Below, piece after piece: positions 1 to 64,000 of a stretch of 64,000 nt of DNA (within the stretch, counting starts at the first letter, position 1; every line of letters begins with the position of its first letter). A program made the position numbers and the translations under genes. This stretch comes from Oligoflexia bacterium (GTDB taxonomy: Bacteria > Bdellovibrionota > UBA1018). The DNA lies in the NCBI GenBank assembly GCA_963758495.1, contig CAVWVI010000003.1, forward strand, positions 1,056,001 to 1,120,000, written 5' to 3'. The notes under the pieces were generated by a model. It made no database searches and was not told the origin of the DNA. It worked only from the letters and a program-made list of their open reading frames with translations.

Positions 1-3000
1 CATCTCCACGCTTGAGCTTGTCGGTTTTTTCCTTAAATACGTATCGAATAGCTTCAATTTTTTCTTTTGCAATCTTCATGATTGCTGTGACTTCTTGCTC
101 TAGCTCATCCTTAACAGGAATGAAGCCTAAGAGATCAAAAGGAATACTAGCTAAGGCTTCAAGACTAAGCTTCTCACCCTTTTTCAGCAATTCCTCAGAA
201 CCATCTTCCGATAATAATTTACCAGTAGTGAGCGTACCGTCTAAAGACTTAGCAATTTTATTAAATGCTGATTGTCGAATAGCGTCGGTCTCAATCCGCT
301 CATCACGCCGAATCTTACCAATCTGTTCCTCTAAAATTGACTTTGTTCGTTCATCCGGCTCAGTACCTTCACGAGCAAATACTTGAGCGTTAATTACAAT
401 ACCTTGGACTCCGGAAGGTACTCGAAGAGAAGTATCGCGAACATCTCCGGCTTTTTCACCAAAGATCGCACGAAGTAACTTTTCCTCAGGAGAAAGCTGG
501 GTTTCACCTTTAGGTGTAACCTTACCTACTAGAATGTCGCCTGGCTTAACCTCTGCACCAATGCGAATAATACCACTCTGATCCAAGTCTTTCAGTGCTT
601 CTTCGCCGACATTAGGAATGTCTCGGGTAATTTCTTCTTTACCCAGCTTTGTATCTCGAGCCACACATTCAAATTCTTCAATGTGAATTGAGGTAAAAGT
701 GTCTTCCTTAATTAATCGTTCAGAGATCAAGATCGAGTCTTCGAAATTATATCCACTCCAAGGCATAAATGCGATCAACACATTTTGTCCTAAAGCTAAT
801 TCTCCCGCATCTGTACCAGGACCGTCTGCCAGAACATCTCCAGCTTTCAAGTGGTCTCCCACATTCACGACTGGTCTTTGCGTGACACACGTATTTTGAT
901 TCGATCGTTGATATTTAGTTAGATTATAAATATCAACATCAGATCCCACATCATCACTTCGCAAGCCGGTTCGACGAACCACAATCTTCGTACCATCGAC
1001 CATAATCACTTCACCAGCATGGCGATTGATAATAATCTGGCCGGAGTCTCGCGCGACAACTCTTTCAATCCCTGTTCCTACCAATGGAGCATGGGTCCGA
1101 ATCAGTGGCACTGCTTGGCGCTGCATGTTAGATCCCATCAGCGCGCGATTCGCGTCATCATGCTCTAAGAATGGAATCAAAGATGCTGCAATAGATACCA
1201 ATTGATTTGGAGAGATATCCATCAACTCGATATCATCTGGATTAACAAGAGCGAAATCACCTTTACGTCGAGCAGAAATGAGTTCGTCTGATAAATTTCC
1301 ACTACGAAGAGCATCAGGAGCAACTTGCGCAATAACTTTGCTCTCTTCTTCCGTCGCCGTGAAAAACTTAATTTCATCTAACACAGCTCGACCATTTACA
1401 AGTCGGTATGGAGTTTCAATAAAGCCAAATTCATTAACGCGTGCGTAAGTAGATAAACTTGCAATTAACCCAATGTTTGGACCTTCTGGGGTTTCAATAG
1501 GGCAAATTCGACCATAGTGAGTATTATGAACGTCTCGAACTTCGAATCCTGCTCGCTCACGTGTTAATCCTCCAGGTCCCAATGCAGATAAACGACGTTT
1601 ATGGGTCACTTCCGAAAGAGGATTAGTTTGATCCATAAATTGTGAAAGCTGACTTGATCCAAAAAACTCTTTCACAACAGCAGAAACAGGTTTTTGATTA
1701 ATTAAATCATGGGGCATGAGAGTTTCAATTTCTTGAATACTCATTCGCTCCTTAATTGCTCGCTCCATGCGAACTAAACCAATTCTATATTGATTTTCGA
1801 TCAACTCTCCAACAGCTCGTACGCGACGATTGCCTAAGTGATCGATATCATCAATTGTCCCACGACCGTTGTTTAAGTCACAAAGATAATACAACGTAGA
1901 AAGGATGTCTTGCCGAGTCAAAATTGTCGTTTCAGGAGTAATAGCATTTTCTGGAAACTTATAATTTAACTTGAGCCGACCCACACGAGAAAGATCGTAG
2001 CGATCAGGATTGAAAAATAAATTTTCAAACAACTGCTTTGCTGCCTCCACTGTTGGAGGATCACCTGGACGCATTCTCTTATAAATCTCGATTAAAGCTT
2101 CTTCAGGACTAGAAACTTTATCTAAAAGCAAAGTCTCGCGAATAAACGGTCCATAGGTTAAATTGTCTGTGAAGATTACCTTCACATTCTGAATACCCTT
2201 GCCCCGTAACTCTTCAATTTTTGCTGCACTTAATTCTTGATTAGTTTCAAGAAGAACTTCACCCGTCTTTTCGTCCACTATGTCTTCAGAAGCAACTCTG
2301 CTTACAATAGCTTCAAATGGAACTTCTAAGCGTTTAATTCCAGCTTCTTGAATTCTCTTGATCACTGCCTTTGTGAATTTGCGATTTTTCTTAACAATCA
2401 CATCACCAGACTGTGGATCAACGATATCGTCTTCAGCTCGTTGTCCAGCAAGAATTTCAAGGTCTACAGTTTTGAAAAATTTACCATCTTTCTCAAAAAC
2501 CAGAATCTCACTTCTATAAAAGTAATTTAAAATTTCTTGATTAGACATCCCCATCGCACGCAAGATAATAGTTGCTGGTAACTTTCTCTTACGATCGATA
2601 CGTGCGTAAAGAATATCTTTATGGTCAAATTCAAAATCTAACCATGACCCACGATGAGGAATAACTCTAGCAGAGTATAAAATTTTTCCGCTAGAATGAC
2701 TCTTACCTTGATCATGATCAAAAATGACCCCTGGTGATCTATGGAGCTGGCTGACGATGACTCGCTCAGTGCCGTTAATAATGAAGGAACCAGCATCTGT
2801 CATGAGAGGAATTTCTCCCATGTAGACCTCTTGCTCCTTAATATCACGGATGTTACGAGTACTGGCTTCCTCGTCTATATCGTATACGACTAGACGTACG
2901 GTAATTTTAAGTGGAGCCGCGAAAGTCATCCCTCGCTGGCGGCACTCCCAGACATCGTACTTGGGTTTTTCAAGCACATAGCTTTCAAATTCCAACGAAG

Positions 3001-3208
3001 CCGTGCGATTAAAATCCTCAATAGGAAAAACCGACTTAAAAACAGCTTGTAATCCAGAGTTCTCACGCTTACCTGGCTGAACATCCGCCTGTAAGAACTT
3101 TTCATACGACTTTCGTTGTAGTTCTATTAGATTCGGAATCTCTACCGGGGAAGTGATTCTTGAAAAATCTTTACGAACTCGGTGATTTTCCGAAAAAAGT
3201 GAACCCAT
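1..3208 (-). CDS. rpoB: DNA-directed RNA polymerase subunit beta (5' part; continues beyond the left edge)
   Basis: Minus-strand translation from ATG 3208 (RBS AGGAG) gives [31 protein letters not shown]..., with [46 protein letters not shown] and [15 protein letters not shown]. It is absent from the ORF track, consistent with no stop inside the window. Confidence 0.98.
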
Positions 3209-3332
3209 GCATGCTCCTAAAAAAGAATAAAAAAATACGTTACCGCACCCAGCCTACATGAATTTCAAAACAAGGCAAGGGTACGGTACGAATTTTGAAC
3301 CAGAGGTACCAAAAACGGCGAACAGATCTTGA

Positions 3333-3712
3333 TCACTTAATCTCGACCTTCGCTCCTTCAGCCTCAAGCTTTTTCTTAATATCGTCGGCTTCTTGCTTAG
3401 CAACGCCATCTTTCAATGTCTTAGGGGCGCCTTCAACAAGTCTTTTGCTTCTTTCAAGCCTAGACCAGTGATAGCGCGAACTTCCTTAATCACATTAATC
3501 TTCTTATCGCCTGCTGCGCTAAGAATAACTGTAAATTCAGTCTTTGCTTCAGCAACAGGTGCTGCTGCACCTGAAGCAGCTACTACTGCCATCGGCGCTG
3601 CGGCAGAAACACCAAACTTAGTTTCAAGATCCTTCACAAGCTGTGAAAGTTCAAGAACGGACATATTTTCAATAAAGGAAACAACTTGTTCCTTAGTAAC
3701 TGCAGTTGACAT
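3333..3712 (-). CDS. rplL: 50S ribosomal protein L7/L12 (1-nt deletion near 3441, probable sequencing error)
   Basis: [23 protein letters not shown]...[21 protein letters not shown]; adding one base restores [35 protein letters not shown] ending at 3333. Confidence 0.95.
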
Positions 3713-3844
3713 TTTATACCTCTTTTACTTCATACCCGCCGTCATCATGACTTAGGGCGTTGGTCCCTCTAGTTCTAATTAATAGGACCGATTGCTAGCA
3801 GCTTTCCTGACCACTAGTTAAAACGTTTATCCTCAAGCGATGCA

Positions 3845-4384
3845 TCACGTCTGAGGATCCGCCTTCTTTTTCTCAATAGCGGCTAACACTGTGACCAAAC
3901 TACGAGGCACAGCAGCAAGCACACCAACAAAGTTCGTAATAGGAGCATTCATAGTACCTAACAATGTCCCTATCAGAACTTGCTTGCTAGGAAGTTTAGC
4001 AAGCGCCTCGACTCCAGATGCATCGATGCGCTTCTGACCCATGAGGCTGTCTTTAAGTTTAAGTGCCTCATTATCCTGAGCAAATTTATGAATCACCTTA
4101 GCTGCGGCTGCTGGATCTCCAAACGCAAATGCGACTAGAGTAGGTCCAACAACACTTTCCATGAGCTCCTTAGCTTGCTCACCCATGGCTCCATCCTTAG
4201 TAATCAAACGCGCAACGTTATTTTTTAAAACCTTAATTTCAGTTTTATGTGCGCGAAGTGATCTACGGAGATCATCAGCTTGTGAAGCAGAAAGTCCCTT
4301 ATAATCTGCAAAAATAGCGACTTGCGCCTGAGCGAACTTATCCTTCAAAGACGTCGCAAGTTCGGATTTTTCTGTACGATTCAT
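3845..4384 (-). CDS. rplJ: 50S ribosomal protein L10
   Basis: ADYKGLS...LRRSLR...VLKNNVAR...LAKLPSK motifs; lies between rplA and rplL. Confidence 0.96.
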   Translation of the reverse strand: MNRTEKSELATSLKDKFAQAQVAIFADYKGLSASQADDLRRSLRAHKTEIKVLKNNVARLITKDGAMGEQAKELMESVVGPTLVAFAFGDPAAAAKVIHKFAQDNEALKLKDSLMGQKRIDASGVEALAKLPSKQVLIGTLLGTMNAPITNFVGVLAAVPRSLVTVLAAIEKKKADPQT

Positions 4385-4427
4385 GACTTTAACCTCTTAC
4401 TTTATTCTCTAATTAATACAATCAGGA

Positions 4428-5177
4428 TCAGGCTACACCAGCTGCATGCAGTGTATCCATCGGATCAATAGCAATGCCTGGGCTCATTGTTGAAGAAAGT
4501 GTAACGTTTTTTAAGTAAGTCCCCTTACTTGTAGGTGGCTTTGCCTTCATAATTACACTCGCCAAGGTTGCAAAATTCTCCTTGAGCTTCAATGCGCCAA
4601 AAGATTTCTTACCAATTGCTACATGGATAATACCGGTCTTTTCAGTGCGGTATTCTACTTTCCCTAACTTCTGCTCTTTCACTGCCTTGGCGACGTCAAA
4701 AGTAACAGTACCTAATTTCGGATTTGGCATAAGACCCCGAGGCCCTAATATCTTTCCAATCTTAGAAACTGCAACCATCATATCTGGAGTAGCAATCATC
4801 TTATCGAAATCAAACCAACCACCCGCAATTTTTTCAATTAAGTCTTCGGCACCAACAAAATCAGCACCCGCTGCAGCCGCTTCTTTTGCCTTATCCCCTT
4901 TAGCTAAAACTGCCACTCGAACAGTTTTACCAATACCGTGAGGAAGCACGATAGCTCCACGAACCATTTGGTCGGCATGCTTTGGATCCACTCCGAGATT
5001 AAACGCTACATCAACTGTCTCATCAAACTTGGCAAATGCAACTTCAGGCAAAAGCGCGAAAGCTTCGTCTACTGTATAGCGCTTTCCCATTTGAACTTTT
5101 TCCATTGCATTTAAATATTTTTTGCCGTGATTTCCAATTCGACGTTTTTTATCTGCCTGCTTTGTATTTTCAGTCAT
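4428..5177 (-). CDS. rplA: 50S ribosomal protein L1
   Basis: [41 protein letters not shown]. Confidence 0.98.
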
Positions 5178-5188
5178 ATTTATCCTCT

Positions 5189-5221
5189 GTGGTGCTCACG
5201 CCAAGCGTACTTGGCTCCCAC
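5189..5221 (-). promoter_or_regulatory. Putative L1 autoregulatory binding site in the rplK-rplA spacer
   Basis: Minus strand GTGG-GAG-CCAAG-TACG-CTTGG-CGTGAGCA-CCAC forms two stems around an asymmetric internal loop beginning GGGAG, directly upstream of the rplA RBS; resembles L1 mRNA operators. Confidence 0.6.
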
Positions 5222-5243
5222 TTTATTTTAAAAAACTAAATTT

Positions 5244-5669
5244 CTAATCAGTTACGGTAATACCGGCACTACGAGCTGTCCCAGAAATAGTCCGCATTGC
5301 AGCTTCTAAACTACCTGCGTTTAAATCCGGCATTTTCAACTTAGCAATCTCTTCGACTTGCTTTGAAGTTACCTTACCTACTTTAGTTTTATTAGGTTCT
5401 CCAGATCCTTTTTCAATCTTTGCAGCTTTACAAAGCAAAATAGATGCAGGAGGGGTCTTCGTAATAAAAGTAAATGAGCGATCTGAATATACAGTAATAA
5501 TGACCGGAATGATCATTCCTTTTTGGTCCTGCGTCTTAGCATTAAATGCTTTGCAGAACTCCATGATATTCACACCACGTTGACCTAAGGCAGGTCCCAC
5601 TGGAGGGGCTGGATTTGCCTGACCACCTGGAATTTGTAGTTTAATCTGACCAGTTACTTTCTTTGCCAT
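5244..5669 (-). CDS. rplK: 50S ribosomal protein L11
   Basis: [38 protein letters not shown]. Confidence 0.98.
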
Positions 5670-5765
5670 AATCTAACCTTTCTCGCAGTACATCCTGTAC
5701 ACCACTGCCAAATCACGGGCAGGCAAACGCTCATTATCCTGAAACGTGCTCTATAACACAATTAA

Positions 5766-6326
5766 TTAAATTTTTTCAACCTGAATAAAATCAAGTTCTA
5801 CCGGGGTCGACCGTCCAAATATACTTACTAGAACTTTTACCTTTCCTTTATCTGGATTTACATCTTCGACAACACCGTTAAAGTTGGAGAACGGTCCATC
5901 AACAACTCTTACATTTTCGCCTTCATGAAAAGAAATTCTAGGGCGCGGCTTAACTTGTCCTTCTGCAATCCGATTTGTCATTTTTTGAACATCAGACTCA
6001 GGAACAGGCACTGGCTTAACCTTATCACCGACGAATCCTGTAATTTTCGGAGTATCTTTTACAATATGCCAAGTCTCTTCATTTAAAACCATCTTAACCA
6101 AGATATACCCAGGAAAGAATCGTCGCTTAGTTGTCTTCTTTTGGCCCTTAACCAACTCTACAACATTTTCTTCTGGAACAATGATCTCTCCAAAAAAAGG
6201 CTCTCTCTTTAAAGATTTGATCCGCTCTTCAAGCGCAATCTTTGCCTTATTTTCGAAACCTGAATATGTATGAACTACATACCAAGCCATTTCACCTGAC
6301 TGCTGCGCTTGAATGTCCGGCATCAT
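5766..6326 (-). CDS. nusG: Transcription termination/antitermination factor NusG
   Basis: WYVVHTYSGFENK...FFPGYILV...KOW motif VRVVDGPFSNFNGVV...SIFGRSTPVEL. Confidence 0.98.
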   Translation of the reverse strand: MMPDIQAQQSGEMAWYVVHTYSGFENKAKIALEERIKSLKREPFFGEIIVPEENVVELVKGQKKTTKRRFFPGYILVKMVLNEETWHIVKDTPKITGFVGDKVKPVPVPESDVQKMTNRIAEGQVKPRPRISFHEGENVRVVDGPFSNFNGVVEDVNPDKGKVKVLVSIFGRSTPVELDFIQVEKI

Positions 6327-6338
6327 TTATCTCCTCTC

Positions 6339-6714
6339 TCAGAGAATCCACTTTAGCAAATGAATCCAACAATAGTCCAAGAAGCCTAAAACAAGCCCCG
6401 AAATGAGGACCATGACAATTACTACTAAAGTAGCGGAACTTGTATCTTTCTGAGTAGGCCAAGTTACTCGCGAAAGCTCTACGATAACCTCATTCATAAA
6501 TTGATTGGCCTGCTCATTGCGATAGAGCACCATGAAAAGAATAGCCCCCGCAAACAACAGAGACTCCTCGAAGAATCAGTTCAACATTTCGAACCCTAGC
6601 TTCGAGATCATAAGCCCCTACAATCTTACCTGCCATCGAAAAAATGATGTACCCAAACAATATGGCCAATGCCAAGTAGCTTAGATTCACCCATTTCTGA
6701 TGTTGACTTTCCAT
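6339..6714 (-). CDS. secE: Preprotein translocase subunit SecE, three-TM form (1-nt insertion near 6555, probable sequencing error)
   Basis: ORFs 6514-6714 and 6339-6557 join on removing one base; contains ELSRVTWPT; lies between tRNA-Trp and nusG. Confidence 0.92.
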
Positions 6715-6739
6715 AGTTTAACCCAATTCAACCCATTAA

Positions 6740-6816
6740 TGGCAGGGCAGGAGGGATTCGAACCCACAACCCGCGGATTTGGAATCCGCTGCTCTAGCCG
6801 TTGGAGCTACTGCCCT
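6740..6816 (-). tRNA. tRNA-Trp (CCA)
   Basis: AGGGCAGTAGCTCC...GCGGA-TT-CCA-AA-TCCGC...GGTTCGAATCC...CTGCCCTGCCA; encoded CCA end. Confidence 0.97.
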
Positions 6817-6819
6817 ATT

Positions 6820-6970
6820 TTACTTACCTTCACGATGTGGAGTATGTTTCCGGCAAAACTTGCAGAACTTATTAAATTCTAGCTTGTCTGTCGTCTTTTG
6901 CTTATTCTTACTAGTTGAGTAATTTTTTCGTTTGCACTCCAGTGCAATCTAAACTCACAGTTACTCGCAT
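6820..6970 (-). CDS. rpmG: 50S ribosomal protein L33, zinc-ribbon type (1-nt insertion near 6940; not in ORF track)
   Basis: Removing one G gives [49 protein letters not shown]. Confidence 0.93.
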
Positions 6971-7003
6971 AATACTTACTACCTCAAATCTCCGACTCCA
7001 AAC

Positions 7004-7029
7004 AAGGGGGGATTTTTCTCCCCCCTTTT
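7004..7029. terminator. Hairpin between tuf and rpmG (terminator-like)
   Basis: AAGGGGGGA-TTTT-TCTCCCCCCTT inverted repeat. Confidence 0.55.
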
Positions 7030-7087
7030 ACCGGAACCTATTATTAGGCAAAGAGCTTTTTGCCCATTCTCACTGCATACATGAGAA

Positions 7088-8285
7088 TTACTCGATAATC
7101 TCTGCCACGACACCGGCACCTACCGTACGGCCACCTTCACGGATAGCGAAACGGAGTTCTTTTTCCATAGCAATTGGAGTAATTAATTCTACTTCAATTG
7201 CAACGTTATCACCAGGCATGACCATTTCTACATTCTGCAGGAAGCTTCACGACACCAGTCACGTCCGTTGTACGGAAATAGAACTGAGGACGATAGCCAT
7301 TGAAGAATGGAGTATGACTTCCGCCTTCTTCTTTAGTAAGAATATAAGCTGAACCTTTAAATTTCTTATGTGGAGTAACTGATCCAACATGAGCCAACAC
7401 TTGGCCACGTTCAACTTCTTCTTTCTTAGTTCCACGAAGAAGAGCGCCGATATTATCTCCAGCTTCACCTTGATCTAGCAATTTACGGAACATTTCAACA
7501 CCCGTCACAACAGACTTAATGGTTGGACGTAGACCAATAATTTCAACTTCTTCGCCAACCTTAATCACGCCACGCTCAACACGGCCGGTCACAACAGTAC
7601 CACGACCTGAAATTGAGAACACATCTTCAACTGGCATCAAGAAAGGCTTATCTTTTTCACGTTTTGGCTGTGGAATATATTCATCCACTGCATCCATCAA
7701 CTTCAAGATCGCTTGCTTCACCCAGTTGCTCCTGCATCACCTTCCATCGCCTTAAGTGCAGAACCCTTAACGATAGGAATAGTGTCGCCAGGGATACTTA
7801 TAGGAAGTAAGTAACTCACGAACTTCCATTTCAACTAAGTTCAAGAAGTTCTGGATCATCTACCATGTCGCATTTATTCAAAAACACGACAACAGCAGGA
7901 ACACCGACTTGACGAGCTAAGAAGAATGTGTTCACGAGTTTGAGGCATTGGGCCGTCAGCAGCGGAAACAACTAAAATCGCTCCGTCCATCTGAGCTGCA
8001 CCAGTAATCATGTTTTTCACATAGTCAGCGTGGCCTGGGCAATCGACGTGGGCATAATGGCGATTAGCAGTCTGATACTCAACGTGAGTGGTATTAATAG
8101 TAATCCCACGCTCTTTTTCTTCAGGAGCGTTATCGATTTGATCGTAAGCTCGTGCTTGCGCCCAACCCTTTTTTGCTAATACCGTCGTAATAGCCGCAGT
8201 TAATGTAGTTTTACCATGGTCAACGTGACCAATTGTCCCAATATTGCAATGGGGCTTATGTCCGTTCAAATTTTTCTTTCGACAT
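7088..8285 (-). CDS. tuf: Elongation factor Tu (several single-base indels, probable consensus errors)
   Basis: Starts [64 protein letters not shown] and C-terminal [20 protein letters not shown] are spread over different frames. Span is 1198 nt, not a multiple of three. Confidence 0.95.
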
Positions 8286-8350
8286 ACCTCTTCTAGGCCT
8301 CCGCTGTTTGGTTAGATTATGCCGGAACCTAACAACCGGTTATTTAAATC

Positions 8351-8427
8351 TGGAGCTCTTGACGGGATTCGAACCCGTGACCTCTCCCTTACCAAGGGAG
8401 TGCTCTAGCCAACTGAGCTACAAGAGC
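8351..8427 (-). tRNA. tRNA-Thr (GGT)
   Basis: Anticodon arm CTCCC-TT-GGT-AA-GGGAG, T-loop GGTTCGAATCC, CCA end. Confidence 0.97.
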
Positions 8428-8522
8428 GTTCATCACCAATTCTTGAACAGAAAAACAAATCCTTACTTCAACTTGACTTGTTCTTCAGCTCCCTTTGTGC
8501 TTTTACGTAAAAGACACAGTCC

Positions 8523-8552
8523 CAAAAAATACCGATTAACCGGTATTTTTTG
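8523..8552. terminator. Perfect 12-bp-arm hairpin between tRNA-Gly and tRNA-Thr
   Basis: CAAAAAATACCG-ATTAAC-CGGTATTTTTTG; may be a terminator or a processing site. Confidence 0.5.
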
Positions 8553-8561
8553 AGTTATAAA

Positions 8562-8638
8562 TGGAGCGGGAGACGGGACTCGAACCCGCGACCCTCAGCT
8601 TGGAAGGCTGATGCTCTAGCCAACTGAGCTACTCCCGC
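8562..8638 (-). tRNA. tRNA-Gly (TCC)
   Basis: GCGGGAGTAGCTCAG...TCAGC-CT-TCC-AA-GCTGA...GGTTCGAGTCC...CCA. Confidence 0.97.
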
Positions 8639-8787
8639 ACCGACTTTCCATGGTTGGCAAGTCCCAAGGAAATTGAATTTCATCTTCTTACATCAAGCTT
8701 TTAAAGTTTCTCACTATTTTTGACTTTTCATCAAAAAAACCTCTATTAAAGGTTTATTGAGAACTTTTTTTGCCCTCAGCTCAAAAA

Positions 8788-8873
8788 TGGTGGAGAGAGA
8801 AGGATTCGAACCTTCGAAGACGTACGCCGCCAGATTTACAGTCTGGTCCCTTTGGCCGCTTGGGTATCTCTCC
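8788..8873 (-). tRNA. tRNA-Tyr (GTA)
   Basis: CCAGA-CT-GTA-AA-TCTGG anticodon arm, long variable arm, CCA end. Confidence 0.97.
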
Positions 8874-8960
8874 ACAATCCAAATTTTAACTAAACTAACT
8901 TATCAGCCGTCACCTTTGTACCATTTTTCAGTGCATTGTCCCTAAGAACAATCTGAAAAA

Positions 8961-9036
8961 TGGAGCTGGAGAAGGGATTCGAACCCACGACCTGCGGTTT
9001 ACAAAACCGCTGCTCTACCAACTGAGCTACTCCAGC
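8961..9036 (-). tRNA. tRNA-Thr (TGT)
   Basis: GCGGT-TT-TGT-AA-ACCGC anticodon arm, GGTTCGAATCC, CCA end. Confidence 0.97.
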
Positions 9037-9263
9037 ACAAAGAAAACTTCACCTAAAGGATAAACTACCCCATTGGGCAATTAGCCGACATTTAGCTGTG
9101 CAAAGTTCCATCGTTTTCATAAAAAGTCAACGACCTTTACAAAATTTTTAGTTATTTTTTTTTCAGCCTCATGATTATCAGCCAATCATCGCCTCAAAAG
9201 CAACTATCAATTTCAATGATTGAGAGAGTCGCTTGACTTAACGATGAACTCAAGGGAAGAGTT

Positions 9264-9893
9264 ATGCTTATGAAAAGTCTTCAAACTTTAACGTTGGCTA
9301 TTGTTTTATTTGGTTTTATTGGATTGGAATCTTCTGTGGAAGCCCGAGATAATACAAACTTGAAAAAATACGGCAACCGGCAAAATGACAGTTCAGTAAA
9401 ATATCGGCAGTCAGCGCCAGAATCAGCAGAAACCTACTCAAATGACAAGTCTTTTGCTTTAGGATATTCCACCATTGCCCTTCCGTTTCAAGACGGCTTT
9501 GGTTCCATTACAGGACTTTGCAAATGGGATCGACTGGACGCAATACAAACTTTTTTAACCATTCCTCGGACGAGTCCTTTTAATATTGCGGCCAGTGTTC
9601 TTTATAAAAGGACGGTTTTAGAAAGTGAAGGCGCTGGATTTCACCTCGGCGGCGGCCTAGGGCTAGGAAGTGCAAATGGAGGCACTGGAGGAAATTTTAT
9701 AATGAACATGAGCGCTATTGCTGGCTTTCATTTTCCGGTTCCTGGCGCTTCTCAAATCATGGTGCATATAGATGGGGGGCCTAATTTCACTCTATACAAT
9801 ATAGGATCGGGCGCTGCTTCAACTACTCAGACGAATTTCCAAATGACTCCACTTTCCCCAGCGTTAGGTCTCAGCATTGTTTACATTCTCTAA
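9264..9893 (+). CDS. Exported hypothetical protein, possible small outer-membrane beta-barrel
   Basis: Signal peptide ending VEA; glycine-rich amphipathic strands (GFHLGGGLGLG, AIAGFHFP); C-terminal strand LGLSIVYIL. Confidence 0.6.
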   Translation: MLMKSLQTLTLAIVLFGFIGLESSVEARDNTNLKKYGNRQNDSSVKYRQSAPESAETYSNDKSFALGYSTIALPFQDGFGSITGLCKWDRLDAIQTFLTIPRTSPFNIAASVLYKRTVLESEGAGFHLGGGLGLGSANGGTGGNFIMNMSAIAGFHFPVPGASQIMVHIDGGPNFTLYNIGSGAASTTQTNFQMTPLSPALGLSIVYIL

Positions 9894-9895
9894 AA

Positions 9896-10639
9896 TTAAA
9901 TTAATTTAGAAATCATAATACCAGCAGCAACAGAGACGTTAAGAGAAGTGACTTTGCCGTTTCCAGAAATTCGACAGAGAACATCACAAGATTCTTCCGT
10001 CAAACGCCTCATGCCCTTTTCTTCATTTCCTAAAACTAAAAGCCAGGGTCGGTCACGTTGAACTGAGCTAATATCATCATGTGCATGTTCTGACGTCCCC
10101 AAGATCCAAGCACCTGATTTTTTTGCTATTTCGAAGGCGTTCTGTAAGTTAGTCGGAACTGAAAAAGGTACAAACTCTAAGCCTCCTGAAGCCACATCAT
10201 AAACTGTTGACGTCAAAGAAGCAGATCTATCCTGAGTCAGAACTATCCCTTGGACTCCAAAAAATGCAGCGGCCCGAAATATTGCCCCTACATTATGAGG
10301 ATCTTGCAAATTATCCAAAGCTAACCATAAACCTCGGCCATTTCCTCTCGTAGACGCCTCTGCAAATAGCTCTTCTAATGAAAGAGGTGTTCTTTCACGA
10401 ATCGTAGCTTCCGCTATTCCCATCCTTGAACTCTCTTCGAATGAAGAAACATGACCCGCTCGAGGTGCTCGCTGATTCACGGTAGTGACCGAAATCTGTC
10501 GATCTCGAGCAACCTTGGCAACCCGAGCCCAAACATCATTCGAAAATTTCGGAGGAATATTGACTTGAATCACATCTTTTGGGCGCGTTTCAAGAACTGC
10601 AAGTACACTATGAGGATTTCTCAATATAAGCTGAGCCAT
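9896..10639 (-). CDS. TrmH/SpoU-family RNA 2'-O-methyltransferase (RlmB-like)
   Basis: LDNLQDPHNVGAIFR, VLGNEEKG, SLNVSVAAGI motifs; ATG 10639 has a GGAGGAG RBS. Confidence 0.9.
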   Translation of the reverse strand: MAQLILRNPHSVLAVLETRPKDVIQVNIPPKFSNDVWARVAKVARDRQISVTTVNQRAPRAGHVSSFEESSRMGIAEATIRERTPLSLEELFAEASTRGNGRGLWLALDNLQDPHNVGAIFRAAAFFGVQGIVLTQDRSASLTSTVYDVASGGLEFVPFSVPTNLQNAFEIAKKSGAWILGTSEHAHDDISSVQRDRPWLLVLGNEEKGMRRLTEESCDVLCRISGNGKVTSLNVSVAAGIMISKLI

Positions 10640-10743
10640 TCTCCTCCAATCGCACAGAATGTAACTACAGTTAAGAAGAAAACGCGACTCAAAGCGCCGA
10701 ACAAGAATAAACACTGCAAGAAGCCCTAAAGGAACATTTACGG

Positions 10744-11460
10744 CTATTCTCCCAAATCTTTTAAAATGGACCTCACTACTGCTTTAGGATCAGCTGACTC
10801 AGTAATAGGCCGACCTACTACTATGGCATGAGCCCCCATTTCCCGAGCTATGGCCGGAGTGGTTACTCTTGCTTGATCATTCATGCTTACGCCCGAAGGT
10901 CGAATTCCGGGAACTACTGTATATAAATTAGGAAACTGGCTGCGGATTGACTCTAATTCCATCGCAGAACAAACGATGCCATCAGCTCCCCAAGCAGCAG
11001 AGTGCTCCACAAGACCATTTACTGATCCTTTTACTTCTACGGCATGTCCTGTTAAAGACTTAGTCACTTCAGCCCATCGAACATCATCAAATGAAGTCAA
11101 AACACTTACACCTAAGATTTTTGGACGAAGTAACGGAATATCGGCAAGTTCCTCGACAACAGCACGAATCATTGCACTTCCACCCGCTAAATGGACAGTG
11201 AGCATTTCCACATGCAGTAATGCAGCCTGCTTTGCTGCTCTTGCCACTGTATGCGGGATATCATGAAGCTTCAGATCAAGAAAAATTCTATTTTTACGGT
11301 GCACCAGTTCACGAACAACTTCCGGACCTCCACTCATAAAAAGCTCAAGACCCACTTTATATAATAGAGGAAACCCTTTAAGCTGATCAACCAAAGCAAA
11401 TGCCTTATCCGATCTAGAAAAATCTAAAGCCACAATCAACTCAGTCTGCTGATGATTCAC
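10744..11460 (-). CDS. pyrF: Orotidine-5'-phosphate decarboxylase
   Basis: LIVALD, FLDLKLHDIPHTV, VPGIRP, IVVGRPI. Confidence 0.96.
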   Translation of the reverse strand: MNHQQTELIVALDFSRSDKAFALVDQLKGFPLLYKVGLELFMSGGPEVVRELVHRKNRIFLDLKLHDIPHTVARAAKQAALLHVEMLTVHLAGGSAMIRAVVEELADIPLLRPKILGVSVLTSFDDVRWAEVTKSLTGHAVEVKGSVNGLVEHSAAWGADGIVCSAMELESIRSQFPNLYTVVPGIRPSGVSMNDQARVTTPAIAREMGAHAIVVGRPITESADPKAVVRSILKDLGE

Positions 11461-11615
11461 AAAACCTCCCTTGAATAGGTTCTAGCAAAAATCGAGCGAG
11501 CAACCGTGATGTCCTCGGCGCCGCGATATTTTTAGGAGTCGCACAATATCATCATTTCATCCAGCGGTAAGCGTAAAGATCCCATCTCCCGCTGCCACAG
11601 TATCCTAGGCAATGC

Positions 11616-13025
11616 TTAGGCTTCAATACCATATGACTTAATTTTACGATGCAAATGGCTTCGCTCAATTCCAAGCGCCTGAGCGGTTTTTGATATATTC
11701 CAATCATACTCTTTTAAAGTCTTTAAGATAAATTCCTTTTCAAACTCTTGCCGAGCATCACGAAGGTTCTTCCCCCCCACATTCGTGCTAGCTGAATGAT
11801 TGGGACCTGAATCACCCAGAGATTCCTCTTCTATTCGAACGCTAAAGCTATCGTCCTGCAAATTTTTTAATAAATCCGCCGCAGTTATAATTTTACCTTC
11901 TTCCGACTCAGACGTAAGAATAATGACACGCTCAATTAGATTTTTTAACTCTCGGACATTTCCAGGCCAAGGATACGCATTTAAAACATGGAGTGCTTCT
12001 AGTGAGAGTTCACGCATGGATCGATCATGTGCAATACAAAATTCTTTCAAAAAATGCCCTGAAAGGAGGGCTATATCTTCTTTTCGCTCACGAAGAGGGG
12101 AAACCACGAAAGGAATCACATTTAACCGATAAAATAAGTCCTCTCGGAAGTTCCCGTTTTGGATTTCGGCTTTTAAATCTTTATTGGTTGCCGCAATAAT
12201 CCGAACATCCACCAACATTGTTTGGGAGCCCCCTACTCGTTCAAATTTCTGCTCTTGTAAAATCCGAAGAATCTTTGCTTGGGTTTTGAGCGACATGTCT
12301 CCAATTTCATCTAGAAACAGACTTCCCCCATTCGCTAAATCAAATTTTCCTCGCCGAAGTTGAGTGGCACCCGTAAATGCCCCTCTTTCATGACCAAAAA
12401 GCTCACTTTCAATTAATTCTTCTGGAATGGCTGCACAGTTCACTTCAACAAATGGCTTATTAAAACGAGGCGACAATGCATGTAAACTTTGAGCCACTAA
12501 CTCCTTTCCTGTACCGTTCTCTCCCGTAATTAAAACAGAACCTGTAGTAGGAGCAACTCTACGAATCAGTTCTTGAATATGCTTCATGGCAGGACTCTCA
12601 CCCACCAGCATACGATTTTTTTGAACTTGTTTACGCAGAGCCTGGTTTTCCCGTGCTAAATCTTGAACACTTGAAACATTTTGTAAAAGAACTAATAATC
12701 TTTCTAAAGAGAGAGGTTTTTCAATAAAATCAAACGCCCCTAATTTAGTGGCCTTCACTGCAGTTTCGATATTACCATGACCAGACATCATTATAACAAG
12801 CTGATCAGGCCACTCTGATTTGATCATCCGTAATGTCTCAATACCGTCTAGTTCGGGCATCCAGATATCCAAAATAATGATATCAGGTCTTTCCACTCTT
12901 ATGGCTTCAACGCCTTCTTTACCAGACGCAGCTACCGCTACACGGTAACCTTCATCTTTAAGCGCCCCCATTAAAGATTGTCGAATCGACGCTTCATCAT
13001 CAATGACTAAAACTAAACGTACCAT
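11616..13025 (-). CDS. Sigma-54-interacting response regulator (NtrX/NtrC family)
   Basis: Receiver domain, AAA+ domain with GENGTGKE and GAFTGA, C-terminal Fis-type HTH; downstream of an NtrY-like kinase. Confidence 0.93.
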   Translation of the reverse strand: MVRLVLVIDDEASIRQSLMGALKDEGYRVAVAASGKEGVEAIRVERPDIIILDIWMPELDGIETLRMIKSEWPDQLVIMMSGHGNIETAVKATKLGAFDFIEKPLSLERLLVLLQNVSSVQDLARENQALRKQVQKNRMLVGESPAMKHIQELIRRVAPTTGSVLITGENGTGKELVAQSLHALSPRFNKPFVEVNCAAIPEELIESELFGHERGAFTGATQLRRGKFDLANGGSLFLDEIGDMSLKTQAKILRILQEQKFERVGGSQTMLVDVRIIAATNKDLKAEIQNGNFREDLFYRLNVIPFVVSPLRERKEDIALLSGHFLKEFCIAHDRSMRELSLEALHVLNAYPWPGNVRELKNLIERVIILTSESEEGKIITAADLLKNLQDDSFSVRIEEESLGDSGPNHSASTNVGGKNLRDARQEFEKEFILKTLKEYDWNISKTAQALGIERSHLHRKIKSYGIEA

Positions 13026-13040
13026 ACACATTCCTCATTT

Positions 13041-15401
13041 TTACGAGTCCAAACCAGATCCAATCCTTTTTTGCTTTCCCACTAAATCGCTTCGAACAGT
13101 AGTGGGAATTTCGATTAAAAACTGTGTCCCTTTTCCAAGCACCGAGCGGACTCGGATAAAACCATCATGATCATTCACAATACGCTTAGCAATTGAAAGC
13201 CCTAAACCTGTTCCTTCAGTTTTTGTAGAAAAATAAGGTTCAAAAACTCTTGCTCTGACTTCATCCGTCATGCCCAAACCATTATCCTCTACTTCTATCA
13301 CCGCCATTTGTAATTGCTCATTGTAATGAGTAGCAATATTAATTTTTTTATTATGCCCGGTAGGAAGCTCTGTAAGAACAGCTACCGCATTATCAAAAAG
13401 GTTAATGATCACTCTCTTAATTTGGTCTCTATCAAATTCAAAAACAGGAATTTTACTCTCCAAGTGGGCTTTCATGCTAATTTCGGGATGCCCTTGCTTA
13501 AAAAGAGCGATCACCTCAGTTAATGCAAGATTTAGATCATGAGGTGCAGGTGAAGCTTCAGGAAATCTTGCAAAACTTGAAAATTCATTCACCATTTCCT
13601 TGAGCTCATCTGTGTGCTTGATAATGGTCTCAGTACATTCCTTGAGAAGATCACCATCACGTCCTCGATGATCCCTAAACCGTCGCTGCAACCGTTGAGC
13701 GGAAAGCTTAATCGGCGTTAAAGGATTCTTGATCTCATGAGCAATACGACGGGCTACCTCACGCCATGCCATTTCTCTCTGCCCTTTTATTAAATGAGTC
13801 ATATCATCGATCACTACAACGACACCCCAATTCGCATCCCCTTGACGTAAAGAGGTCGCAACAGCAGCAAGGACTTTCAAACTTTCACCTGTTCGGAAGT
13901 TCCATTGGCTCACTTCAGGCAAAATTACGCCCCCCCCTTGCAAAGAAGCAGTCAATGCACGGCCAATGACTTCAATTAATGGAGAAACCTGCTCGGCCAA
14001 GACTTCAGTATATCTTTTATGAAGGGCATTCTCAGATTTGATTTCTAATAACTGGGCTACGGCTTCATTAAAGGTTGTAACCTCACCATTGTTATCAATA
14101 GCAATCACTCCAGTTCCAATATTGGCTAAAACGGCTTCCAGCTGCAATCTACGCTTTTCCAAATCTGCGCCTGCTTGAATCAAGCTTTCTCTATTTTCAC
14201 GTAAATCATGGGTCATTTTATTAAATGAATCTACTAAAACAGCAATCTCATCATGCCCAAAAGCCATGATAGAGACATCCAAGTTTCCAGCACCGACCGC
14301 TTGGGCGCCAAGAACTAAACGCTCGACAGGAACAGTGAGCTCCCGCGCCATGTAAAGACCAATCCAAATTGCTACAAAAATAATAACCAACGTAATCATG
14401 ATTAAGATCACTAAATACGTTGTTTTCATCGGATACTTTAGGGGATTGGTATCTTTGTAATCATCAAAAACACTTGCTATTTCATCAACTTTATTAACAA
14501 GACTCACCGGAATGTAAGAATCGACAACCAGAACTCCTACAATCGGATGAAAAGTTGTAAAATTCACATGCACTGGAACCAAACATCGGATTAAATCTCC
14601 CGTACCCACGTGCTGAATGACTGATACTTGTTCACCTGAGAAAGCTTTATGCAATAGGTCGAGTGCAAGGCGGGGATAGGGATAAAAATGATCAGAAATA
14701 GGCACACGCTGGGATAAAACACGTTCATCTAATGCATTGGCATAAAACTCTACCGCATCTAATGCCAAGAAATCCCGTTGAGAATTCAAATATCCCTCAA
14801 CCCAATTAGGAATTCGTGAAAATAAAATAGAATCACTCAAATCTTTTGATTCACTCAGCCGTCTGCCAACACCTTCCGACAAATGTTCCGCAAAATGCAT
14901 CGCTGTTTGATCCGTATTTCTATAATAGGTTCGCGTAATTTCGAGGGATGCTTGCAGCGTATTTTGGATTTTTAATGAAAACCATTTGTCGAAGCTGGAA
15001 TTAATGTACATTGCCGAAATAAGGAACAAGACAAGCGTAGGAATAATCGAAAACGCTAGAAATGCGATCACTAATTTGGTTTTAAGTCTTGCTCCTAAGA
15101 CTTTTCGACGACGTTCAATGAATAATTTTCCAATATTTCTAAAAACTAACCAAACGAGACCAATGAGAATGATGATATTTACGTTTAGCAATCCAAAAAA
15201 GAAGATCGAGTTGACAAATGGGAGCGTGTTTGAAATTTTTGTAAGCTGAAATTCAGCAAATGTCAGACTTATAAACAGGACTGCCAAGAAAACAATCAGA
15301 ATCCCTTCTCTTTTACGCTTGCGATGCTCCTTAAAATCTAAGGGAGGCATCTCTTTATTGGAGTCTGCAATAGTTTCTGGGCTAGCTAACTTATGATCCA
15401 T
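13041..15401 (-). CDS. NtrY-like membrane sensor histidine kinase (HAMP-PAS-HisKA-HATPase); start uncertain (15401 or 15452)
   Basis: Several N-terminal TM helices, AWREVARRIAHEIKNPLTPIKLSAQRL, FEPYFSTK, GTGLGL. Confidence 0.92.
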   Translation of the reverse strand: MDHKLASPETIADSNKEMPPLDFKEHRKRKREGILIVFLAVLFISLTFAEFQLTKISNTLPFVNSIFFFGLLNVNIIILIGLVWLVFRNIGKLFIERRRKVLGARLKTKLVIAFLAFSIIPTLVLFLISAMYINSSFDKWFSLKIQNTLQASLEITRTYYRNTDQTAMHFAEHLSEGVGRRLSESKDLSDSILFSRIPNWVEGYLNSQRDFLALDAVEFYANALDERVLSQRVPISDHFYPYPRLALDLLHKAFSGEQVSVIQHVGTGDLIRCLVPVHVNFTTFHPIVGVLVVDSYIPVSLVNKVDEIASVFDDYKDTNPLKYPMKTTYLVILIMITLVIIFVAIWIGLYMARELTVPVERLVLGAQAVGAGNLDVSIMAFGHDEIAVLVDSFNKMTHDLRENRESLIQAGADLEKRRLQLEAVLANIGTGVIAIDNNGEVTTFNEAVAQLLEIKSENALHKRYTEVLAEQVSPLIEVIGRALTASLQGGGVILPEVSQWNFRTGESLKVLAAVATSLRQGDANWGVVVVIDDMTHLIKGQREMAWREVARRIAHEIKNPLTPIKLSAQRLQRRFRDHRGRDGDLLKECTETIIKHTDELKEMVNEFSSFARFPEASPAPHDLNLALTEVIALFKQGHPEISMKAHLESKIPVFEFDRDQIKRVIINLFDNAVAVLTELPTGHNKKINIATHYNEQLQMAVIEVEDNGLGMTDEVRARVFEPYFSTKTEGTGLGLSIAKRIVNDHDGFIRVRSVLGKGTQFLIEIPTTVRSDLVGKQKRIGSGLDS

Positions 15402-15763
15402 TTGATTTTTACTCTCATTCCCGGTTTTCGCACATCCTTGATCACCTCTCAATAGAGACTGAAGATCAATAACCCGCTCATGTGCAGCTCATGTGCAGCT
15501 CTTTTCCATAGTACCAGTGTATCACGAAGCAATTCAGAGATCAGAATAGGAAGACTTGGGGCATCATCTGATCCAAATTTGGATCAAAATTTAGAAAATT
15601 TTTCTAAAATTGAATGGATCATTGAACATCTGGAGATCAAAAAATGAAAAAAATGAAAAAAAATGCAACTTGAGTGTGATCTTTTCTTGATATCACACGC
15701 TTTCAAGGTAACATGAAAGTTGAGCGTTGCAATTCAGTAGATGCTCTAACGGAGGAAATAGAG

Positions 15764-15835
15764 ATGGCCACAAAAAAGAAAGCCACGAAAAAGAAAGCAG
15801 TAAAGAAGAAGACTACTAAAAAGAAGAAAAAGTAA
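15764..15835 (+). CDS. 23-aa lysine-rich micro-protein MATKKKATKKKAVKKKTTKKKKK (not in ORF track)
   Basis: SD GGAGGA at 15751-15756, ATG 15764, TAA 15833-15835, own downstream terminator and candidate promoter TTGATA-N16-TAACAT. Confidence 0.8.
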   Translation: MATKKKATKKKAVKKKTTKKKKK

Positions 15836-15857
15836 TCTTCTCTCTTCTTAAATTCAC

Positions 15858-15887
15858 AAAAGCCCCAGGCTTCGGCTTGGGGCTTTT
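15858..15887. terminator. Intrinsic terminator, probably bidirectional
   Basis: AAAAGCCCCAGGC-TTCG-GCTTGGGGCTTTT between the convergent micro-gene and pyrD. Confidence 0.85.
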
Positions 15888-15959
15888 GCGTTTCTAGACC
15901 ACCCTAAACAAAACCCCCAAATCGCCCGCCAGTACTTGCTTTACAAGCTGAAACATTCT

Positions 15960-17012
15960 CTAAATTTGATGAAGTTTTCGGCTTAATTCCCCAGGGAAGG
16001 AGGGCCCTCTATAAATCCAACCTGTATAGATCTGTATCAAATCGGCTCCCGCCGAAATTCTAGCCTTAGCTTCTCCTAAGGATGTAATACCTCCCACAGA
16101 AATGATTGGCTTTTGACTGGTCTGACGAACTTCAATCAGGCTTTTTCTGGAAAGTTCAGTCAATGGCCCTCCACTCCACCCGCCTTCAAGCTCTTTATTC
16201 CCTATTTTAGTTTTTCCACCCAAAGTATTTGTAAGAATCCATCCATCAATACCCCAATCCTCGAGTGCTCGGATGAGATCTATCAAATTTTGCCCACCCA
16301 GTTCAGGGGCTAGCTTTAATAAAAGTGGCGGTTTCTTTTTCCAACCTGAAATTAAGCCGAGTACTTCCTTAACAATGGGCTTTAATGCCTCAATCGTTTG
16401 GAGAGAGCGAAGCCCAGGTGTATTCGGAGAACTTACATTCAGAACTAAGTAATCCGCAATTCCATTAAATGCTCGTGTCGCCCGAACATAGTCCTTATGA
16501 GAATCTTCAATAGGCGTATCTTTATTTTTTCCTATATTCACGCCCACACGAAAATTTAACGGTAAATCTTCTTTGGCTTGAGTTACAAGTGAAGAAACCA
16601 CTTCTGCGCCCAGCCCATTAAATCCCATCCTATTAAAGAGAGCATGCTCCTTCGCGTTTCTAAAGAGGCGCGGAAAACTATTTCCAGGTTGAGGCCGAGG
16701 TGTCACCGTTCCTACTTCAGCAAAACCGAACCCAAGAGCAGGCAGTCCCGATAAAATTTCACCGTTTTTATCAAATCCTGCTGCAAGGCCTATTTTTGAT
16801 CGAAACTCCATACCGAAGACATAAGGCAGTGGAATAGCTTTTGAATCAGCTCCCTCTTTCAAGCTTGCGCCACTCACAATAGAGAGTGGAACCCGCCCCA
16901 AAAGAATCCCCACCTTCATACATCGAACTGTTAAATGATGGGCAGTTTCTGCATCGATTCGAAAAAGGAACCACTTGATCATCTTCCAAAGCAACACTCT
17001 GACTGAAATCAT
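15960..17012 (-). CDS. pyrD: Quinone-dependent dihydroorotate dehydrogenase
   Basis: GLAAGFDKNG, GTVTPRPQPGN, NRMGFN, LNVSSPNTPGLR. Confidence 0.96.
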   Translation of the reverse strand: MISVRVLLWKMIKWFLFRIDAETAHHLTVRCMKVGILLGRVPLSIVSGASLKEGADSKAIPLPYVFGMEFRSKIGLAAGFDKNGEILSGLPALGFGFAEVGTVTPRPQPGNSFPRLFRNAKEHALFNRMGFNGLGAEVVSSLVTQAKEDLPLNFRVGVNIGKNKDTPIEDSHKDYVRATRAFNGIADYLVLNVSSPNTPGLRSLQTIEALKPIVKEVLGLISGWKKKPPLLLKLAPELGGQNLIDLIRALEDWGIDGWILTNTLGGKTKIGNKELEGGWSGGPLTELSRKSLIEVRQTSQKPIISVGGITSLGEAKARISAGADLIQIYTGWIYRGPSFPGELSRKLHQI

Positions 17013-17018
17013 AATTAT

Positions 17019-18380
17019 TTACGCCGTTCGCACCAACGATTGCATGAAAAAACCATCACAAGGCCCAGGCCCTAAATATCCACCTTCTTGAACAGTAAAT
17101 TTCGGATTTTCCGCTATAAATCGATCAATAACATGACGTGTTTCAGCTTGTCGAAAAGTACAAACTCCATAAATTAACCGACCCCCAGGAGCCACCAATT
17201 GAGAATACTGCGAGAGCAAGCGAAATTGAATTTCTGGCATTCGTGTCAAAACTTCTTTTGTTTGCCTCCATTTTATATCAGGATTTCTTCTCAAAACACC
17301 CCAGCCACTACAGGGAGCATCTACTAATACGATCTGTGCAGTCGCCTTGAACTGATGAATCGTTTCTAATTCGCTTCCTTCAGTTACATGTACGGCTTGA
17401 ATATTATTTAAACCCGCATGAGTCGCTCTTCGTCGCAAAGCTTGAAGCTTTACTTCAGAAGTATCATACGCATAAACCCGTCCTTTACCTTTTAATGCAT
17501 CTGAAATCGCTAAGGCTTTTCCACCGGCTCCAGAACAAGCATCGATCACTACCCAGGCGGGTGGATCTTTAGGAAGGGGAGGAGCAGGAAGTTCTAAATT
17601 TTGAATTTTTCCAGGGCGGTCTTTAAGTAAAGACCCATAGCGTTCTGGCCAAAGAGCAAATAGGGCCATAAATTGGGAACCCTCATCTTGAATCTCAAAT
17701 CCCCCTTTTTTATACCATTCAGTTCCCAAAACAGGCACATACCCCCCTAAGCGAATCCCTAAGGGTGTTAAAGTGGACAATTCTGCACGAACAGGTAAGG
17801 GTCCAGTTGATGTTAAACCGGCCAGTAACGCCTGTGCGCCCACTTTACGACTGGCTCTTAAACTCAGAGGAGCTTCTCGCCCCAGAGTATTCACTAAATC
17901 TTTCACGGTGGTCGCACTCCAGCTAGCTTCCCATTCCGAAATCATTTCAGGCGGAAAATCTTCCTTAAGAGGTTCACATTTAGCCCCACCTTGGGTCATC
18001 AATTCATAAATTCTCTCAGCCATAAGCTGAGCAGGTCGCCAATCAGGCAATTTTTTCTCATCTAAACTCCACGGCTCGCCTTCCATCACGCCCACCCCTA
18101 ATACTTCTGCTAAAGAAGCGGGTCTCAGTAAAATCGATGGCAAAATCTGGGCTAAAATACTTTTAATCTGTGGCGATTGCTTGGAAAGCCCCGAATCTAA
18201 GTGAATGCGACTGGTAAATAATCTAGTCCAAAGCTCTGAAAACCCCTTAAAAACTGCGGCCGCCTTTGCTTTTGGCTTCATTTCTTTAGGTTCGCTTGGC
18301 TTTTTAATTCGATAAGATTTCATTTTAGGTTTTAATTTATCTTTAGAACCGGCTTTAGAATTGGCTTTAGTATTTCGCAT
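17019..18380 (-). CDS. RsmB/NOP-family RNA m5C methyltransferase
   Basis: EIQDEGSQ, DACSGAGGK, VDAPCSGWGVLRRNPD. Confidence 0.9.
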   Translation of the reverse strand: MRNTKANSKAGSKDKLKPKMKSYRIKKPSEPKEMKPKAKAAAVFKGFSELWTRLFTSRIHLDSGLSKQSPQIKSILAQILPSILLRPASLAEVLGVGVMEGEPWSLDEKKLPDWRPAQLMAERIYELMTQGGAKCEPLKEDFPPEMISEWEASWSATTVKDLVNTLGREAPLSLRASRKVGAQALLAGLTSTGPLPVRAELSTLTPLGIRLGGYVPVLGTEWYKKGGFEIQDEGSQFMALFALWPERYGSLLKDRPGKIQNLELPAPPLPKDPPAWVVIDACSGAGGKALAISDALKGKGRVYAYDTSEVKLQALRRRATHAGLNNIQAVHVTEGSELETIHQFKATAQIVLVDAPCSGWGVLRRNPDIKWRQTKEVLTRMPEIQFRLLSQYSQLVAPGGRLIYGVCTFRQAETRHVIDRFIAENPKFTVQEGGYLGPGPCDGFFMQSLVRTA

Positions 18381-18536
18381 GGCTACAACGTAAATAGATC
18401 AAGGCAAAATCACAACCCATATATGCGTCTCGATGTCCCTTTATTCATATTTAGCCCCTTGCCCTGAATGGGTCGCCATGTTAGCACAGCATTCACTCGA
18501 TGTTCATCGAGTAACAAAAATGAGTGGGGAAAAAAT

Positions 18537-19877
18537 ATGGATAAAATCTTTAGGCTCTATCGGTCTTCTATTTCTATTGGAGTATTTGCATTACAAGTCC
18601 TATTTGTCAGTCAATACGTCCTAGCCGCTGATATTCCGAATATCAATACAGACCTTAATTTTCGTTCTGTGGTTGAGGAAGCACTTGATACTCAACAAAG
18701 TAGCTTCAAGTTTAATCGAAATGGAACTATTCAACGGTATTTCTTAGGATATCAAGGTGACTATTTAATTACCCATGCACTCAGGCTCAACACCTTTGAA
18801 AAGCAAGTAACAGAAATGCTCAAACGGAAATTAACACAGAATCCAGATCCAACCGCTCATCACCAGTTGGAAATAGTCAATTATCTAAAGAGCCTAGAGC
18901 ATCTCAAAGGCACACCTCTCTCTATTGCCGATCTTAAACAATTGGAAGACCAAGCGAAAAGTGGGGAAGGAAGTAAATTTAAGAACTTCCTCAATAAAAA
19001 GGCAACTTACCAAGAAGAAGCTTCAGGAGATAAGCAAACCAAAAAATATTCCGTCTACGTGAATCAACGGCTCTATGCAGACCAACCGACTGTCACTGCA
19101 AAACTTGGCCCCTACTTTTCTTTTACTATTACACAAGGTCAAATCCCTGACATCAATAGAGATGAAGCTTTTCATGCGGCTATTGAAACTGTACTCGATC
19201 ATCAACAAACTACTTTCACATTTCAATCGGGCGAAACGGTGCAACACTATGCCGTAGATTATGGAAAAGACTTTTTCCTTGCGCAAACAACCCAGACAGC
19301 CACTTTCAAGAAAGTCATGTCGGAACTTTCTAGAGATCAAATACCGCAAGAAATTTCTCAAAAACTCAATCAGCTCGAAGATTTTTCAAAAATGGAGAAA
19401 ACCACCTCATCAAGAAAGCTATTTGTCGAAAAAGAGATCCAATTAGAGGATTCTTCTGAGGATTCGGAAGTCATTAAATATTCAACCCAGGATCAATCCA
19501 CTTTCACTTTAAGACTTTTAAAAAATCTCGAAGTGCCTGAAAATGATTCCCTACATGATGCGGATAAACGCGAGATAGCCCGACTCATTATTAAAAAACT
19601 AGAGGAAGAAATAGCAAAATGTCCTGAGCTGATGCAAATCAAGAACTCAATCGACATGGCTATCGACGAAAGAATGAATTCGATTGATCTTACTCAAGAA
19701 GAAACAGAGAAACTCAATTTGGTTCAATCACAACTTGAAGATACAGATAAAATGTTATTTCTGACTCAGATCATGCCTAAAATGAATTACAAAGCCACGG
19801 TAAACTACATACGGAAAGCACATCCCAGCTATTCAGAAGGCTTAATATTTGCGATTTTGAATCATATGGGAATTTAA
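18537..19877 (+). CDS. Secreted hypothetical protein with two tandem ~170-aa repeats
   Basis: Signal peptide from ATG 18537 ending VLA; IPNINTDLNF..EEALDTQQSSFKF is repeated as IPDINRDEAF..ETVLDHQQTTFTF 510 nt later. Confidence 0.75.
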   Translation: MDKIFRLYRSSISIGVFALQVLFVSQYVLAADIPNINTDLNFRSVVEEALDTQQSSFKFNRNGTIQRYFLGYQGDYLITHALRLNTFEKQVTEMLKRKLTQNPDPTAHHQLEIVNYLKSLEHLKGTPLSIADLKQLEDQAKSGEGSKFKNFLNKKATYQEEASGDKQTKKYSVYVNQRLYADQPTVTAKLGPYFSFTITQGQIPDINRDEAFHAAIETVLDHQQTTFTFQSGETVQHYAVDYGKDFFLAQTTQTATFKKVMSELSRDQIPQEISQKLNQLEDFSKMEKTTSSRKLFVEKEIQLEDSSEDSEVIKYSTQDQSTFTLRLLKNLEVPENDSLHDADKREIARLIIKKLEEEIAKCPELMQIKNSIDMAIDERMNSIDLTQEETEKLNLVQSQLEDTDKMLFLTQIMPKMNYKATVNYIRKAHPSYSEGLIFAILNHMGI

Positions 19878-19885
19878 ACCGTTCA

Positions 19886-19945
19886 GGCTTAGCTCAACCC
19901 CCTCCCCAGGAGGAGTTAATGATGAGGAGGGAGTTGGGCTAAGCC
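19886..19945. repeat. Long imperfect inverted repeat (hairpin)
   Basis: GGCTTAGCTCAACCCCCTCC ... GGAGGGAGTTGGGCTAAGCC immediately after the stop codon of the repeat protein. Confidence 0.75.
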
Positions 19946-19993
19946 AGCGTTTCACTCTTTACAAGCTTAGGAAGCATAGCTTAAGATATTGGC

Positions 19994-21139
19994 ATGATTA
20001 ATTTTTCTCTATCAGATGAGCAGCAACAACTTCAAGATCTTGCAAGAAAATTTGCCAAGGAAGAAATTATTCCTAAAGCCGCACACCATGATAAAACGGG
20101 TGAATTTCCCAGAGAAATTGCTAAAAAAGCATGGGAATTAGGCCTTATGAATACCCATGTACCTCAGGAATATGGTGGACTCGGGCTGGGAGTATTAGAA
20201 GGCTGTATCACCACTGAAGAACTTGCTTATGGATGTACCGGCATTGCAACTGCTATGGAAGCAAACGCATTAGCTGCCGCCCCTGTCATCGTTGCGGGAA
20301 ATGATGAACAAAAGAAAGAATTCTTAGGAAGACTCACTGCGGAACCCTTATTTGCTGCTTATTGTGTTACTGAACCCGGTGCAGGGTCTGATGTAAGTGG
20401 AATTCGAACGAATGCTAAAAAAGTGGGGACAGACTACATCATTAACGGTAGTAAAATGTGGATTACCAATGCAAGCGTTGCCAATTGGTATTTTGTTCTC
20501 GCCTATACTGATCCGTCTCTCAAACACAAAGGTATGAGTGGTTTTATCGTTCCTGCCAACACTCCAGGAATCAGTGTGGGTAAAAAAGAAATGAATTTGG
20601 GACAAAGAGCAAGCGATACACGCGGGATCACTTTTGAAGAAGTAAAAATTCCTGAAAAGTATAGACTGGGTAAAGAAGGAGATGGATTTAAAATAGCCAT
20701 GAGTGCATTTGATCATACTCGTCCCGCAGTTTCTGCAGGGGCGGTAGGACTTGCTCGTCGCGCCATGGATGAAGCCATCCAGTATTCCGTCACTCGCAAA
20801 ACTTTTGGACAACCTATCTCAGCTTATCAGGCTGTGAGTTTCATGATTGCAGATATGGCTAAAGACATTGAAGCCGCAAGACTGCTGGTCCACAAAGCTG
20901 CTTGGACCATTGATCAAGGTCAAAGAAATACGAAATTCGCAGCTTTTGCCAAAGCTTTCGCAGCTGACGTCGTAATGAAAGTCGCTATAGATGCAGTTCA
21001 AGTCTTTGGTGGATATGGCTACTCAGAAGAATATCCGGTTGAAAAGCTCATGAGAGATGCAAAAATTTATCAAATCTATGAAGGCACGAGCCAAATTCAA
21101 CGTTTGATCATTTCAAAAGAAATTTTCGAACGGGCTTAG
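19994..21139 (+). CDS. Acyl-CoA dehydrogenase (medium-chain-like)
   Basis: [47 protein letters not shown]. Confidence 0.95.
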
Positions 21140-22040
21140 GTTGAAGTTCGGATCTTGTTTTAAAAATGAATTCTCGCATTTTTGTAAAAACCCATTGAGG
21201 TTGTTCCAAATGGGGCCAATGTCCTGAGTCATCGTGAACAAAAATAGAAGCGTCTGGAAACCCTTGAACCATCTCTGTTCCTAATTCAAGGGAATTCATA
21301 GCGTCTTTCTTACCCCAAAGAAGAAGCACAGGCTGATTCATCTGCTGAATTGCGTTCTTCCAATAACGTTGCTCATAGTGAGAAGGCCAAGATTCGTCTA
21401 TCGCTTTAAGAGATTGCGACAAAAATTTTCGTGACTCGTTCTTTTCCCAGAGCTGTAGAAGCGCACTTTTAAAACTGGGCTGCACGTTGCCTGATTCATT
21501 CAAAAGTTGTCGTAACTTCCGGCGAATTCGCCAACCTTTCCATCCTATTTTAACTTTTTTCAATGATTGGCTTAATCCAATCGAATTCATTAATATTAAA
21601 GCAGCTACCTTCTCGGACTGCTGACGGGCACTCAACTGTGCAATTCCCCCTCCAATATCATGTCCAATCAAAATAACTTTCTCATCCAGAGATATAAATC
21701 GACGGAGTAACTCATTCACAAGTTGAGCATGATCAAGAAGTGAAAATGCACGCTCCCTTACAAAAAAGGAACGCCCAAAACCTGGGAGATCGAGAGTAAG
21801 ACATCGACACTGTGTCGATAATTCTTCGACCAAGGGATTCCACATTTCAGCTTGCCCGAATCTTCCATGCAAAAAGAGGAGCGAACTTCTCATCAAAGAC
21901 GTACCAGGCAGTGCCGGGTATTCAATAAGGGAAATACCGGAATTCTTAAAACTAAACCAATGCCTTCTCCCCCTACTCAACCCCATTCTCCTCACACTAA
22001 GTAAAGCAGTGAAAGGGTGCAAACATGGGACCATACGCAA
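21108..22040 (-). CDS. Alpha/beta-fold hydrolase (start uncertain)
   Basis: [18 protein letters not shown] nucleophile elbow (Asp), GHWPHLE. Confidence 0.85.
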
Positions 22041-22063
22041 TTTGATTTAAAGTAAACAGTTCC

Positions 22064-23092
22064 TTAATTCTCTCCAGCGAGCAGGGAATTTAATATTCGA
22101 AGATAACTAGGATACCGCTCCAATGACTTCGCACAGCAGCCGGGTTCATTTAAATGAAGACACCCTTCTTGAGGACAATGAAGATCTCGAAATTCTCTAA
22201 AACAACTCGCAAGTGTCTGCGGGGAATTTTGAGATAATCCAAATTCTTTTACACCCGGGGTATCAATCCATCTTGATGCGCTTGGCCCCTCTAAGAGAAT
22301 TGCTCCTGTAGTTGTATGACGTCCCTTCCCCGTCTGAGGATTGACCTCAGCGACTCGACCCACATTAAAGCCAAGAAGCCCTCGAAGAAGCGACGTTTTA
22401 CCCACACCTGACTGACCACAAAACACGGCAGTTTTTTCCTTAATTTGCTCCAGTAATGAAGATAACCCCAATGACCGTTTTGAACTCACTTCAAAAACTC
22501 GATAGCCAAGCTTTTGATAAATATCCCAAGGCCTCCTTGCCATTGAATCTAGCAAATCGCTTTTTGTCATACAAATATAGGATTCAATTCCTTCGGCCTC
22601 TGCGGCTACCAAAAACCGATCTATCAGACCTGTTGTAAAAACAGGCTCTTGAATGGAAGCAACGATCACCAAAACATCGATATTTACCGCAAGTACATGT
22701 TGAATCTTGGTACCATCACGGCCAGGAGCAGGACGAGAAAGACAATTCTTTCTGACGCAAACACCCTCAATCACTCCATTGGATTCTCCCGAAGTACTCA
22801 CTAAGACCCGATCCCCCACTGCCACAGGAGTTCTTTCTCGAGTATTTTCTTTGGATTTACTCACCACTCCCGCTCGTCGATAATTACAAAGTAAATCGGA
22901 TTGATCCAAGTCTAACTTAATGCGGCATTGATTTGGGAACACTTCCGCAACGATTGCATTTGCCTCAGAAGGAGGCAAATCTAATGCACGTGCTATGATC
23001 TCTTTTTTTGGACGCGTGCTTAAACTCCTTGCATGAGAAGAATCTTCATCGTCCAACCAATCATCTGAATTTCCACGAAATTTCGGCGACAT
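22064..23092 (-). CDS. rsgA: Ribosome small subunit-dependent GTPase A
   Basis: VAVGDRV, TKSDL, GQSGVGKTS, GRHTTT, DTPG and C-terminal Cys/His zinc site; start at 23092 or 23113. Confidence 0.93.
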   Translation of the reverse strand: MSPKFRGNSDDWLDDEDSSHARSLSTRPKKEIIARALDLPPSEANAIVAEVFPNQCRIKLDLDQSDLLCNYRRAGVVSKSKENTRERTPVAVGDRVLVSTSGESNGVIEGVCVRKNCLSRPAPGRDGTKIQHVLAVNIDVLVIVASIQEPVFTTGLIDRFLVAAEAEGIESYICMTKSDLLDSMARRPWDIYQKLGYRVFEVSSKRSLGLSSLLEQIKEKTAVFCGQSGVGKTSLLRGLLGFNVGRVAEVNPQTGKGRHTTTGAILLEGPSASRWIDTPGVKEFGLSQNSPQTLASCFREFRDLHCPQEGCLHLNEPGCCAKSLERYPSYLRILNSLLAGEN

Positions 23093-23164
23093 TTTCTTAA
23101 ACTCCAAACTCAATCATCTCAAAATCCGTTCGCTTGCTTTCTATTTTTAAGATATATTCAATCT

Positions 23165-24391
23165 ATGAGTCGAACTTCATTTCCTAAAGATCAAATTAAA
23201 GTTCTCCTATTAGAAAATATTCATCCTTTTGCCCTAGAGGCATTTAAAAGTGAAGGCTTTCAAGTTGAAACCCTCACTGTAGCACTCAATCCGAATCAAC
23301 TGAAAGAAAAGATTCGCGATGTCCACGTCCTTGGAATCAGAAGTAAAACGCAGGTCACGGCTGAGGCTCTTGCTGAAGCTAAGAGACTTCTTACACTCGG
23401 TTGCTTCTGTATTGGAACAAATCAAGTCGACTTAGAATTTGCGAAATCGAAGGGAATCCCAGTATTTAATGCCCCTTTCGGCAACACTCGTAGCGTCGCA
23501 GAAATGACGATTGCTGAAATTATCATGCTTGCAAGACAGCTAGGACAAAGAAATAATGAAATGCATAGTAAAACCTGGAAGAAAGTTTCAGCAGGCTGCT
23601 ATGAAATTCGGGGCAAAACTCTTGGAATTATTGGCTACGGTCATATTGGCTCGCAGGTATCTACACTTGCTGAGACCCTCGGAATGAGGGTTTTATATTT
23701 TGATGTCATTTCGAAACTTCCGCTGGGTAATGCAAAAGTTTGTAATTCTCTAAATGAACTTTTGAAAGAAAGTGACTTTATTACTCTCCATGTACCCGCT
23801 ACTCCACAAACTTTTAACATGATTCAATCTACACAATTACAAACTATGAAGCGTGGAGCCTATTTAATTAATGCAAGCCGGGGCACTGTTGTTGAAATCC
23901 CTGCACTTGCCCAGGCACTGAAGTCGGGACACTTAGCTGGCGCTGCCATTGATGTTTTTCCAGAAGAACCTGAAAGCAATAGCAATGAATTTAAGACTGA
24001 ACTTCAAAAATTGAATAATGTCATATTAACCCCTCATATCGGGGGAGCTACCGAGGAAGCTCAGGCGAATATAGGCACTGAAGTACCCGCTGCACTGATT
24101 CGTTTTGTAAACACAGGATCAACGTCCGGGGCCTACAATTTCCCTCAAGTGGATCTAGCACCTACTCAAGATAGCCATCGGATCTTAAATGTTCACCATA
24201 ATGTTCCCGGTGTTCTCCGGGAAATTAATAGAATCGTCTCTGACCTAGGAGCGAATATCGAAGCTCAAACGCTCGCGACAGATGCGGAAATCGGATACTT
24301 GGTCATCGACACGAATCGAGCCCTTTCTCTTGAAGTAAAGTCCGCTATTGAAGGCCTTAAAACCTCTATTAAAACTAGAATTCTTTATTAA
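23165..24391 (+). CDS. serA: D-3-phosphoglycerate dehydrogenase with C-terminal ACT domain
   Basis: GCFCIGTNQVDL, GIIGYGHIG, LTPHIGGATEEAQ, HHNVPGVL. Confidence 0.96.
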   Translation: MSRTSFPKDQIKVLLLENIHPFALEAFKSEGFQVETLTVALNPNQLKEKIRDVHVLGIRSKTQVTAEALAEAKRLLTLGCFCIGTNQVDLEFAKSKGIPVFNAPFGNTRSVAEMTIAEIIMLARQLGQRNNEMHSKTWKKVSAGCYEIRGKTLGIIGYGHIGSQVSTLAETLGMRVLYFDVISKLPLGNAKVCNSLNELLKESDFITLHVPATPQTFNMIQSTQLQTMKRGAYLINASRGTVVEIPALAQALKSGHLAGAAIDVFPEEPESNSNEFKTELQKLNNVILTPHIGGATEEAQANIGTEVPAALIRFVNTGSTSGAYNFPQVDLAPTQDSHRILNVHHNVPGVLREINRIVSDLGANIEAQTLATDAEIGYLVIDTNRALSLEVKSAIEGLKTSIKTRILY

Positions 24392-24393
24392 AT

Positions 24394-25803
24394 ATGACTC
24401 CAAACGTTTCTAAGAGTTTTTTATCTCAGATAAAAGATTTATTTCCATCTGATTTTATGACTCGGTCTCCCGAGGAATGTGAAGTCTATGGCAAGGATTG
24501 GACTCGCATCAATAAACCCGATCCATCTGGTGTGGTTTTTCCGCGTTCTACCGAAGAAGTATCTCGGTTTCTATCTCTCTGTTCACGCCATCATGTACCT
24601 GTAGTTCCATCAGGAGGGAGAACTGGTTTATCAGGGGGAGCCATTGCTGCAAAAAGTGAGATGGTACTGAGCTTAAGTCGAATGAGTCACCTTAGCCCCG
24701 TCGATACACTCGCTCAAACGGTTCATGTTCAAGCAGGTGCAGTTACTGAATCAGTCCACCATCATTGTGAACCTCATGGGCTGACTTGGCCGGTCGATTT
24801 TGCATCTAAAGGATCCAGCCAAGTGGGTGGAAATATCGCCACAAATGCGGGTGGGGTGAAAGTGATCCGTTATGGGTTGACCCGCAACTGGGTCTTAGGA
24901 CTCCAAGTGGTCACGATGCAGGGCGATATTTTAGAGTTAAACGGAGCGCTCGAAAAAAACAATACAGGGATTGATCTACGACAACTATTTATTGGAAGCG
25001 AAGGGATTTTAGGAGTCATAACAGAAGCTACCTTAAAACTTTCCAGATTACCGAATGCCTGTGATGTCTTCTTTTTTGCAGTGGAAAGTATTCCCGCCGT
25101 TCTGAAGCTTTTTCACGAGGTCAGACGAAGTCCATTTCAAGTGATGGCTTTTGAGTTTTTAACTCAAAACTGCTTAGAATCCGTCATTCAACTCAGAGGA
25201 TTAAAATCTCCTTTTCAGGGGTCTCACACCGTTTATGTTTTACTTGAGATCGAACGTCCGATTTATTCAAACATTCAAGGTGAATTAGATCGATGGCTTG
25301 AAGGGCTATTTGAAAAAGGCTTAGTCCAAGATGGGACATTTGCCCAGTCGCCGCGAGAAGCAAAAGAACTTTGGAGTCTTCGAGAAGGAATTAGTGAGTC
25401 TTTAGCCCATCGTGGATTTGTTCATAAGAATGACATTGCTTTGCCCATTTCGAATCTCGAAAGTTTTGTAGCAGAGATGTACCCTCTTCTTGCTAGACGG
25501 CACGCGGATTTGGAAATTTTTCTTTTTGGCCACATTGGAGACGGAAACCTTCACGTCAACACGATGAAACCGGCAGATATGGATCAAGAAACTTTTATCA
25601 ACCTCTGTCATGAAGGCGACGGAGATCTTTTTGCTTTAGTGAAAAAGTATCAGGGCAGCATTTCCGCAGAACATGGAATCGGACTCCTTAAAAAATCAGT
25701 ACTTGAATTTTCTCGCACTCCACAAGAGCTGGCGCTTATGAAAGGGATTAAGCGAGTTCTTGATCCTCAGGGATTGCTCAATCCGGGGAAAATTTTTGAT
25801 TAA
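24394..25803 (+). CDS. FAD-binding oxidoreductase (D-2-hydroxyglutarate dehydrogenase/GlcD family)
   Basis: PSGGRTGLSGG, GGNIATNAGG, GHIGDGNLH, SAEHGIG, LNPGKIF; 2 nt after serA. Confidence 0.9.
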   Translation: MTPNVSKSFLSQIKDLFPSDFMTRSPEECEVYGKDWTRINKPDPSGVVFPRSTEEVSRFLSLCSRHHVPVVPSGGRTGLSGGAIAAKSEMVLSLSRMSHLSPVDTLAQTVHVQAGAVTESVHHHCEPHGLTWPVDFASKGSSQVGGNIATNAGGVKVIRYGLTRNWVLGLQVVTMQGDILELNGALEKNNTGIDLRQLFIGSEGILGVITEATLKLSRLPNACDVFFFAVESIPAVLKLFHEVRRSPFQVMAFEFLTQNCLESVIQLRGLKSPFQGSHTVYVLLEIERPIYSNIQGELDRWLEGLFEKGLVQDGTFAQSPREAKELWSLREGISESLAHRGFVHKNDIALPISNLESFVAEMYPLLARRHADLEIFLFGHIGDGNLHVNTMKPADMDQETFINLCHEGDGDLFALVKKYQGSISAEHGIGLLKKSVLEFSRTPQELALMKGIKRVLDPQGLLNPGKIFD

Positions 25804-25853
25804 AAATTTTGGAGATTGAGTATGTCAGCACCGTCTATTTGTGAAAAATCAAT

Positions 25854-26251
25854 CTACTGCCTTTCCTGGCACGATGGATTTCCCACAATACTAGGCCTAC
25901 AAACTCCGTTACCAGGCGTTTGCCAAATGTCTATCATGTCGGAACCCTGATCACGGCAATAATCGCTTAACATCCTAATAGCACCTTCCTTAGTTTCACC
26001 GAATGATTCCAAGGTCATTTCGAATTCGCCCAGTACTGTCGGTGTTTTCACGTCGTCGTAGCCCATCGTCAGATCAAAGGTCACCCTCTTTATATAGTGT
26101 AGCGTCGGATCATCATAGGTCTCCCTGGGCTTGTAGTCTTTCGGCTCGATACGATAGACCCTACACTGACCGGAACAGTGCCAGTCCGCATTCGCTGCCA
26201 TTGGAGCGAGATTTAGAGCAAGTAGACCAAAAAAATCGATTTTCTAAGCAT
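25854..26251 (-). CDS. Small Cys-containing secreted protein, frameshifted in a T7 run within its signal peptide
   Basis: RBS GGGGGA plus ATG 26251; one more T gives MLRKSIFFGLLALNLAPMAANA-DWHCSGQC..., joining ORF 25854-26201. Confidence 0.65.
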
Positions 26252-26629
26252 AATATCCCCCTTTTCGAAACAGATCCCTAACACACGCAACATTATAAGC
26301 AAGGGAAAGTTGACGAATTTTCTCAAGCCGTTGACCTTTGATCGTAGCCAATAAAGTAGTCAACACCCACCGGAAAAGGCTTATTCATTGTTCCAATGAT
26401 TTCCTTACAATGACTAACCAAGGGAAACAATGCGGGGTTCTTGCACGTTAGAGATAAATTTAATTTTTTAGAACGGATTCGCATTAGCAACATTTGCGAA
26501 AGAGTATTATTTTTTAATTTAAAATATATATTTATTCGGTAGCGAGAGTCTCGAGCTACCTAATGCCTGAAATAAAGGCGCTACCCACTTATAAGGTACT
26601 CTCTGAACTGCAGATACTAGGCAGGTTAA

Positions 26630-26794
26630 CGAGCTCGAACCAAAGAGAATCTGTCACAAAACGAACTTGCCGAAAAGCTTGGCATTCCACAAAGTCATAT
26701 CTCCGATATGGAACATGGCAGACGAACTATCGGCAAAAACATGGCTAAGCGGTTGGCAAAAGCTTTGAGTGTAGGTTATAAAATATTTCTCTAA
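26630..26794 (+). pseudogene. 5'-truncated XRE-family HTH (antitoxin-like) remnant
   Basis: Reads RARTKENLSQNELAEKLGIPQSHISDMEHGRRTIGKNMAKRLAKALSVGYKIFL*, preceded by an in-frame TAA with no start codon. Confidence 0.8.
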
Positions 26795-26838
26795 TCAATG
26801 CGACCATCCAAATAAATATTGAGTTAGATCTACACATC

Positions 26839-27213
26839 TTAGAAATCTTGGTAGTTGCGCTTCCCGTCTTCCTTTAACTCTAAATAGAATTCGCTCTTCT
26901 TTGACCACAACTGAAATTGAATAATAGCATCTAAAATGATCTGAATTGTTTTATTTTTCACTGTAGGATCAGTGTCAACTAACTTGAGTCCTTCGAGACC
27001 AATAATACCAATTGAAAATCCAGGCGCGTAATTTAGAAAGTTTTTTGTATTTTGGGTAATGAAAATACGGCTAACCAAAAGTCTGTCTGCTATATCTTCA
27101 TCAGATTCGCCTGGCTTCGGCATAATTACGTGGATATTGAGCGCCTTCATCCCCGGTGCAAGCTGCGTTAGATTTTCATCAATAACCACTAAACTTCGTG
27201 CCATGACCCTCAT
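26839..27213 (-). CDS. PIN-like (DUF5615/Mut7-C-type) domain protein
   Basis: VVIDENL...GESDEDI...RIFITQNTKNF follows the DENL/SD/T-x-[DN]-x-x-F pattern of this PIN subfamily. Confidence 0.6.
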   Translation of the reverse strand: MRVMARSLVVIDENLTQLAPGMKALNIHVIMPKPGESDEDIADRLLVSRIFITQNTKNFLNYAPGFSIGIIGLEGLKLVDTDPTVKNKTIQIILDAIIQFQLWSKKSEFYLELKEDGKRNYQDF

Positions 27214-27560
27214 CTCTCTTGGGCAAATGAACTTTGGTTGTTGAAAGAAATTAGTAATCCTAAAATCATTACTCTATTTCGCAATATAACTCTCATTCCC
27301 GTGACCTCAATCAAAATATTATGAAGGAAAAAGAATGCGGATACATAGAGTTTATGTTCGTTTCAAAGCCCCGCTCGTACTTTATCATTCGTTACGCATA
27401 CTTATAAATTACCAACATATAATCTATTTACTTAACATATGATTTATTTATTAAGACGTAAAATTAGCGATATTCTTTCGAGGCGTTGACCTTTGACCGT
27501 AGCCAATGGGGCTCGTTATTTATTGGCGGTACATCCGATCATTTGCTAGAAGAGAAGGTC

Positions 27561-28811
27561 ATGATGCTGTTATTTTCTTCATTTAAAAACTCATCCTCTA
27601 AAGTTCTTTTAATTTTTATTTATTTCACAGCGTCTTTATTCTCTTTACATGCCTCAGCTCAATTACCGGTTAAGGTAGCCAAAGCAATAGTCAGAAGTGC
27701 AATGATTGAACGACCTTTTTTGCCCTTCCTCTTGAATCCTAAAAATAAAAAAGAAGCCTTTCTGAGGGTAGTGGCAAAGTCACAGGAATCACTTCCAGAA
27801 GTAGACACTTCTATCAAACAGCTTTTTATCTGTTTTGAAAAAAGTGATGACCCCATTCACTCAGAAGAATGCTCCGCAGAAATTCAAGAACTGATTATGT
27901 ATTACCTGTTCGAACTTTCAGGGAATCCACATTCGAAATTTTCTGAAAAAGAAAATTCGGAAGCAGCGTCATTTATAAAAATGAATCCGGAAGTTGTCCT
28001 TAGAAAAGATATGAATTTTGGTACTTTCATCAGAATGACTTCCTCTGGGAGAGTGGGCATGCTGAAGGATGAGGTCAGAAATTTAGATCCAAATATATTC
28101 GATCAATTAGAGTCGAAATCCAGTCTACTTGTATCATTCGGTTCATTCATGGGATCGTATCTTCAGCTATTTCCAAATAAAGCAGAAGCTGTCAGTGACC
28201 AGACCATATTTGCTGAAGATGCTTCTCTAGGGAATGGAGTCCGACTTATCTTTAAATCTGATATTCTTACACGCTTTGATTATCATTTGTCCTTTGGCTG
28301 GCCTGGCGGGCAATTTATTGAGGGTTTGTCTTTCACTCCATACGAGACAGATGATTTTTTTATTAAACTTCAAGGCTTGTATAAAGACCCGAAGTCTGTT
28401 CCTGATCTTTATGGCACCCGTGGAATTAAAATAACAAATGAAGTTGTATTTAAAAATCCCATCAGTTTTAGCGAAGTCGAAACAATTTATGTAAGGTCTG
28501 GATACATGAAACTCGCAAGAGAATTGCTGAATCAAAACGGCTATCCTCAGATACAAGTTAGAAGTCAAAGTGATTCACCTTCTGAGATTAAAGTATATCC
28601 TGTGCTATCGGATCGAACCAACACAATGATCAGTGAAGCTTTGAAGAAGTATGCGAAGATGATAAGCAATTTGGAGTCGCCCAAAGCCAATATAGAACTA
28701 GTTAAAAAGCAAGCAACCGAGAGAAGATGTAGTCCAATTGGAGACTTGCAACTAGAAGAATTAGTTGAAAAGAGCCTAGGAAATGTTCTCCGCTTCAAAT
28801 CTTTACTCTAG
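27561..28811 (+). CDS. Secreted hypothetical protein, possible ADP-ribosyltransferase-like domain
   Basis: Signal peptide ending ASA from ATG 27561; motifs IRMTS, GSYLQL, RLIFKSDILTRFDYH, NEVVFKNPI. Confidence 0.55.
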   Translation: MMLLFSSFKNSSSKVLLIFIYFTASLFSLHASAQLPVKVAKAIVRSAMIERPFLPFLLNPKNKKEAFLRVVAKSQESLPEVDTSIKQLFICFEKSDDPIHSEECSAEIQELIMYYLFELSGNPHSKFSEKENSEAASFIKMNPEVVLRKDMNFGTFIRMTSSGRVGMLKDEVRNLDPNIFDQLESKSSLLVSFGSFMGSYLQLFPNKAEAVSDQTIFAEDASLGNGVRLIFKSDILTRFDYHLSFGWPGGQFIEGLSFTPYETDDFFIKLQGLYKDPKSVPDLYGTRGIKITNEVVFKNPISFSEVETIYVRSGYMKLARELLNQNGYPQIQVRSQSDSPSEIKVYPVLSDRTNTMISEALKKYAKMISNLESPKANIELVKKQATERRCSPIGDLQLEELVEKSLGNVLRFKSLL

Positions 28812-28850
28812 GCGCCTAGAAGTCTGAGTTTCAAAACTAGAAAAATACTT

Positions 28851-29377
28851 TTATGGATTGCGAAGCTGAAGCCTAACTTGAACACTCGACCCTGCCCGTA
28901 AAGAGCCAGTAGGCAATAACGCCACTAAAAACCGAGTACTTTTAACCTCGACTTGATAATTTTGATCCTTATCTACAATAAATGAAAGTTCATCCTCCTT
29001 ATTAGTACGTTCCTGAGAAATTATTTCACCATTTTCTGTCTTAAGAGTGATGAAAATGAATGAACAAGGGCTCTGTGATTGGCCGTTGATGATTTCACAT
29101 TGAACAGGAATTGCATTGGGAGCTAATCTGGTAGGTACTAGCAGTTTTAGCGAAGTCGAAACAATTTATGTAAGATCTGGAACCCTGCCGATAACGCCGC
29201 ATCACTTTCAGTAGCGGGAGAAGTCGTCCCATCTTTTGCTTGATAAGCAGTAGTATTATGTTGAGGGTCTGACTCATTTGGATAAAGGTCGACGGTGTGA
29301 GTTGGAGTTGCACATCCGCTTATGAGTAAAATAAAAAGCAAGAATGCGATCAATCGAGCATGAAAAAAAATACTCAT
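28851..29377 (-). pseudogene. Lipoprotein gene split by a 40-nt foreign segment
   Basis: 5' half has lipobox ISGC (ORF 29147-29377); a startless 96-codon frame 29138-28851 continues VPTRLAPNAIPVQCEII...ITLKTENGEIISQERTN...YQVEV...VRLQLRNP*. Confidence 0.65.
29142..29181 (+). repeat. 40-bp direct repeat of 28463-28502 (39/40 identical)
   Basis: CAGTTTTAGCGAAGTCGAAACAATTTATGTAAG(G/A)TCTGGA at both sites. Confidence 0.92.
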
Positions 29378-29852
29378 TTTGGAGGACCTCCTGCTGTCTG
29401 TGGCTATCGCTCTCTAAGTCTGCGAGATTAATTTGGGACAGGACTTTTATCAATAAAAAGAACGTATGCATACTGCTCAAATGACAGGCTCTTGTCTGTT
29501 CCTGAATAGATGTGATCTAGCCTGTCTATGATAGAAATCCATTTAATAATGCGTAACGCTTTTGCGTACCGGGAAATTCTAACTAGATCATACAGAAATC
29601 AACTACACCACCCTTCACCGTGCTAGGTCTCTGTAGGTTGTGTACAGAAATCGCCGACCCCAATGTCAGGGACCAAAAACGTCACATCAAAGTGTACTGA
29701 TTTCATCAAAATGACAACGAAATGCTGTAGATGACCGGCCAATCTCCACATTATTACACTATTTTCGATAGACTAGATCCGGCCTAACTGGAAAAATAGC
29801 AAAACTTTGCAGAGCCCGGTCAATTCAGATATAGAAAAATAAGGGGATCATC

Positions 29853-30695
29853 ATGAAAATCTTAACAAAATTTTTGCTTACTCTTCTATTCAATTTCAGT
29901 TGCATTTGCGCTTACTCCTATGCGGCTGAAACTCGCATCACGTGGTATGGACACGCTGCCTTTAAAGTGATCACACCCACCGGAAAAATTTTATTCATTG
30001 ACCCATGGCTCCATAATCCACTCAATCCTGACGCCGCCAACAATAAAGACCCTATCAGTGACATAAAGAAGGCAGATTTCATTTTAGTGACTCATGGGCA
30101 TTCAGATCATGTGGGTGATGCAGTAGAACTTGCAAAAAAAACTGGGGCCAAGCTTGTGACAAATTTCGAATTGGGTACAAATATGGTCAGACTTCTCGGT
30201 TATCCAAAAGATCAAGCGGGCTACGATACGTTATTTAATTTGGGAGGAGAAATCCAACTCGCGCAGGGGGAAATCACCGTAGCGATGACTCCCGCCATTC
30301 ATTCGAGTGGAATGGATGTTCCAGATGCAACACAGCCTATGGCATACGGCGGAAACCCTGGCGGATTTGTCATAAAGATTAAAAATGGTCCGACCCTTTA
30401 TGATACTGGGGACACCGCTTATTTCTCAGACATGAAACTCATAGGAGATACTTATGCTCCTGATCTTGCACTCATTAATATCGGGGGACATTTTGGCATG
30501 ACTCCAGAAATGGCAGCAAAAGCTGCCTACGCCGTTCACGCCAAACAGGTTGTTCCCCATCATTTTAAGACTTTTCCGATATTGATTCAAAATACCGACT
30601 CATTCAGTCGTGCTTTAGCCAAGTTTAAAATTCCTATGAAAGAAATGAAACCAGGGTCATCCTTGGTTTTTGAAGGAAATCATTTAAAAAATTAA
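29853..30695 (+). CDS. Exported metallo-beta-lactamase-fold metal-dependent hydrolase (UPF0173-like)
   Basis: Signal peptide; ITWYGHA, THGHSDH, AIHSS, TGDT, PHHF. Confidence 0.9.
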   Translation: MKILTKFLLTLLFNFSCICAYSYAAETRITWYGHAAFKVITPTGKILFIDPWLHNPLNPDAANNKDPISDIKKADFILVTHGHSDHVGDAVELAKKTGAKLVTNFELGTNMVRLLGYPKDQAGYDTLFNLGGEIQLAQGEITVAMTPAIHSSGMDVPDATQPMAYGGNPGGFVIKIKNGPTLYDTGDTAYFSDMKLIGDTYAPDLALINIGGHFGMTPEMAAKAAYAVHAKQVVPHHFKTFPILIQNTDSFSRALAKFKIPMKEMKPGSSLVFEGNHLKN

Positions 30696-30759
30696 GCACT
30701 CTCACTAAGTACTTTCTGAGACTTCCGCTTTCTTAGCGAATCGAATAAGATCATCTACG

Positions 30760-33700
30760 ATGGAATTGAAAAATATCACACGTAGACCGGCCTTTTGGAT
30801 AACCCAGCTTTTTATTTGCATGATCTGCACTTATTTAGCTGTTCACTTTTATCCAAAAGCATTTCCCATGGTTAATCTTGATATCAAAATGGACCGTCAG
30901 AGTGCGCTTAAACGAGCGAACGAAATCGCTATCCGCAATCACTGGGAGCCGGCGAAATTTCGACAGGCCATCAGTTTCGATGTAGATGAAGAAGCTCAGA
31001 ATTTTATTGAACTAACTGAAGGCGGAAACGCCGCCTTTTCCCGAGTGCTCAAATCAGGTCTATATTCTTTCTATACCTGGCGAGTGAGACACTTTGCCGA
31101 GAATAGGACCGGTGAAACAGAAATTCAATTCACACCTCGCGGACAGTTTTATGGATTTGACGAAAAATTACCTGAAACCTTACCCGGCCCGGCATTATCA
31201 ATTACACAAGCACTGTCGATTGCTGAAGCTTCTGCAATCCAAGACTGGGGCGTCCCTCTTAAGGAATTTAAATTAGTAGAAAAATCTCACGAAATCAGAT
31301 CTAGCCATCGCGTCGATCATACCTTTATTTATGAGCGCCCGAATGATCAACTAGGTGAAGGACGATATCGCTTGAAATTAGTCGTGAGTGGAAATCGGCT
31401 TACTACAATAGAAAACTTTATCAAAATTCCTGAAACTTTTTCACGCCGTTATGCGGAAATGCGATCTGCCAATAATACAATTAGCTCAGTCGCGAGCATA
31501 GCAATGGCCATTTTTTACCTCTTGGGTGGCTGCGGAATGGGATTGTTTTTTCTCGCTCGTAAGCGTTGGGTCATCTGGAAAACTCCGATGCTCTGTGCAT
31601 TCATTGTAGCGGCATTTCAACTCTTCGAGCAAATCAATCAGCTTCCCTTAGCCTGGATGAATTATGATACAGCACTTTCGTCGACTGGCTTCTTATTGCA
31701 GAAGGCCGCAAGTGGGTTAGTCCTCTTTCTCTCCGAGTTCATCTTACTCACGATTTCTTTTATGGCTGCAGAAAGCTTATCCCGACGTGCCTTTCCACAA
31801 CATCCCCAACTTTGGCGAATCTGGGCCGTGAAAAATGCAAGTTCATACTCAATATTGGGTCGAACTTTAGGCGGTTATCTCAGTGTCGGATTCTTCTTCG
31901 CCTTTGTGGTTATTATTTATATTTTTGGTGGAAAATATCTCGGATGGTGGAGCCCTTCAGACATTCTTTTTCATCCTGATAGTTTAGCGACCTATTGGCC
32001 TTGGTTTACTTCCATTTCAAACTCACTTCACGCTGGATTCTGGGAAGAATCCCTCTTTAGAGCCGTACCCCTTGCCAGTGCTGCTCTGATTGGAGAGAAG
32101 TTTGGAAATCGCAAAAAATGGATTGGCCTTGGATTTGTGCTTCAAGTGCTCATCTTTGCCGCAGCTCATGCGAACTATCCTGCTCAACCTTCTTATGCTC
32201 GTGTAGTCGAGTTGATTATTCCATCCTGCATGTTTGGTGGGATCTACTTACTTTTTGGGCTACTACCTGGGATTATCTTACATTTCACTTTTGACGCCAT
32301 CTCCTTTGCCATGCCGCTTTTTGCTGCCTCGACCCGCGGTATCTGGTGGGACCGAGCTTTCGTCATCCTAGTCTCCCTGACTCCTCTTTGGATGATCTTA
32401 ATCGCTCGACTGCGAACGGGTCGCTGGAGCGAACTCAAACCTTTAGAATATAATGGTGGATGGAAACCTAAAAAAGCGCGTTCGGACTCAGCAGTGGATC
32501 ACAAGCAAAAGGCCTTATCTCCTCTCAATCCATGGGTAACTACTACATTTTCCGTCATGAGCTTTATTTGCCTCATGGGTTGGATATTTGGCTTTAACTT
32601 TAAAAATAATGCGCTCCCTCTGGATGTGAATCGGGATCAAGCAATCACCCTTTCCCGCAAAGCTCTAGAAGAGTCGGGAGTTCATTTAACGTCAGACTGG
32701 AAAGCCCTTGCTACAACCTTATCGGGAATTGGAAGTGAAGAAAGCTTTATCTGGAAAACAGAAGGACCCGAACGTTATCAAAAGCTCATGGGCAATTACT
32801 TACCACCTCCACTCTGGATGGTTCGTTTCGTTCGTTTTAACACCAGCGTTGAAGAACGCGCCGAAGAGTATCGTGTTTACATCGCAAAAAAAGGAGAACT
32901 CTTTCGAATTCAGCATGAGCTGCCAGAGGCAAGAAAGGGAGTATCGCTTGAACAAGAGCCGGTTCGCGAAACTGCACTCACCGCAATTGCAAAAATCTAT
33001 GGGCTCAATTCGAAGGCCTTAGTCGAAGTTTCAAGCATCGCATCAAAACTTCCCGCCCGAACAGATTGGCTTTTCGTTTTTTCCGATCCCTCCATTCACT
33101 TGAAGAGCGGGGATGCAAGAATAGGCGTCAGAATCGCAGGAGATCAGCCTATTTCTTCCAAACGCTTTATTTTTATTCCGGAAGAATGGTCTCGAAATGA
33201 ACGAAATCGCGAAAACATGCTGAATCTTGTCAAACTATTTTCATCCATCACTCTTGGAATCATCTTCTTATTGGGTATGATTTCCGCCTTATTGAGTTGG
33301 ACAAAGAAAAATCTGAAATCAGAAGTCTTTTTTATTACTTTTGGTATTATTTTGTTTATACAGACTGTTAATTTACTCAATGGAATCCCGTCAAGTTTCG
33401 CACAACTCTCTACGGATCAACCCCTATTTAATCAGATATTGACTTGGGTCGGCTTTAGTCTAGTGAGAATTCTACTCCTCTCGAGTAGTTTCGCGCTCCT
33501 CTTGAGCTATGTTTACCAACAGTCTCAATTTTCTACAAAAGCTCAAGACTCATCTAGTTTAACTCAGGAATTGATTCAAGGATTTTCAATCGGAATACTT
33601 GGGGTCACCCTATTTGGCCTGACCTCACAGATCTTTTCATCTCAATTACCCAGCATTGGAAAAATAAGTGCATTGGATGAATACTTTCCAATTTTATCAG

Positions 33701-34137
33701 GATTCCATTCCCTAGGAAAATGGCTTTTATTTACACTCATTTTTTCAATTGTAGGTCTAGTGTCCGAGCGATTACGGGTATCTAGGAACCATGGTCATAT
33801 TTTCAGCTTTTTCTTTTTATTCTTTTTTGGCTTTGTTCTAAGTGGAATTGAAATACAAAATATTTCCACTTGGGCACTCCAGGGACTCATTATGGGTTTT
33901 TACTTCTGGTTGATTTATCGATATTTTATTCGATCCCAATTTAGACTGATTCCACTAGCAGTATGCAGTGGACTGATGCTCTTAGAATGGAAACAAATCA
34001 AAATGCAGCCCTACTCGGGTGTCACTCTTCATAGTCTGACTTCTATTTTGCTGATAGGCATTGCATCCTACTCCTGGTACAAGTATGTTTCCGAAAATCA
34101 TGGAGAAGCACGATGGCGAATTTTGAAGAAGTCTTGA
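30760..34137 (+). CDS. Large CPBP/CAAX-family intramembrane metalloprotease with two extracytoplasmic domains
   Basis: WEESLFR (EExxxR), FAAAH (FxxxH), HFTFD (HxxxD); many TM helices. Confidence 0.85.
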   Translation: MELKNITRRPAFWITQLFICMICTYLAVHFYPKAFPMVNLDIKMDRQSALKRANEIAIRNHWEPAKFRQAISFDVDEEAQNFIELTEGGNAAFSRVLKSGLYSFYTWRVRHFAENRTGETEIQFTPRGQFYGFDEKLPETLPGPALSITQALSIAEASAIQDWGVPLKEFKLVEKSHEIRSSHRVDHTFIYERPNDQLGEGRYRLKLVVSGNRLTTIENFIKIPETFSRRYAEMRSANNTISSVASIAMAIFYLLGGCGMGLFFLARKRWVIWKTPMLCAFIVAAFQLFEQINQLPLAWMNYDTALSSTGFLLQKAASGLVLFLSEFILLTISFMAAESLSRRAFPQHPQLWRIWAVKNASSYSILGRTLGGYLSVGFFFAFVVIIYIFGGKYLGWWSPSDILFHPDSLATYWPWFTSISNSLHAGFWEESLFRAVPLASAALIGEKFGNRKKWIGLGFVLQVLIFAAAHANYPAQPSYARVVELIIPSCMFGGIYLLFGLLPGIILHFTFDAISFAMPLFAASTRGIWWDRAFVILVSLTPLWMILIARLRTGRWSELKPLEYNGGWKPKKARSDSAVDHKQKALSPLNPWVTTTFSVMSFICLMGWIFGFNFKNNALPLDVNRDQAITLSRKALEESGVHLTSDWKALATTLSGIGSEESFIWKTEGPERYQKLMGNYLPPPLWMVRFVRFNTSVEERAEEYRVYIAKKGELFRIQHELPEARKGVSLEQEPVRETALTAIAKIYGLNSKALVEVSSIASKLPARTDWLFVFSDPSIHLKSGDARIGVRIAGDQPISSKRFIFIPEEWSRNERNRENMLNLVKLFSSITLGIIFLLGMISALLSWTKKNLKSEVFFITFGIILFIQTVNLLNGIPSSFAQLSTDQPLFNQILTWVGFSLVRILLLSSSFALLLSYVYQQSQFSTKAQDSSSLTQELIQGFSIGILGVTLFGLTSQIFSSQLPSIGKISALDEYFPILSGFHSLGKWLLFTLIFSIVGLVSERLRVSRNHGHIFSFFFLFFFGFVLSGIEIQNISTWALQGLIMGFYFWLIYRYFIRSQFRLIPLAVCSGLMLLEWKQIKMQPYSGVTLHSLTSILLIGIASYSWYKYVSENHGEARWRILKKS

Positions 34138-34700
34138 GCCATTTAGACAATCGAATCGATTTACATGCTCGATTTATTAATACAATGAGCTTATTGGAAT
34201 ACATTGGTGCTCGAAAAATCGTAAAAAGCCAAGTAGATCGCTCAATCACTTCAGAGCTTCTTTCACATATTTCGGAAGAACTCCGCCATGCACAAATTCT
34301 AAAACAACTGGCTCTCAAGCTCAGTGATCAATCTCTAGATACTTATGGGGAAGACCATTTGATTGCAGGTTCAGAAGGTAGAGCCTACATTCAAACGGTT
34401 GATCGTGCCGTTGAGAAAGCGTTACCTAAAAAAGATGAATGGGGAAATTACCTAATTACAACCTTACTCATCGAAGAAAGAGCGGCAAAAGTATACCCGT
34501 TTTACGATCTTTATTTAAATAAATTTGGAGTGTCTGGACGGCTGTCAAGCATCGTTCGTGACGAAGATAAACATCTTCAAGCCGTTGTAAATCATCTTAA
34601 GAAATCATACCCTGGCATTGAACAGCTACTCGAACAGCTCCGACAGATCGAAACTGAATCTTTTAATCAGTTTATGGGTGCTGTACTCAGCGCGTGTTAA
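34113..34700 (+). CDS. Ferritin-like di-iron protein
   Basis: E...EELRH...EER...DEDKH pattern of two ExxH motifs; overlaps the upstream gene by 25 nt. Confidence 0.7.
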   Translation: MANFEEVLSHLDNRIDLHARFINTMSLLEYIGARKIVKSQVDRSITSELLSHISEELRHAQILKQLALKLSDQSLDTYGEDHLIAGSEGRAYIQTVDRAVEKALPKKDEWGNYLITTLLIEERAAKVYPFYDLYLNKFGVSGRLSSIVRDEDKHLQAVVNHLKKSYPGIEQLLEQLRQIETESFNQFMGAVLSAC

Positions 34701-35268
34701 AACTGTCTGCAATTGAAGTACGGCAAACTCGACTTGCGGCAAACAGAGTTGCAGCTACCACTATACAAACCACCCAGACAAATGCAGCCAAGCCCATCAC
34801 AGGTTCAAATTCAAGCATAACATAAAACTGAGGAGAGGACTCACGTACAAGCGGCATTAAAATTCCGTCTCTAAAAAATATTTTAGATAGAGAAAAAGCC
34901 ACAAGAATTCCAGAAAGACTCCCCAAGCATCCTAAAGCCAGTCCTTCATACATCAACAGCGCCACAATCCCCGCTACAGACTCACCATTAGCTCGGAGAT
35001 TTCCAATTTCCCGCTTTCGTTCCATCACAGTTCTTAAAACCGCATTGAAAACTACAAGAAAAACAATCGCGAATAGCGCCATTTGGATGAGCAAGATCTG
35101 AGACCTCAACCCATCCGAAATCCGGTTTTCTCGATATTGATTGATCACTCCCTGTTCCATACCGCTTAAGATAAATAAAGATCCGCATCCCATTGCAATG
35201 ATGAGTAACATTCCAATAGTTCTATGAATATCATGTCGGAGCCTTCGAAGAGCCAAATTAAAAAGCAT
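34687..35268 (-). CDS. FtsX/LolE-like ABC permease lacking most of the periplasmic domain
   Basis: ALRRLR...TM1, then VMERKREIGNLRANG and further TM helices; RBS AGGAG before ATG 35268. Confidence 0.8.
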   Translation of the reverse strand: MLFNLALRRLRHDIHRTIGMLLIIAMGCGSLFILSGMEQGVINQYRENRISDGLRSQILLIQMALFAIVFLVVFNAVLRTVMERKREIGNLRANGESVAGIVALLMYEGLALGCLGSLSGILVAFSLSKIFFRDGILMPLVRESSPQFYVMLEFEPVMGLAAFVWVVCIVVAATLFAASRVCRTSIADSFNTR

Positions 35269-35278
35269 GATCCCACTC

Positions 35279-35953
35279 CTATGAAGAAAGCACCCCGCCA
35301 CACAAATAATTTTTTTTAGAACACAAACTGAGAACCATTGGATCGTGGCTTCCAAGAATAAAAGTCATTCCGGATTTTCGATTCAGTTCTTTAAAAAGTT
35401 TCATGATTTCAAAGCCCATATTTTGATCTAGGCTTGCAGTTGGCTCGTCGGCCAGAATCACACTGGGTCTTTTTGCAATCGCTTGGGCAATCACCACCCT
35501 CTGCCTTTGACCACTGCTCATCTCCCATGATTTCCTCTTCCGATGTTCCCAGAGCCCAACCCAACTCAGAGCTTGTCGGACAAGATGAGATCGTTCACGA
35601 AATTTTAACCCTTGGCGAAAAAGAAAGTATTCCACATTTTCTTCGACTGTAAGGACGGACGATAAATGGAAATTTTGAAAAACAAAACCGAGCTTAAACT
35701 GCCTGATCCAGCTTTTATCACGTTCTCGCAAAGTTTTGAAATCACGTCCGGCAAAGAAAATATGCCCGAATTGAATCGGCTCGATCAGTCCTAAAAGATG
35801 AAGAAGAGTACTTTTTCCACTTCCAGAAGGACCATTCAAACAAAAGAAATCCCCTGACTCGACGCAAAAGGTCACTCCTCTCAGGGCTTTCACATTTTGC
35901 AGTCCTAGCTCATATTGAAATCGAAGATTCTCAACTTGGTAGAGCACGCTCAT
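35279..35953 (-). CDS. LolD/MacB-type ABC transporter ATP-binding protein
   Basis: GPSGSGKST, GFVFQNF, degenerate signature MSSGQRQR, ILADEPT. Confidence 0.9.
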   Translation of the reverse strand: MSVLYQVENLRFQYELGLQNVKALRGVTFCVESGDFFCLNGPSGSGKSTLLHLLGLIEPIQFGHIFFAGRDFKTLRERDKSWIRQFKLGFVFQNFHLSSVLTVEENVEYFLFRQGLKFRERSHLVRQALSWVGLWEHRKRKSWEMSSGQRQRVVIAQAIAKRPSVILADEPTASLDQNMGFEIMKLFKELNRKSGMTFILGSHDPMVLSLCSKKNYLCGGVLSS

Positions 35954-36051
35954 TTCACATCTTCCTCGGGCATCTTCCTCACGCCGGATGTTTGATTACC
36001 TATTTAATCTTCTGGGGTCAAAGCATATTCATCTGATGGGTTCAGTGACAA

Positions 36052-37326
36052 TTAAGCTACTGCGAGTATTAGCTTCAATTCATCTAGAGTCGGAGCAATT
36101 TCTTTAAAATGAGAAGGCCGCGAGAGAATCTCTTGAAGCGCAGGTGGAATTTCGACAGGGCGCCCAATGAGCGGCTCTACGATCGTATCAAATTTCGCTG
36201 GATGGGCTGTCGCAACAACGATCCAATTTCCAGAACCTAGTTTTTCTCGCTTAAAAACAGCTGTAGCAGTATGAGGACAAAATACTTGCCCCCAACGCTT
36301 CACGCCATTTCGAATGGTTTCAGAAATTTCTTTATCGCTCACCGACAAGGAATCTACGTCTCGGACTAAGTCTTTATGTTGTGGGTAAAGGTGAATGAGT
36401 CGTTCTATATTACTTGGATTCCCCACATCCATAGCATTAGCAAGGGTTGAAACAGTTGGATGAGGTTTCCAAACTCCAGTTTTCAAAAACTCAGAAATGG
36501 GTCGATTAGCATTTGTCGCTAACACTACTTTACCTATCGGAAATCCCATTTTTTTAGCCCATAAGGCCGCCATGGCATTACCTAGATTTCCCGTAGGTAC
36601 AATTACACCTGGAGCTATTCCTCGCTGCTGATAAAATTTCAAACTTGAATAAGCGTAATAAACACATTGAGGCAAAAGTCTTCCAATATTGATACTGTTG
36701 GCAGAGAAAAGTCCTTTTTCATTTTTCCATCGCTGATCAGCAAACCCTTCTTTAACCAACCTTTGACAATCATCAAAATCGCCTCGTACTGCTATGGCTT
36801 TGACATTCTGCCCCCAAGAGGTGAGTTGTTTTTCTTGTCGAGCAGATACTTTCCCTTTTGGATAAAGGATCACGACATCAAACGCTGGCTTTCCAAAGAA
36901 TGCCGCAGCAACCGCCCCCCCAGTATCTCCAGAAGTAGCCACTAAAACGGTGCGTCGATGCGAAGAAGGAAGCTTTGAAACAGCTCCAGCAAGAAATCTT
37001 GCGCCAAAATCTTTGAATGCAGCAGTGGGGCCATGAAAGAGTTCTAAGAGCGCAGTGTGATGATCCAGAAAATGAAGTGGAACCGGAAAATTAAATGCTT
37101 CTTCGCAAATTTCAGGGAGTCTTTCCTGTAATACGTCTTTCTCTAGCCAAGGTTTCATCAAGATTTGAGCCAACTCAGAAACTTTTAAAGTTGATTTGAA
37201 ATTGCTGCTTTCAAAAACAGGGATGGATTCAGGAATAAAAAGCCCACCATCTGAAGCCAACCCTTGATTCAGCGCTTCAGAAAATCGAACGGGCTCAACA
37301 TTCCCTCGAGTGCTAAAATACTTCAT
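36052..37326 (-). CDS. thrC: Threonine synthase
   Basis: LELFHGPTAAFKDFGARF, ATSGDTG, ANSINIGR, ATAHPAKF; start overlaps the thrB stop. Confidence 0.96.
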   Translation of the reverse strand: MKYFSTRGNVEPVRFSEALNQGLASDGGLFIPESIPVFESSNFKSTLKVSELAQILMKPWLEKDVLQERLPEICEEAFNFPVPLHFLDHHTALLELFHGPTAAFKDFGARFLAGAVSKLPSSHRRTVLVATSGDTGGAVAAAFFGKPAFDVVILYPKGKVSARQEKQLTSWGQNVKAIAVRGDFDDCQRLVKEGFADQRWKNEKGLFSANSINIGRLLPQCVYYAYSSLKFYQQRGIAPGVIVPTGNLGNAMAALWAKKMGFPIGKVVLATNANRPISEFLKTGVWKPHPTVSTLANAMDVGNPSNIERLIHLYPQHKDLVRDVDSLSVSDKEISETIRNGVKRWGQVFCPHTATAVFKREKLGSGNWIVVATAHPAKFDTIVEPLIGRPVEIPPALQEILSRPSHFKEIAPTLDELKLILAVA

Positions 37327-38267
37327 CAGATCAACCGCGCACCCTGCTGACTCACGGGAGAGATCCAACTATCGGCCTCAACATTTTCATTCTTTAAACT
37401 ACCCATCATGGCGTTCCTCACTTTTGCAGCTACCTCTGAATTCTTTGTCCACGCAAAAATCGATGGTCCTGATCCCGAGATTGAACAGCCGAGAGCACCC
37501 GCTTGAATTGCAGCTTTTTTGACAGAATGAAAACCTGGAATGAGTGCAGCTCTTTGAGGCTCAACGATGACATCCTGCAAAGATTTTGCAATCTGTTTTA
37601 AGTCCTTTTGAAAACACCCCGCTATAAATCCCGCCAAGTTTGCAGACTGGCGCACAAAGGCAGTCATTGGAATCTCAGGTTTAAGCACAGATCGAGAAAC
37701 CCTCGTATCTAATCGAATGTGTGGATGAACTAAAACGCAAATAATCTCGGCTGGAAACGGGATAGAGATCGTTGCGATAGGATCTATGGCGCTCACTAAA
37801 GTCAGACCACCATAAAGACAGGGTGCCACATTATCTGGATGCGCTGAACCACTCGCGACGTATTCACCCATTAATGCATACTTCAATAAAACATCTTTCG
37901 ACAATGACACGTCTAGCAACGCATTTGCCGCGACAAGTGCCCCTACTGATGAAGCCGCAGAGCCGCCCATTCCTGACCCAAGAGGAATTCCCTTTCTAAT
38001 TGAAACTCGGAAACCATGAGTGAGTTTTAAATCCTTGACCAGTTGCAGAAGCCCTACTGTCGCAGTATTTTGAGCAGGATCCTTGGGAAGAGCTGTTTCA
38101 ACTCCTTGGATTTCGGAAATGCTCACAGGGAGTTGACCTTGCTGAACTTCCACTCTCTCCACAGTAATCTGGTCTCCCACGCTCTCTATTGGAAAGCCGA
38201 GGATATCAAATCCCACCGCTACATTGGCAATCGTTGCAGGAGCAAATACGACAGCAGTCTTTCTCAT
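37326..38267 (-). CDS. thrB: Homoserine kinase
   Basis: APATIANVAVGFD, IPLGSGMGGSAAS, HPDNVAP, SISGSGPS. Confidence 0.96.
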   Translation of the reverse strand: MRKTAVVFAPATIANVAVGFDILGFPIESVGDQITVERVEVQQGQLPVSISEIQGVETALPKDPAQNTATVGLLQLVKDLKLTHGFRVSIRKGIPLGSGMGGSAASSVGALVAANALLDVSLSKDVLLKYALMGEYVASGSAHPDNVAPCLYGGLTLVSAIDPIATISIPFPAEIICVLVHPHIRLDTRVSRSVLKPEIPMTAFVRQSANLAGFIAGCFQKDLKQIAKSLQDVIVEPQRAALIPGFHSVKKAAIQAGALGCSISGSGPSIFAWTKNSEVAAKVRNAMMGSLKNENVEADSWISPVSQQGARLI

Positions 38268-40720
38268 GATGAGCCGCCCAAATAAGACATCAGCCTGAGT
38301 AAATCCGCAAATACCCCCGCTGCTGTCACCTCTGGCCCCGCTCCCGGTCCTTGGATGATCAAGGGCTGCTGGAAATACCGCTCCGTCTTGAAAGCCACAA
38401 TATTGTCTGTACCTGTGGTTCGAGCAAATACATGGTCTTTTGGATAAGACTTGAGCTTCACTTGAGCCTTACCCCAAGCCCGAGTATGACCCTGACCCTT
38501 ACCCTGAACCTCAATCATTCCCACATATCTAATGACTTCTCCCTTTTGGGTAGCAGCCAAGAGTAATTGTGACATGTAGTCATCCGAGTAAGAAACCAGA
38601 CTCTCCACCTCGATCTGATTCAGCTCTAACGAAAGCCCGATTTCTCTCGCTAATATGACTAGCTTTCTAGCTACATCTGTTCCCGACAAATCATCACGAG
38701 GATCGGGCTCAGTATATCCTTTTGCTTGAGCATCCTGAACAATTTTAGAAAATGGCGTCTGGGGATTAAAGTGATTAAATAAATAGGATAAAGTTCCAGA
38801 TAAGCTCCCCTCAATTTGAAAGATTTGATCTCCAGTCTGAATTAAGTCACGTAAAGTATTGATAATAGGCAGTCCTGCTCCAACGTTCGTTTCATAAAGA
38901 AAATGCCTATTTTTCAAACGAGAAACATCCCGTAATTTATTGTAGAACTCCATACTGCCAGCATTCGCCTTTTTATTTGGAGTTATAATATGAAGCCCAT
39001 TTTCCAACCAACTTACATATTGATCGGCAATCTTCGCACTCGACGTACAATCAATGATCACTGCATGGGGTAAATAATCTGCATAAACGTGATCTACAAA
39101 AGTGGCCAAATCCATTTTCGTAGAAGAGGCATTGAGTTGCTGCTTCCAAGTTTTCAAATCAATAGGATCATCCGATAAAATCATCTGAGTTGAATTCATA
39201 ATCCCACGAACTCTCAGATCAATTTTAAAATTTGATTTCAATCGTACCAGTTCATTTTGAAGCTGATTTAGAAAAGTTCCGCCGATACTTCCAGGTCCTA
39301 CTAAACCGATAGAAATCGTTTGATTTGATAGATAAAATGCAGAATGAACTGCTCTTAATGCGCGCCTCTGTTGAGTGCGGTCGATCACTGCGGAAATATT
39401 TCGCTCCGATGACCCTTGAGCAATCGCTTTAACACTGATCCCGGCTTTTCCTAGAGCACTAAAAAATTTTCCAGAAATGCCTGCATGATGCACCATATTA
39501 TCACCTACTGCAGAAAGAATACTGCAATCTTTGATAATGCTGATTGTTTGAATCAGTTTATGATGAATCTCTGCGAAAAATGCTGTTTCAACCGTTTTTT
39601 TAGCAAGATCGGAATCACTTTGTGAAACTGCAAAACAGATTGAATGCTCTGAACCCGCTTGCGAGATCATGACTACGGAGATACCCACTTCATGGAGTGC
39701 TCCGAAAAGACGCTTAGCAATTCCTGGCACTCCAAGCATTCCAGTACCTTCAAGGTTGATGAGTACCATTCCATCAATCGTAGCAAACCCCTTGATGGCC
39801 TGATGATTACTTTGATTCAAATCATGAATTTGTGTTCCTGGAAATGATGGATTGAAAGTATTTCGAATCCAAATTGGAATTTTACCATCTATTGCAGGCA
39901 TCATCGTACTAGGGTGAAGGACCTTCGCACCAAAATAGGCTAATTCAGTCGCCTCGCTATAAGACATTTCGTCAAGGACTACCGCTTCTGGAACTAGGCG
40001 AGGGTCAGCACTCATCACGCCATCAATATCAGTCCAAATCGTAATCATAGAAGCATTCAAGAGTGCGCCAAAAATCGAGCCCGAAAAATCACTCCCATTC
40101 CTACCTAACGTCGTAGGCACTCCATCGGCAGAAGATGCAACGTAACCTGTAATGATAAGAATTTGACTGTGATTTCTTTTTAACCACTCGTCCATTTTTT
40201 TTCGAGAGGTGTTCCAATCCACTGAAACCATCTTGTCTACCACATCCACGACAAGAACTTGTCTCGCATCCAACCAATCGGATTGAATATGATTAGACTT
40301 CAAATAGGCATTTAAAAACTGCGCAGACCAAAGCTCCCCATAACCCGAGATCATTTCCAGGGTACGGTGAGAGTAGCCACGTGTTAAAAAAATCCCTCGT
40401 AGGATCTCTTCAATTTCTCCACAATCGGCATCTATCTTACTTAAAAGAGGTGGCCAGTGCGTTTCTGGAAGAAGCTCTTGAATGGTCTGATGGTGTTTTA
40501 ATTTTATTTTTTTAAGCTGATCTAAATAAATATTATTTTGCTTTTTTGCGTTCTCGACCAACTCAATCAAACTATTAGTCACACCGCTCATCGCAGAGAC
40601 TACCACCGCTTTTAGTTCTCCGGGTTGATTATCGATAATTTTTGAAACGACTTTGTATTGGTGGGAATTTGCGACACTCGTTCCCCCGAACTTATGAACA
40701 GTCCAAGATTGATGGGTCAT
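38264..40720 (-). CDS. thrA: Bifunctional aspartate kinase/homoserine dehydrogenase I
   Basis: HKFGGTSV, TLGRNGSDFS, ACT domains, YETNVGAGLP, GPGAGPEVTAAGVFADLL. Confidence 0.96.
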   Translation of the reverse strand: MTHQSWTVHKFGGTSVANSHQYKVVSKIIDNQPGELKAVVVSAMSGVTNSLIELVENAKKQNNIYLDQLKKIKLKHHQTIQELLPETHWPPLLSKIDADCGEIEEILRGIFLTRGYSHRTLEMISGYGELWSAQFLNAYLKSNHIQSDWLDARQVLVVDVVDKMVSVDWNTSRKKMDEWLKRNHSQILIITGYVASSADGVPTTLGRNGSDFSGSIFGALLNASMITIWTDIDGVMSADPRLVPEAVVLDEMSYSEATELAYFGAKVLHPSTMMPAIDGKIPIWIRNTFNPSFPGTQIHDLNQSNHQAIKGFATIDGMVLINLEGTGMLGVPGIAKRLFGALHEVGISVVMISQAGSEHSICFAVSQSDSDLAKKTVETAFFAEIHHKLIQTISIIKDCSILSAVGDNMVHHAGISGKFFSALGKAGISVKAIAQGSSERNISAVIDRTQQRRALRAVHSAFYLSNQTISIGLVGPGSIGGTFLNQLQNELVRLKSNFKIDLRVRGIMNSTQMILSDDPIDLKTWKQQLNASSTKMDLATFVDHVYADYLPHAVIIDCTSSAKIADQYVSWLENGLHIITPNKKANAGSMEFYNKLRDVSRLKNRHFLYETNVGAGLPIINTLRDLIQTGDQIFQIEGSLSGTLSYLFNHFNPQTPFSKIVQDAQAKGYTEPDPRDDLSGTDVARKLVILAREIGLSLELNQIEVESLVSYSDDYMSQLLLAATQKGEVIRYVGMIEVQGKGQGHTRAWGKAQVKLKSYPKDHVFARTTGTDNIVAFKTERYFQQPLIIQGPGAGPEVTAAGVFADLLRLMSYLGGSS

Positions 40721-40776
40721 TCATTAAATAATACATTTCCTCCCGTCGAATGTCTATTTCTGTTAAGAATACGCGG

Positions 40777-41628
40777 ATGCATCCCAAACGCGATTTAGCC
40801 ATAGTTCTACGCTCTGTCCTTTATGAGGAGCGGCATAAAATCGTTACGGCTCTCACGCAAGAGCACGGCCAAATTACCGCTATGGCTAAAAACTCGGTTC
40901 AATCCAGACGCTTTGGTGGCACACTTGAGCCCTTTGCCGCAAGTGAGTGGGCATTTACATTGAAACCAGGCTCCGAACTCTATCATCTTACAGAAGCTCA
41001 AATCCGCGAACCATTTGAGGAAATACGTAAAGATTTCATAAAGTTTTGTCTAGCAAGCGCATTTAATGAACTCCTACTTAAACTCGCGCCTCAAAATGAA
41101 GTCTGTTTAGATCTCTTTCGACTTCACTCGAATGCCCTTTCCACCTTGAATGAAGCTCAAATAAATAACAGTGAGATTACTTTACTCAACGCCTACCTAG
41201 CAAAAGTACTTCAATGGAGCGGAAGTCAGCCCCGCCTTTATGCTTGTATCCAATGCAACGTCGCGTTGGAAGATGTTGATCCGAATCAAGAACTCACCTG
41301 CATTATTGCAAACGCGGGTTGGATTTGTTCTCAATGTCGTCATCAAGAAATTCGGCATATAAAAGAGAGAGATGCAAAAATTCTCCAACATTCTTTACTC
41401 AGGCTAAAGCCATTAGCCCTTCAAGACTTTCAGCTGAGTTTAAGATTACCTATCCGGCAGATCCTCTTACATGCACGGGCATCAAGCCAAGACCATAAAC
41501 AGTTATTTCAATTTATTGAAGCCCTGTATGTTTATCACTTGCCAGGATTCGATCAAAAACCCCTCAAAACACTCCGTTTTCTTGGCTTAGAATCCAGTGC
41601 ACAGCCTGCATTAATGACTCACCAATAA
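40777..41628 (+). CDS. recO: DNA repair protein RecO
   Basis: AIVLRS..YEERHKIVTALT..HG..SRRFGGTLEPF OB fold; CxxC...CxxC zinc finger. Confidence 0.88.
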   Translation: MHPKRDLAIVLRSVLYEERHKIVTALTQEHGQITAMAKNSVQSRRFGGTLEPFAASEWAFTLKPGSELYHLTEAQIREPFEEIRKDFIKFCLASAFNELLLKLAPQNEVCLDLFRLHSNALSTLNEAQINNSEITLLNAYLAKVLQWSGSQPRLYACIQCNVALEDVDPNQELTCIIANAGWICSQCRHQEIRHIKERDAKILQHSLLRLKPLALQDFQLSLRLPIRQILLHARASSQDHKQLFQFIEALYVYHLPGFDQKPLKTLRFLGLESSAQPALMTHQ

Positions 41629-43108
41629 AAGCGGCTTCACCCAATTCGAGCTGATTGACCGTAACTGAACCTTCCCCAGTACGAACCAGAATGGACCCTT
41701 TGCAGGCAGCGGCATTACCCGCACCCAAATCAGAGCCTTTATCGCCAATCATATAAGATTGAGAAATATCAACTTGTAATTTAAGTGCAGCATCCAAAAG
41801 CAGCTTGGGCTTAGGCTTTCGGCATTCACAGTGATCTTGGGGGACATGAAAGCAAAGCTCATAGTGATCAATCCTCACTGACCATTCCGATAAAAGGGTG
41901 TCCAATTTTTTATGAATTTCCGCCAGAACCGCTTGATCAATCAATCCGCGCCCCACCCCTGACTGATTGGATATGACGACCAACAAGTAGCCAGCCTTTT
42001 TGAGCATAGATAAAGCTTCACCCACCTGAGGCAGCAACCGAAGTTGTGCAGGATCACTCAGATAGCCGGGGTCTTCATTTAAAGTACCATCTCGATCTAA
42101 AAACACAGCTCTTCTTAAAATCTTTGAGCGCTTCTTTTCCCACTCCCATGCAGAAGATAGGATATTTTTAACTTGGGTGGGCCGAGCTCCAAATCCCAAA
42201 ACCTTTCGGGCAGCTGTTGAATCCGCCACAAGTTTAGGAGGATCTCCCGGACGCCGACTTTCTTCGATTACTTTAATTTTTTTCCCTGTGACTTCCTCAC
42301 AGGCACGGATCACTTCACGAACAGAAAACCCATTCTCACTTCCTAAATTATATGCTTCAAACACCCCCCCCTCATTCTTATTGTAAGTGAGCAACCGCTC
42401 CATACTAGCGGCATGAGCTGCGGCTAAATCCCAAACATGAATATAGTCACGAATGCATGTCCCATCTGGAGTGTTATAATCTGTCCCATAAACCTTGACA
42501 GCCTCATCCTGTGCAGCTGCCTTCAAAACCAGAGGGATCAAATGCGTCTCCGGTTCGTGCCACTCTCCCACTCTGAACTGAGGTTCCGCGCCCGCAGCAT
42601 TGAAATAACGGAGGGAAATAGCCCTCAATCCCCTTTTCTGAGAAAGATTTTCAAGCATCTTCTCCACTTCAAGCTTGGTCTCACCATAAGGATTTAAAGG
42701 TTTTTTAGGTAAATTTTCGTGAATTGCAGCCTCTCCCGGGTCTCCAAAAATTGCGCAGGTGGAAGAAAAGATAAAATTACGAACCCCTAGATCTAAAAGA
42801 ACGTCTAGAAGCTTCTCAGTTTGTTGGACATTATTTTCAAAATACTCTTTTGGTTTTTTTGTGCTTTCAGCCACCAAGCTTCGCGCGGCGAAATGCATCA
42901 CACAGTCAAACTTTTCTTTCAACACTAACTTAGAAACTAAAGCCGTATCTCCTGCCTGACCTAAAGAGAAGCCTTTTCCTAAAGCCAGCTCCCGATGCCC
43001 TGTTGAAAGATCATCTAAAACCCACACCTCATGTCCCGTGTCTACAAGCCACGCAGCGGTTGTACTTCCTACATAGCCTGCTCCACCCACTACTAAAACT
43101 TTTGCCAT
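41564..43108 (-). CDS. galE: UDP-glucose 4-epimerase GalE fused to a GmhB-like HAD phosphatase
   Basis: N-terminal GGAGYVGS, YGETK, LRYFNAAGA, GTCIRDYIHV; C-terminal FLDRDGT, SNQSGVGR, CFHVPQDHCECRKP, MIGD. Confidence 0.9.
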   Translation of the reverse strand: MAKVLVVGGAGYVGSTTAAWLVDTGHEVWVLDDLSTGHRELALGKGFSLGQAGDTALVSKLVLKEKFDCVMHFAARSLVAESTKKPKEYFENNVQQTEKLLDVLLDLGVRNFIFSSTCAIFGDPGEAAIHENLPKKPLNPYGETKLEVEKMLENLSQKRGLRAISLRYFNAAGAEPQFRVGEWHEPETHLIPLVLKAAAQDEAVKVYGTDYNTPDGTCIRDYIHVWDLAAAHAASMERLLTYNKNEGGVFEAYNLGSENGFSVREVIRACEEVTGKKIKVIEESRRPGDPPKLVADSTAARKVLGFGARPTQVKNILSSAWEWEKKRSKILRRAVFLDRDGTLNEDPGYLSDPAQLRLLPQVGEALSMLKKAGYLLVVISNQSGVGRGLIDQAVLAEIHKKLDTLLSEWSVRIDHYELCFHVPQDHCECRKPKPKLLLDAALKLQVDISQSYMIGDKGSDLGAGNAAACKGSILVRTGEGSVTVNQLELGEAAFIGESLMQAVHWILSQENGVF

Positions 43109-43199
43109 GCGGAGGAAGTTAGCATAAATTTAAACTTCTATTAACACTACACTCGAATTGATTTCAATTTTATGCGATTATTTTAAACTTGGTACATAC

Positions 43200-44921
43200 A
43201 TGCAATCTTTATTAAAACTTAAGCCGTACTTACGCCCTTATTTGTGGATTATTATTTGCAGCACAGCATTAGCCATTCCCTTATCGGCAATCCGACTTGG
43301 CCCCGCTCCGGTCGTTCGATATATGTTAGATGATCTCTTAGTTCGTAAAGACGCATCAAAACTCATCCTTTTTCCAGCAGCAATCATCGGACTCTATGCA
43401 CTCAACTTCGTGATTAGATTTTTTCATTACTACCTTTTGAGAGTGCTGATTATTCGAGTGAATCAAAAAATTAGAGATCAAATCTTTAATCATCTCCTAG
43501 GTCTTTCGGCCGATTATTTTACGGCACAAAGCACCGGAACGCTGATTTCGCGGACCAGTGTAGATCCTCAATATATTGATACAGGACTCTCTTGTATTAA
43601 TGTGGTCATTCGAGAGCCGATTACTTTAATATTTCTTTTCGGCTATGCCCTCAAACTGAATTGGCGATTGACCCTGATTACCGTATTGATCATTCCTATT
43701 CTTGCGTGGGTATTTACCGCTACGGGTAGAAATCTAAAACGCTATATCTCTCGTATGGCCGGAGTGAATGCACAACTTTATTCCATTCTCCAAGAGAGCT
43801 TTACCGGCATTCGAATTATTAAAACATTCAGGCTAGAAAAGTATGTATTCAAGAAATTTGAAGATAAAAATGAACAAAATGCCCGCCTACTCTTGAAGAC
43901 GTCACTTCTAGAAGAAGTCTCTCATCCTTTAGTTGAATTTCTCACTGCCTGCGCCCTAGCTCCGATCATTTACTTTGGTGGGTTACAAGTCCTTGTTGGA
44001 AAAATGACACCGGGAGACCTTTTTGGTTTTTTCACTGCATTTGCGATGATGATGAATCCCATCCGCATGATGAATGACGTAAATATCAAACTTCACCAAG
44101 CTTCTGTCGCGTGCGATCGAATGAACGAAATTTTACAATGGGAACCTCATCTTTATGAATCCCCAAGTCCTCAACCAGTCAATCACCTCAAAAATAGCAT
44201 TGAACTCAAGAGTGTATCTTTTGCTTATCCTGATGCCCCTACTCGCCCTATTTTAAAGAAAGTGAGTTTCTCAATTCCCCGTGGACAAGCAATTGCCATT
44301 GTGGGCGCCAGCGGTGCAGGAAAAAGCTCATTAGTAAGTCTTTTACCCAGAATTTTTGATGTCACTGAAGGAAGTATACAAATTGATGGTCAGGACATCC
44401 GAGAACTCGCGCTAGATGACTTGCGCAGGATGATCGCAGTCGTCAGCCAAGATGTTTTTCTTTTCAATGATACTATCGAAGAAAATATTCGATGCGGTCA
44501 CCTATCCGCCAGTCACGAAGAAATTCATGAGGCTGCGAAAAGAGCCCATGCCCTTGATTTTATCAACCATCTACCGGACGGCTTTCAATCCATCATTGGA
44601 GACCGAGGCCAAAAGCTTTCTGGCGGTGAAAAACAACGAATTTCTATTGCACGAGCGTTCTTAAGAAGCGCGCCGATTCTCATATTAGATGAAGCCACAT
44701 CGAGTCTGGACACAGAGTCAGAACGCGCAGTCCAAATCGCATTAGAGGAGCTGATGAGCAATCGTACAACGCTTATGGTTGCACATCGACTCTCCACGAT
44801 TCGTCACGCCAATCAAATTTTGGTCCTAAAAGATGGGGAAGTTGTCGAAAAAGGGACTCATCATGAGCTGATCCAGCTCGGTAACATATATGCAAAATTT
44901 CACGAAGTCCATAAGGTATAG
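43200..44921 (+). CDS. MsbA-like ABC exporter (permease plus ATPase)
   Basis: TM domain, GASGAGKS, LSGGEKQR, ILDEATSSLD. Confidence 0.88.
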   Translation: MQSLLKLKPYLRPYLWIIICSTALAIPLSAIRLGPAPVVRYMLDDLLVRKDASKLILFPAAIIGLYALNFVIRFFHYYLLRVLIIRVNQKIRDQIFNHLLGLSADYFTAQSTGTLISRTSVDPQYIDTGLSCINVVIREPITLIFLFGYALKLNWRLTLITVLIIPILAWVFTATGRNLKRYISRMAGVNAQLYSILQESFTGIRIIKTFRLEKYVFKKFEDKNEQNARLLLKTSLLEEVSHPLVEFLTACALAPIIYFGGLQVLVGKMTPGDLFGFFTAFAMMMNPIRMMNDVNIKLHQASVACDRMNEILQWEPHLYESPSPQPVNHLKNSIELKSVSFAYPDAPTRPILKKVSFSIPRGQAIAIVGASGAGKSSLVSLLPRIFDVTEGSIQIDGQDIRELALDDLRRMIAVVSQDVFLFNDTIEENIRCGHLSASHEEIHEAAKRAHALDFINHLPDGFQSIIGDRGQKLSGGEKQRISIARAFLRSAPILILDEATSSLDTESERAVQIALEELMSNRTTLMVAHRLSTIRHANQILVLKDGEVVEKGTHHELIQLGNIYAKFHEVHKV

Positions 44922-44991
44922 ACTTTATTGAAATAAATGCAGAATTTTCTAGTATTGCGCTCACTCATAAGCTTTGCTATCCCAATCACAT

Positions 44992-46368
44992 ATGAGCGAT
45001 TTATCAAATGATGGAGTTAAGCCAGCACAAGAATCACCCAAGGGACCTGCCCAAGACCTGAAAGATATGGCGGAATTGGTTTCCCTCTGTAAACGACGTG
45101 GGTTTGTATTTCCTTCCAGTGAAGTTTACGGTGGTATCAATGCCTGCTGGGATTACGGCCCACTTGGAATTGAGCTCAAACGTAATGTTAAAGAGCGCTG
45201 GTGGAAGGCCATGACTGACCGCGAAGATATTGAGGGACTCGATGCAGCCATCCTGATGCATCCTCGCGTGTGGGAAGCCTCAGGACATGTCGCGGGATTT
45301 GTTGATCCTCTGATTGACTGCAAAAAATGTAAATCCCGATTTCGCGCAGATAAAGTAGATGCAAAAGTAATAGAAGAAAAAAAATGCCCTTCTTGCGGTG
45401 GGGAGCTGACAGAGCCGCGTCAATTTAATCTCATGTTTAAAACACACATGGGCCCATTAGAAGACTCCGCTTCCATTGTTTACCTTCGCCCAGAAACAGC
45501 TCAAGGCATCTATGTTAATTTCGTCAATGTTCAGCAGTCATCTCGGCAGAAAGTGCCGTTTGGGATTGCCCAAATCGGAAAAGCATTTCGAAATGAAATC
45601 ACTCCAGGAAATTTTATTTTTCGAACGCGTGAGTTTGAACAAATGGAAATGCAATTTTTTGTTAAGCCATCCACCGATATGGAGTGGTTCGAAAAATGGA
45701 AACAAATTCGAATTCAGTGGCATCTTGACAATGGGATTCGAAAAAACAAACTCCGTTTTCACGAACATGGGCATGGTGAATTAGCCCATTATGCCAAAGC
45801 TGCTTTTGATATTGAATATGAATTTCCATTTGGATGGCAAGAGCTTGAAGGCATTCATAATCGAACCAACTTTGACCTCAGCAGACACCAAGAATTTAGT
45901 GGGAAAAAGCTTGAGTATTTTGACGAAGCAGGAAAGGAACGCTACATCCCTTACATAGTGGAAACTTCGGCAGGCTGTGATCGAACATTATTAGTCACAC
46001 TCGCCGATGCATACCGTTTTGATGGAGACAGGACTTGGCTAGAATTTCATCCCACTATGGCTCCTTATAAAGTCGCTATTTTCCCTTTAATGAAAAAACC
46101 AGAATTGCTTGAATATTCTGATAAAATATACCAAGATTTGAAAAAGAAATTCCGTGCGACAACCGATGACGCGGGATCAATCGGCAAGCGGTATCGTCGA
46201 CAGGATGAAATCGGTACACCCTTTGGAGTTACGATCGACTATGACACCCTCACAAACCACACAATCACCATCCGACACCGAGATAGCATGGCCCAAGAAA
46301 GGATCGCTGTTGAAAACCTCGGGCACTATATCAAAGAAAAGTTTGAAAATTGGAATCACCAGCCCTAG
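44992..46368 (+). CDS. glyQS: Glycine--tRNA ligase, alpha2 (homodimeric) type
   Basis: [49 protein letters not shown]. Confidence 0.96.
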
Positions 46369-49177
46369 ACGAGAAGTAACCCCTTCAACAGGGGGCCGAA
46401 GTAAATACGTTTTTTCATTTGGAAACGGTAAAGCAGATGGGAACGAGACCCAGAAGAATCTTCTGGGTGGCAAGGGAGCCAATCTGCATGGGATGACCAA
46501 ATTGGGTTTACCTGTTCCTCCGGGCTTTACACTTTCTACTGAAGTCTGTAGTTTTTATTACGGTAACAATAAAACTTACCCAAAGCTACTTGAGCGTCAA
46601 GTTAAAGAAGCACTGGCGCGAGTCGAAAAACAGATGGGGCGAAAATTTGGAAGTCGCAAAAGCCCACTTCTGGTTTCAGTTCGATCTGGGGCTCGTGCCT
46701 CTATGCCTGGTATGATGGATACCATTCTCAATCTGGGCCTCAATGATGAAACAGTCCAAGGGCTCATTGAGGAATCAAAGGATCCTCGTTTCAGCTATGA
46801 TAGCTACAGACGCTTTATCTGTATGTATTCAGATGTCGTATTAGGAATTCATTCCAATCAATTCGAGTCTGCACTTGAGGACATGAAGCATCATCGTGGA
46901 GTAGAACTCGACACTCAGCTTTCAGCCGAAGACTTAAAAGATCTTGTGAGACAGTTTAAACAAATTGTTCGTACAAATGGGAGTCAGTTCCCTGAAGATC
47001 CTTGGGAACAAATCTGGGGAGCAATCGGAGCGGTATTTAACTCTTGGATGAATCCTCGCGCCATGGCTTATCGTAAATTAAATGGAATTCCCCAAGAATG
47101 GGGAACGGCAGTCACTGTACAATCCATGGTTTTTGGAAACATGGGGAATGATTGTGCAACTGGGGTAGCCTTTACCCGAGATCCGTCCACAGGCGATAAG
47201 AAATTCTTCGGAGAATTTTTATTGAATGCGCAAGGGGAAGATGTGGTCGCCGGAATTAGAACTCCGCAACCCATCAACAACGACTCCCGACAGGCTTCTA
47301 CAGAAAACCTTCCTCATTCGACTAGCTTAAGTTTACCGCTAAGTTTACCCTTAAGCCTAGAAGACGCTATGCCTAAGACCTATGGGCAGCTCGTTAAAAT
47401 CTATCGAAAACTCGAAAAGCATTATCGGGATATGCAAGATATCGAATTCACGGTCGAACGAGGCCAGCTCTTTATTCTGCAAACTCGAAGTGGAAAGCGC
47501 ACTGCAGCAGCTTCCTTGAAAATTGCTACCGACATGGTCAAAGAGCGTTTGATCTCAAAAGAAGAAGCAATTCTACGAATTAAACCCGAACAACTCGACC
47601 AACTTCTTCATCCTCGTTTAGATCCCACCGCTAAGAAAGATATCCTCGCAAAAGGACTGCCTGCCTCGCCTGGCGCTGCCGCAGGACAAGTTGTTTTCTC
47701 TCCAGAAACAGCAGATCTGTGGGTCTCTGAATTAGGAAGAAAAGTGATTCTCGTACGATTAGAAACCTCTCCAGAAGATATCCAAGGAATGGCCGTTGCT
47801 GAAGGCATTCTGACCTCTCGAGGCGGGATGACTTCCCATGCAGCAGTCGTTGCCCGAGGAATGGGAAAGTGCTGCGTTTCTGGCTGTAGCATGATCAAAG
47901 TGAATGAAGAGCGCAAAGAATTTACGGTGGGTGCGCACACCATTCGAGAAGGGGACTTCATCACCCTAGATGGCAGCACAGGAGAAGTCATTCGGGGTCA
48001 TGTTGCAACTCTTGTCCCAAAATTAAATCAAGACTTTCAAGAGCTCATGAAATGGGTTGACCAAGTGAGACAACTCCGTGTTCGAACGAATGCAGATACT
48101 CCCGCCGATGCAAAGGTTGCGCGAAGCTTTGGTGCTGAGGGCATTGGCCTTTGTCGAACTGAGCATATGTTTTTTGAATCGGATCGTATTGATGCAGTTC
48201 GTGAAATGATTTTGGCCGAGACCAAGCAGGCGAGAGAGATTGCTCTAGAGAAAATTCTCCCCATGCAAAAAAGTGACTTCAAAGGAATTTTTCGAGAAAT
48301 GAAGGGCCTTCCTGTCACAATTCGGTTATTGGATCCCCCCTTACATGAATTTATTCCTCATCAAGATGAAGAACTCCATACTCTTTCAAAGAAAATTAAT
48401 GTGAGTTTTGATCGCTTAAAAAAGAAAGCAGAAAGCCTACACGAAACGAATCCCATGTTAGGACACCGCGGTTGCCGACTGGGAGTCAGTTTTCCAGAAA
48501 TTTACCGAACGCAGGTTCGTGCCATTATGGAAGCTGCTTGCGAACTCATGCGGGATGAAAACTTTAAAATCACACCTGAGATTATGATTCCACTCGTGGG
48601 AGACTGGAAAGAGCTCAAATTTGTCGAAGATTATTGCATTGAAGAAATAGAAAAGATCATTGGCAGATTTAAAACTCAGGGAGTGAAAGGAATTCAATAT
48701 CAAATAGGCACGATGATTGAAATCCCAAGGGCAGCACTCACAGCCGCTGAAATTGCAAAATACGCTACCTTTTTCAGCTTTGGAACCAATGACCTGACCC
48801 AGACCACCTATGGACTTTCACGTGACGATTCCGGATTATTCCTCAAGGATTACTTAGAAAACAAGATTTTCGAACAAGATCCATTCGCCTCCTTGGACTC
48901 AACGGGAGTCGGCCGACTCATGAAAATTGCGATTGAAGATGGCAGATCTGTAAGACCCGATCTCAAAGTAGGGATCTGCGGTGAGCATGGTGGAGATCCT
49001 CAATCCGTTCAATTTTGTCATGGCTTAGGTCTGGATTATGTGAGTTGCTCCCCTTACCGAGTACCCATTGCACGTTTGGCAGCGGCACAAGCAGAAATTC
49101 AAAATCCGAAAAAAGCAAAGCTTGTGCGAAAATCCAAAAAGCCTGCTCAGAAAGCAAAAACTAAGGGTAAACGCTAG
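46343..49177 (+). CDS. ppdK: Pyruvate, phosphate dikinase (start uncertain; TTG 46343 likely)
   Basis: [46 protein letters not shown]. Confidence 0.96.
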
Positions 49178-49335
49178 TTTTGAAAGTGCGTAATGGGAAA
49201 TAAATAGAAAGCTATCGGACTATAGTCCCCAGTTTTCAGGATTCAAAACTAAACTATGGCACTTTAATTAATAAATATCTTGCTATGCGTTAATAATTCC
49301 TCTACCCTAATTATAGGGAATAGGAGGAAATTTGA

Positions 49336-49437
49336 ATGCAGAATTTACGTAGCATTCACGCGCAGACGGAAAGTGCGCCGTATTGCATCAGAGCAGTTCT
49401 AGAATTTCCGGAAACCGGTCCCCCACGATTTAGATAG
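49336..49437 (+). CDS. Candidate 33-aa peptide MQNLRSIHAQTESAPYCIRAVLEFPETGPPRFR (not in ORF track)
   Basis: SD AGGAGG at 49322-49327, 8 nt before ATG 49336; TAG at 49435-49437. Confidence 0.5.
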   Translation: MQNLRSIHAQTESAPYCIRAVLEFPETGPPRFR

Positions 49438-49673
49438 CGTGAGCAGAACCGTTCTAGACTTTAGGACGCCTACGGTGCTCACGGACTGCCGGATCGTGCT
49501 TGGCCCAGCATGACCGCGACAGCATAACAAGTTTAAAAAAATATAAATCCATTTAACGCCGACGTTAAGAAGGCCTGCCGGGAGGCACCCCAGTGGAACA
49601 AAGATTCCAATCTTGACAAAGCGTATACTAGGTACGTTCTTTTTAGAACTACAAGCCCTTAGACGATCTACTT

Positions 49674-49710
49674 GCCCGATTGGACCGAGCTCCAATCGGG
49701 CTTTTTTTTT
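49674..49710 (+). terminator. Intrinsic terminator upstream of smc
   Basis: GCCCGATTGGA-CCGAGC-TCCAATCGGGC followed by T9. Confidence 0.9.
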
Positions 49711-49755
49711 GATTCCATTGACTTCTTCAGTCCGCTTGTTAAAGTCTTGAGTCAA

Positions 49756-52700
49756 ATGCGCGTTAAACGATTGGAAATTCAAGGCTTTAAGTCCTTTAAG
49801 GACAAAACCGTCATTCATTTTGATCATAGCATCACAGGAATTGTGGGGCCTAACGGCTGCGGCAAGTCCAATATTGTAGATGCCTTTTTCTGGGTCATGG
49901 GTGAGCAGTCCTACAAACACATGAGAGGGACTCATAGTGAAGACTTGATCTTTAACGGCAGCTCTAAATACTCCCCCCTCGGAATGGCTGAAGCGACGTT
50001 GGTGATGGAAACAGAAAGCATGGACACCACCCAAGCTGCAATCAACCCTTCCGACCAGGATGTGCCCATTCATCTCAAATCAAAAGAAGTCGCCGTGACT
50101 CGCAGACTCTATCGATCAGGCGAAGGTGAGTATTTCATTAATGGGACTTTATCTCGCCTGAAAGACATTCAGGAATTGTTCATGGACACCGGGGTAGGGG
50201 CTAAAGGCTACTCGGTCATTGAACAAGGACAAATCGGAAAAATTGTGAACGCGAAACCTGAAGACCGAAGACTTCTCATTGAAGAAGCGGCAGGAATCGC
50301 AAAATACAAAGCCAGAAAAAAAGAATCTCTTCGAAAGATGGAGGCCACCCAAACTAACCTTTCACGGCTCACAGATATTATCCAAGAGATCGAAAAAAAT
50401 CTAGCTTCACTCGAACGCCAGGCCCAGAAAGCCAGACTTTATAAAAAATACAAAGAAGAACTTCTAGGTAAAGAAATGACCTGGGGCCGCAGAAAAAGAC
50501 AAGTTTTTCACGAAAAGCTCGACTCACTCAGAAAACAAAAGGAAGTCTTAGAGCACGAATTAGCCGCTATGCGTGCAGAGCTTCAAACTGCTGAGAATTC
50601 AATAGAAGTAGATCGAATCGATTTAGTCACAGAAACAAAAGAAGCAGAAGACTTACAATTAGAGATTCAAGATCTTGCGGGCCAACTCTCCGAAGAACGA
50701 AGTGCGTTGGACCTTTCACGTCGAAGACAAGGGGATTTAAACTCCCAGCTTAAAGCCCTGGAAGAAGAAAAAACAGAATTACAAACTGCCATTACCACCA
50801 ATTTGACTCGTTTAGCGGAGAGTGAAGAGCAAGCCCAGGAAGCTGACCGATTATTTCAAAGCGCGGCGACTGAAGCTCAACAAAAGAACACTGCTCTCAA
50901 CCATTTAAGAAAAGAAACGGAAGGCGAACGCTCCCAACTCGACTCAACTCAGCGCGAACTGATGACTGGAATGAATCAAATTTCCAGCTTAACGTCAAAA
51001 GCAGCCGCCCTTTTGAGCAAAGCTGAATCAGCAAGCTCCCAAGCAGAGCGACTCACTCATCAAGAGAGTGCTCAAGAAGGAAAGCTGATGACGATTCGTG
51101 AAGAGTTAGAAACACTCATCACAAATACAGAAGACGTCAAAAGCAAACGAGACATTTTACAGACAGAGCGAAAAGAACAATCTTCTAAAATCCAGGAAGA
51201 AGATCAAGCTCTTCGACAGATGGAAAAGGAAAAAGACCAATCCCTTCGCTCACTCACTCAAATCAAATCGAAACTTCAAAGTCTTGAGGAACTCGACGAA
51301 TCTCATGAAGGATTAGCAGATGGACCCAAGGCCGCATTAGACTGGGTAAAAGCTCAAGGTAAAAGCCAAGATCTCACACCCTTAACAGACACTTTGAACG
51401 TTCAAAATGGTTATGAGGCTGTTCTTGAAAGCTGGTTAGAGAGCAAAATTGAAAACCTCATCACTGCAAATCCTGCTCTTGCCTTACCCCTATTAGAGCA
51501 AATTCGATCAGACAAACAAGGTCGAGTCAGTATTCAATATATCTCCAAAATTTTAAATGACGGAACTTCGAAAACTCAAACAACTTCGTTGAAGAAAATT
51601 AGCCTTCAATTAGAAAAGCATGGATTTAAAGTATTAGGAGAACTGTCTGATTTTGTCAGTAGCACGACAGAACATTCTACCTATTTAAGTCAATTGATTT
51701 CTGAAGTCTGTGTAGTCGAATCTTCGACACCGATGACTGCTTTTATTGAAAGTGGCGAACACCACGGCCTCTCAGGATGGGCTATTGTGAGCATGGATGG
51801 CGTGGCTTTAGAATCAAATGGCCTCATGCGCGGTGGAAGCCTGGATGCTTCAGGCGCCATTGGAATATTGCGCCGTAAACGTGCGATTGAAGAATTAAAA
51901 GAGCAAGTCACGGAAGCTGAATCCCAACATCAAAAATTGGAAGATGCCGTATTTAACGCAAAAAAGGATATTGAGTTGTCGCGTGCGCGTTTACAAACTC
52001 TGCAAACAGATTTGCAAACCCTTGAAATTCAGGCTGCCGCATTAAATCGCGACGTTCATCAAACAGAAAGAGCACTCCAAGAAGCTCAAGCTCACCTCCA
52101 CTCTCTCGAACGTGATTTGACTGAAATGCATCACGAAGTAGAAAGAGCACAGAGTGATCGTGAAAACATTGAATTGGAGCTAAAAGATTTAATTTCAAAT
52201 AAAAGCGAATTAGAAGATTCAATATCTACCGCTGAAAAAGCACTTCTTGAGAAAGAAACCATCCTTCGTGCTCAAGATGGAGAACTCCAAACTCTGCGTG
52301 TCAAGGAAGCTTCCCTTCGTGAACGATCCATCAGCTTAAAAAGAGAACATGAAGCCACACGTTCTCTGATTAGCGATCGACAACGCCGAATTGCGGAAGT
52401 CACTCGGACCCTAGAGAGAGCATCACGAGAACAAGCCGAGTTTAGCGGTGGAGAATCCGAACTGAGCCAAAACATCGAAGAACTCACGCTGGCTCTAGCG
52501 AGCGCTCGGGAAAAACTGGCTGCTGTCAAAGATGAAATTGAACAAGCTAATGCAAAAGTGAACAGCACCCTTGAAAAAATTAAAAAGCTTCATAAAACAG
52601 GAGAACTGAAAACCACGGAGTCCACTCAAGTCGCTCTAGAGCTAGAGAAGTTATCCGGTGAGCTTTCTCATTTAATCCTGAATCTTGAAGAAAAGTATGG

Positions 52701-53511
52701 GCCTGGTTGCTTAGATCGCCCTCTCGTGCTTTCAGAAAACCCGTCAGAAAATCCGCTAGGAAATCCAGAGACCGCCCGAGAAGGGGCTCAAAATGGAGCC
52801 CAAAATGCAGAAAACACCCCAGTTCCCATTCCTACTGTGGAACTCTCTCCAGAAGAAGAATTAGCACTCGGAGAGGAAGTCGAGCGCCTCAGAGAAAGAA
52901 TGCGCCGATTAGGTGAAGTCAATGTCATGGCTATTGAAGAGTATGAACAGCTTAAAAAGCGCTTTGATCATCTTCTGACTGAAAAACTAGACCTGGAACA
53001 CTCCTTAGAAAATCTTCAGGACGCAATTGAGCATATTAATAAAACGTCTGAAGAAAGATTCAGGAAGGCATTCGAGGCGATCGCCGATCGTTTCGAAAGA
53101 CTCTTTCCTATTATTTTCGGTGGGGGTTCGGCAAAACTTTCACTCCTCTACCCAGAAGGGTCTTCAGATATTCTTGAAGCGGGTGTCGACATTTTAGCCC
53201 AACCTCCCGGAAAGAAAGTTTCAAATATCACCCTTTTATCCGGCGGAGAAAAAGCCCTCACCGCGGTGTCCTTGATATTTGCCATTTTCATGGTGAAGCC
53301 ATCTCCGTTTTGCGTTTTAGATGAAGTGGATGCTCCTCTTGACGATGCAAACATTGGCAAGTTCAATGCGCTACTCAAAGAGATGTCCGTCAAAAGCCAA
53401 TTTATCTTAATTACTCACAATAAGAGAACGATGGAACTCAATGACACTCTTTATGGCGTAACCATGGAAGAACCAGGTGTCTCTAAAATGATTTCGATAG
53501 AAATGCACTAA
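49756..53511 (+). CDS. smc: Chromosome segregation protein SMC
   Basis: MRVKRLEIQGFKSF, GPNGCGKSN, coiled coils and hinge, LSGGEK, LDEVDAPLDDAN. Confidence 0.96.
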   Translation: MRVKRLEIQGFKSFKDKTVIHFDHSITGIVGPNGCGKSNIVDAFFWVMGEQSYKHMRGTHSEDLIFNGSSKYSPLGMAEATLVMETESMDTTQAAINPSDQDVPIHLKSKEVAVTRRLYRSGEGEYFINGTLSRLKDIQELFMDTGVGAKGYSVIEQGQIGKIVNAKPEDRRLLIEEAAGIAKYKARKKESLRKMEATQTNLSRLTDIIQEIEKNLASLERQAQKARLYKKYKEELLGKEMTWGRRKRQVFHEKLDSLRKQKEVLEHELAAMRAELQTAENSIEVDRIDLVTETKEAEDLQLEIQDLAGQLSEERSALDLSRRRQGDLNSQLKALEEEKTELQTAITTNLTRLAESEEQAQEADRLFQSAATEAQQKNTALNHLRKETEGERSQLDSTQRELMTGMNQISSLTSKAAALLSKAESASSQAERLTHQESAQEGKLMTIREELETLITNTEDVKSKRDILQTERKEQSSKIQEEDQALRQMEKEKDQSLRSLTQIKSKLQSLEELDESHEGLADGPKAALDWVKAQGKSQDLTPLTDTLNVQNGYEAVLESWLESKIENLITANPALALPLLEQIRSDKQGRVSIQYISKILNDGTSKTQTTSLKKISLQLEKHGFKVLGELSDFVSSTTEHSTYLSQLISEVCVVESSTPMTAFIESGEHHGLSGWAIVSMDGVALESNGLMRGGSLDASGAIGILRRKRAIEELKEQVTEAESQHQKLEDAVFNAKKDIELSRARLQTLQTDLQTLEIQAAALNRDVHQTERALQEAQAHLHSLERDLTEMHHEVERAQSDRENIELELKDLISNKSELEDSISTAEKALLEKETILRAQDGELQTLRVKEASLRERSISLKREHEATRSLISDRQRRIAEVTRTLERASREQAEFSGGESELSQNIEELTLALASAREKLAAVKDEIEQANAKVNSTLEKIKKLHKTGELKTTESTQVALELEKLSGELSHLILNLEEKYGPGCLDRPLVLSENPSENPLGNPETAREGAQNGAQNAENTPVPIPTVELSPEEELALGEEVERLRERMRRLGEVNVMAIEEYEQLKKRFDHLLTEKLDLEHSLENLQDAIEHINKTSEERFRKAFEAIADRFERLFPIIFGGGSAKLSLLYPEGSSDILEAGVDILAQPPGKKVSNITLLSGGEKALTAVSLIFAIFMVKPSPFCVLDEVDAPLDDANIGKFNALLKEMSVKSQFILITHNKRTMELNDTLYGVTMEEPGVSKMISIEMH

Positions 53512-53538
53512 CCAGCGCAGCTAGTCAGGAGTCCTGTT

Positions 53539-54192
53539 TTGTATAAGAACTTTTTTTTAATTTTTATACTTCTTCAATTATACTCTTTCGCTCCACTCTA
53601 TGCGCTCCCCCCCAACCCACTCCCTAAACTATTACAGGAGGTGGAAGCAAAATATAAAAAATCAAACACCGTATCTGCAGATTTTGAGCAGCTCAATCAA
53701 GACGTTGCAATGTCTCATGTAAAAAAAAGTAGCGGAAAAATATTTGTTAAAAGACCCTCTAAGTTTCGCTGGGAAACACTCAAACCCGATCAAAGTCTAC
53801 TCATCAGTGATGGAAGTCGATATTGGTTCTACACCCCACCCTTTGACGAAGGGGAACGAGGACAAGTCATCGAGAAAGATTCTTCCCAAGTTCAATCCAA
53901 ATTAGCCAATGCACTCCTGTCGGGATCGTTTTCGGTGACTCGAAATATGACTATGAAGCAAAAGGGTCCCTCAACCTTTCTCCTGATTCCCAAACAGGGA
54001 AGCGCAGGTACGGTCACTCAGGCCACCCTTGAAGTGGATCCAAATCTGAAATTAATTCAAAAAGTTACTTTAGAACATAAGGGAGGCAATCGCTCGGAGA
54101 TCTCTCTTTCTAAGATCGTACTTGGGCAAAAACTGGATGACAGCCTCTTCGTTTTTCAAATTCCCCCAAATACCGATCAAATTACAGAGTGA
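53539..54192 (+). CDS. lolA: Outer-membrane lipoprotein carrier protein LolA
   Basis: Signal peptide; ADFEQ, SSGKIFVKRPSKFRWE, LISDG, C-terminal FVFQIPP. Confidence 0.85.
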   Translation: MYKNFFLIFILLQLYSFAPLYALPPNPLPKLLQEVEAKYKKSNTVSADFEQLNQDVAMSHVKKSSGKIFVKRPSKFRWETLKPDQSLLISDGSRYWFYTPPFDEGERGQVIEKDSSQVQSKLANALLSGSFSVTRNMTMKQKGPSTFLLIPKQGSAGTVTQATLEVDPNLKLIQKVTLEHKGGNRSEISLSKIVLGQKLDDSLFVFQIPPNTDQITE

Positions 54193-54194
54193 AA
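54077..54194 (+). repeat. Left copy of a 118-bp direct repeat (3' end of lolA)
   Basis: ATAAGGGAGGCAATCGCTCGG...AATTACAGAGTGAAA is identical, by eye, to 56599-56716. Confidence 0.95.
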
Positions 54195-54225
54195 AATTCT
54201 ATATGGGTAGCCGTCCCAAGCAGTG

Positions 54226-54933
54226 TTAAAATGGATTGAAATCACCACTCCACGAAACGAATTCTTGCATATCTCGAAAATAACATAACTTCGGTAGGTC
54301 CAAAACGATAGGCTTACTATTTGACCGCCATACTTCATTTACGATTTTTAGGAGTTGTGTCGTAATCTGATCCCTGACTTCTTGAGTCATGTCCTTATAT
54401 AAATATCCCAAAGTGATATGAAACGGTACGGGTACATCTTTCTCGTGGGAAAATTCCTTGGCCAAAGAGTAAACTTTACTCGTCTCTTGAGCATCTAAAT
54501 GGACCGCTAGCTTAATAGTCCCTGAGACAGTTGGTTTATCGAGAGTCACATGGGGGTAAAACGCTTGAGCCTGAAGCCTTTTATTAAGATATTGAAATAA
54601 TGGTAATTGATTTGTTACAAATTCCTTCCAATTTTCTGGCTTATTCCCTTTTTCAGTAAATAAATTCATAGTTGTCATGTGATAGCTACTCACAGGTAAT
54701 AATGCATAGTATTGCTTTATTAATAAATTTTGATTGAGTTCATCATATATTTTTTGCAACATTTCTTTGTTTGAGTTTCCAACAGCAGCTACTACGGTCA
54801 CTCCAAGAAACGGATTATACTGACCTACAGGATTAACCTTAGCAGTATCAGGATAAATGCCAGAGTCCTGAGCAAAACCCAAACTCAAAAAAAATATTAT
54901 TCCAAGTTGGAGAGCCATAATCTTTCTCATCAT
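54226..54933 (-). CDS. Secreted 2H phosphoesterase (DUF1868-like)
   Basis: Two HxT motifs (LLPVSSYHMT, FHITLGY), GVTVV, C-terminal LCYFRDM; signal peptide ending GFA. Confidence 0.8.
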   Translation of the reverse strand: MMRKIMALQLGIIFFLSLGFAQDSGIYPDTAKVNPVGQYNPFLGVTVVAAVGNSNKEMLQKIYDELNQNLLIKQYYALLPVSSYHMTTMNLFTEKGNKPENWKEFVTNQLPLFQYLNKRLQAQAFYPHVTLDKPTVSGTIKLAVHLDAQETSKVYSLAKEFSHEKDVPVPFHITLGYLYKDMTQEVRDQITTQLLKIVNEVWRSNSKPIVLDLPKLCYFRDMQEFVSWSGDFNPF

Positions 54934-55012
54934 GGCTAAGATCGTATTAAGTAATGAACTAAAATGCAATATTCAAGTTCCGACATTTGACATTTCAAAA
55001 ACTACAACGAGG

Positions 55013-56449
55013 TCACAAACAATCACTCTTAAGGTAATTTAGTAATTCTTCTTTTGATTTTTCTCGTGCATTTTGGAAGTCATGATTATGAATCATACTG
55101 AAAAAGCTATCATAATAAAGGCCAAATTTACCATCCTCTTGCTCAGCTCCAGTGACAGCCAGATCTTCAGTAACGTCTATTAGATTTTGTACGGTGGTCG
55201 TCGAGAAATTATTTCGAATTACTTTATCATTCATTATCTTAGATAAATATAACGCATTCAACTTGAAGGCACTTAAAACCTCTTGAAGTGCATGGCCACC
55301 ATCAGCACACAAGCCAGCCCATATCGACAACAACAACAGACGCACTTCATCTTCACTTAAATCAACTTTTGATTTTAATACTACCCACAGGGCAAGCGTT
55401 GAGCTTCCAGAGATACCACATGCTAACGGAATGTTAAGTCGAGTCACATTTCGATTATAAATTGAGCTGTTTGGATCTACCAAGCATGTATCCCTAGCCC
55501 AGTGCTTCCAAGGAATAGCTCCAGGTAATTCTAAAATTGGAACATCAAATTTTACAATTCCATAGTGACTTCTAGGTATACCAGTATAATTATCTCTCCT
55601 GGATCCTCTTTCAACTGTTAATTTTTTATTGTAAAAATCATCTCGATATCTCTTAATCTCTTCCCCAATACCTCTAGCATCATATTCTTTGGCATTATAT
55701 AAGAGGTAGTCCAAGGCTAAAATAGTATTATGCCCGCTCCACAACTCATCTAATTTGTTATGTAAATAATGTTTTTGAGTTACAGGCAAGACACGGCTAT
55801 CATCGTTATCTTTCCCCCACGCTACAAAACTGCCATGAAGTCGTGAGTCACTTCTCATGCTTGTGAGCACCTTTTGATATATATTGTAGATAGCCCTACT
55901 TAAATCCTGATTGGTGACTATATTCTTTGCTAACAATGACTCATAAATACTATTTATACTTAAGTCATTACATTTCTGACTACCTAACCCTAAACTTGAT
56001 TGCTTTAAATGATCACTAGAGACTCGACTAGAAGAATAACTATTCGAAGCATTTCCACTATAACTATAGAAATCATTACTCAAATCATCTCCACTGTAAC
56101 TATAGAAATCATTACTCGAGCCATCCTCACCATAACCACTGGAATCATTATTTGAAGCGCCTCTCGCATGGCTTGAACTGAATGGAACTTGATGGTTTTC
56201 AATTGATATAAAGAATAGTTCTTTCTGCCTCGTACTAGAATTAATAATTTTATTAAATTCAATATACTTATACAAAATACTATTAGTTACATCCTTACGG
56301 TGAAAATCTTCTCTATTATCTGAGTTCTGAGCAGTTGTAGTATTTGATTTGTGGAACGCGTTATCGATAGTATGCTTTGCGCCATTTTCTGTACACGCTA
56401 GTGGCATGATAGAAAATGCCACTACAACTAAAGCCAACTCTCTTTTCAT
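55013..56449 (-). CDS. Lipoprotein with a C-terminal S-HxxxE (LnaB-like) motif
   Basis: Lipobox PLAC; Ser-rich linker; GISGS followed 39 residues later by GGHALQE. Confidence 0.6.
   Translation of the reverse strand: MKRELALVVVAFSIMPLACTENGAKHTIDNAFHKSNTTTAQNSDNREDFHRKDVTNSILYKYIEFNKIINSSTRQKELFFISIENHQVPFSSSHARGASNNDSSGYGEDGSSNDFYSYSGDDLSNDFYSYSGNASNSYSSSRVSSDHLKQSSLGLGSQKCNDLSINSIYESLLAKNIVTNQDLSRAIYNIYQKVLTSMRSDSRLHGSFVAWGKDNDDSRVLPVTQKHYLHNKLDELWSGHNTILALDYLLYNAKEYDARGIGEEIKRYRDDFYNKKLTVERGSRRDNYTGIPRSHYGIVKFDVPILELPGAIPWKHWARDTCLVDPNSSIYNRNVTRLNIPLACGISGSSTLALWVVLKSKVDLSEDEVRLLLLSIWAGLCADGGHALQEVLSAFKLNALYLSKIMNDKVIRNNFSTTTVQNLIDVTEDLAVTGAEQEDGKFGLYYDSFFSMIHNHDFQNAREKSKEELLNYLKSDCL
56054..56125. 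repeat. 36-bp tandem duplication inside the lipoprotein gene
   Basis: TCCACT(A/G)TAACTATAGAAATCATTACTC occurs twice with period 36; encodes SNDFYSYSG twice. Confidence 0.9.
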
Positions 56450-56598
56450 AATAAATACAATACCACTTTATTCATATTGTTAGTATAGAATATCATTTTA
56501 CATTATTATAAATGATACATCTCTCTACTCAGCGACTATGTTTATTTCTAATATTTCCCATAGCATTAATAATGCAGATAGTCATTAAATTAAGAAAT

Positions 56599-56716
56599 AT
56601 AAGGGAGGCAATCGCTCGGAGATCTCTCTTTCTAAGATCGTACTTGGGCAAAAACTGGATGACAGCCTCTTCGTTTTTCAAATTCCCCCAAATACCGATC
56701 AAATTACAGAGTGAAA
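56599..56716 (+). repeat. Right copy of the 118-bp direct repeat (orphan lolA 3' end)
   Basis: Identical to 54077-54194, offset 2522 bp. Confidence 0.95.
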
Positions 56717-56876
56717 GTACGCAAGCAACCTGCCTGCACTCATAGCTGCAAAGCCATATCTAGAACGGCTTTAGGCCAATCTAAGTCTATAATCTGAGTC
56801 TCCAAAAGGCTTCATAATTAGGTTGCACTTAACTGACTATTTCTGTATACATTAGCTCTTTGAAAAGAGGAGTCAT

Positions 56877-57374
56877 ATGCCATCGTTTGATGTTTCTGCT
56901 GAAATGAACTGGCAAGAAATGGATAATGCCATTCATCAGGCCACTAAAGAAATTACCCAACGCTTTGATTTTAAAGGAATTAAATCTGAAATCAAGCTCG
57001 ACCAAAAGGAAAAAACGGTCACTCTTTGGTGCAGTGAAGAGGGAAAACTTGAAGCTCTCAATGATGTTTTTCAAAACAAGTTGATTAAACGAGGAATCTC
57101 CCTCCTGACTCTAGATTATCAAACTATTGAATCTGCCTTTGGAGGTAGTGTAAGACAGGTCATTATTATCCAAGCTGGAGTTTCTAAAGAAAAGGGTAAG
57201 GAGATTATTGCTGCTCTCAAAGAAAGCAAGCTCAAGGTTCAAGCCCAAATTCAAGACGAGCAGGTCAGAGTCACTGGAAAAAATCGAGATGACCTCCAAG
57301 CCGCAATTGCTCACTTGAAAACTCAGCAGGATAAAATCAAAGTCCCGATGCAGTTCGGAAACTTCAGAGACTAG
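56877..57374 (+). CDS. yajQ: YajQ family nucleotide/c-di-GMP-binding protein
   Basis: MPSFDV, RFDFKG, KLKVQAQIQDEQVRVTGKNRDDLQ, QFGNFRD. Confidence 0.95.
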   Translation: MPSFDVSAEMNWQEMDNAIHQATKEITQRFDFKGIKSEIKLDQKEKTVTLWCSEEGKLEALNDVFQNKLIKRGISLLTLDYQTIESAFGGSVRQVIIIQAGVSKEKGKEIIAALKESKLKVQAQIQDEQVRVTGKNRDDLQAAIAHLKTQQDKIKVPMQFGNFRD

Positions 57375-57405
57375 TATTCTAGGATTAGGATTATAGGATT
57401 AAATC

Positions 57406-58929
57406 ATGAATTCTCAAACCGTTGCCCCTCCATCCACTCAACTTACAAACACCGATAAAGCTCCGGTGTATTTCGTCAGCTTAGGTTGTCCCAAGAACCT
57501 AGTTGATTCTCAAGTCATGTTGGGGCTTTTAGAAAAAGAGCGATATTCAATCACTGACACGGCAGAAAATGCTGAGGTCATTATTGTAAATACCTGCTCC
57601 TTTATTCAAGCATCTAAAGAAGAATCCATTGAAACCATTCTCGAAATGGCTCAACTCAAACAAAGTGCGAAGTGTAAGGTTCTCGTCGCCTCCGGTTGCC
57701 TTTCTCAGCGATATTCTAAAGACCTCGAAAAAGAAATGCCCGAAGTCGATTTGTTTATTGGCACGGGCCAATACCATCGCATTACGGAGCTTCTTGCAGA
57801 GCATGGAAAAGCATTAGAACTAGGGGCTTCTCTTCCAAAACGTTCTTATATTGATCAACCCGCATTTATTCATACGGAAACAGACCCTCGCATTCATACA
57901 GGTCCTCGCTATTCCGCTTACTTAAAACTCTCAGAAGGCTGTAATCGTAGATGCGCTTTTTGCATTATCCCCACTTTACGCGGGAATGTTCGATCTCGCA
58001 CGGTCGCTTCATTGATTACTGAAGCTCGCCAGATGGCTTCCCAAGGAGTCCGAGAACTGAATCTTGTTGCACAAGATTTAACGGAATATGGGATGGAGTG
58101 GAAATACAAAGAAAACCTAGAAACGTTACTTCCCGAGCTCTGCAAAGTAGAGGGCATTGATTGGATTCGCTTACATTATATTTATCCAGATCAGTTCTCA
58201 GATGAATTGGTTGCTATTATTGCAAATCAACCCAAGATCGTAAAATACTTAGACATGCCGATCCAACATACAAATGATCGCGTCTTGAAATCGATGAATC
58301 GTCGTCTGACCAAAGCGAAGCTTTTTGATTTGGTCGCCAAACTCAGAGATCAAATCCCTGGAATCGTATTTAGAACATCCATTATCGTAGGGTTCCCAGG
58401 CGAGACTGAAGAAGAATTTCAAGAGCTTTGTCAGGACTTAGAAACTCTCAACCTGGATCATGTGGGCGTCTTTAGATACTCTAAAGAAGAAGGCACCAAA
58501 GCTGCGACCATGCCCGGACAACTGCATCCGGCAACTAAACGCCGTCGAGCAAAAACCCTCATTGATCTTTTACAGCGTCAATCTTTAGAAAATCATCAGA
58601 AATACATAGGAAAAACAGTAACTGTTCTTGTTGAAGGCCCTAGCGAAGACACTGATTTACTGATCCAGGGACGAATGACCACTCAAGCCCAAGAGATTGA
58701 TGGCCACGTCTTAATTAATGACTTAGGAATGTTGGCTGACTCTGAAGAACTTGCGCCTGGTGACTTAATTGAAGTCGAGATCACCGAAGCATTGCCTCAT
58801 GATCTCCTCGGCCGCGCCATCTCTTTGATTTCCAGAAGCCGAGTTGCTCAGGGATTGAAAGTAGATCTTGCCACAAGTGCAACCGAATGGCGTGGAAACG
58901 CCGCTGTCGCGAAAGGAGCGGTGAGTTAA
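57406..58929 (+). CDS. rimO: Ribosomal protein S12 methylthiotransferase
   Basis: SLGCPKNLVDS, NTCSFI, radical-SAM motif CNRRCAFC, TRAM domain. Confidence 0.95.
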   Translation: MNSQTVAPPSTQLTNTDKAPVYFVSLGCPKNLVDSQVMLGLLEKERYSITDTAENAEVIIVNTCSFIQASKEESIETILEMAQLKQSAKCKVLVASGCLSQRYSKDLEKEMPEVDLFIGTGQYHRITELLAEHGKALELGASLPKRSYIDQPAFIHTETDPRIHTGPRYSAYLKLSEGCNRRCAFCIIPTLRGNVRSRTVASLITEARQMASQGVRELNLVAQDLTEYGMEWKYKENLETLLPELCKVEGIDWIRLHYIYPDQFSDELVAIIANQPKIVKYLDMPIQHTNDRVLKSMNRRLTKAKLFDLVAKLRDQIPGIVFRTSIIVGFPGETEEEFQELCQDLETLNLDHVGVFRYSKEEGTKAATMPGQLHPATKRRRAKTLIDLLQRQSLENHQKYIGKTVTVLVEGPSEDTDLLIQGRMTTQAQEIDGHVLINDLGMLADSEELAPGDLIEVEITEALPHDLLGRAISLISRSRVAQGLKVDLATSATEWRGNAAVAKGAVS

Positions 58930-59258
58930 TGAGCTCTTCTCATCCAGAATGGATCATCACCCCAACTGAACTCAAAGCTTGTATTTATACTGTTACTCTA
59001 GTGGATGTTCGTGAGCGTGAAGAACATGTTATTTCCCATATTGCAGGATGTAAATTGATCCCTCTTGGAGAATTGCAAGCTCGTGCTTTACAAGAATTGA
59101 AGGTAGATGAACAAATCGTCGTCTATTGTGCACATGGAGTTCGTAGCCTCCATGGCCTTTTGGCTCTTCGGCAATTAGGCTTTCAGAATTTAAAATCCCT
59201 CGAAGGCGGAATTGCTGCGTGGGAAGAGCAGAATGGACCTATACTCACTTCTAGCTGA
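58929..59258 (+). CDS. Rhodanese-like domain protein
   Basis: LVDVRE, HIAG, YCAHGVRS, LEGGIAAW; ATG overlaps the rimO stop. Confidence 0.9.
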   Translation: MSSSHPEWIITPTELKACIYTVTLVDVREREEHVISHIAGCKLIPLGELQARALQELKVDEQIVVYCAHGVRSLHGLLALRQLGFQNLKSLEGGIAAWEEQNGPILTSS

Positions 59259-59707
59259 GTGCGCCCAGGAAGAGCGGCTGCTTTAACAGGTTTTTAAAAA
59301 TGCTTAAAGTGCGAATTGATTGGGCGGAAGTCGTGGACTTTAGCGGCTGAACTACGCTGTTTTGGTAGTTCTAGAATAAGTTCTCTATTCTCTATGATCA
59401 GAATTTTTTACGTAATTTTTCTAAGAATACCTGGCCAGTGGCTCTTGAACGCTGGGTTATTCACAATGTGCCAAATATTTTTGAAAATACAATTAATTTA
59501 ATTAACTGGCATCTTTCTTGGATACGCGCTTCTTACGTGCTTGTGCCCGGTAATGACCGCACGATAACTAAATAACAGTAGTTTAAATACCTTAGACTTA
59601 TCTAATAACACTATTGACTAATTCTATACACTACTATATTACTATATAACTTATTTATTAAATAATTTAGATATTAATTTATAAAGAAAAGCAAATGGGA
59701 CAAGCTT

Positions 59708-60352
59708 ATGAAGCGAAATATAAACAAAATAATACTAAATTTAGCTTTTTTATTTGCGGCATTAGGGCTCAATCAGGCTCACGCTTATGCAAATGACAGC
59801 TATCCAGGCGAAATCCGACAGTCTATTTTATCCGAAGAACAATTTCGGAACACATATGGCGAGGGATGGATTCTCATGGATGGTCGTAATATAGAAAATT
59901 CTGACTTAGCAAGAACGTACGGATTGACAAACGTTCCAGACGCCCGAGGAGTTTTTCTGAGGGGAAAAAATCATAATAGAGATGATGGAAAGGGAGATCC
60001 CCATGGCGATCAAACCTGTGGGACTTACCAGGAAGACCAGTTAAAAAGTCATAAGCACACCGACAAAGGGCATTCACATGGCTTTGATTTAAATTTCTTC
60101 ACTAGTAATAATGTAGGAGGAGCACAACCCGCAAGAGGTGGAGGACACCATCACGAAGGTGAAAGTGTTGTTGGAAATATTAAGACAGGTCAAGCAGATA
60201 TCGAACCCACAGGAGGTTCAGAAACACGCCCTCGGTGCATTGTCGTCAATACCTTTATTAAAATTAATTTAACAAAGGACACACAATTAGCCAACCTACG
60301 TGAGCGCCTTTTTGCTTTAGAAACATCACTCAATACTTTAATGACACAATAA
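59708..60352 (+). CDS. Secreted phage tail-collar/fibre-tip-like protein
   Basis: Signal peptide (AHA/AYA); GWILMDGR, VPDARGVFLRG, QEDQLKSHKH..HSH, GGSETRP..VNTFIK; C-terminal heptads. Confidence 0.8.
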   Translation: MKRNINKIILNLAFLFAALGLNQAHAYANDSYPGEIRQSILSEEQFRNTYGEGWILMDGRNIENSDLARTYGLTNVPDARGVFLRGKNHNRDDGKGDPHGDQTCGTYQEDQLKSHKHTDKGHSHGFDLNFFTSNNVGGAQPARGGGHHHEGESVVGNIKTGQADIEPTGGSETRPRCIVVNTFIKINLTKDTQLANLRERLFALETSLNTLMTQ

Positions 60353-60360
60353 TCCCTTTT

Positions 60361-60410
60361 CTCACGATCTAAGAATTTCTGAGTAACTTCATGAAGTTTT
60401 AGATCGTGAG
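60361..60410. repeat. Long hairpin between the tail-collar gene and the large coiled-coil gene
   Basis: CTCACGATCTAA...TTAGATCGTGAG arms, with an internal palindrome AACTTCATGAAGTT. Confidence 0.8.
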
Positions 60411-60452
60411 GAAATATTTAAGCTAAATTAAAATATTTATTTGGAACATTTT

Positions 60453-63368
60453 ATGAAATTTACAAAATTACTGATATCCACAGTCGTTGCTCAATCGCTT
60501 GTTCAAAACCCATCTGCTTATTGCATGGAAGCTTTCAGAAATGGTTTTCAAATCGGCGTTCAATCGCGAACCCAGTTGACAGCAAATCTAAGAGCAAATC
60601 CCCAGAAGCTCCGACAAGATATCTTTGTTGAAAATGCCAAATTCCAATTTAAAACTCACCAAACGCTCCATCCTTTAGCGGTTATCGAGATCGCCAATGA
60701 GGTCGCTAGAAAAAGAGCAGAGGGGATACGTGATCAAGTCGATTTTCTTCAAAACATGAATACGCTCGATGCCGCTCTCAAAGAGCGAAAGCAGATCGCG
60801 AATGGAAATGCCACTTATAATCCTTTAGAATCCACCGAATCCAAAGCTATCCGAGATTCTATTGGCGCCTTTTCCTCCGTACTTAATTCTGAACACACAG
60901 GAGGTCTCTGGAAATCAGGACTCGTAGCTGGATTACAAAACTACCTCAATCTGAGCTCTCAAGCCTATGACCGCATCATAGGCCCTAAGGATCAGCAAAA
61001 AGCGCAAATTGCAGAATATGTTGACTTTAAGGCTTTTGAAGATCGATCTAGCAAAGTCCTGAGTGAAATGAAAAACTTAGCAATAGCGGATCGAGACTAT
61101 GCAAACGCATTGCGAACCTACTTAGCAGGATACCAAATTTCTTTGGATGCACGCGCAGAAGATCTTCTAGATGCCACCAAAAATCCAGAGTTTGCCCAAG
61201 CTGCAGGAATTCAAGAAATTCGGAATCTTCTCCAAAATCAGCAATTCACTTTAAATGCGGATACAGCCATTGAACTCACAACAGCACTCAAAGCCCAATT
61301 TGAAGACATTGTCCGTGTTGAAATGCGAGACGCCATCAGTCAATTTGCTACTCGCGAAACTCCACCTGTTGGAAAAAAATTAGCCGAAGCTGATCGATTG
61401 GCTTTCGCAGCTGCAACGGAAAGTCTAGCGCGAGACGCTCACCGATTGGAAGGAATTAAGGCGGCGGCGTCCATCTTGAAAAATCTAGTTGATCCTGGAA
61501 CTGTACGGACCATTCGCACCCTTGAAGGAATTGCTAGCAGCAGTGTTCAGATTTCTTCAGCGATCAATAAATTCACAAAAAATTTAAAGGACTCAAACCT
61601 GAGCAGTGGATTTGACCGTGTTCTTTCTGGAGCCATTCTATCAGGCGATCTCCTTTCAGTAGAATTGAACTTGGCTGGAATGTTTTTTGGATCAGGCCCA
61701 GATCCAGTCATGGCTCAGCTCCAAGAAATCAACCAAGGAATTGACCAAATCAAGGAGATGATTGTCGGATTGTCAGAGATGATTGAAGGTGTTTCTAAAC
61801 AGTTGAACGAGAAGCTCGATTACATTATCAAATATCAAGAAGTCCGCTTCAATCATATCGATACCCAGCTCACCCAAGTCCTCAAGAATCAGGGAACGAT
61901 TGTTAGATCTCTGAATCAATTGATGCAAGAGGCACAAAATCAAAATCGCCAATTGCATCAACTCCGTGAGCAATTACTGATTCTAAAATCTCAGAATGAC
62001 CAACAAAGGATTGAAAACTCTAGCTCTCTTAATACTCTCCTCAAGGGTCAGCAAGAAATTGCTGACCTGATTACAGAAAAGGATTTACGTAAATGCCTGA
62101 TAGCCCGTCGTCTTTTTGCCGGTGTGCCCATCAGCAGACGAGACTTCATGGACTGTTATCATGCCATTGATATCTGGATGGCTAGCAGAGTGGGAGCAGA
62201 TAGCATAGATGGAATTCAATCAATGACAGACGATACCCTTTGGGGAACTCTTTCTGGAGCTTCTGAAGAAAGAAAGCAGGAGATCGCAATCGTCAAGGCC
62301 CTTCAGTTTTTAGGAAAAGACAGGCTCGCGATTTCCCGCCCCGCACGTTGGGGAAGAGGAGCAAGTCTTATTTCTGATCTCTTTCTCAAAAATCTTGACC
62401 TGATTCCAACGATGGATCAGAGCGCTCTGATAGACCACAATGAGCGGCAGGGGATTTTTGATCGCCTCGGCTCGCAAATCGAAGAGTTCTACCAATTCCA
62501 GCGAGTTTTAAAAGATCGCAATTACTTGGGCGAACTTTTTGGACGCTACAAAGCCTCACTAGAAGAACTCAGAACCGCAATGCAAGCTAGCCTAACAGCA
62601 GATCTCAATAAAGCTGCACAAACTGAGGCTCATGATTTGACGGTCTTAAAAGCACGCGCTTTTGAGGCTTTAATCAATCCTTACTATGAACCCAACAACG
62701 AAGATAACCCTGTTCGGTTCTGTGAAACTCATTGGGAAGCATGCATTTCTAAAATGACTCTGAATGCAGAATCTTGTCATTACCTCTTAAAATCCACCGA
62801 ATGCCAATCGATCGATAGGTACCAGCATGAGGTAATAAAAATACTGACTGACAAAGGTCACGATGGGGTTTTCGATAATATCCTGGATCATTTGTCTCTC
62901 TACAAAGAGCTTATCAACCAGACACTTAAATTCCTGTATCCCCGCTCGTTTAACTCAAAAGCATGGATGTCCCAACTCCTTGAAGGCCCTGCTCAAATAC
63001 CTAGCAGACAAGACGCCTTCTCCATACTATTTGATATACCTGCTAAATTCCGTGAAAACCGAAAAGAATATAGTTTTTTACCTCTACGGGTGTTGATCGC
63101 TAATCGAAGCGAGTTCGAATACAATTCCTCCTTCTATCCTGTACGAGCGATAGAAAAAGGCCTTGAGCAGAGTCAAATGACTGATCCAAACTATTTAGAG
63201 CTAGAACCTACGTTAGAAATGGCAATAGATAAAATCTATTATCTACAAAACATTATTAGTAATTTGAAACCTTTTACAAATGTGAGGGACTTGGATCCAG
63301 TACCTCAAAATACCCAAACTAACAGGAGTTGGATGGGAAATCTAAAATCCTGGCTAACTCGAAAATAA
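60453..63368 (+). CDS. Large alpha-helical coiled-coil hypothetical protein, probably exported
   Basis: 971-aa ORF from ATG 60453; central hydrophobic segment VLSGAILSGDLLSVELNLAGMFFGSGPDP followed by a long heptad region. Confidence 0.75.
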   Translation: MKFTKLLISTVVAQSLVQNPSAYCMEAFRNGFQIGVQSRTQLTANLRANPQKLRQDIFVENAKFQFKTHQTLHPLAVIEIANEVARKRAEGIRDQVDFLQNMNTLDAALKERKQIANGNATYNPLESTESKAIRDSIGAFSSVLNSEHTGGLWKSGLVAGLQNYLNLSSQAYDRIIGPKDQQKAQIAEYVDFKAFEDRSSKVLSEMKNLAIADRDYANALRTYLAGYQISLDARAEDLLDATKNPEFAQAAGIQEIRNLLQNQQFTLNADTAIELTTALKAQFEDIVRVEMRDAISQFATRETPPVGKKLAEADRLAFAAATESLARDAHRLEGIKAAASILKNLVDPGTVRTIRTLEGIASSSVQISSAINKFTKNLKDSNLSSGFDRVLSGAILSGDLLSVELNLAGMFFGSGPDPVMAQLQEINQGIDQIKEMIVGLSEMIEGVSKQLNEKLDYIIKYQEVRFNHIDTQLTQVLKNQGTIVRSLNQLMQEAQNQNRQLHQLREQLLILKSQNDQQRIENSSSLNTLLKGQQEIADLITEKDLRKCLIARRLFAGVPISRRDFMDCYHAIDIWMASRVGADSIDGIQSMTDDTLWGTLSGASEERKQEIAIVKALQFLGKDRLAISRPARWGRGASLISDLFLKNLDLIPTMDQSALIDHNERQGIFDRLGSQIEEFYQFQRVLKDRNYLGELFGRYKASLEELRTAMQASLTADLNKAAQTEAHDLTVLKARAFEALINPYYEPNNEDNPVRFCETHWEACISKMTLNAESCHYLLKSTECQSIDRYQHEVIKILTDKGHDGVFDNILDHLSLYKELINQTLKFLYPRSFNSKAWMSQLLEGPAQIPSRQDAFSILFDIPAKFRENRKEYSFLPLRVLIANRSEFEYNSSFYPVRAIEKGLEQSQMTDPNYLELEPTLEMAIDKIYYLQNIISNLKPFTNVRDLDPVPQNTQTNRSWMGNLKSWLTRK

Positions 63369-63400
63369 CAGAAACCTATAAATAAATGAGGGGAAAATAA

Positions 63401-64000
63401 ATGAATACAGATATGAAAAAACTAATCAACTTATGGCTATTATTAATAACCTTAGATTTCAGTGCCTGTGGCTCCAGTCAAAGCCCTAATGAACCAATCT
63501 TCAGCGAGACTCAAACTGAAAAACCTGTTGCTCTTAATAAGCAGCCGCAATCTCCACAAATTAAAGTCTCGACACTCAGACAGAGCCAAAAACAGCGGAA
63601 ATTTTGGAACGGGAACAGATAGCTCAACTCTTTCCTATCCACAGACTCCGACCCACTGATAAAAAAGAGACTTCCTACACTGAAGTACATCAAAAAATGG
63701 AAGCCCTTCTGTGATCGCCTGGCAAGAATTTTTATGATGCTGAGAAGTTTGCTGAAGATATAGGTTATCGAGAGCGAACTTGTAAAGATATAGATACGTT
63801 AGCAACTATGTCATACATCATATTCAAAGTAATGCATCTTCATCCCGATTACGTTGTTGGATTCAAGAAAGTGAAGAAGACATTAACTCTGGTACGATCG
63901 GTAAATTCACCAAAGCTAATATTCGTTCACGACTGTGAAGAGTAACAAGTAGCGCCTTGAGTTATGGGCTAGGACTACGTTGCAACATGGAAGACTTACT
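63401..64000 (+). pseudogene. Lipoprotein-like gene with multiple frameshifts (decay or low-quality sequence)
   Basis: RBS GAGGGG and lipobox FSAC; protein-like reading continues in shifted frames (DTQTEPKTAEILEREQIAQLFP...). Confidence 0.5.

Follow-up and report, generated by a model that had tools for sequence, protein, structure and literature searches.

Two genes that encode a putative MCF1-SHE enzyme with an S-HxxxE catalytic triad (hereafter SHE) and a predicted 2H phosphoesterase of the DUF1868 family, both with export signals, form the only cargo of a small islet in the window analysed here, a 64,000-nucleotide stretch of the genome of an Oligoflexia bacterium (Bdellovibrionota). The genes are adjacent at seven loci in total, with a remnant at one more. 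Adjacency at unrelated sites in distantly related bacteria suggests that one AMP-linked small molecule is likely formed by one enzyme and cleaved by the other, extracellularly. The explanation that we consider best, and hold tentatively, is that exported SHE adenylates a nucleotide or small metabolite of a host or prey organism, after which the 2H enzyme cuts the resulting phosphodiester. Both families are known, and their pairing was not found in the literature searched, in line with the initial annotation of this DNA, which knew of no description of it.

Islet structure and insertion

The islet is 2.4 kb long, has a low GC content (0.352 versus 0.42–0.44 across the contigs of the genome) and is flanked by two copies of the 121-nt 3' end of lolA. 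The left direct repeat (54074–54194, plus strand) includes the lolA stop codon and belongs to an intact lolA (53539–54192). The right repeat (56596–56716, plus strand) is an orphan lolA 3' end that is 99% identical to the left copy, with one mismatch, and marks a recent insertion. As initially annotated, the repeats bracket nothing besides the two genes, which are both on the minus strand and 79 nt apart if the 2H gene starts at its ATG (about 80 nt in that annotation). No paralog of either gene was detected in the genome with tblastn. No tRNA occurs near the islet and no integrase inside it that would explain the insertion. A genome-wide direct-repeat survey was dominated by repeat proteins. 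The AT-rich 146-nt leader upstream of the SHE gene (56450–56595) presumably serves as the promoter region; no sigma-70 consensus site could be recognized there, and a promoter/terminator scan returned 9 sites versus 10.7 expected, with no terminator. One soil RNA run matched 5% of words and yielded a single 246-nt contig with 2 differences over 243 nt from the 5' part of the SHE gene (56091–56333), which is too little for a claim about expression or habitat.

The SHE protein

The SHE gene (55013–56449, minus strand) encodes a 478-aa probable lipoprotein with a core at residues 160–478. Triad residues S347 (codon 55411–55409), H386 (55294–55292) and E390 (55282–55280) are invariant in a 51-row alignment. 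Further conserved motifs are ENH (84–86) and RGxR (281–284); in each of the 21 rows spanning it the latter reads R/K-G-x-R/K, and by inferred mapping it plausibly matches the ATP-phosphate-binding arginines of Ceg14. Three degenerate 36-nt repeats (56027–56134) encode a Ser/Tyr/Asp-rich linker that is mostly absent from SHE homologs and has low model confidence. The leader is basic-hydrophobic and ends in Cys19 as judged by eye; this column is Cys in 7/7 alignment rows, and a clear lipobox is present in four of six homologs. In its AlphaFold2 model (mean pLDDT 65, core mostly >70) the protein has an all-helical LnaB-like catalytic fold. The best structural match is LnaB (Lpg2527; Z 15.2, rmsd 4.2, 275 aligned residues, ~10% identity), followed by Mcf (Z 12.4) and SidL (Z 8.8; 9SXC), and the next unrelated structure scores 5.0. 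Foldseek ranks 1–8 are all LnaB, but with E-values of only 0.04–0.4. Protein and alignment queries gave no meaningful sequence-level match in the PDB, Pfam and NCBIfam returned no named family, and the ESM Atlas held no usable match for the core. The triad and the predicted LnaB/SidL fold place the protein in MCF1-SHE, as initially proposed.

Within MCF1-SHE, the protein probably belongs to the NM1S-3 clade (LegK4, Lpg0209; MCF1-SHE/PAP2 superfamily), to which it is likened by layout and taxon only. MBX9703311.1 from Silvanigrellaceae (517 aa; Black et al. 2026, Table S1), which has a TM segment and an NM1S-3 region spanning 159–468, shares the layout and taxon of SHE homologs found here. AMP transfer by the SHE protein is not certain because LegK4 and Lpg0209 showed no protein adenylation, so that this activity is not universal under published conditions. 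The text, Fig. S1F labels and nine supplements of Black et al. 2026 contain no association with a phosphodiesterase or phosphoesterase.

The 2H phosphoesterase

The downstream open frame (54969–54226, minus strand) would encode 247 aa if started at TTG 54969; the ATG at 54933, 79 nt past the SHE stop codon, is a likelier start and gives a gene at 54226–54933. The leader appears to be of the typical cleavable type (LGFA/QD, judged by eye), so both proteins bear the export signals described in the initial annotation. The two HxT motifs that it reported, HMT (His codon 54681–54679) and HIT (54420–54418), are intact, and both His residues are present in 27/27 rows of 2H proteins. The protein matches Pfam PF08975 with an E-value of 2.4e-12 (47.3 bits, cut-off 21). 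Its model (pLDDT 90.8) has the DUF1868 protein Atu0111 (PDB 2FSQ, E 9e-9) as top fold match, then LigT, Usb1 and CPDase; matches in the ESM Atlas are to 2H families only, and a PDB sequence search gave nothing meaningful. Motifs, profile and modelled fold agree on the DUF1868 family of the 2H superfamily, with a predicted phosphoesterase activity. No substrate for DUF1868 was found in the literature searched, where the term itself is absent.

The 2H subfamily shares PF08975 and two HxT motifs with Atu0111 but is only ~21–25% identical to the rhizobial DUF1868 type. It has Sec leaders and occurs beside SHE genes, whereas the rhizobial type sits in an ABC-transporter operon; one such distant DUF1868 gene closes a ROK-regulated operon of this kind. 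Viral 2H enzymes (Acb1 and relatives), used in host–parasite conflict, have the 2H fold in common but match with only weak fold scores (E about 0.005–0.02). They lack export signals, and the accessible part of the source describes no partner nucleotidyltransferase.

Distribution of the gene pair

The survey covered 75 genomes of the host family and 131 of the class of Fluviispira (206 in total). SHE genes occur in 12 of them and the 2H subfamily in eight, all eight of which also have a SHE gene. Fluviispira multicolorata, a cultured species, has a SHE ortholog (WP_152211888.1). The genes are adjacent in six genomes (G000, G113, G327, G232, G316 and Fluviispira G418), unlinked in one, and in another (G541) a decayed SHE C-terminus lies ~65 nt upstream of the 2H gene (48% identity over 29 aa, E 7e-4; DNA 69% over 134 nt). 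Metagenome contig L023 provides a seventh adjacent pair. Two further entries, P0003 and P0014, each trace back to a single 22,435-nt Logan contig, probably the same one. The families are thus neighbours at six unrelated loci besides the islet, with a remnant at a seventh, which refutes the possibility, raised initially, that they are never adjacent elsewhere.

Pairs occur in three orientations (tandem, tail-to-tail and head-to-head), at no fewer than six unrelated sites in two classes, with identities of ~27–43% between them. Apart from one generic histidine kinase, different genera have no flanking gene in common, there is no shared transporter at paired loci, and a conserved larger operon was rejected for lack of common flanks; a chance pair of open frames was also rejected. 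Catalytic residues are retained in every paired protein, and leaders are seen wherever the N-terminus is present. Hydrophobic leaders, two of lipoprotein type, were recognized by eye in 8/8 paired or probably paired 2H proteins.

SHE genes are not dependent on a 2H partner. Four of the 12 SHE-positive genomes (G150, G283, G524 and G537) have no such 2H gene; G150 and G283 are 94–95% complete drafts, and G537 has two SHE copies on a contig of >2.6 Mb. Ten of 16 SHE copies do not adjoin an intact 2H gene, and no 2H gene occurs within 3–5 kb of a giant-virus-like SHE clade (12 loci) where flanks exist. The 2H gene is not beside SHE in G046, is solo in one giant-virus contig and apparently stands alone in Legionella. 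In a plasmid collection, SHE had no match and DUF1868 a single distant one. The paired SHE genes fall into more than one clade, and SHE and 2H distances are uncorrelated (Mantel r 0.06, p 0.43) over six pairs with saturated distances; deep nodes are unsettled in both trees, and the 2H tree was built with a quick method. Ankyrin matches number 13–85 in pair-bearing members of the host family versus 0–11 in five members without the pair, and a shared lifestyle can explain genome-level co-occurrence of SHE and 2H genes.

Proposed function and alternatives

Under the favoured explanation, the islet would be a mobile cassette whose two enzymes are both exported. With ATP as donor, the LnaB/SidL-fold protein would adenylate a hydroxyl group on a nucleotide or small metabolite of the host or prey, and the resulting phosphodiester would be cut by the 2H enzyme in the same compartment. 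We infer that both proteins leave the cell through Sec and type II secretion, that ATP and acceptor come from a eukaryotic (protist-like) host or prey, and that both enzymes share one molecule. Points against this model are that the periplasm and medium contain no ATP and that VirB4-type and T6SS sheath models detected no injection system in the islet-bearing genome (G000). A search for ATP/ADP translocases had no match in any genome, controls included, and is hence uninformative. The usual 2H mechanism involves a neighbouring hydroxyl and expulsion of a nucleoside 5'-OH, so the cut would more likely yield adenosine and a phosphorylated acceptor than the starting compound. Such chemistry would more likely convert the adduct than cleanly erase it, with the 2H enzyme as its timer or harvester rather than as an antidote for the producer. 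Small-molecule precedent exists on both sides: SidL makes 2-AMP-3-phosphoglycerate (PMC13431035), and a distant DUF1868 gene lies in a transporter operon. The SidL authors suggest that an unknown enzyme removes this adduct (PMC13431035, discussion), and published work points to metabolites no less than to proteins as acceptors.

A more specific version, that SHE makes a private AMP-phosphodiester of a host metabolite and DUF1868 2H is its dedicated opener in eukaryote-associated Bdellovibrionota (a “lock and key”), is possible but speculative. It would provide the first DUF1868 substrate and a missing enzyme class for the turnover of adenylated metabolites such as 2-AMP-3-phosphoglycerate.

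It is conceivable, with a probability that we rate as modest, that the proteins are parallel co-effectors that act on different molecules in the same eukaryotic host or prey, with SHE draining ATP to AMP and 2H destroying cyclic or 2'-5' nucleotide alarm signals, and are kept together as a useful cassette. Solo occurrences of each family, including on giant-virus-like contigs, the lack of SHE/2H co-phylogeny and the ankyrin-rich hosts are consistent with this. Ceg14 turns ATP into AMP (PMC12092593), and viral 2H enzymes degrade immune messengers (bioRxiv 2025.08.21.671373). However, parallel action leaves unexplained why the 2H gene was never found without a SHE gene in these lineages (8/8) while the reverse is common, and the nearest solved 2H relative is Atu0111 rather than Acb1.

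A reversed series is unlikely. The 2H enzyme would first produce a phosphomonoester by opening a cyclic phosphate or a phosphodiester; SHE would then cap the phosphate with AMP, or remove or transfer it like its PAP2 relatives, as a split cyclic-phosphodiesterase/nucleotidase for scavenging. LnaB offers a model for this order, since it acts after the Dup phosphodiesterases and adenylates the PR-ubiquitin phosphate left by reversal of SidE ubiquitination (PMC11142304). PAP2 phosphatases and phosphotransferases are relatives of MCF1-SHE (PMC13431035), action as a phosphatase would not require ATP and would thus suit a surface lipoprotein, and the distant DUF1868 in a transport operon fits scavenging. 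Retention of the basic RGxR motif in every row covering it argues against this order, as do a distribution that is both patchy and mobile and the existence of homologs in giant viruses, which suggest conflict rather than housekeeping, and the lack of a common transporter at paired loci.

The proposal in the initial annotation, that the 2H enzyme handles the adduct of the AMPylase-like protein as a toxin/immunity or effector/metaeffector pair, fared unevenly. Its family assignments and the recurrent adjacency stand, and the conserved adjacency expected of an effector and its metaeffector was found (seven loci and one remnant). A toxin/immunity pair is unlikely because both proteins are exported and 4/12 SHE genomes lack such a 2H gene, a pattern that is the reverse of that usual for immunity. 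Cytoplasmic immunity was rejected: with an export signal in every pair, 2H cannot guard the cytoplasm of its producer. In broader form, with SHE AMPylating a protein and 2H removing the mark or inhibiting the enzyme, a protein-level pair is improbable. Self-AMPylation is seen in LnaB and other members of the family, of which two are toxic to yeast, and SidL/Ceg14 is adjoined by a metaeffector gene much as SHE and 2H genes are adjacent here; that known metaeffector is AnkJ/LegA11, not a 2H enzyme, and Zhang et al. give no immunity protein for Tox-MCF1-SHE. SHE copies in G537 also persist without 2H. A complex prediction for the SHE core (160–478) and mature 2H scored 0.06 versus a mark of 0.32, controls not having been folded, and therefore weighs neither for nor against binding.

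That no functional link exists, the genes being host-interaction genes captured together once and hitch-hiking since as a cassette, is likewise improbable: both genes occupy low-GC, insertion-prone sites, partners are often apart (G046, G541 and solo copies) and one ancestral joining would suffice, but adjacency has outlasted extensive divergence, inversions into three orientations and moves between unrelated sites with every other neighbour replaced.

Known systems and significance

Among the closest known arrangements is SidL/Ceg14 (Lpg0437) with AnkJ/LegA11 in Legionella pneumophila, which shares the MCF1-SHE fold, the S-HxxxE triad and an adjoining partner gene. The SidL product, an AMP phosphodiester of a metabolite (PMC13431035), is of the type proposed here. 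SidL is a 666-aa, Dot/Icm-injected and actin-activated protein, whereas both proteins here have Sec-type leaders; its S-to-H spacing is 44 versus 39 here. The SidL partner is an inhibitor that binds it directly, whereas the partner here is an intact phosphoesterase. LnaB, in the Dup-LnaB-MavL pathway, works in series with hydrolases, but none of these is a 2H enzyme or reported to be a neighbour. The SHE protein has no TPR-like repeats, and it ends where its alignment reaches LnaB 336–354, apparently short of most of the C-terminal actin-docking helix typical of the actin-activated LnaB/SidL subgroup (NM1S-2), whose contacts in LnaB run from 347 to 370.

Adenylation of proteins and metabolites by MCF1-SHE enzymes has only recently been shown, and reversal of these marks has been named an open question (PMC11142304, discussion). 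The conserved pair ties DUF1868, for which a structure is solved, to the question of adduct removal, and both can be tested with two small soluble proteins of environmental bacteria. The enzyme family is extended from injected pathogen effectors to putative lipoproteins that uncultured Bdellovibrionota would export by Sec, and giant-virus-like contigs carry a sister clade of SHE. In a single case, that of the second SHE copy in G327, the tail-to-tail neighbour is a gene for an unrelated calcineurin-like phosphoesterase that is also exported.

The islet and its two enzymes

In the Oligoflexia genome (G000), lolA and a yajQ-like DUF520 gene flank two minus-strand open reading frames: one at 56449-55013 encodes the 478-aa SHE protein P0001, and one at 54969-54226 encodes a 2H phosphoesterase of 247 aa, counted from TTG. 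The ATG at 54933 is the likelier 2H start and lies 79 nt past the SHE stop, matching the gap of about 80 nt in the initial annotation. Direct repeats of 121 nt, differing at a single position, duplicate the 3′ end of lolA on both sides of this 2.4-kb islet, and GC content (0.352) and GC3 (0.29-0.33) are lower inside it than in flanking genes (about 0.42 and 0.39). The 3.66-Mb genome contains no paralog of either gene, and DNA-level matches to the islet genes occur in 0 of 30 relatives. In seven of eight relatives compared, the lolA-yajQ gap either has nothing in it (G008) or carries other, unrelated cargo, the exception being G018, where the region is arranged otherwise. These features show that the islet was inserted recently, at a variable site; no integrase lies within it.

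In relative G018 (locus L071, contig C12), three direct repeats of about 350 nt (1112-1499, 2022-2372 and 4714-5101; 86-93% identical), including the yajQ 5′ end, enclose cargo genes and form a duplication-flanked islet akin to the one studied here, at the opposite edge of the same hotspot. In the window, 3 kb from the islet, a plus-strand gene (59708-60352) encodes a protein that has a signal peptide and weakly matches a phage tail-collar family (E 0.047). It is followed on the same strand by a gene (60441-63368) whose 975-aa product reaches the cut-off of no Pfam or NCBIfam family; the two are possibly a further exported toxin-like module.

P0001 has no naming match in Pfam, NCBIfam or PDB sequences. 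A word-indexed search gives six homologs (32-43% identity), and profile searching across 1.84 billion representatives gives 160 proteins at E ≤ 0.001 and 56 at 1e-30. Residues G282, G297, C344, S347, G385, H386 and E390 are invariant in a 51-row alignment. The AlphaFold2 model has a pLDDT of 65 overall (<50 at residues 1-62 and 89-159); Foldseek ranks 1-8 are all chains of the Legionella effector LnaB (E-values 0.04-0.4), and a second structural aligner scores LnaB at Z 15.2 (275 aligned, rmsd 4.2), Mcf at 12.4, SidL at 8.8 and the next match at 5.0. The fold matches and the invariant S, H and E identify P0001 as an MCF1-SHE (S-HxxxE) protein, as initially assigned. The range of LnaB aligned with P0001 stops at residue 336-354 and leaves out most of LnaB's actin-docking helix, so actin dependence should not be assumed. 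Black et al. (PMC13431035) recognise six MCF1-SHE clades with a relationship to PAP2 phosphotransferases and list a 517-aa Silvanigrellaceae TM+NM1S-3 protein whose layout is that of P0001, which makes P0001 a probable member of the NM1S-3 clade.

The 2H assignment of the downstream gene likewise holds. Its product matches PF08975/DUF1868 (E 2.4e-12) and has 17 homologs (32-59% identity), two of them named Legionella DUF1868 proteins; both HxT histidines are conserved throughout the 27 rows examined. The best structural match to its model (pLDDT 90.8) is Atu0111 (2FSQ, E 9e-9), followed by LigT, Usb1 and cyclic phosphodiesterases. Four proteins (P0017, P0020, P0021 and P0023), including both named Legionella proteins, form a well-supported DUF1868 clade without a signal peptide; three of them end in an acidic tail, which we take to resemble a Dot/Icm signal. 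The genome of Legionella sp. PC997 additionally contains genes for two NM1S-3 proteins, and accession numbers suggest that these do not adjoin its DUF1868 gene.

Conservation of the pairing

The SHE-2H pairing is conserved: the co-occurrence check proposed with the initial annotation finds the genes adjacent in six genomes including G000, and at metagenomic locus L023. A GTDB pattern scan gave five SHE loci, three with an adjacent 2H gene (in an Oligoflexia MAG, in Fluviispira multicolorata, and in a Bdellovibrionia MAG with its SHE gene cut by a transposase), one without, and a distant Pirellulales toxin, also without. Among 401 genomes of the phylum, SHE occurs in eight and 2H in six, all within the host's own family, and all six 2H genomes are SHE genomes; the entire family (75 genomes) yields the identical sets. 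With G000 excluded, the chance that five of five 2H genomes fall among seven SHE genomes of 57 is 5e-6, a figure overstated because related genomes are not independent. Fluviispira's class (131 genomes) has SHE in four and 2H in two, both SHE-positive, so that across host family and class 8/8 2H genomes have SHE and 8/12 SHE genomes have 2H.

Adjacent pairs are in tandem in G000, G113 and G418, tail-to-tail in G327, and head-to-head in G232 and G316, which belong to one genus. In G541 a decayed SHE C-terminus lies about 65 nt upstream of 2H, and in G046 the 2H gene is unlinked to SHE. Paired loci of different genera have in common only SHE, 2H and one generic histidine kinase. P0003 and P0014 each originate from a single Logan contig 22,435 nt long and are probably an eighth pair. 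Among ten metagenomic SHE loci, L023 is clearly bacterial and paired, and one is a fragment; the other eight are virus-like in context or in tree position, and the available DNA shows no 2H beside them (L024 ends within the gene). None of five near-identical viral SHE loci has 2H, and one viral 2H has no SHE within its 10.6 kb.

Several observations count against a tight partnership. Paired and solo SHE genes are interspersed in a 22-row tree (G524, near-duplicate viral loci, L031, L032 and distant L005 left out), in which a giant-virus-like clade is well supported and the deep nodes of bacterial copies are open. SHE and 2H pairwise identities are uncorrelated (Mantel r 0.06, p 0.43; six pairs, truncated G113 and near-identical G316 dropped), and 10/16 SHE copies in surveyed genomes do not adjoin an intact 2H. 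One copy is split across two frames (L060 in G541, 1513-3128), and in a further one (L003 in G113, 887-1605) a transposase interrupts SHE beside an intact 2H; loss of the SHE gene is thus frequent. A second SHE copy in G327 (L046, contig C151, 1-1359, plus strand) is separated by 6 nt, in tail-to-tail orientation, from a gene for an exported, lipoprotein-type calcineurin-like phosphoesterase (1366-2814, minus strand; PF00149, E 2e-15); this single case may be a non-homologous replacement for 2H, or chance.

The giant-virus-like copies (L024-L030 and L033-L037) have all catalytic residues intact, some with an N-terminal membrane anchor and others with a weak WW-domain match (E 9e-4). P0034 (1819 aa) has a signal-like leader and a C-terminal SHE domain (1397-1819), the remainder having no Pfam match.

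Host context

A FlhA-type flagellar gene is present in G000, as is a type II secretion pseudopilin, which occurs in 5/5 pair-bearing genomes. VirB4-type matches are absent from G000 (0/5 pair-bearing genomes), as are T6SS sheath matches. Ankyrin expansion is typical of eukaryote-associated bacteria. Ankyrin-repeat matches number 85 in G000, far exceeding tested relatives, and long tandem-repeat genes lie around C3:655-668 kb and C3:1259-1278 kb. Counts in four pair-bearing family members are 85 (G000), 31, 16 and 13; five hand-picked members without the pair have 11, 9, 4, 2 and 0, and Fluviispira has 0. This load points to a eukaryotic host or prey, and for G000 to a eukaryote-associated lifestyle; it also confounds genome-level co-occurrence of SHE and 2H, but not their adjacency.

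Relation to published work

Both enzyme families are already known; the conserved exported pair appears to be undescribed. The initial annotation knew of no description of it, and none was found in the searched literature (the text of open-access papers and the main text of preprints), where the term DUF1868 was likewise not found. Among listed matches on 2H phosphoesterases or mlr3352, no title or abstract gives such a pair. 'Phosphodiesterase' is absent from the available main text of Black et al. (PMC13431035), and 'phosphoesterase' and 'phosphodiest' from its available supplements; the first 300,000 characters of Zhang et al. 2012 (PMC3482391) contain neither '2H phosphoesterase' nor an immunity protein for Tox-MCF1-SHE. 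The available parts of a viral 2H preprint and of a Legionella effector atlas (PMC11696984) give no SHE-2H link, and those of the atlas do not mention LigT or phosphoesterase.

Possible roles of the pair

Leaders are predicted on both proteins in every pair with the N-terminus present, which implies the same destination outside the cytoplasm. A functional SHE-2H link is likely. The reading that we place first, tentatively, is that both enzymes would be exported to one compartment outside the cytoplasm, where the SHE enzyme would make, and 2H would cut, one small-molecule adduct; without an injection system, ATP is assumed to come from lysed or engulfing host cells. LnaB transfers AMP onto phosphate groups and tyrosine (PMC11142304), and SidL adenylates 3-phosphoglycerate at the 2-OH, a product whose removal by an unknown enzyme is suspected by the authors (PMC13431035). 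A Rhizobium DUF1868 member (25% identical to the 2H protein) is encoded last in a ROK-regulated ABC-transporter operon, a context that would fit small-molecule phosphodiester substrates.

Less probable is that the two act in parallel as nucleotide-destroying co-effectors; Ceg14/SidL converts ATP to AMP and is inhibited by the adjacent AnkJ (PMC12092593; bioRxiv 2026.09.15.751733). A serial route with 2H acting first, or a scavenging one, is unlikely. We give still less weight to 2H as a protein-level eraser, metaeffector or immunity factor: the shared non-cytoplasmic destination argues against immunity, 2H itself carrying a leader, as does the loss pattern, in which SHE occurs without 2H in 4/12 genomes and all eight 2H genomes surveyed carry SHE, so that 2H depends on SHE and not vice versa. 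The toxin/immunity version of the initial annotation is thus disfavoured. Simple hitch-hiking of the two genes is equally improbable.

One paired locus (L019 in G232) has a gene (2535-3179) with a Fic domain, a different AMP-transferase family, after its 2H gene. Within the SHE gene, three degenerate 36-nt repeats (56027-56134) encode a Ser/Tyr/Asp-rich disordered linker; by analogy with LnaB, which self-AMPylates on tyrosines (PMC11142304), these repeats could, speculatively, be candidate AMP acceptor sites.
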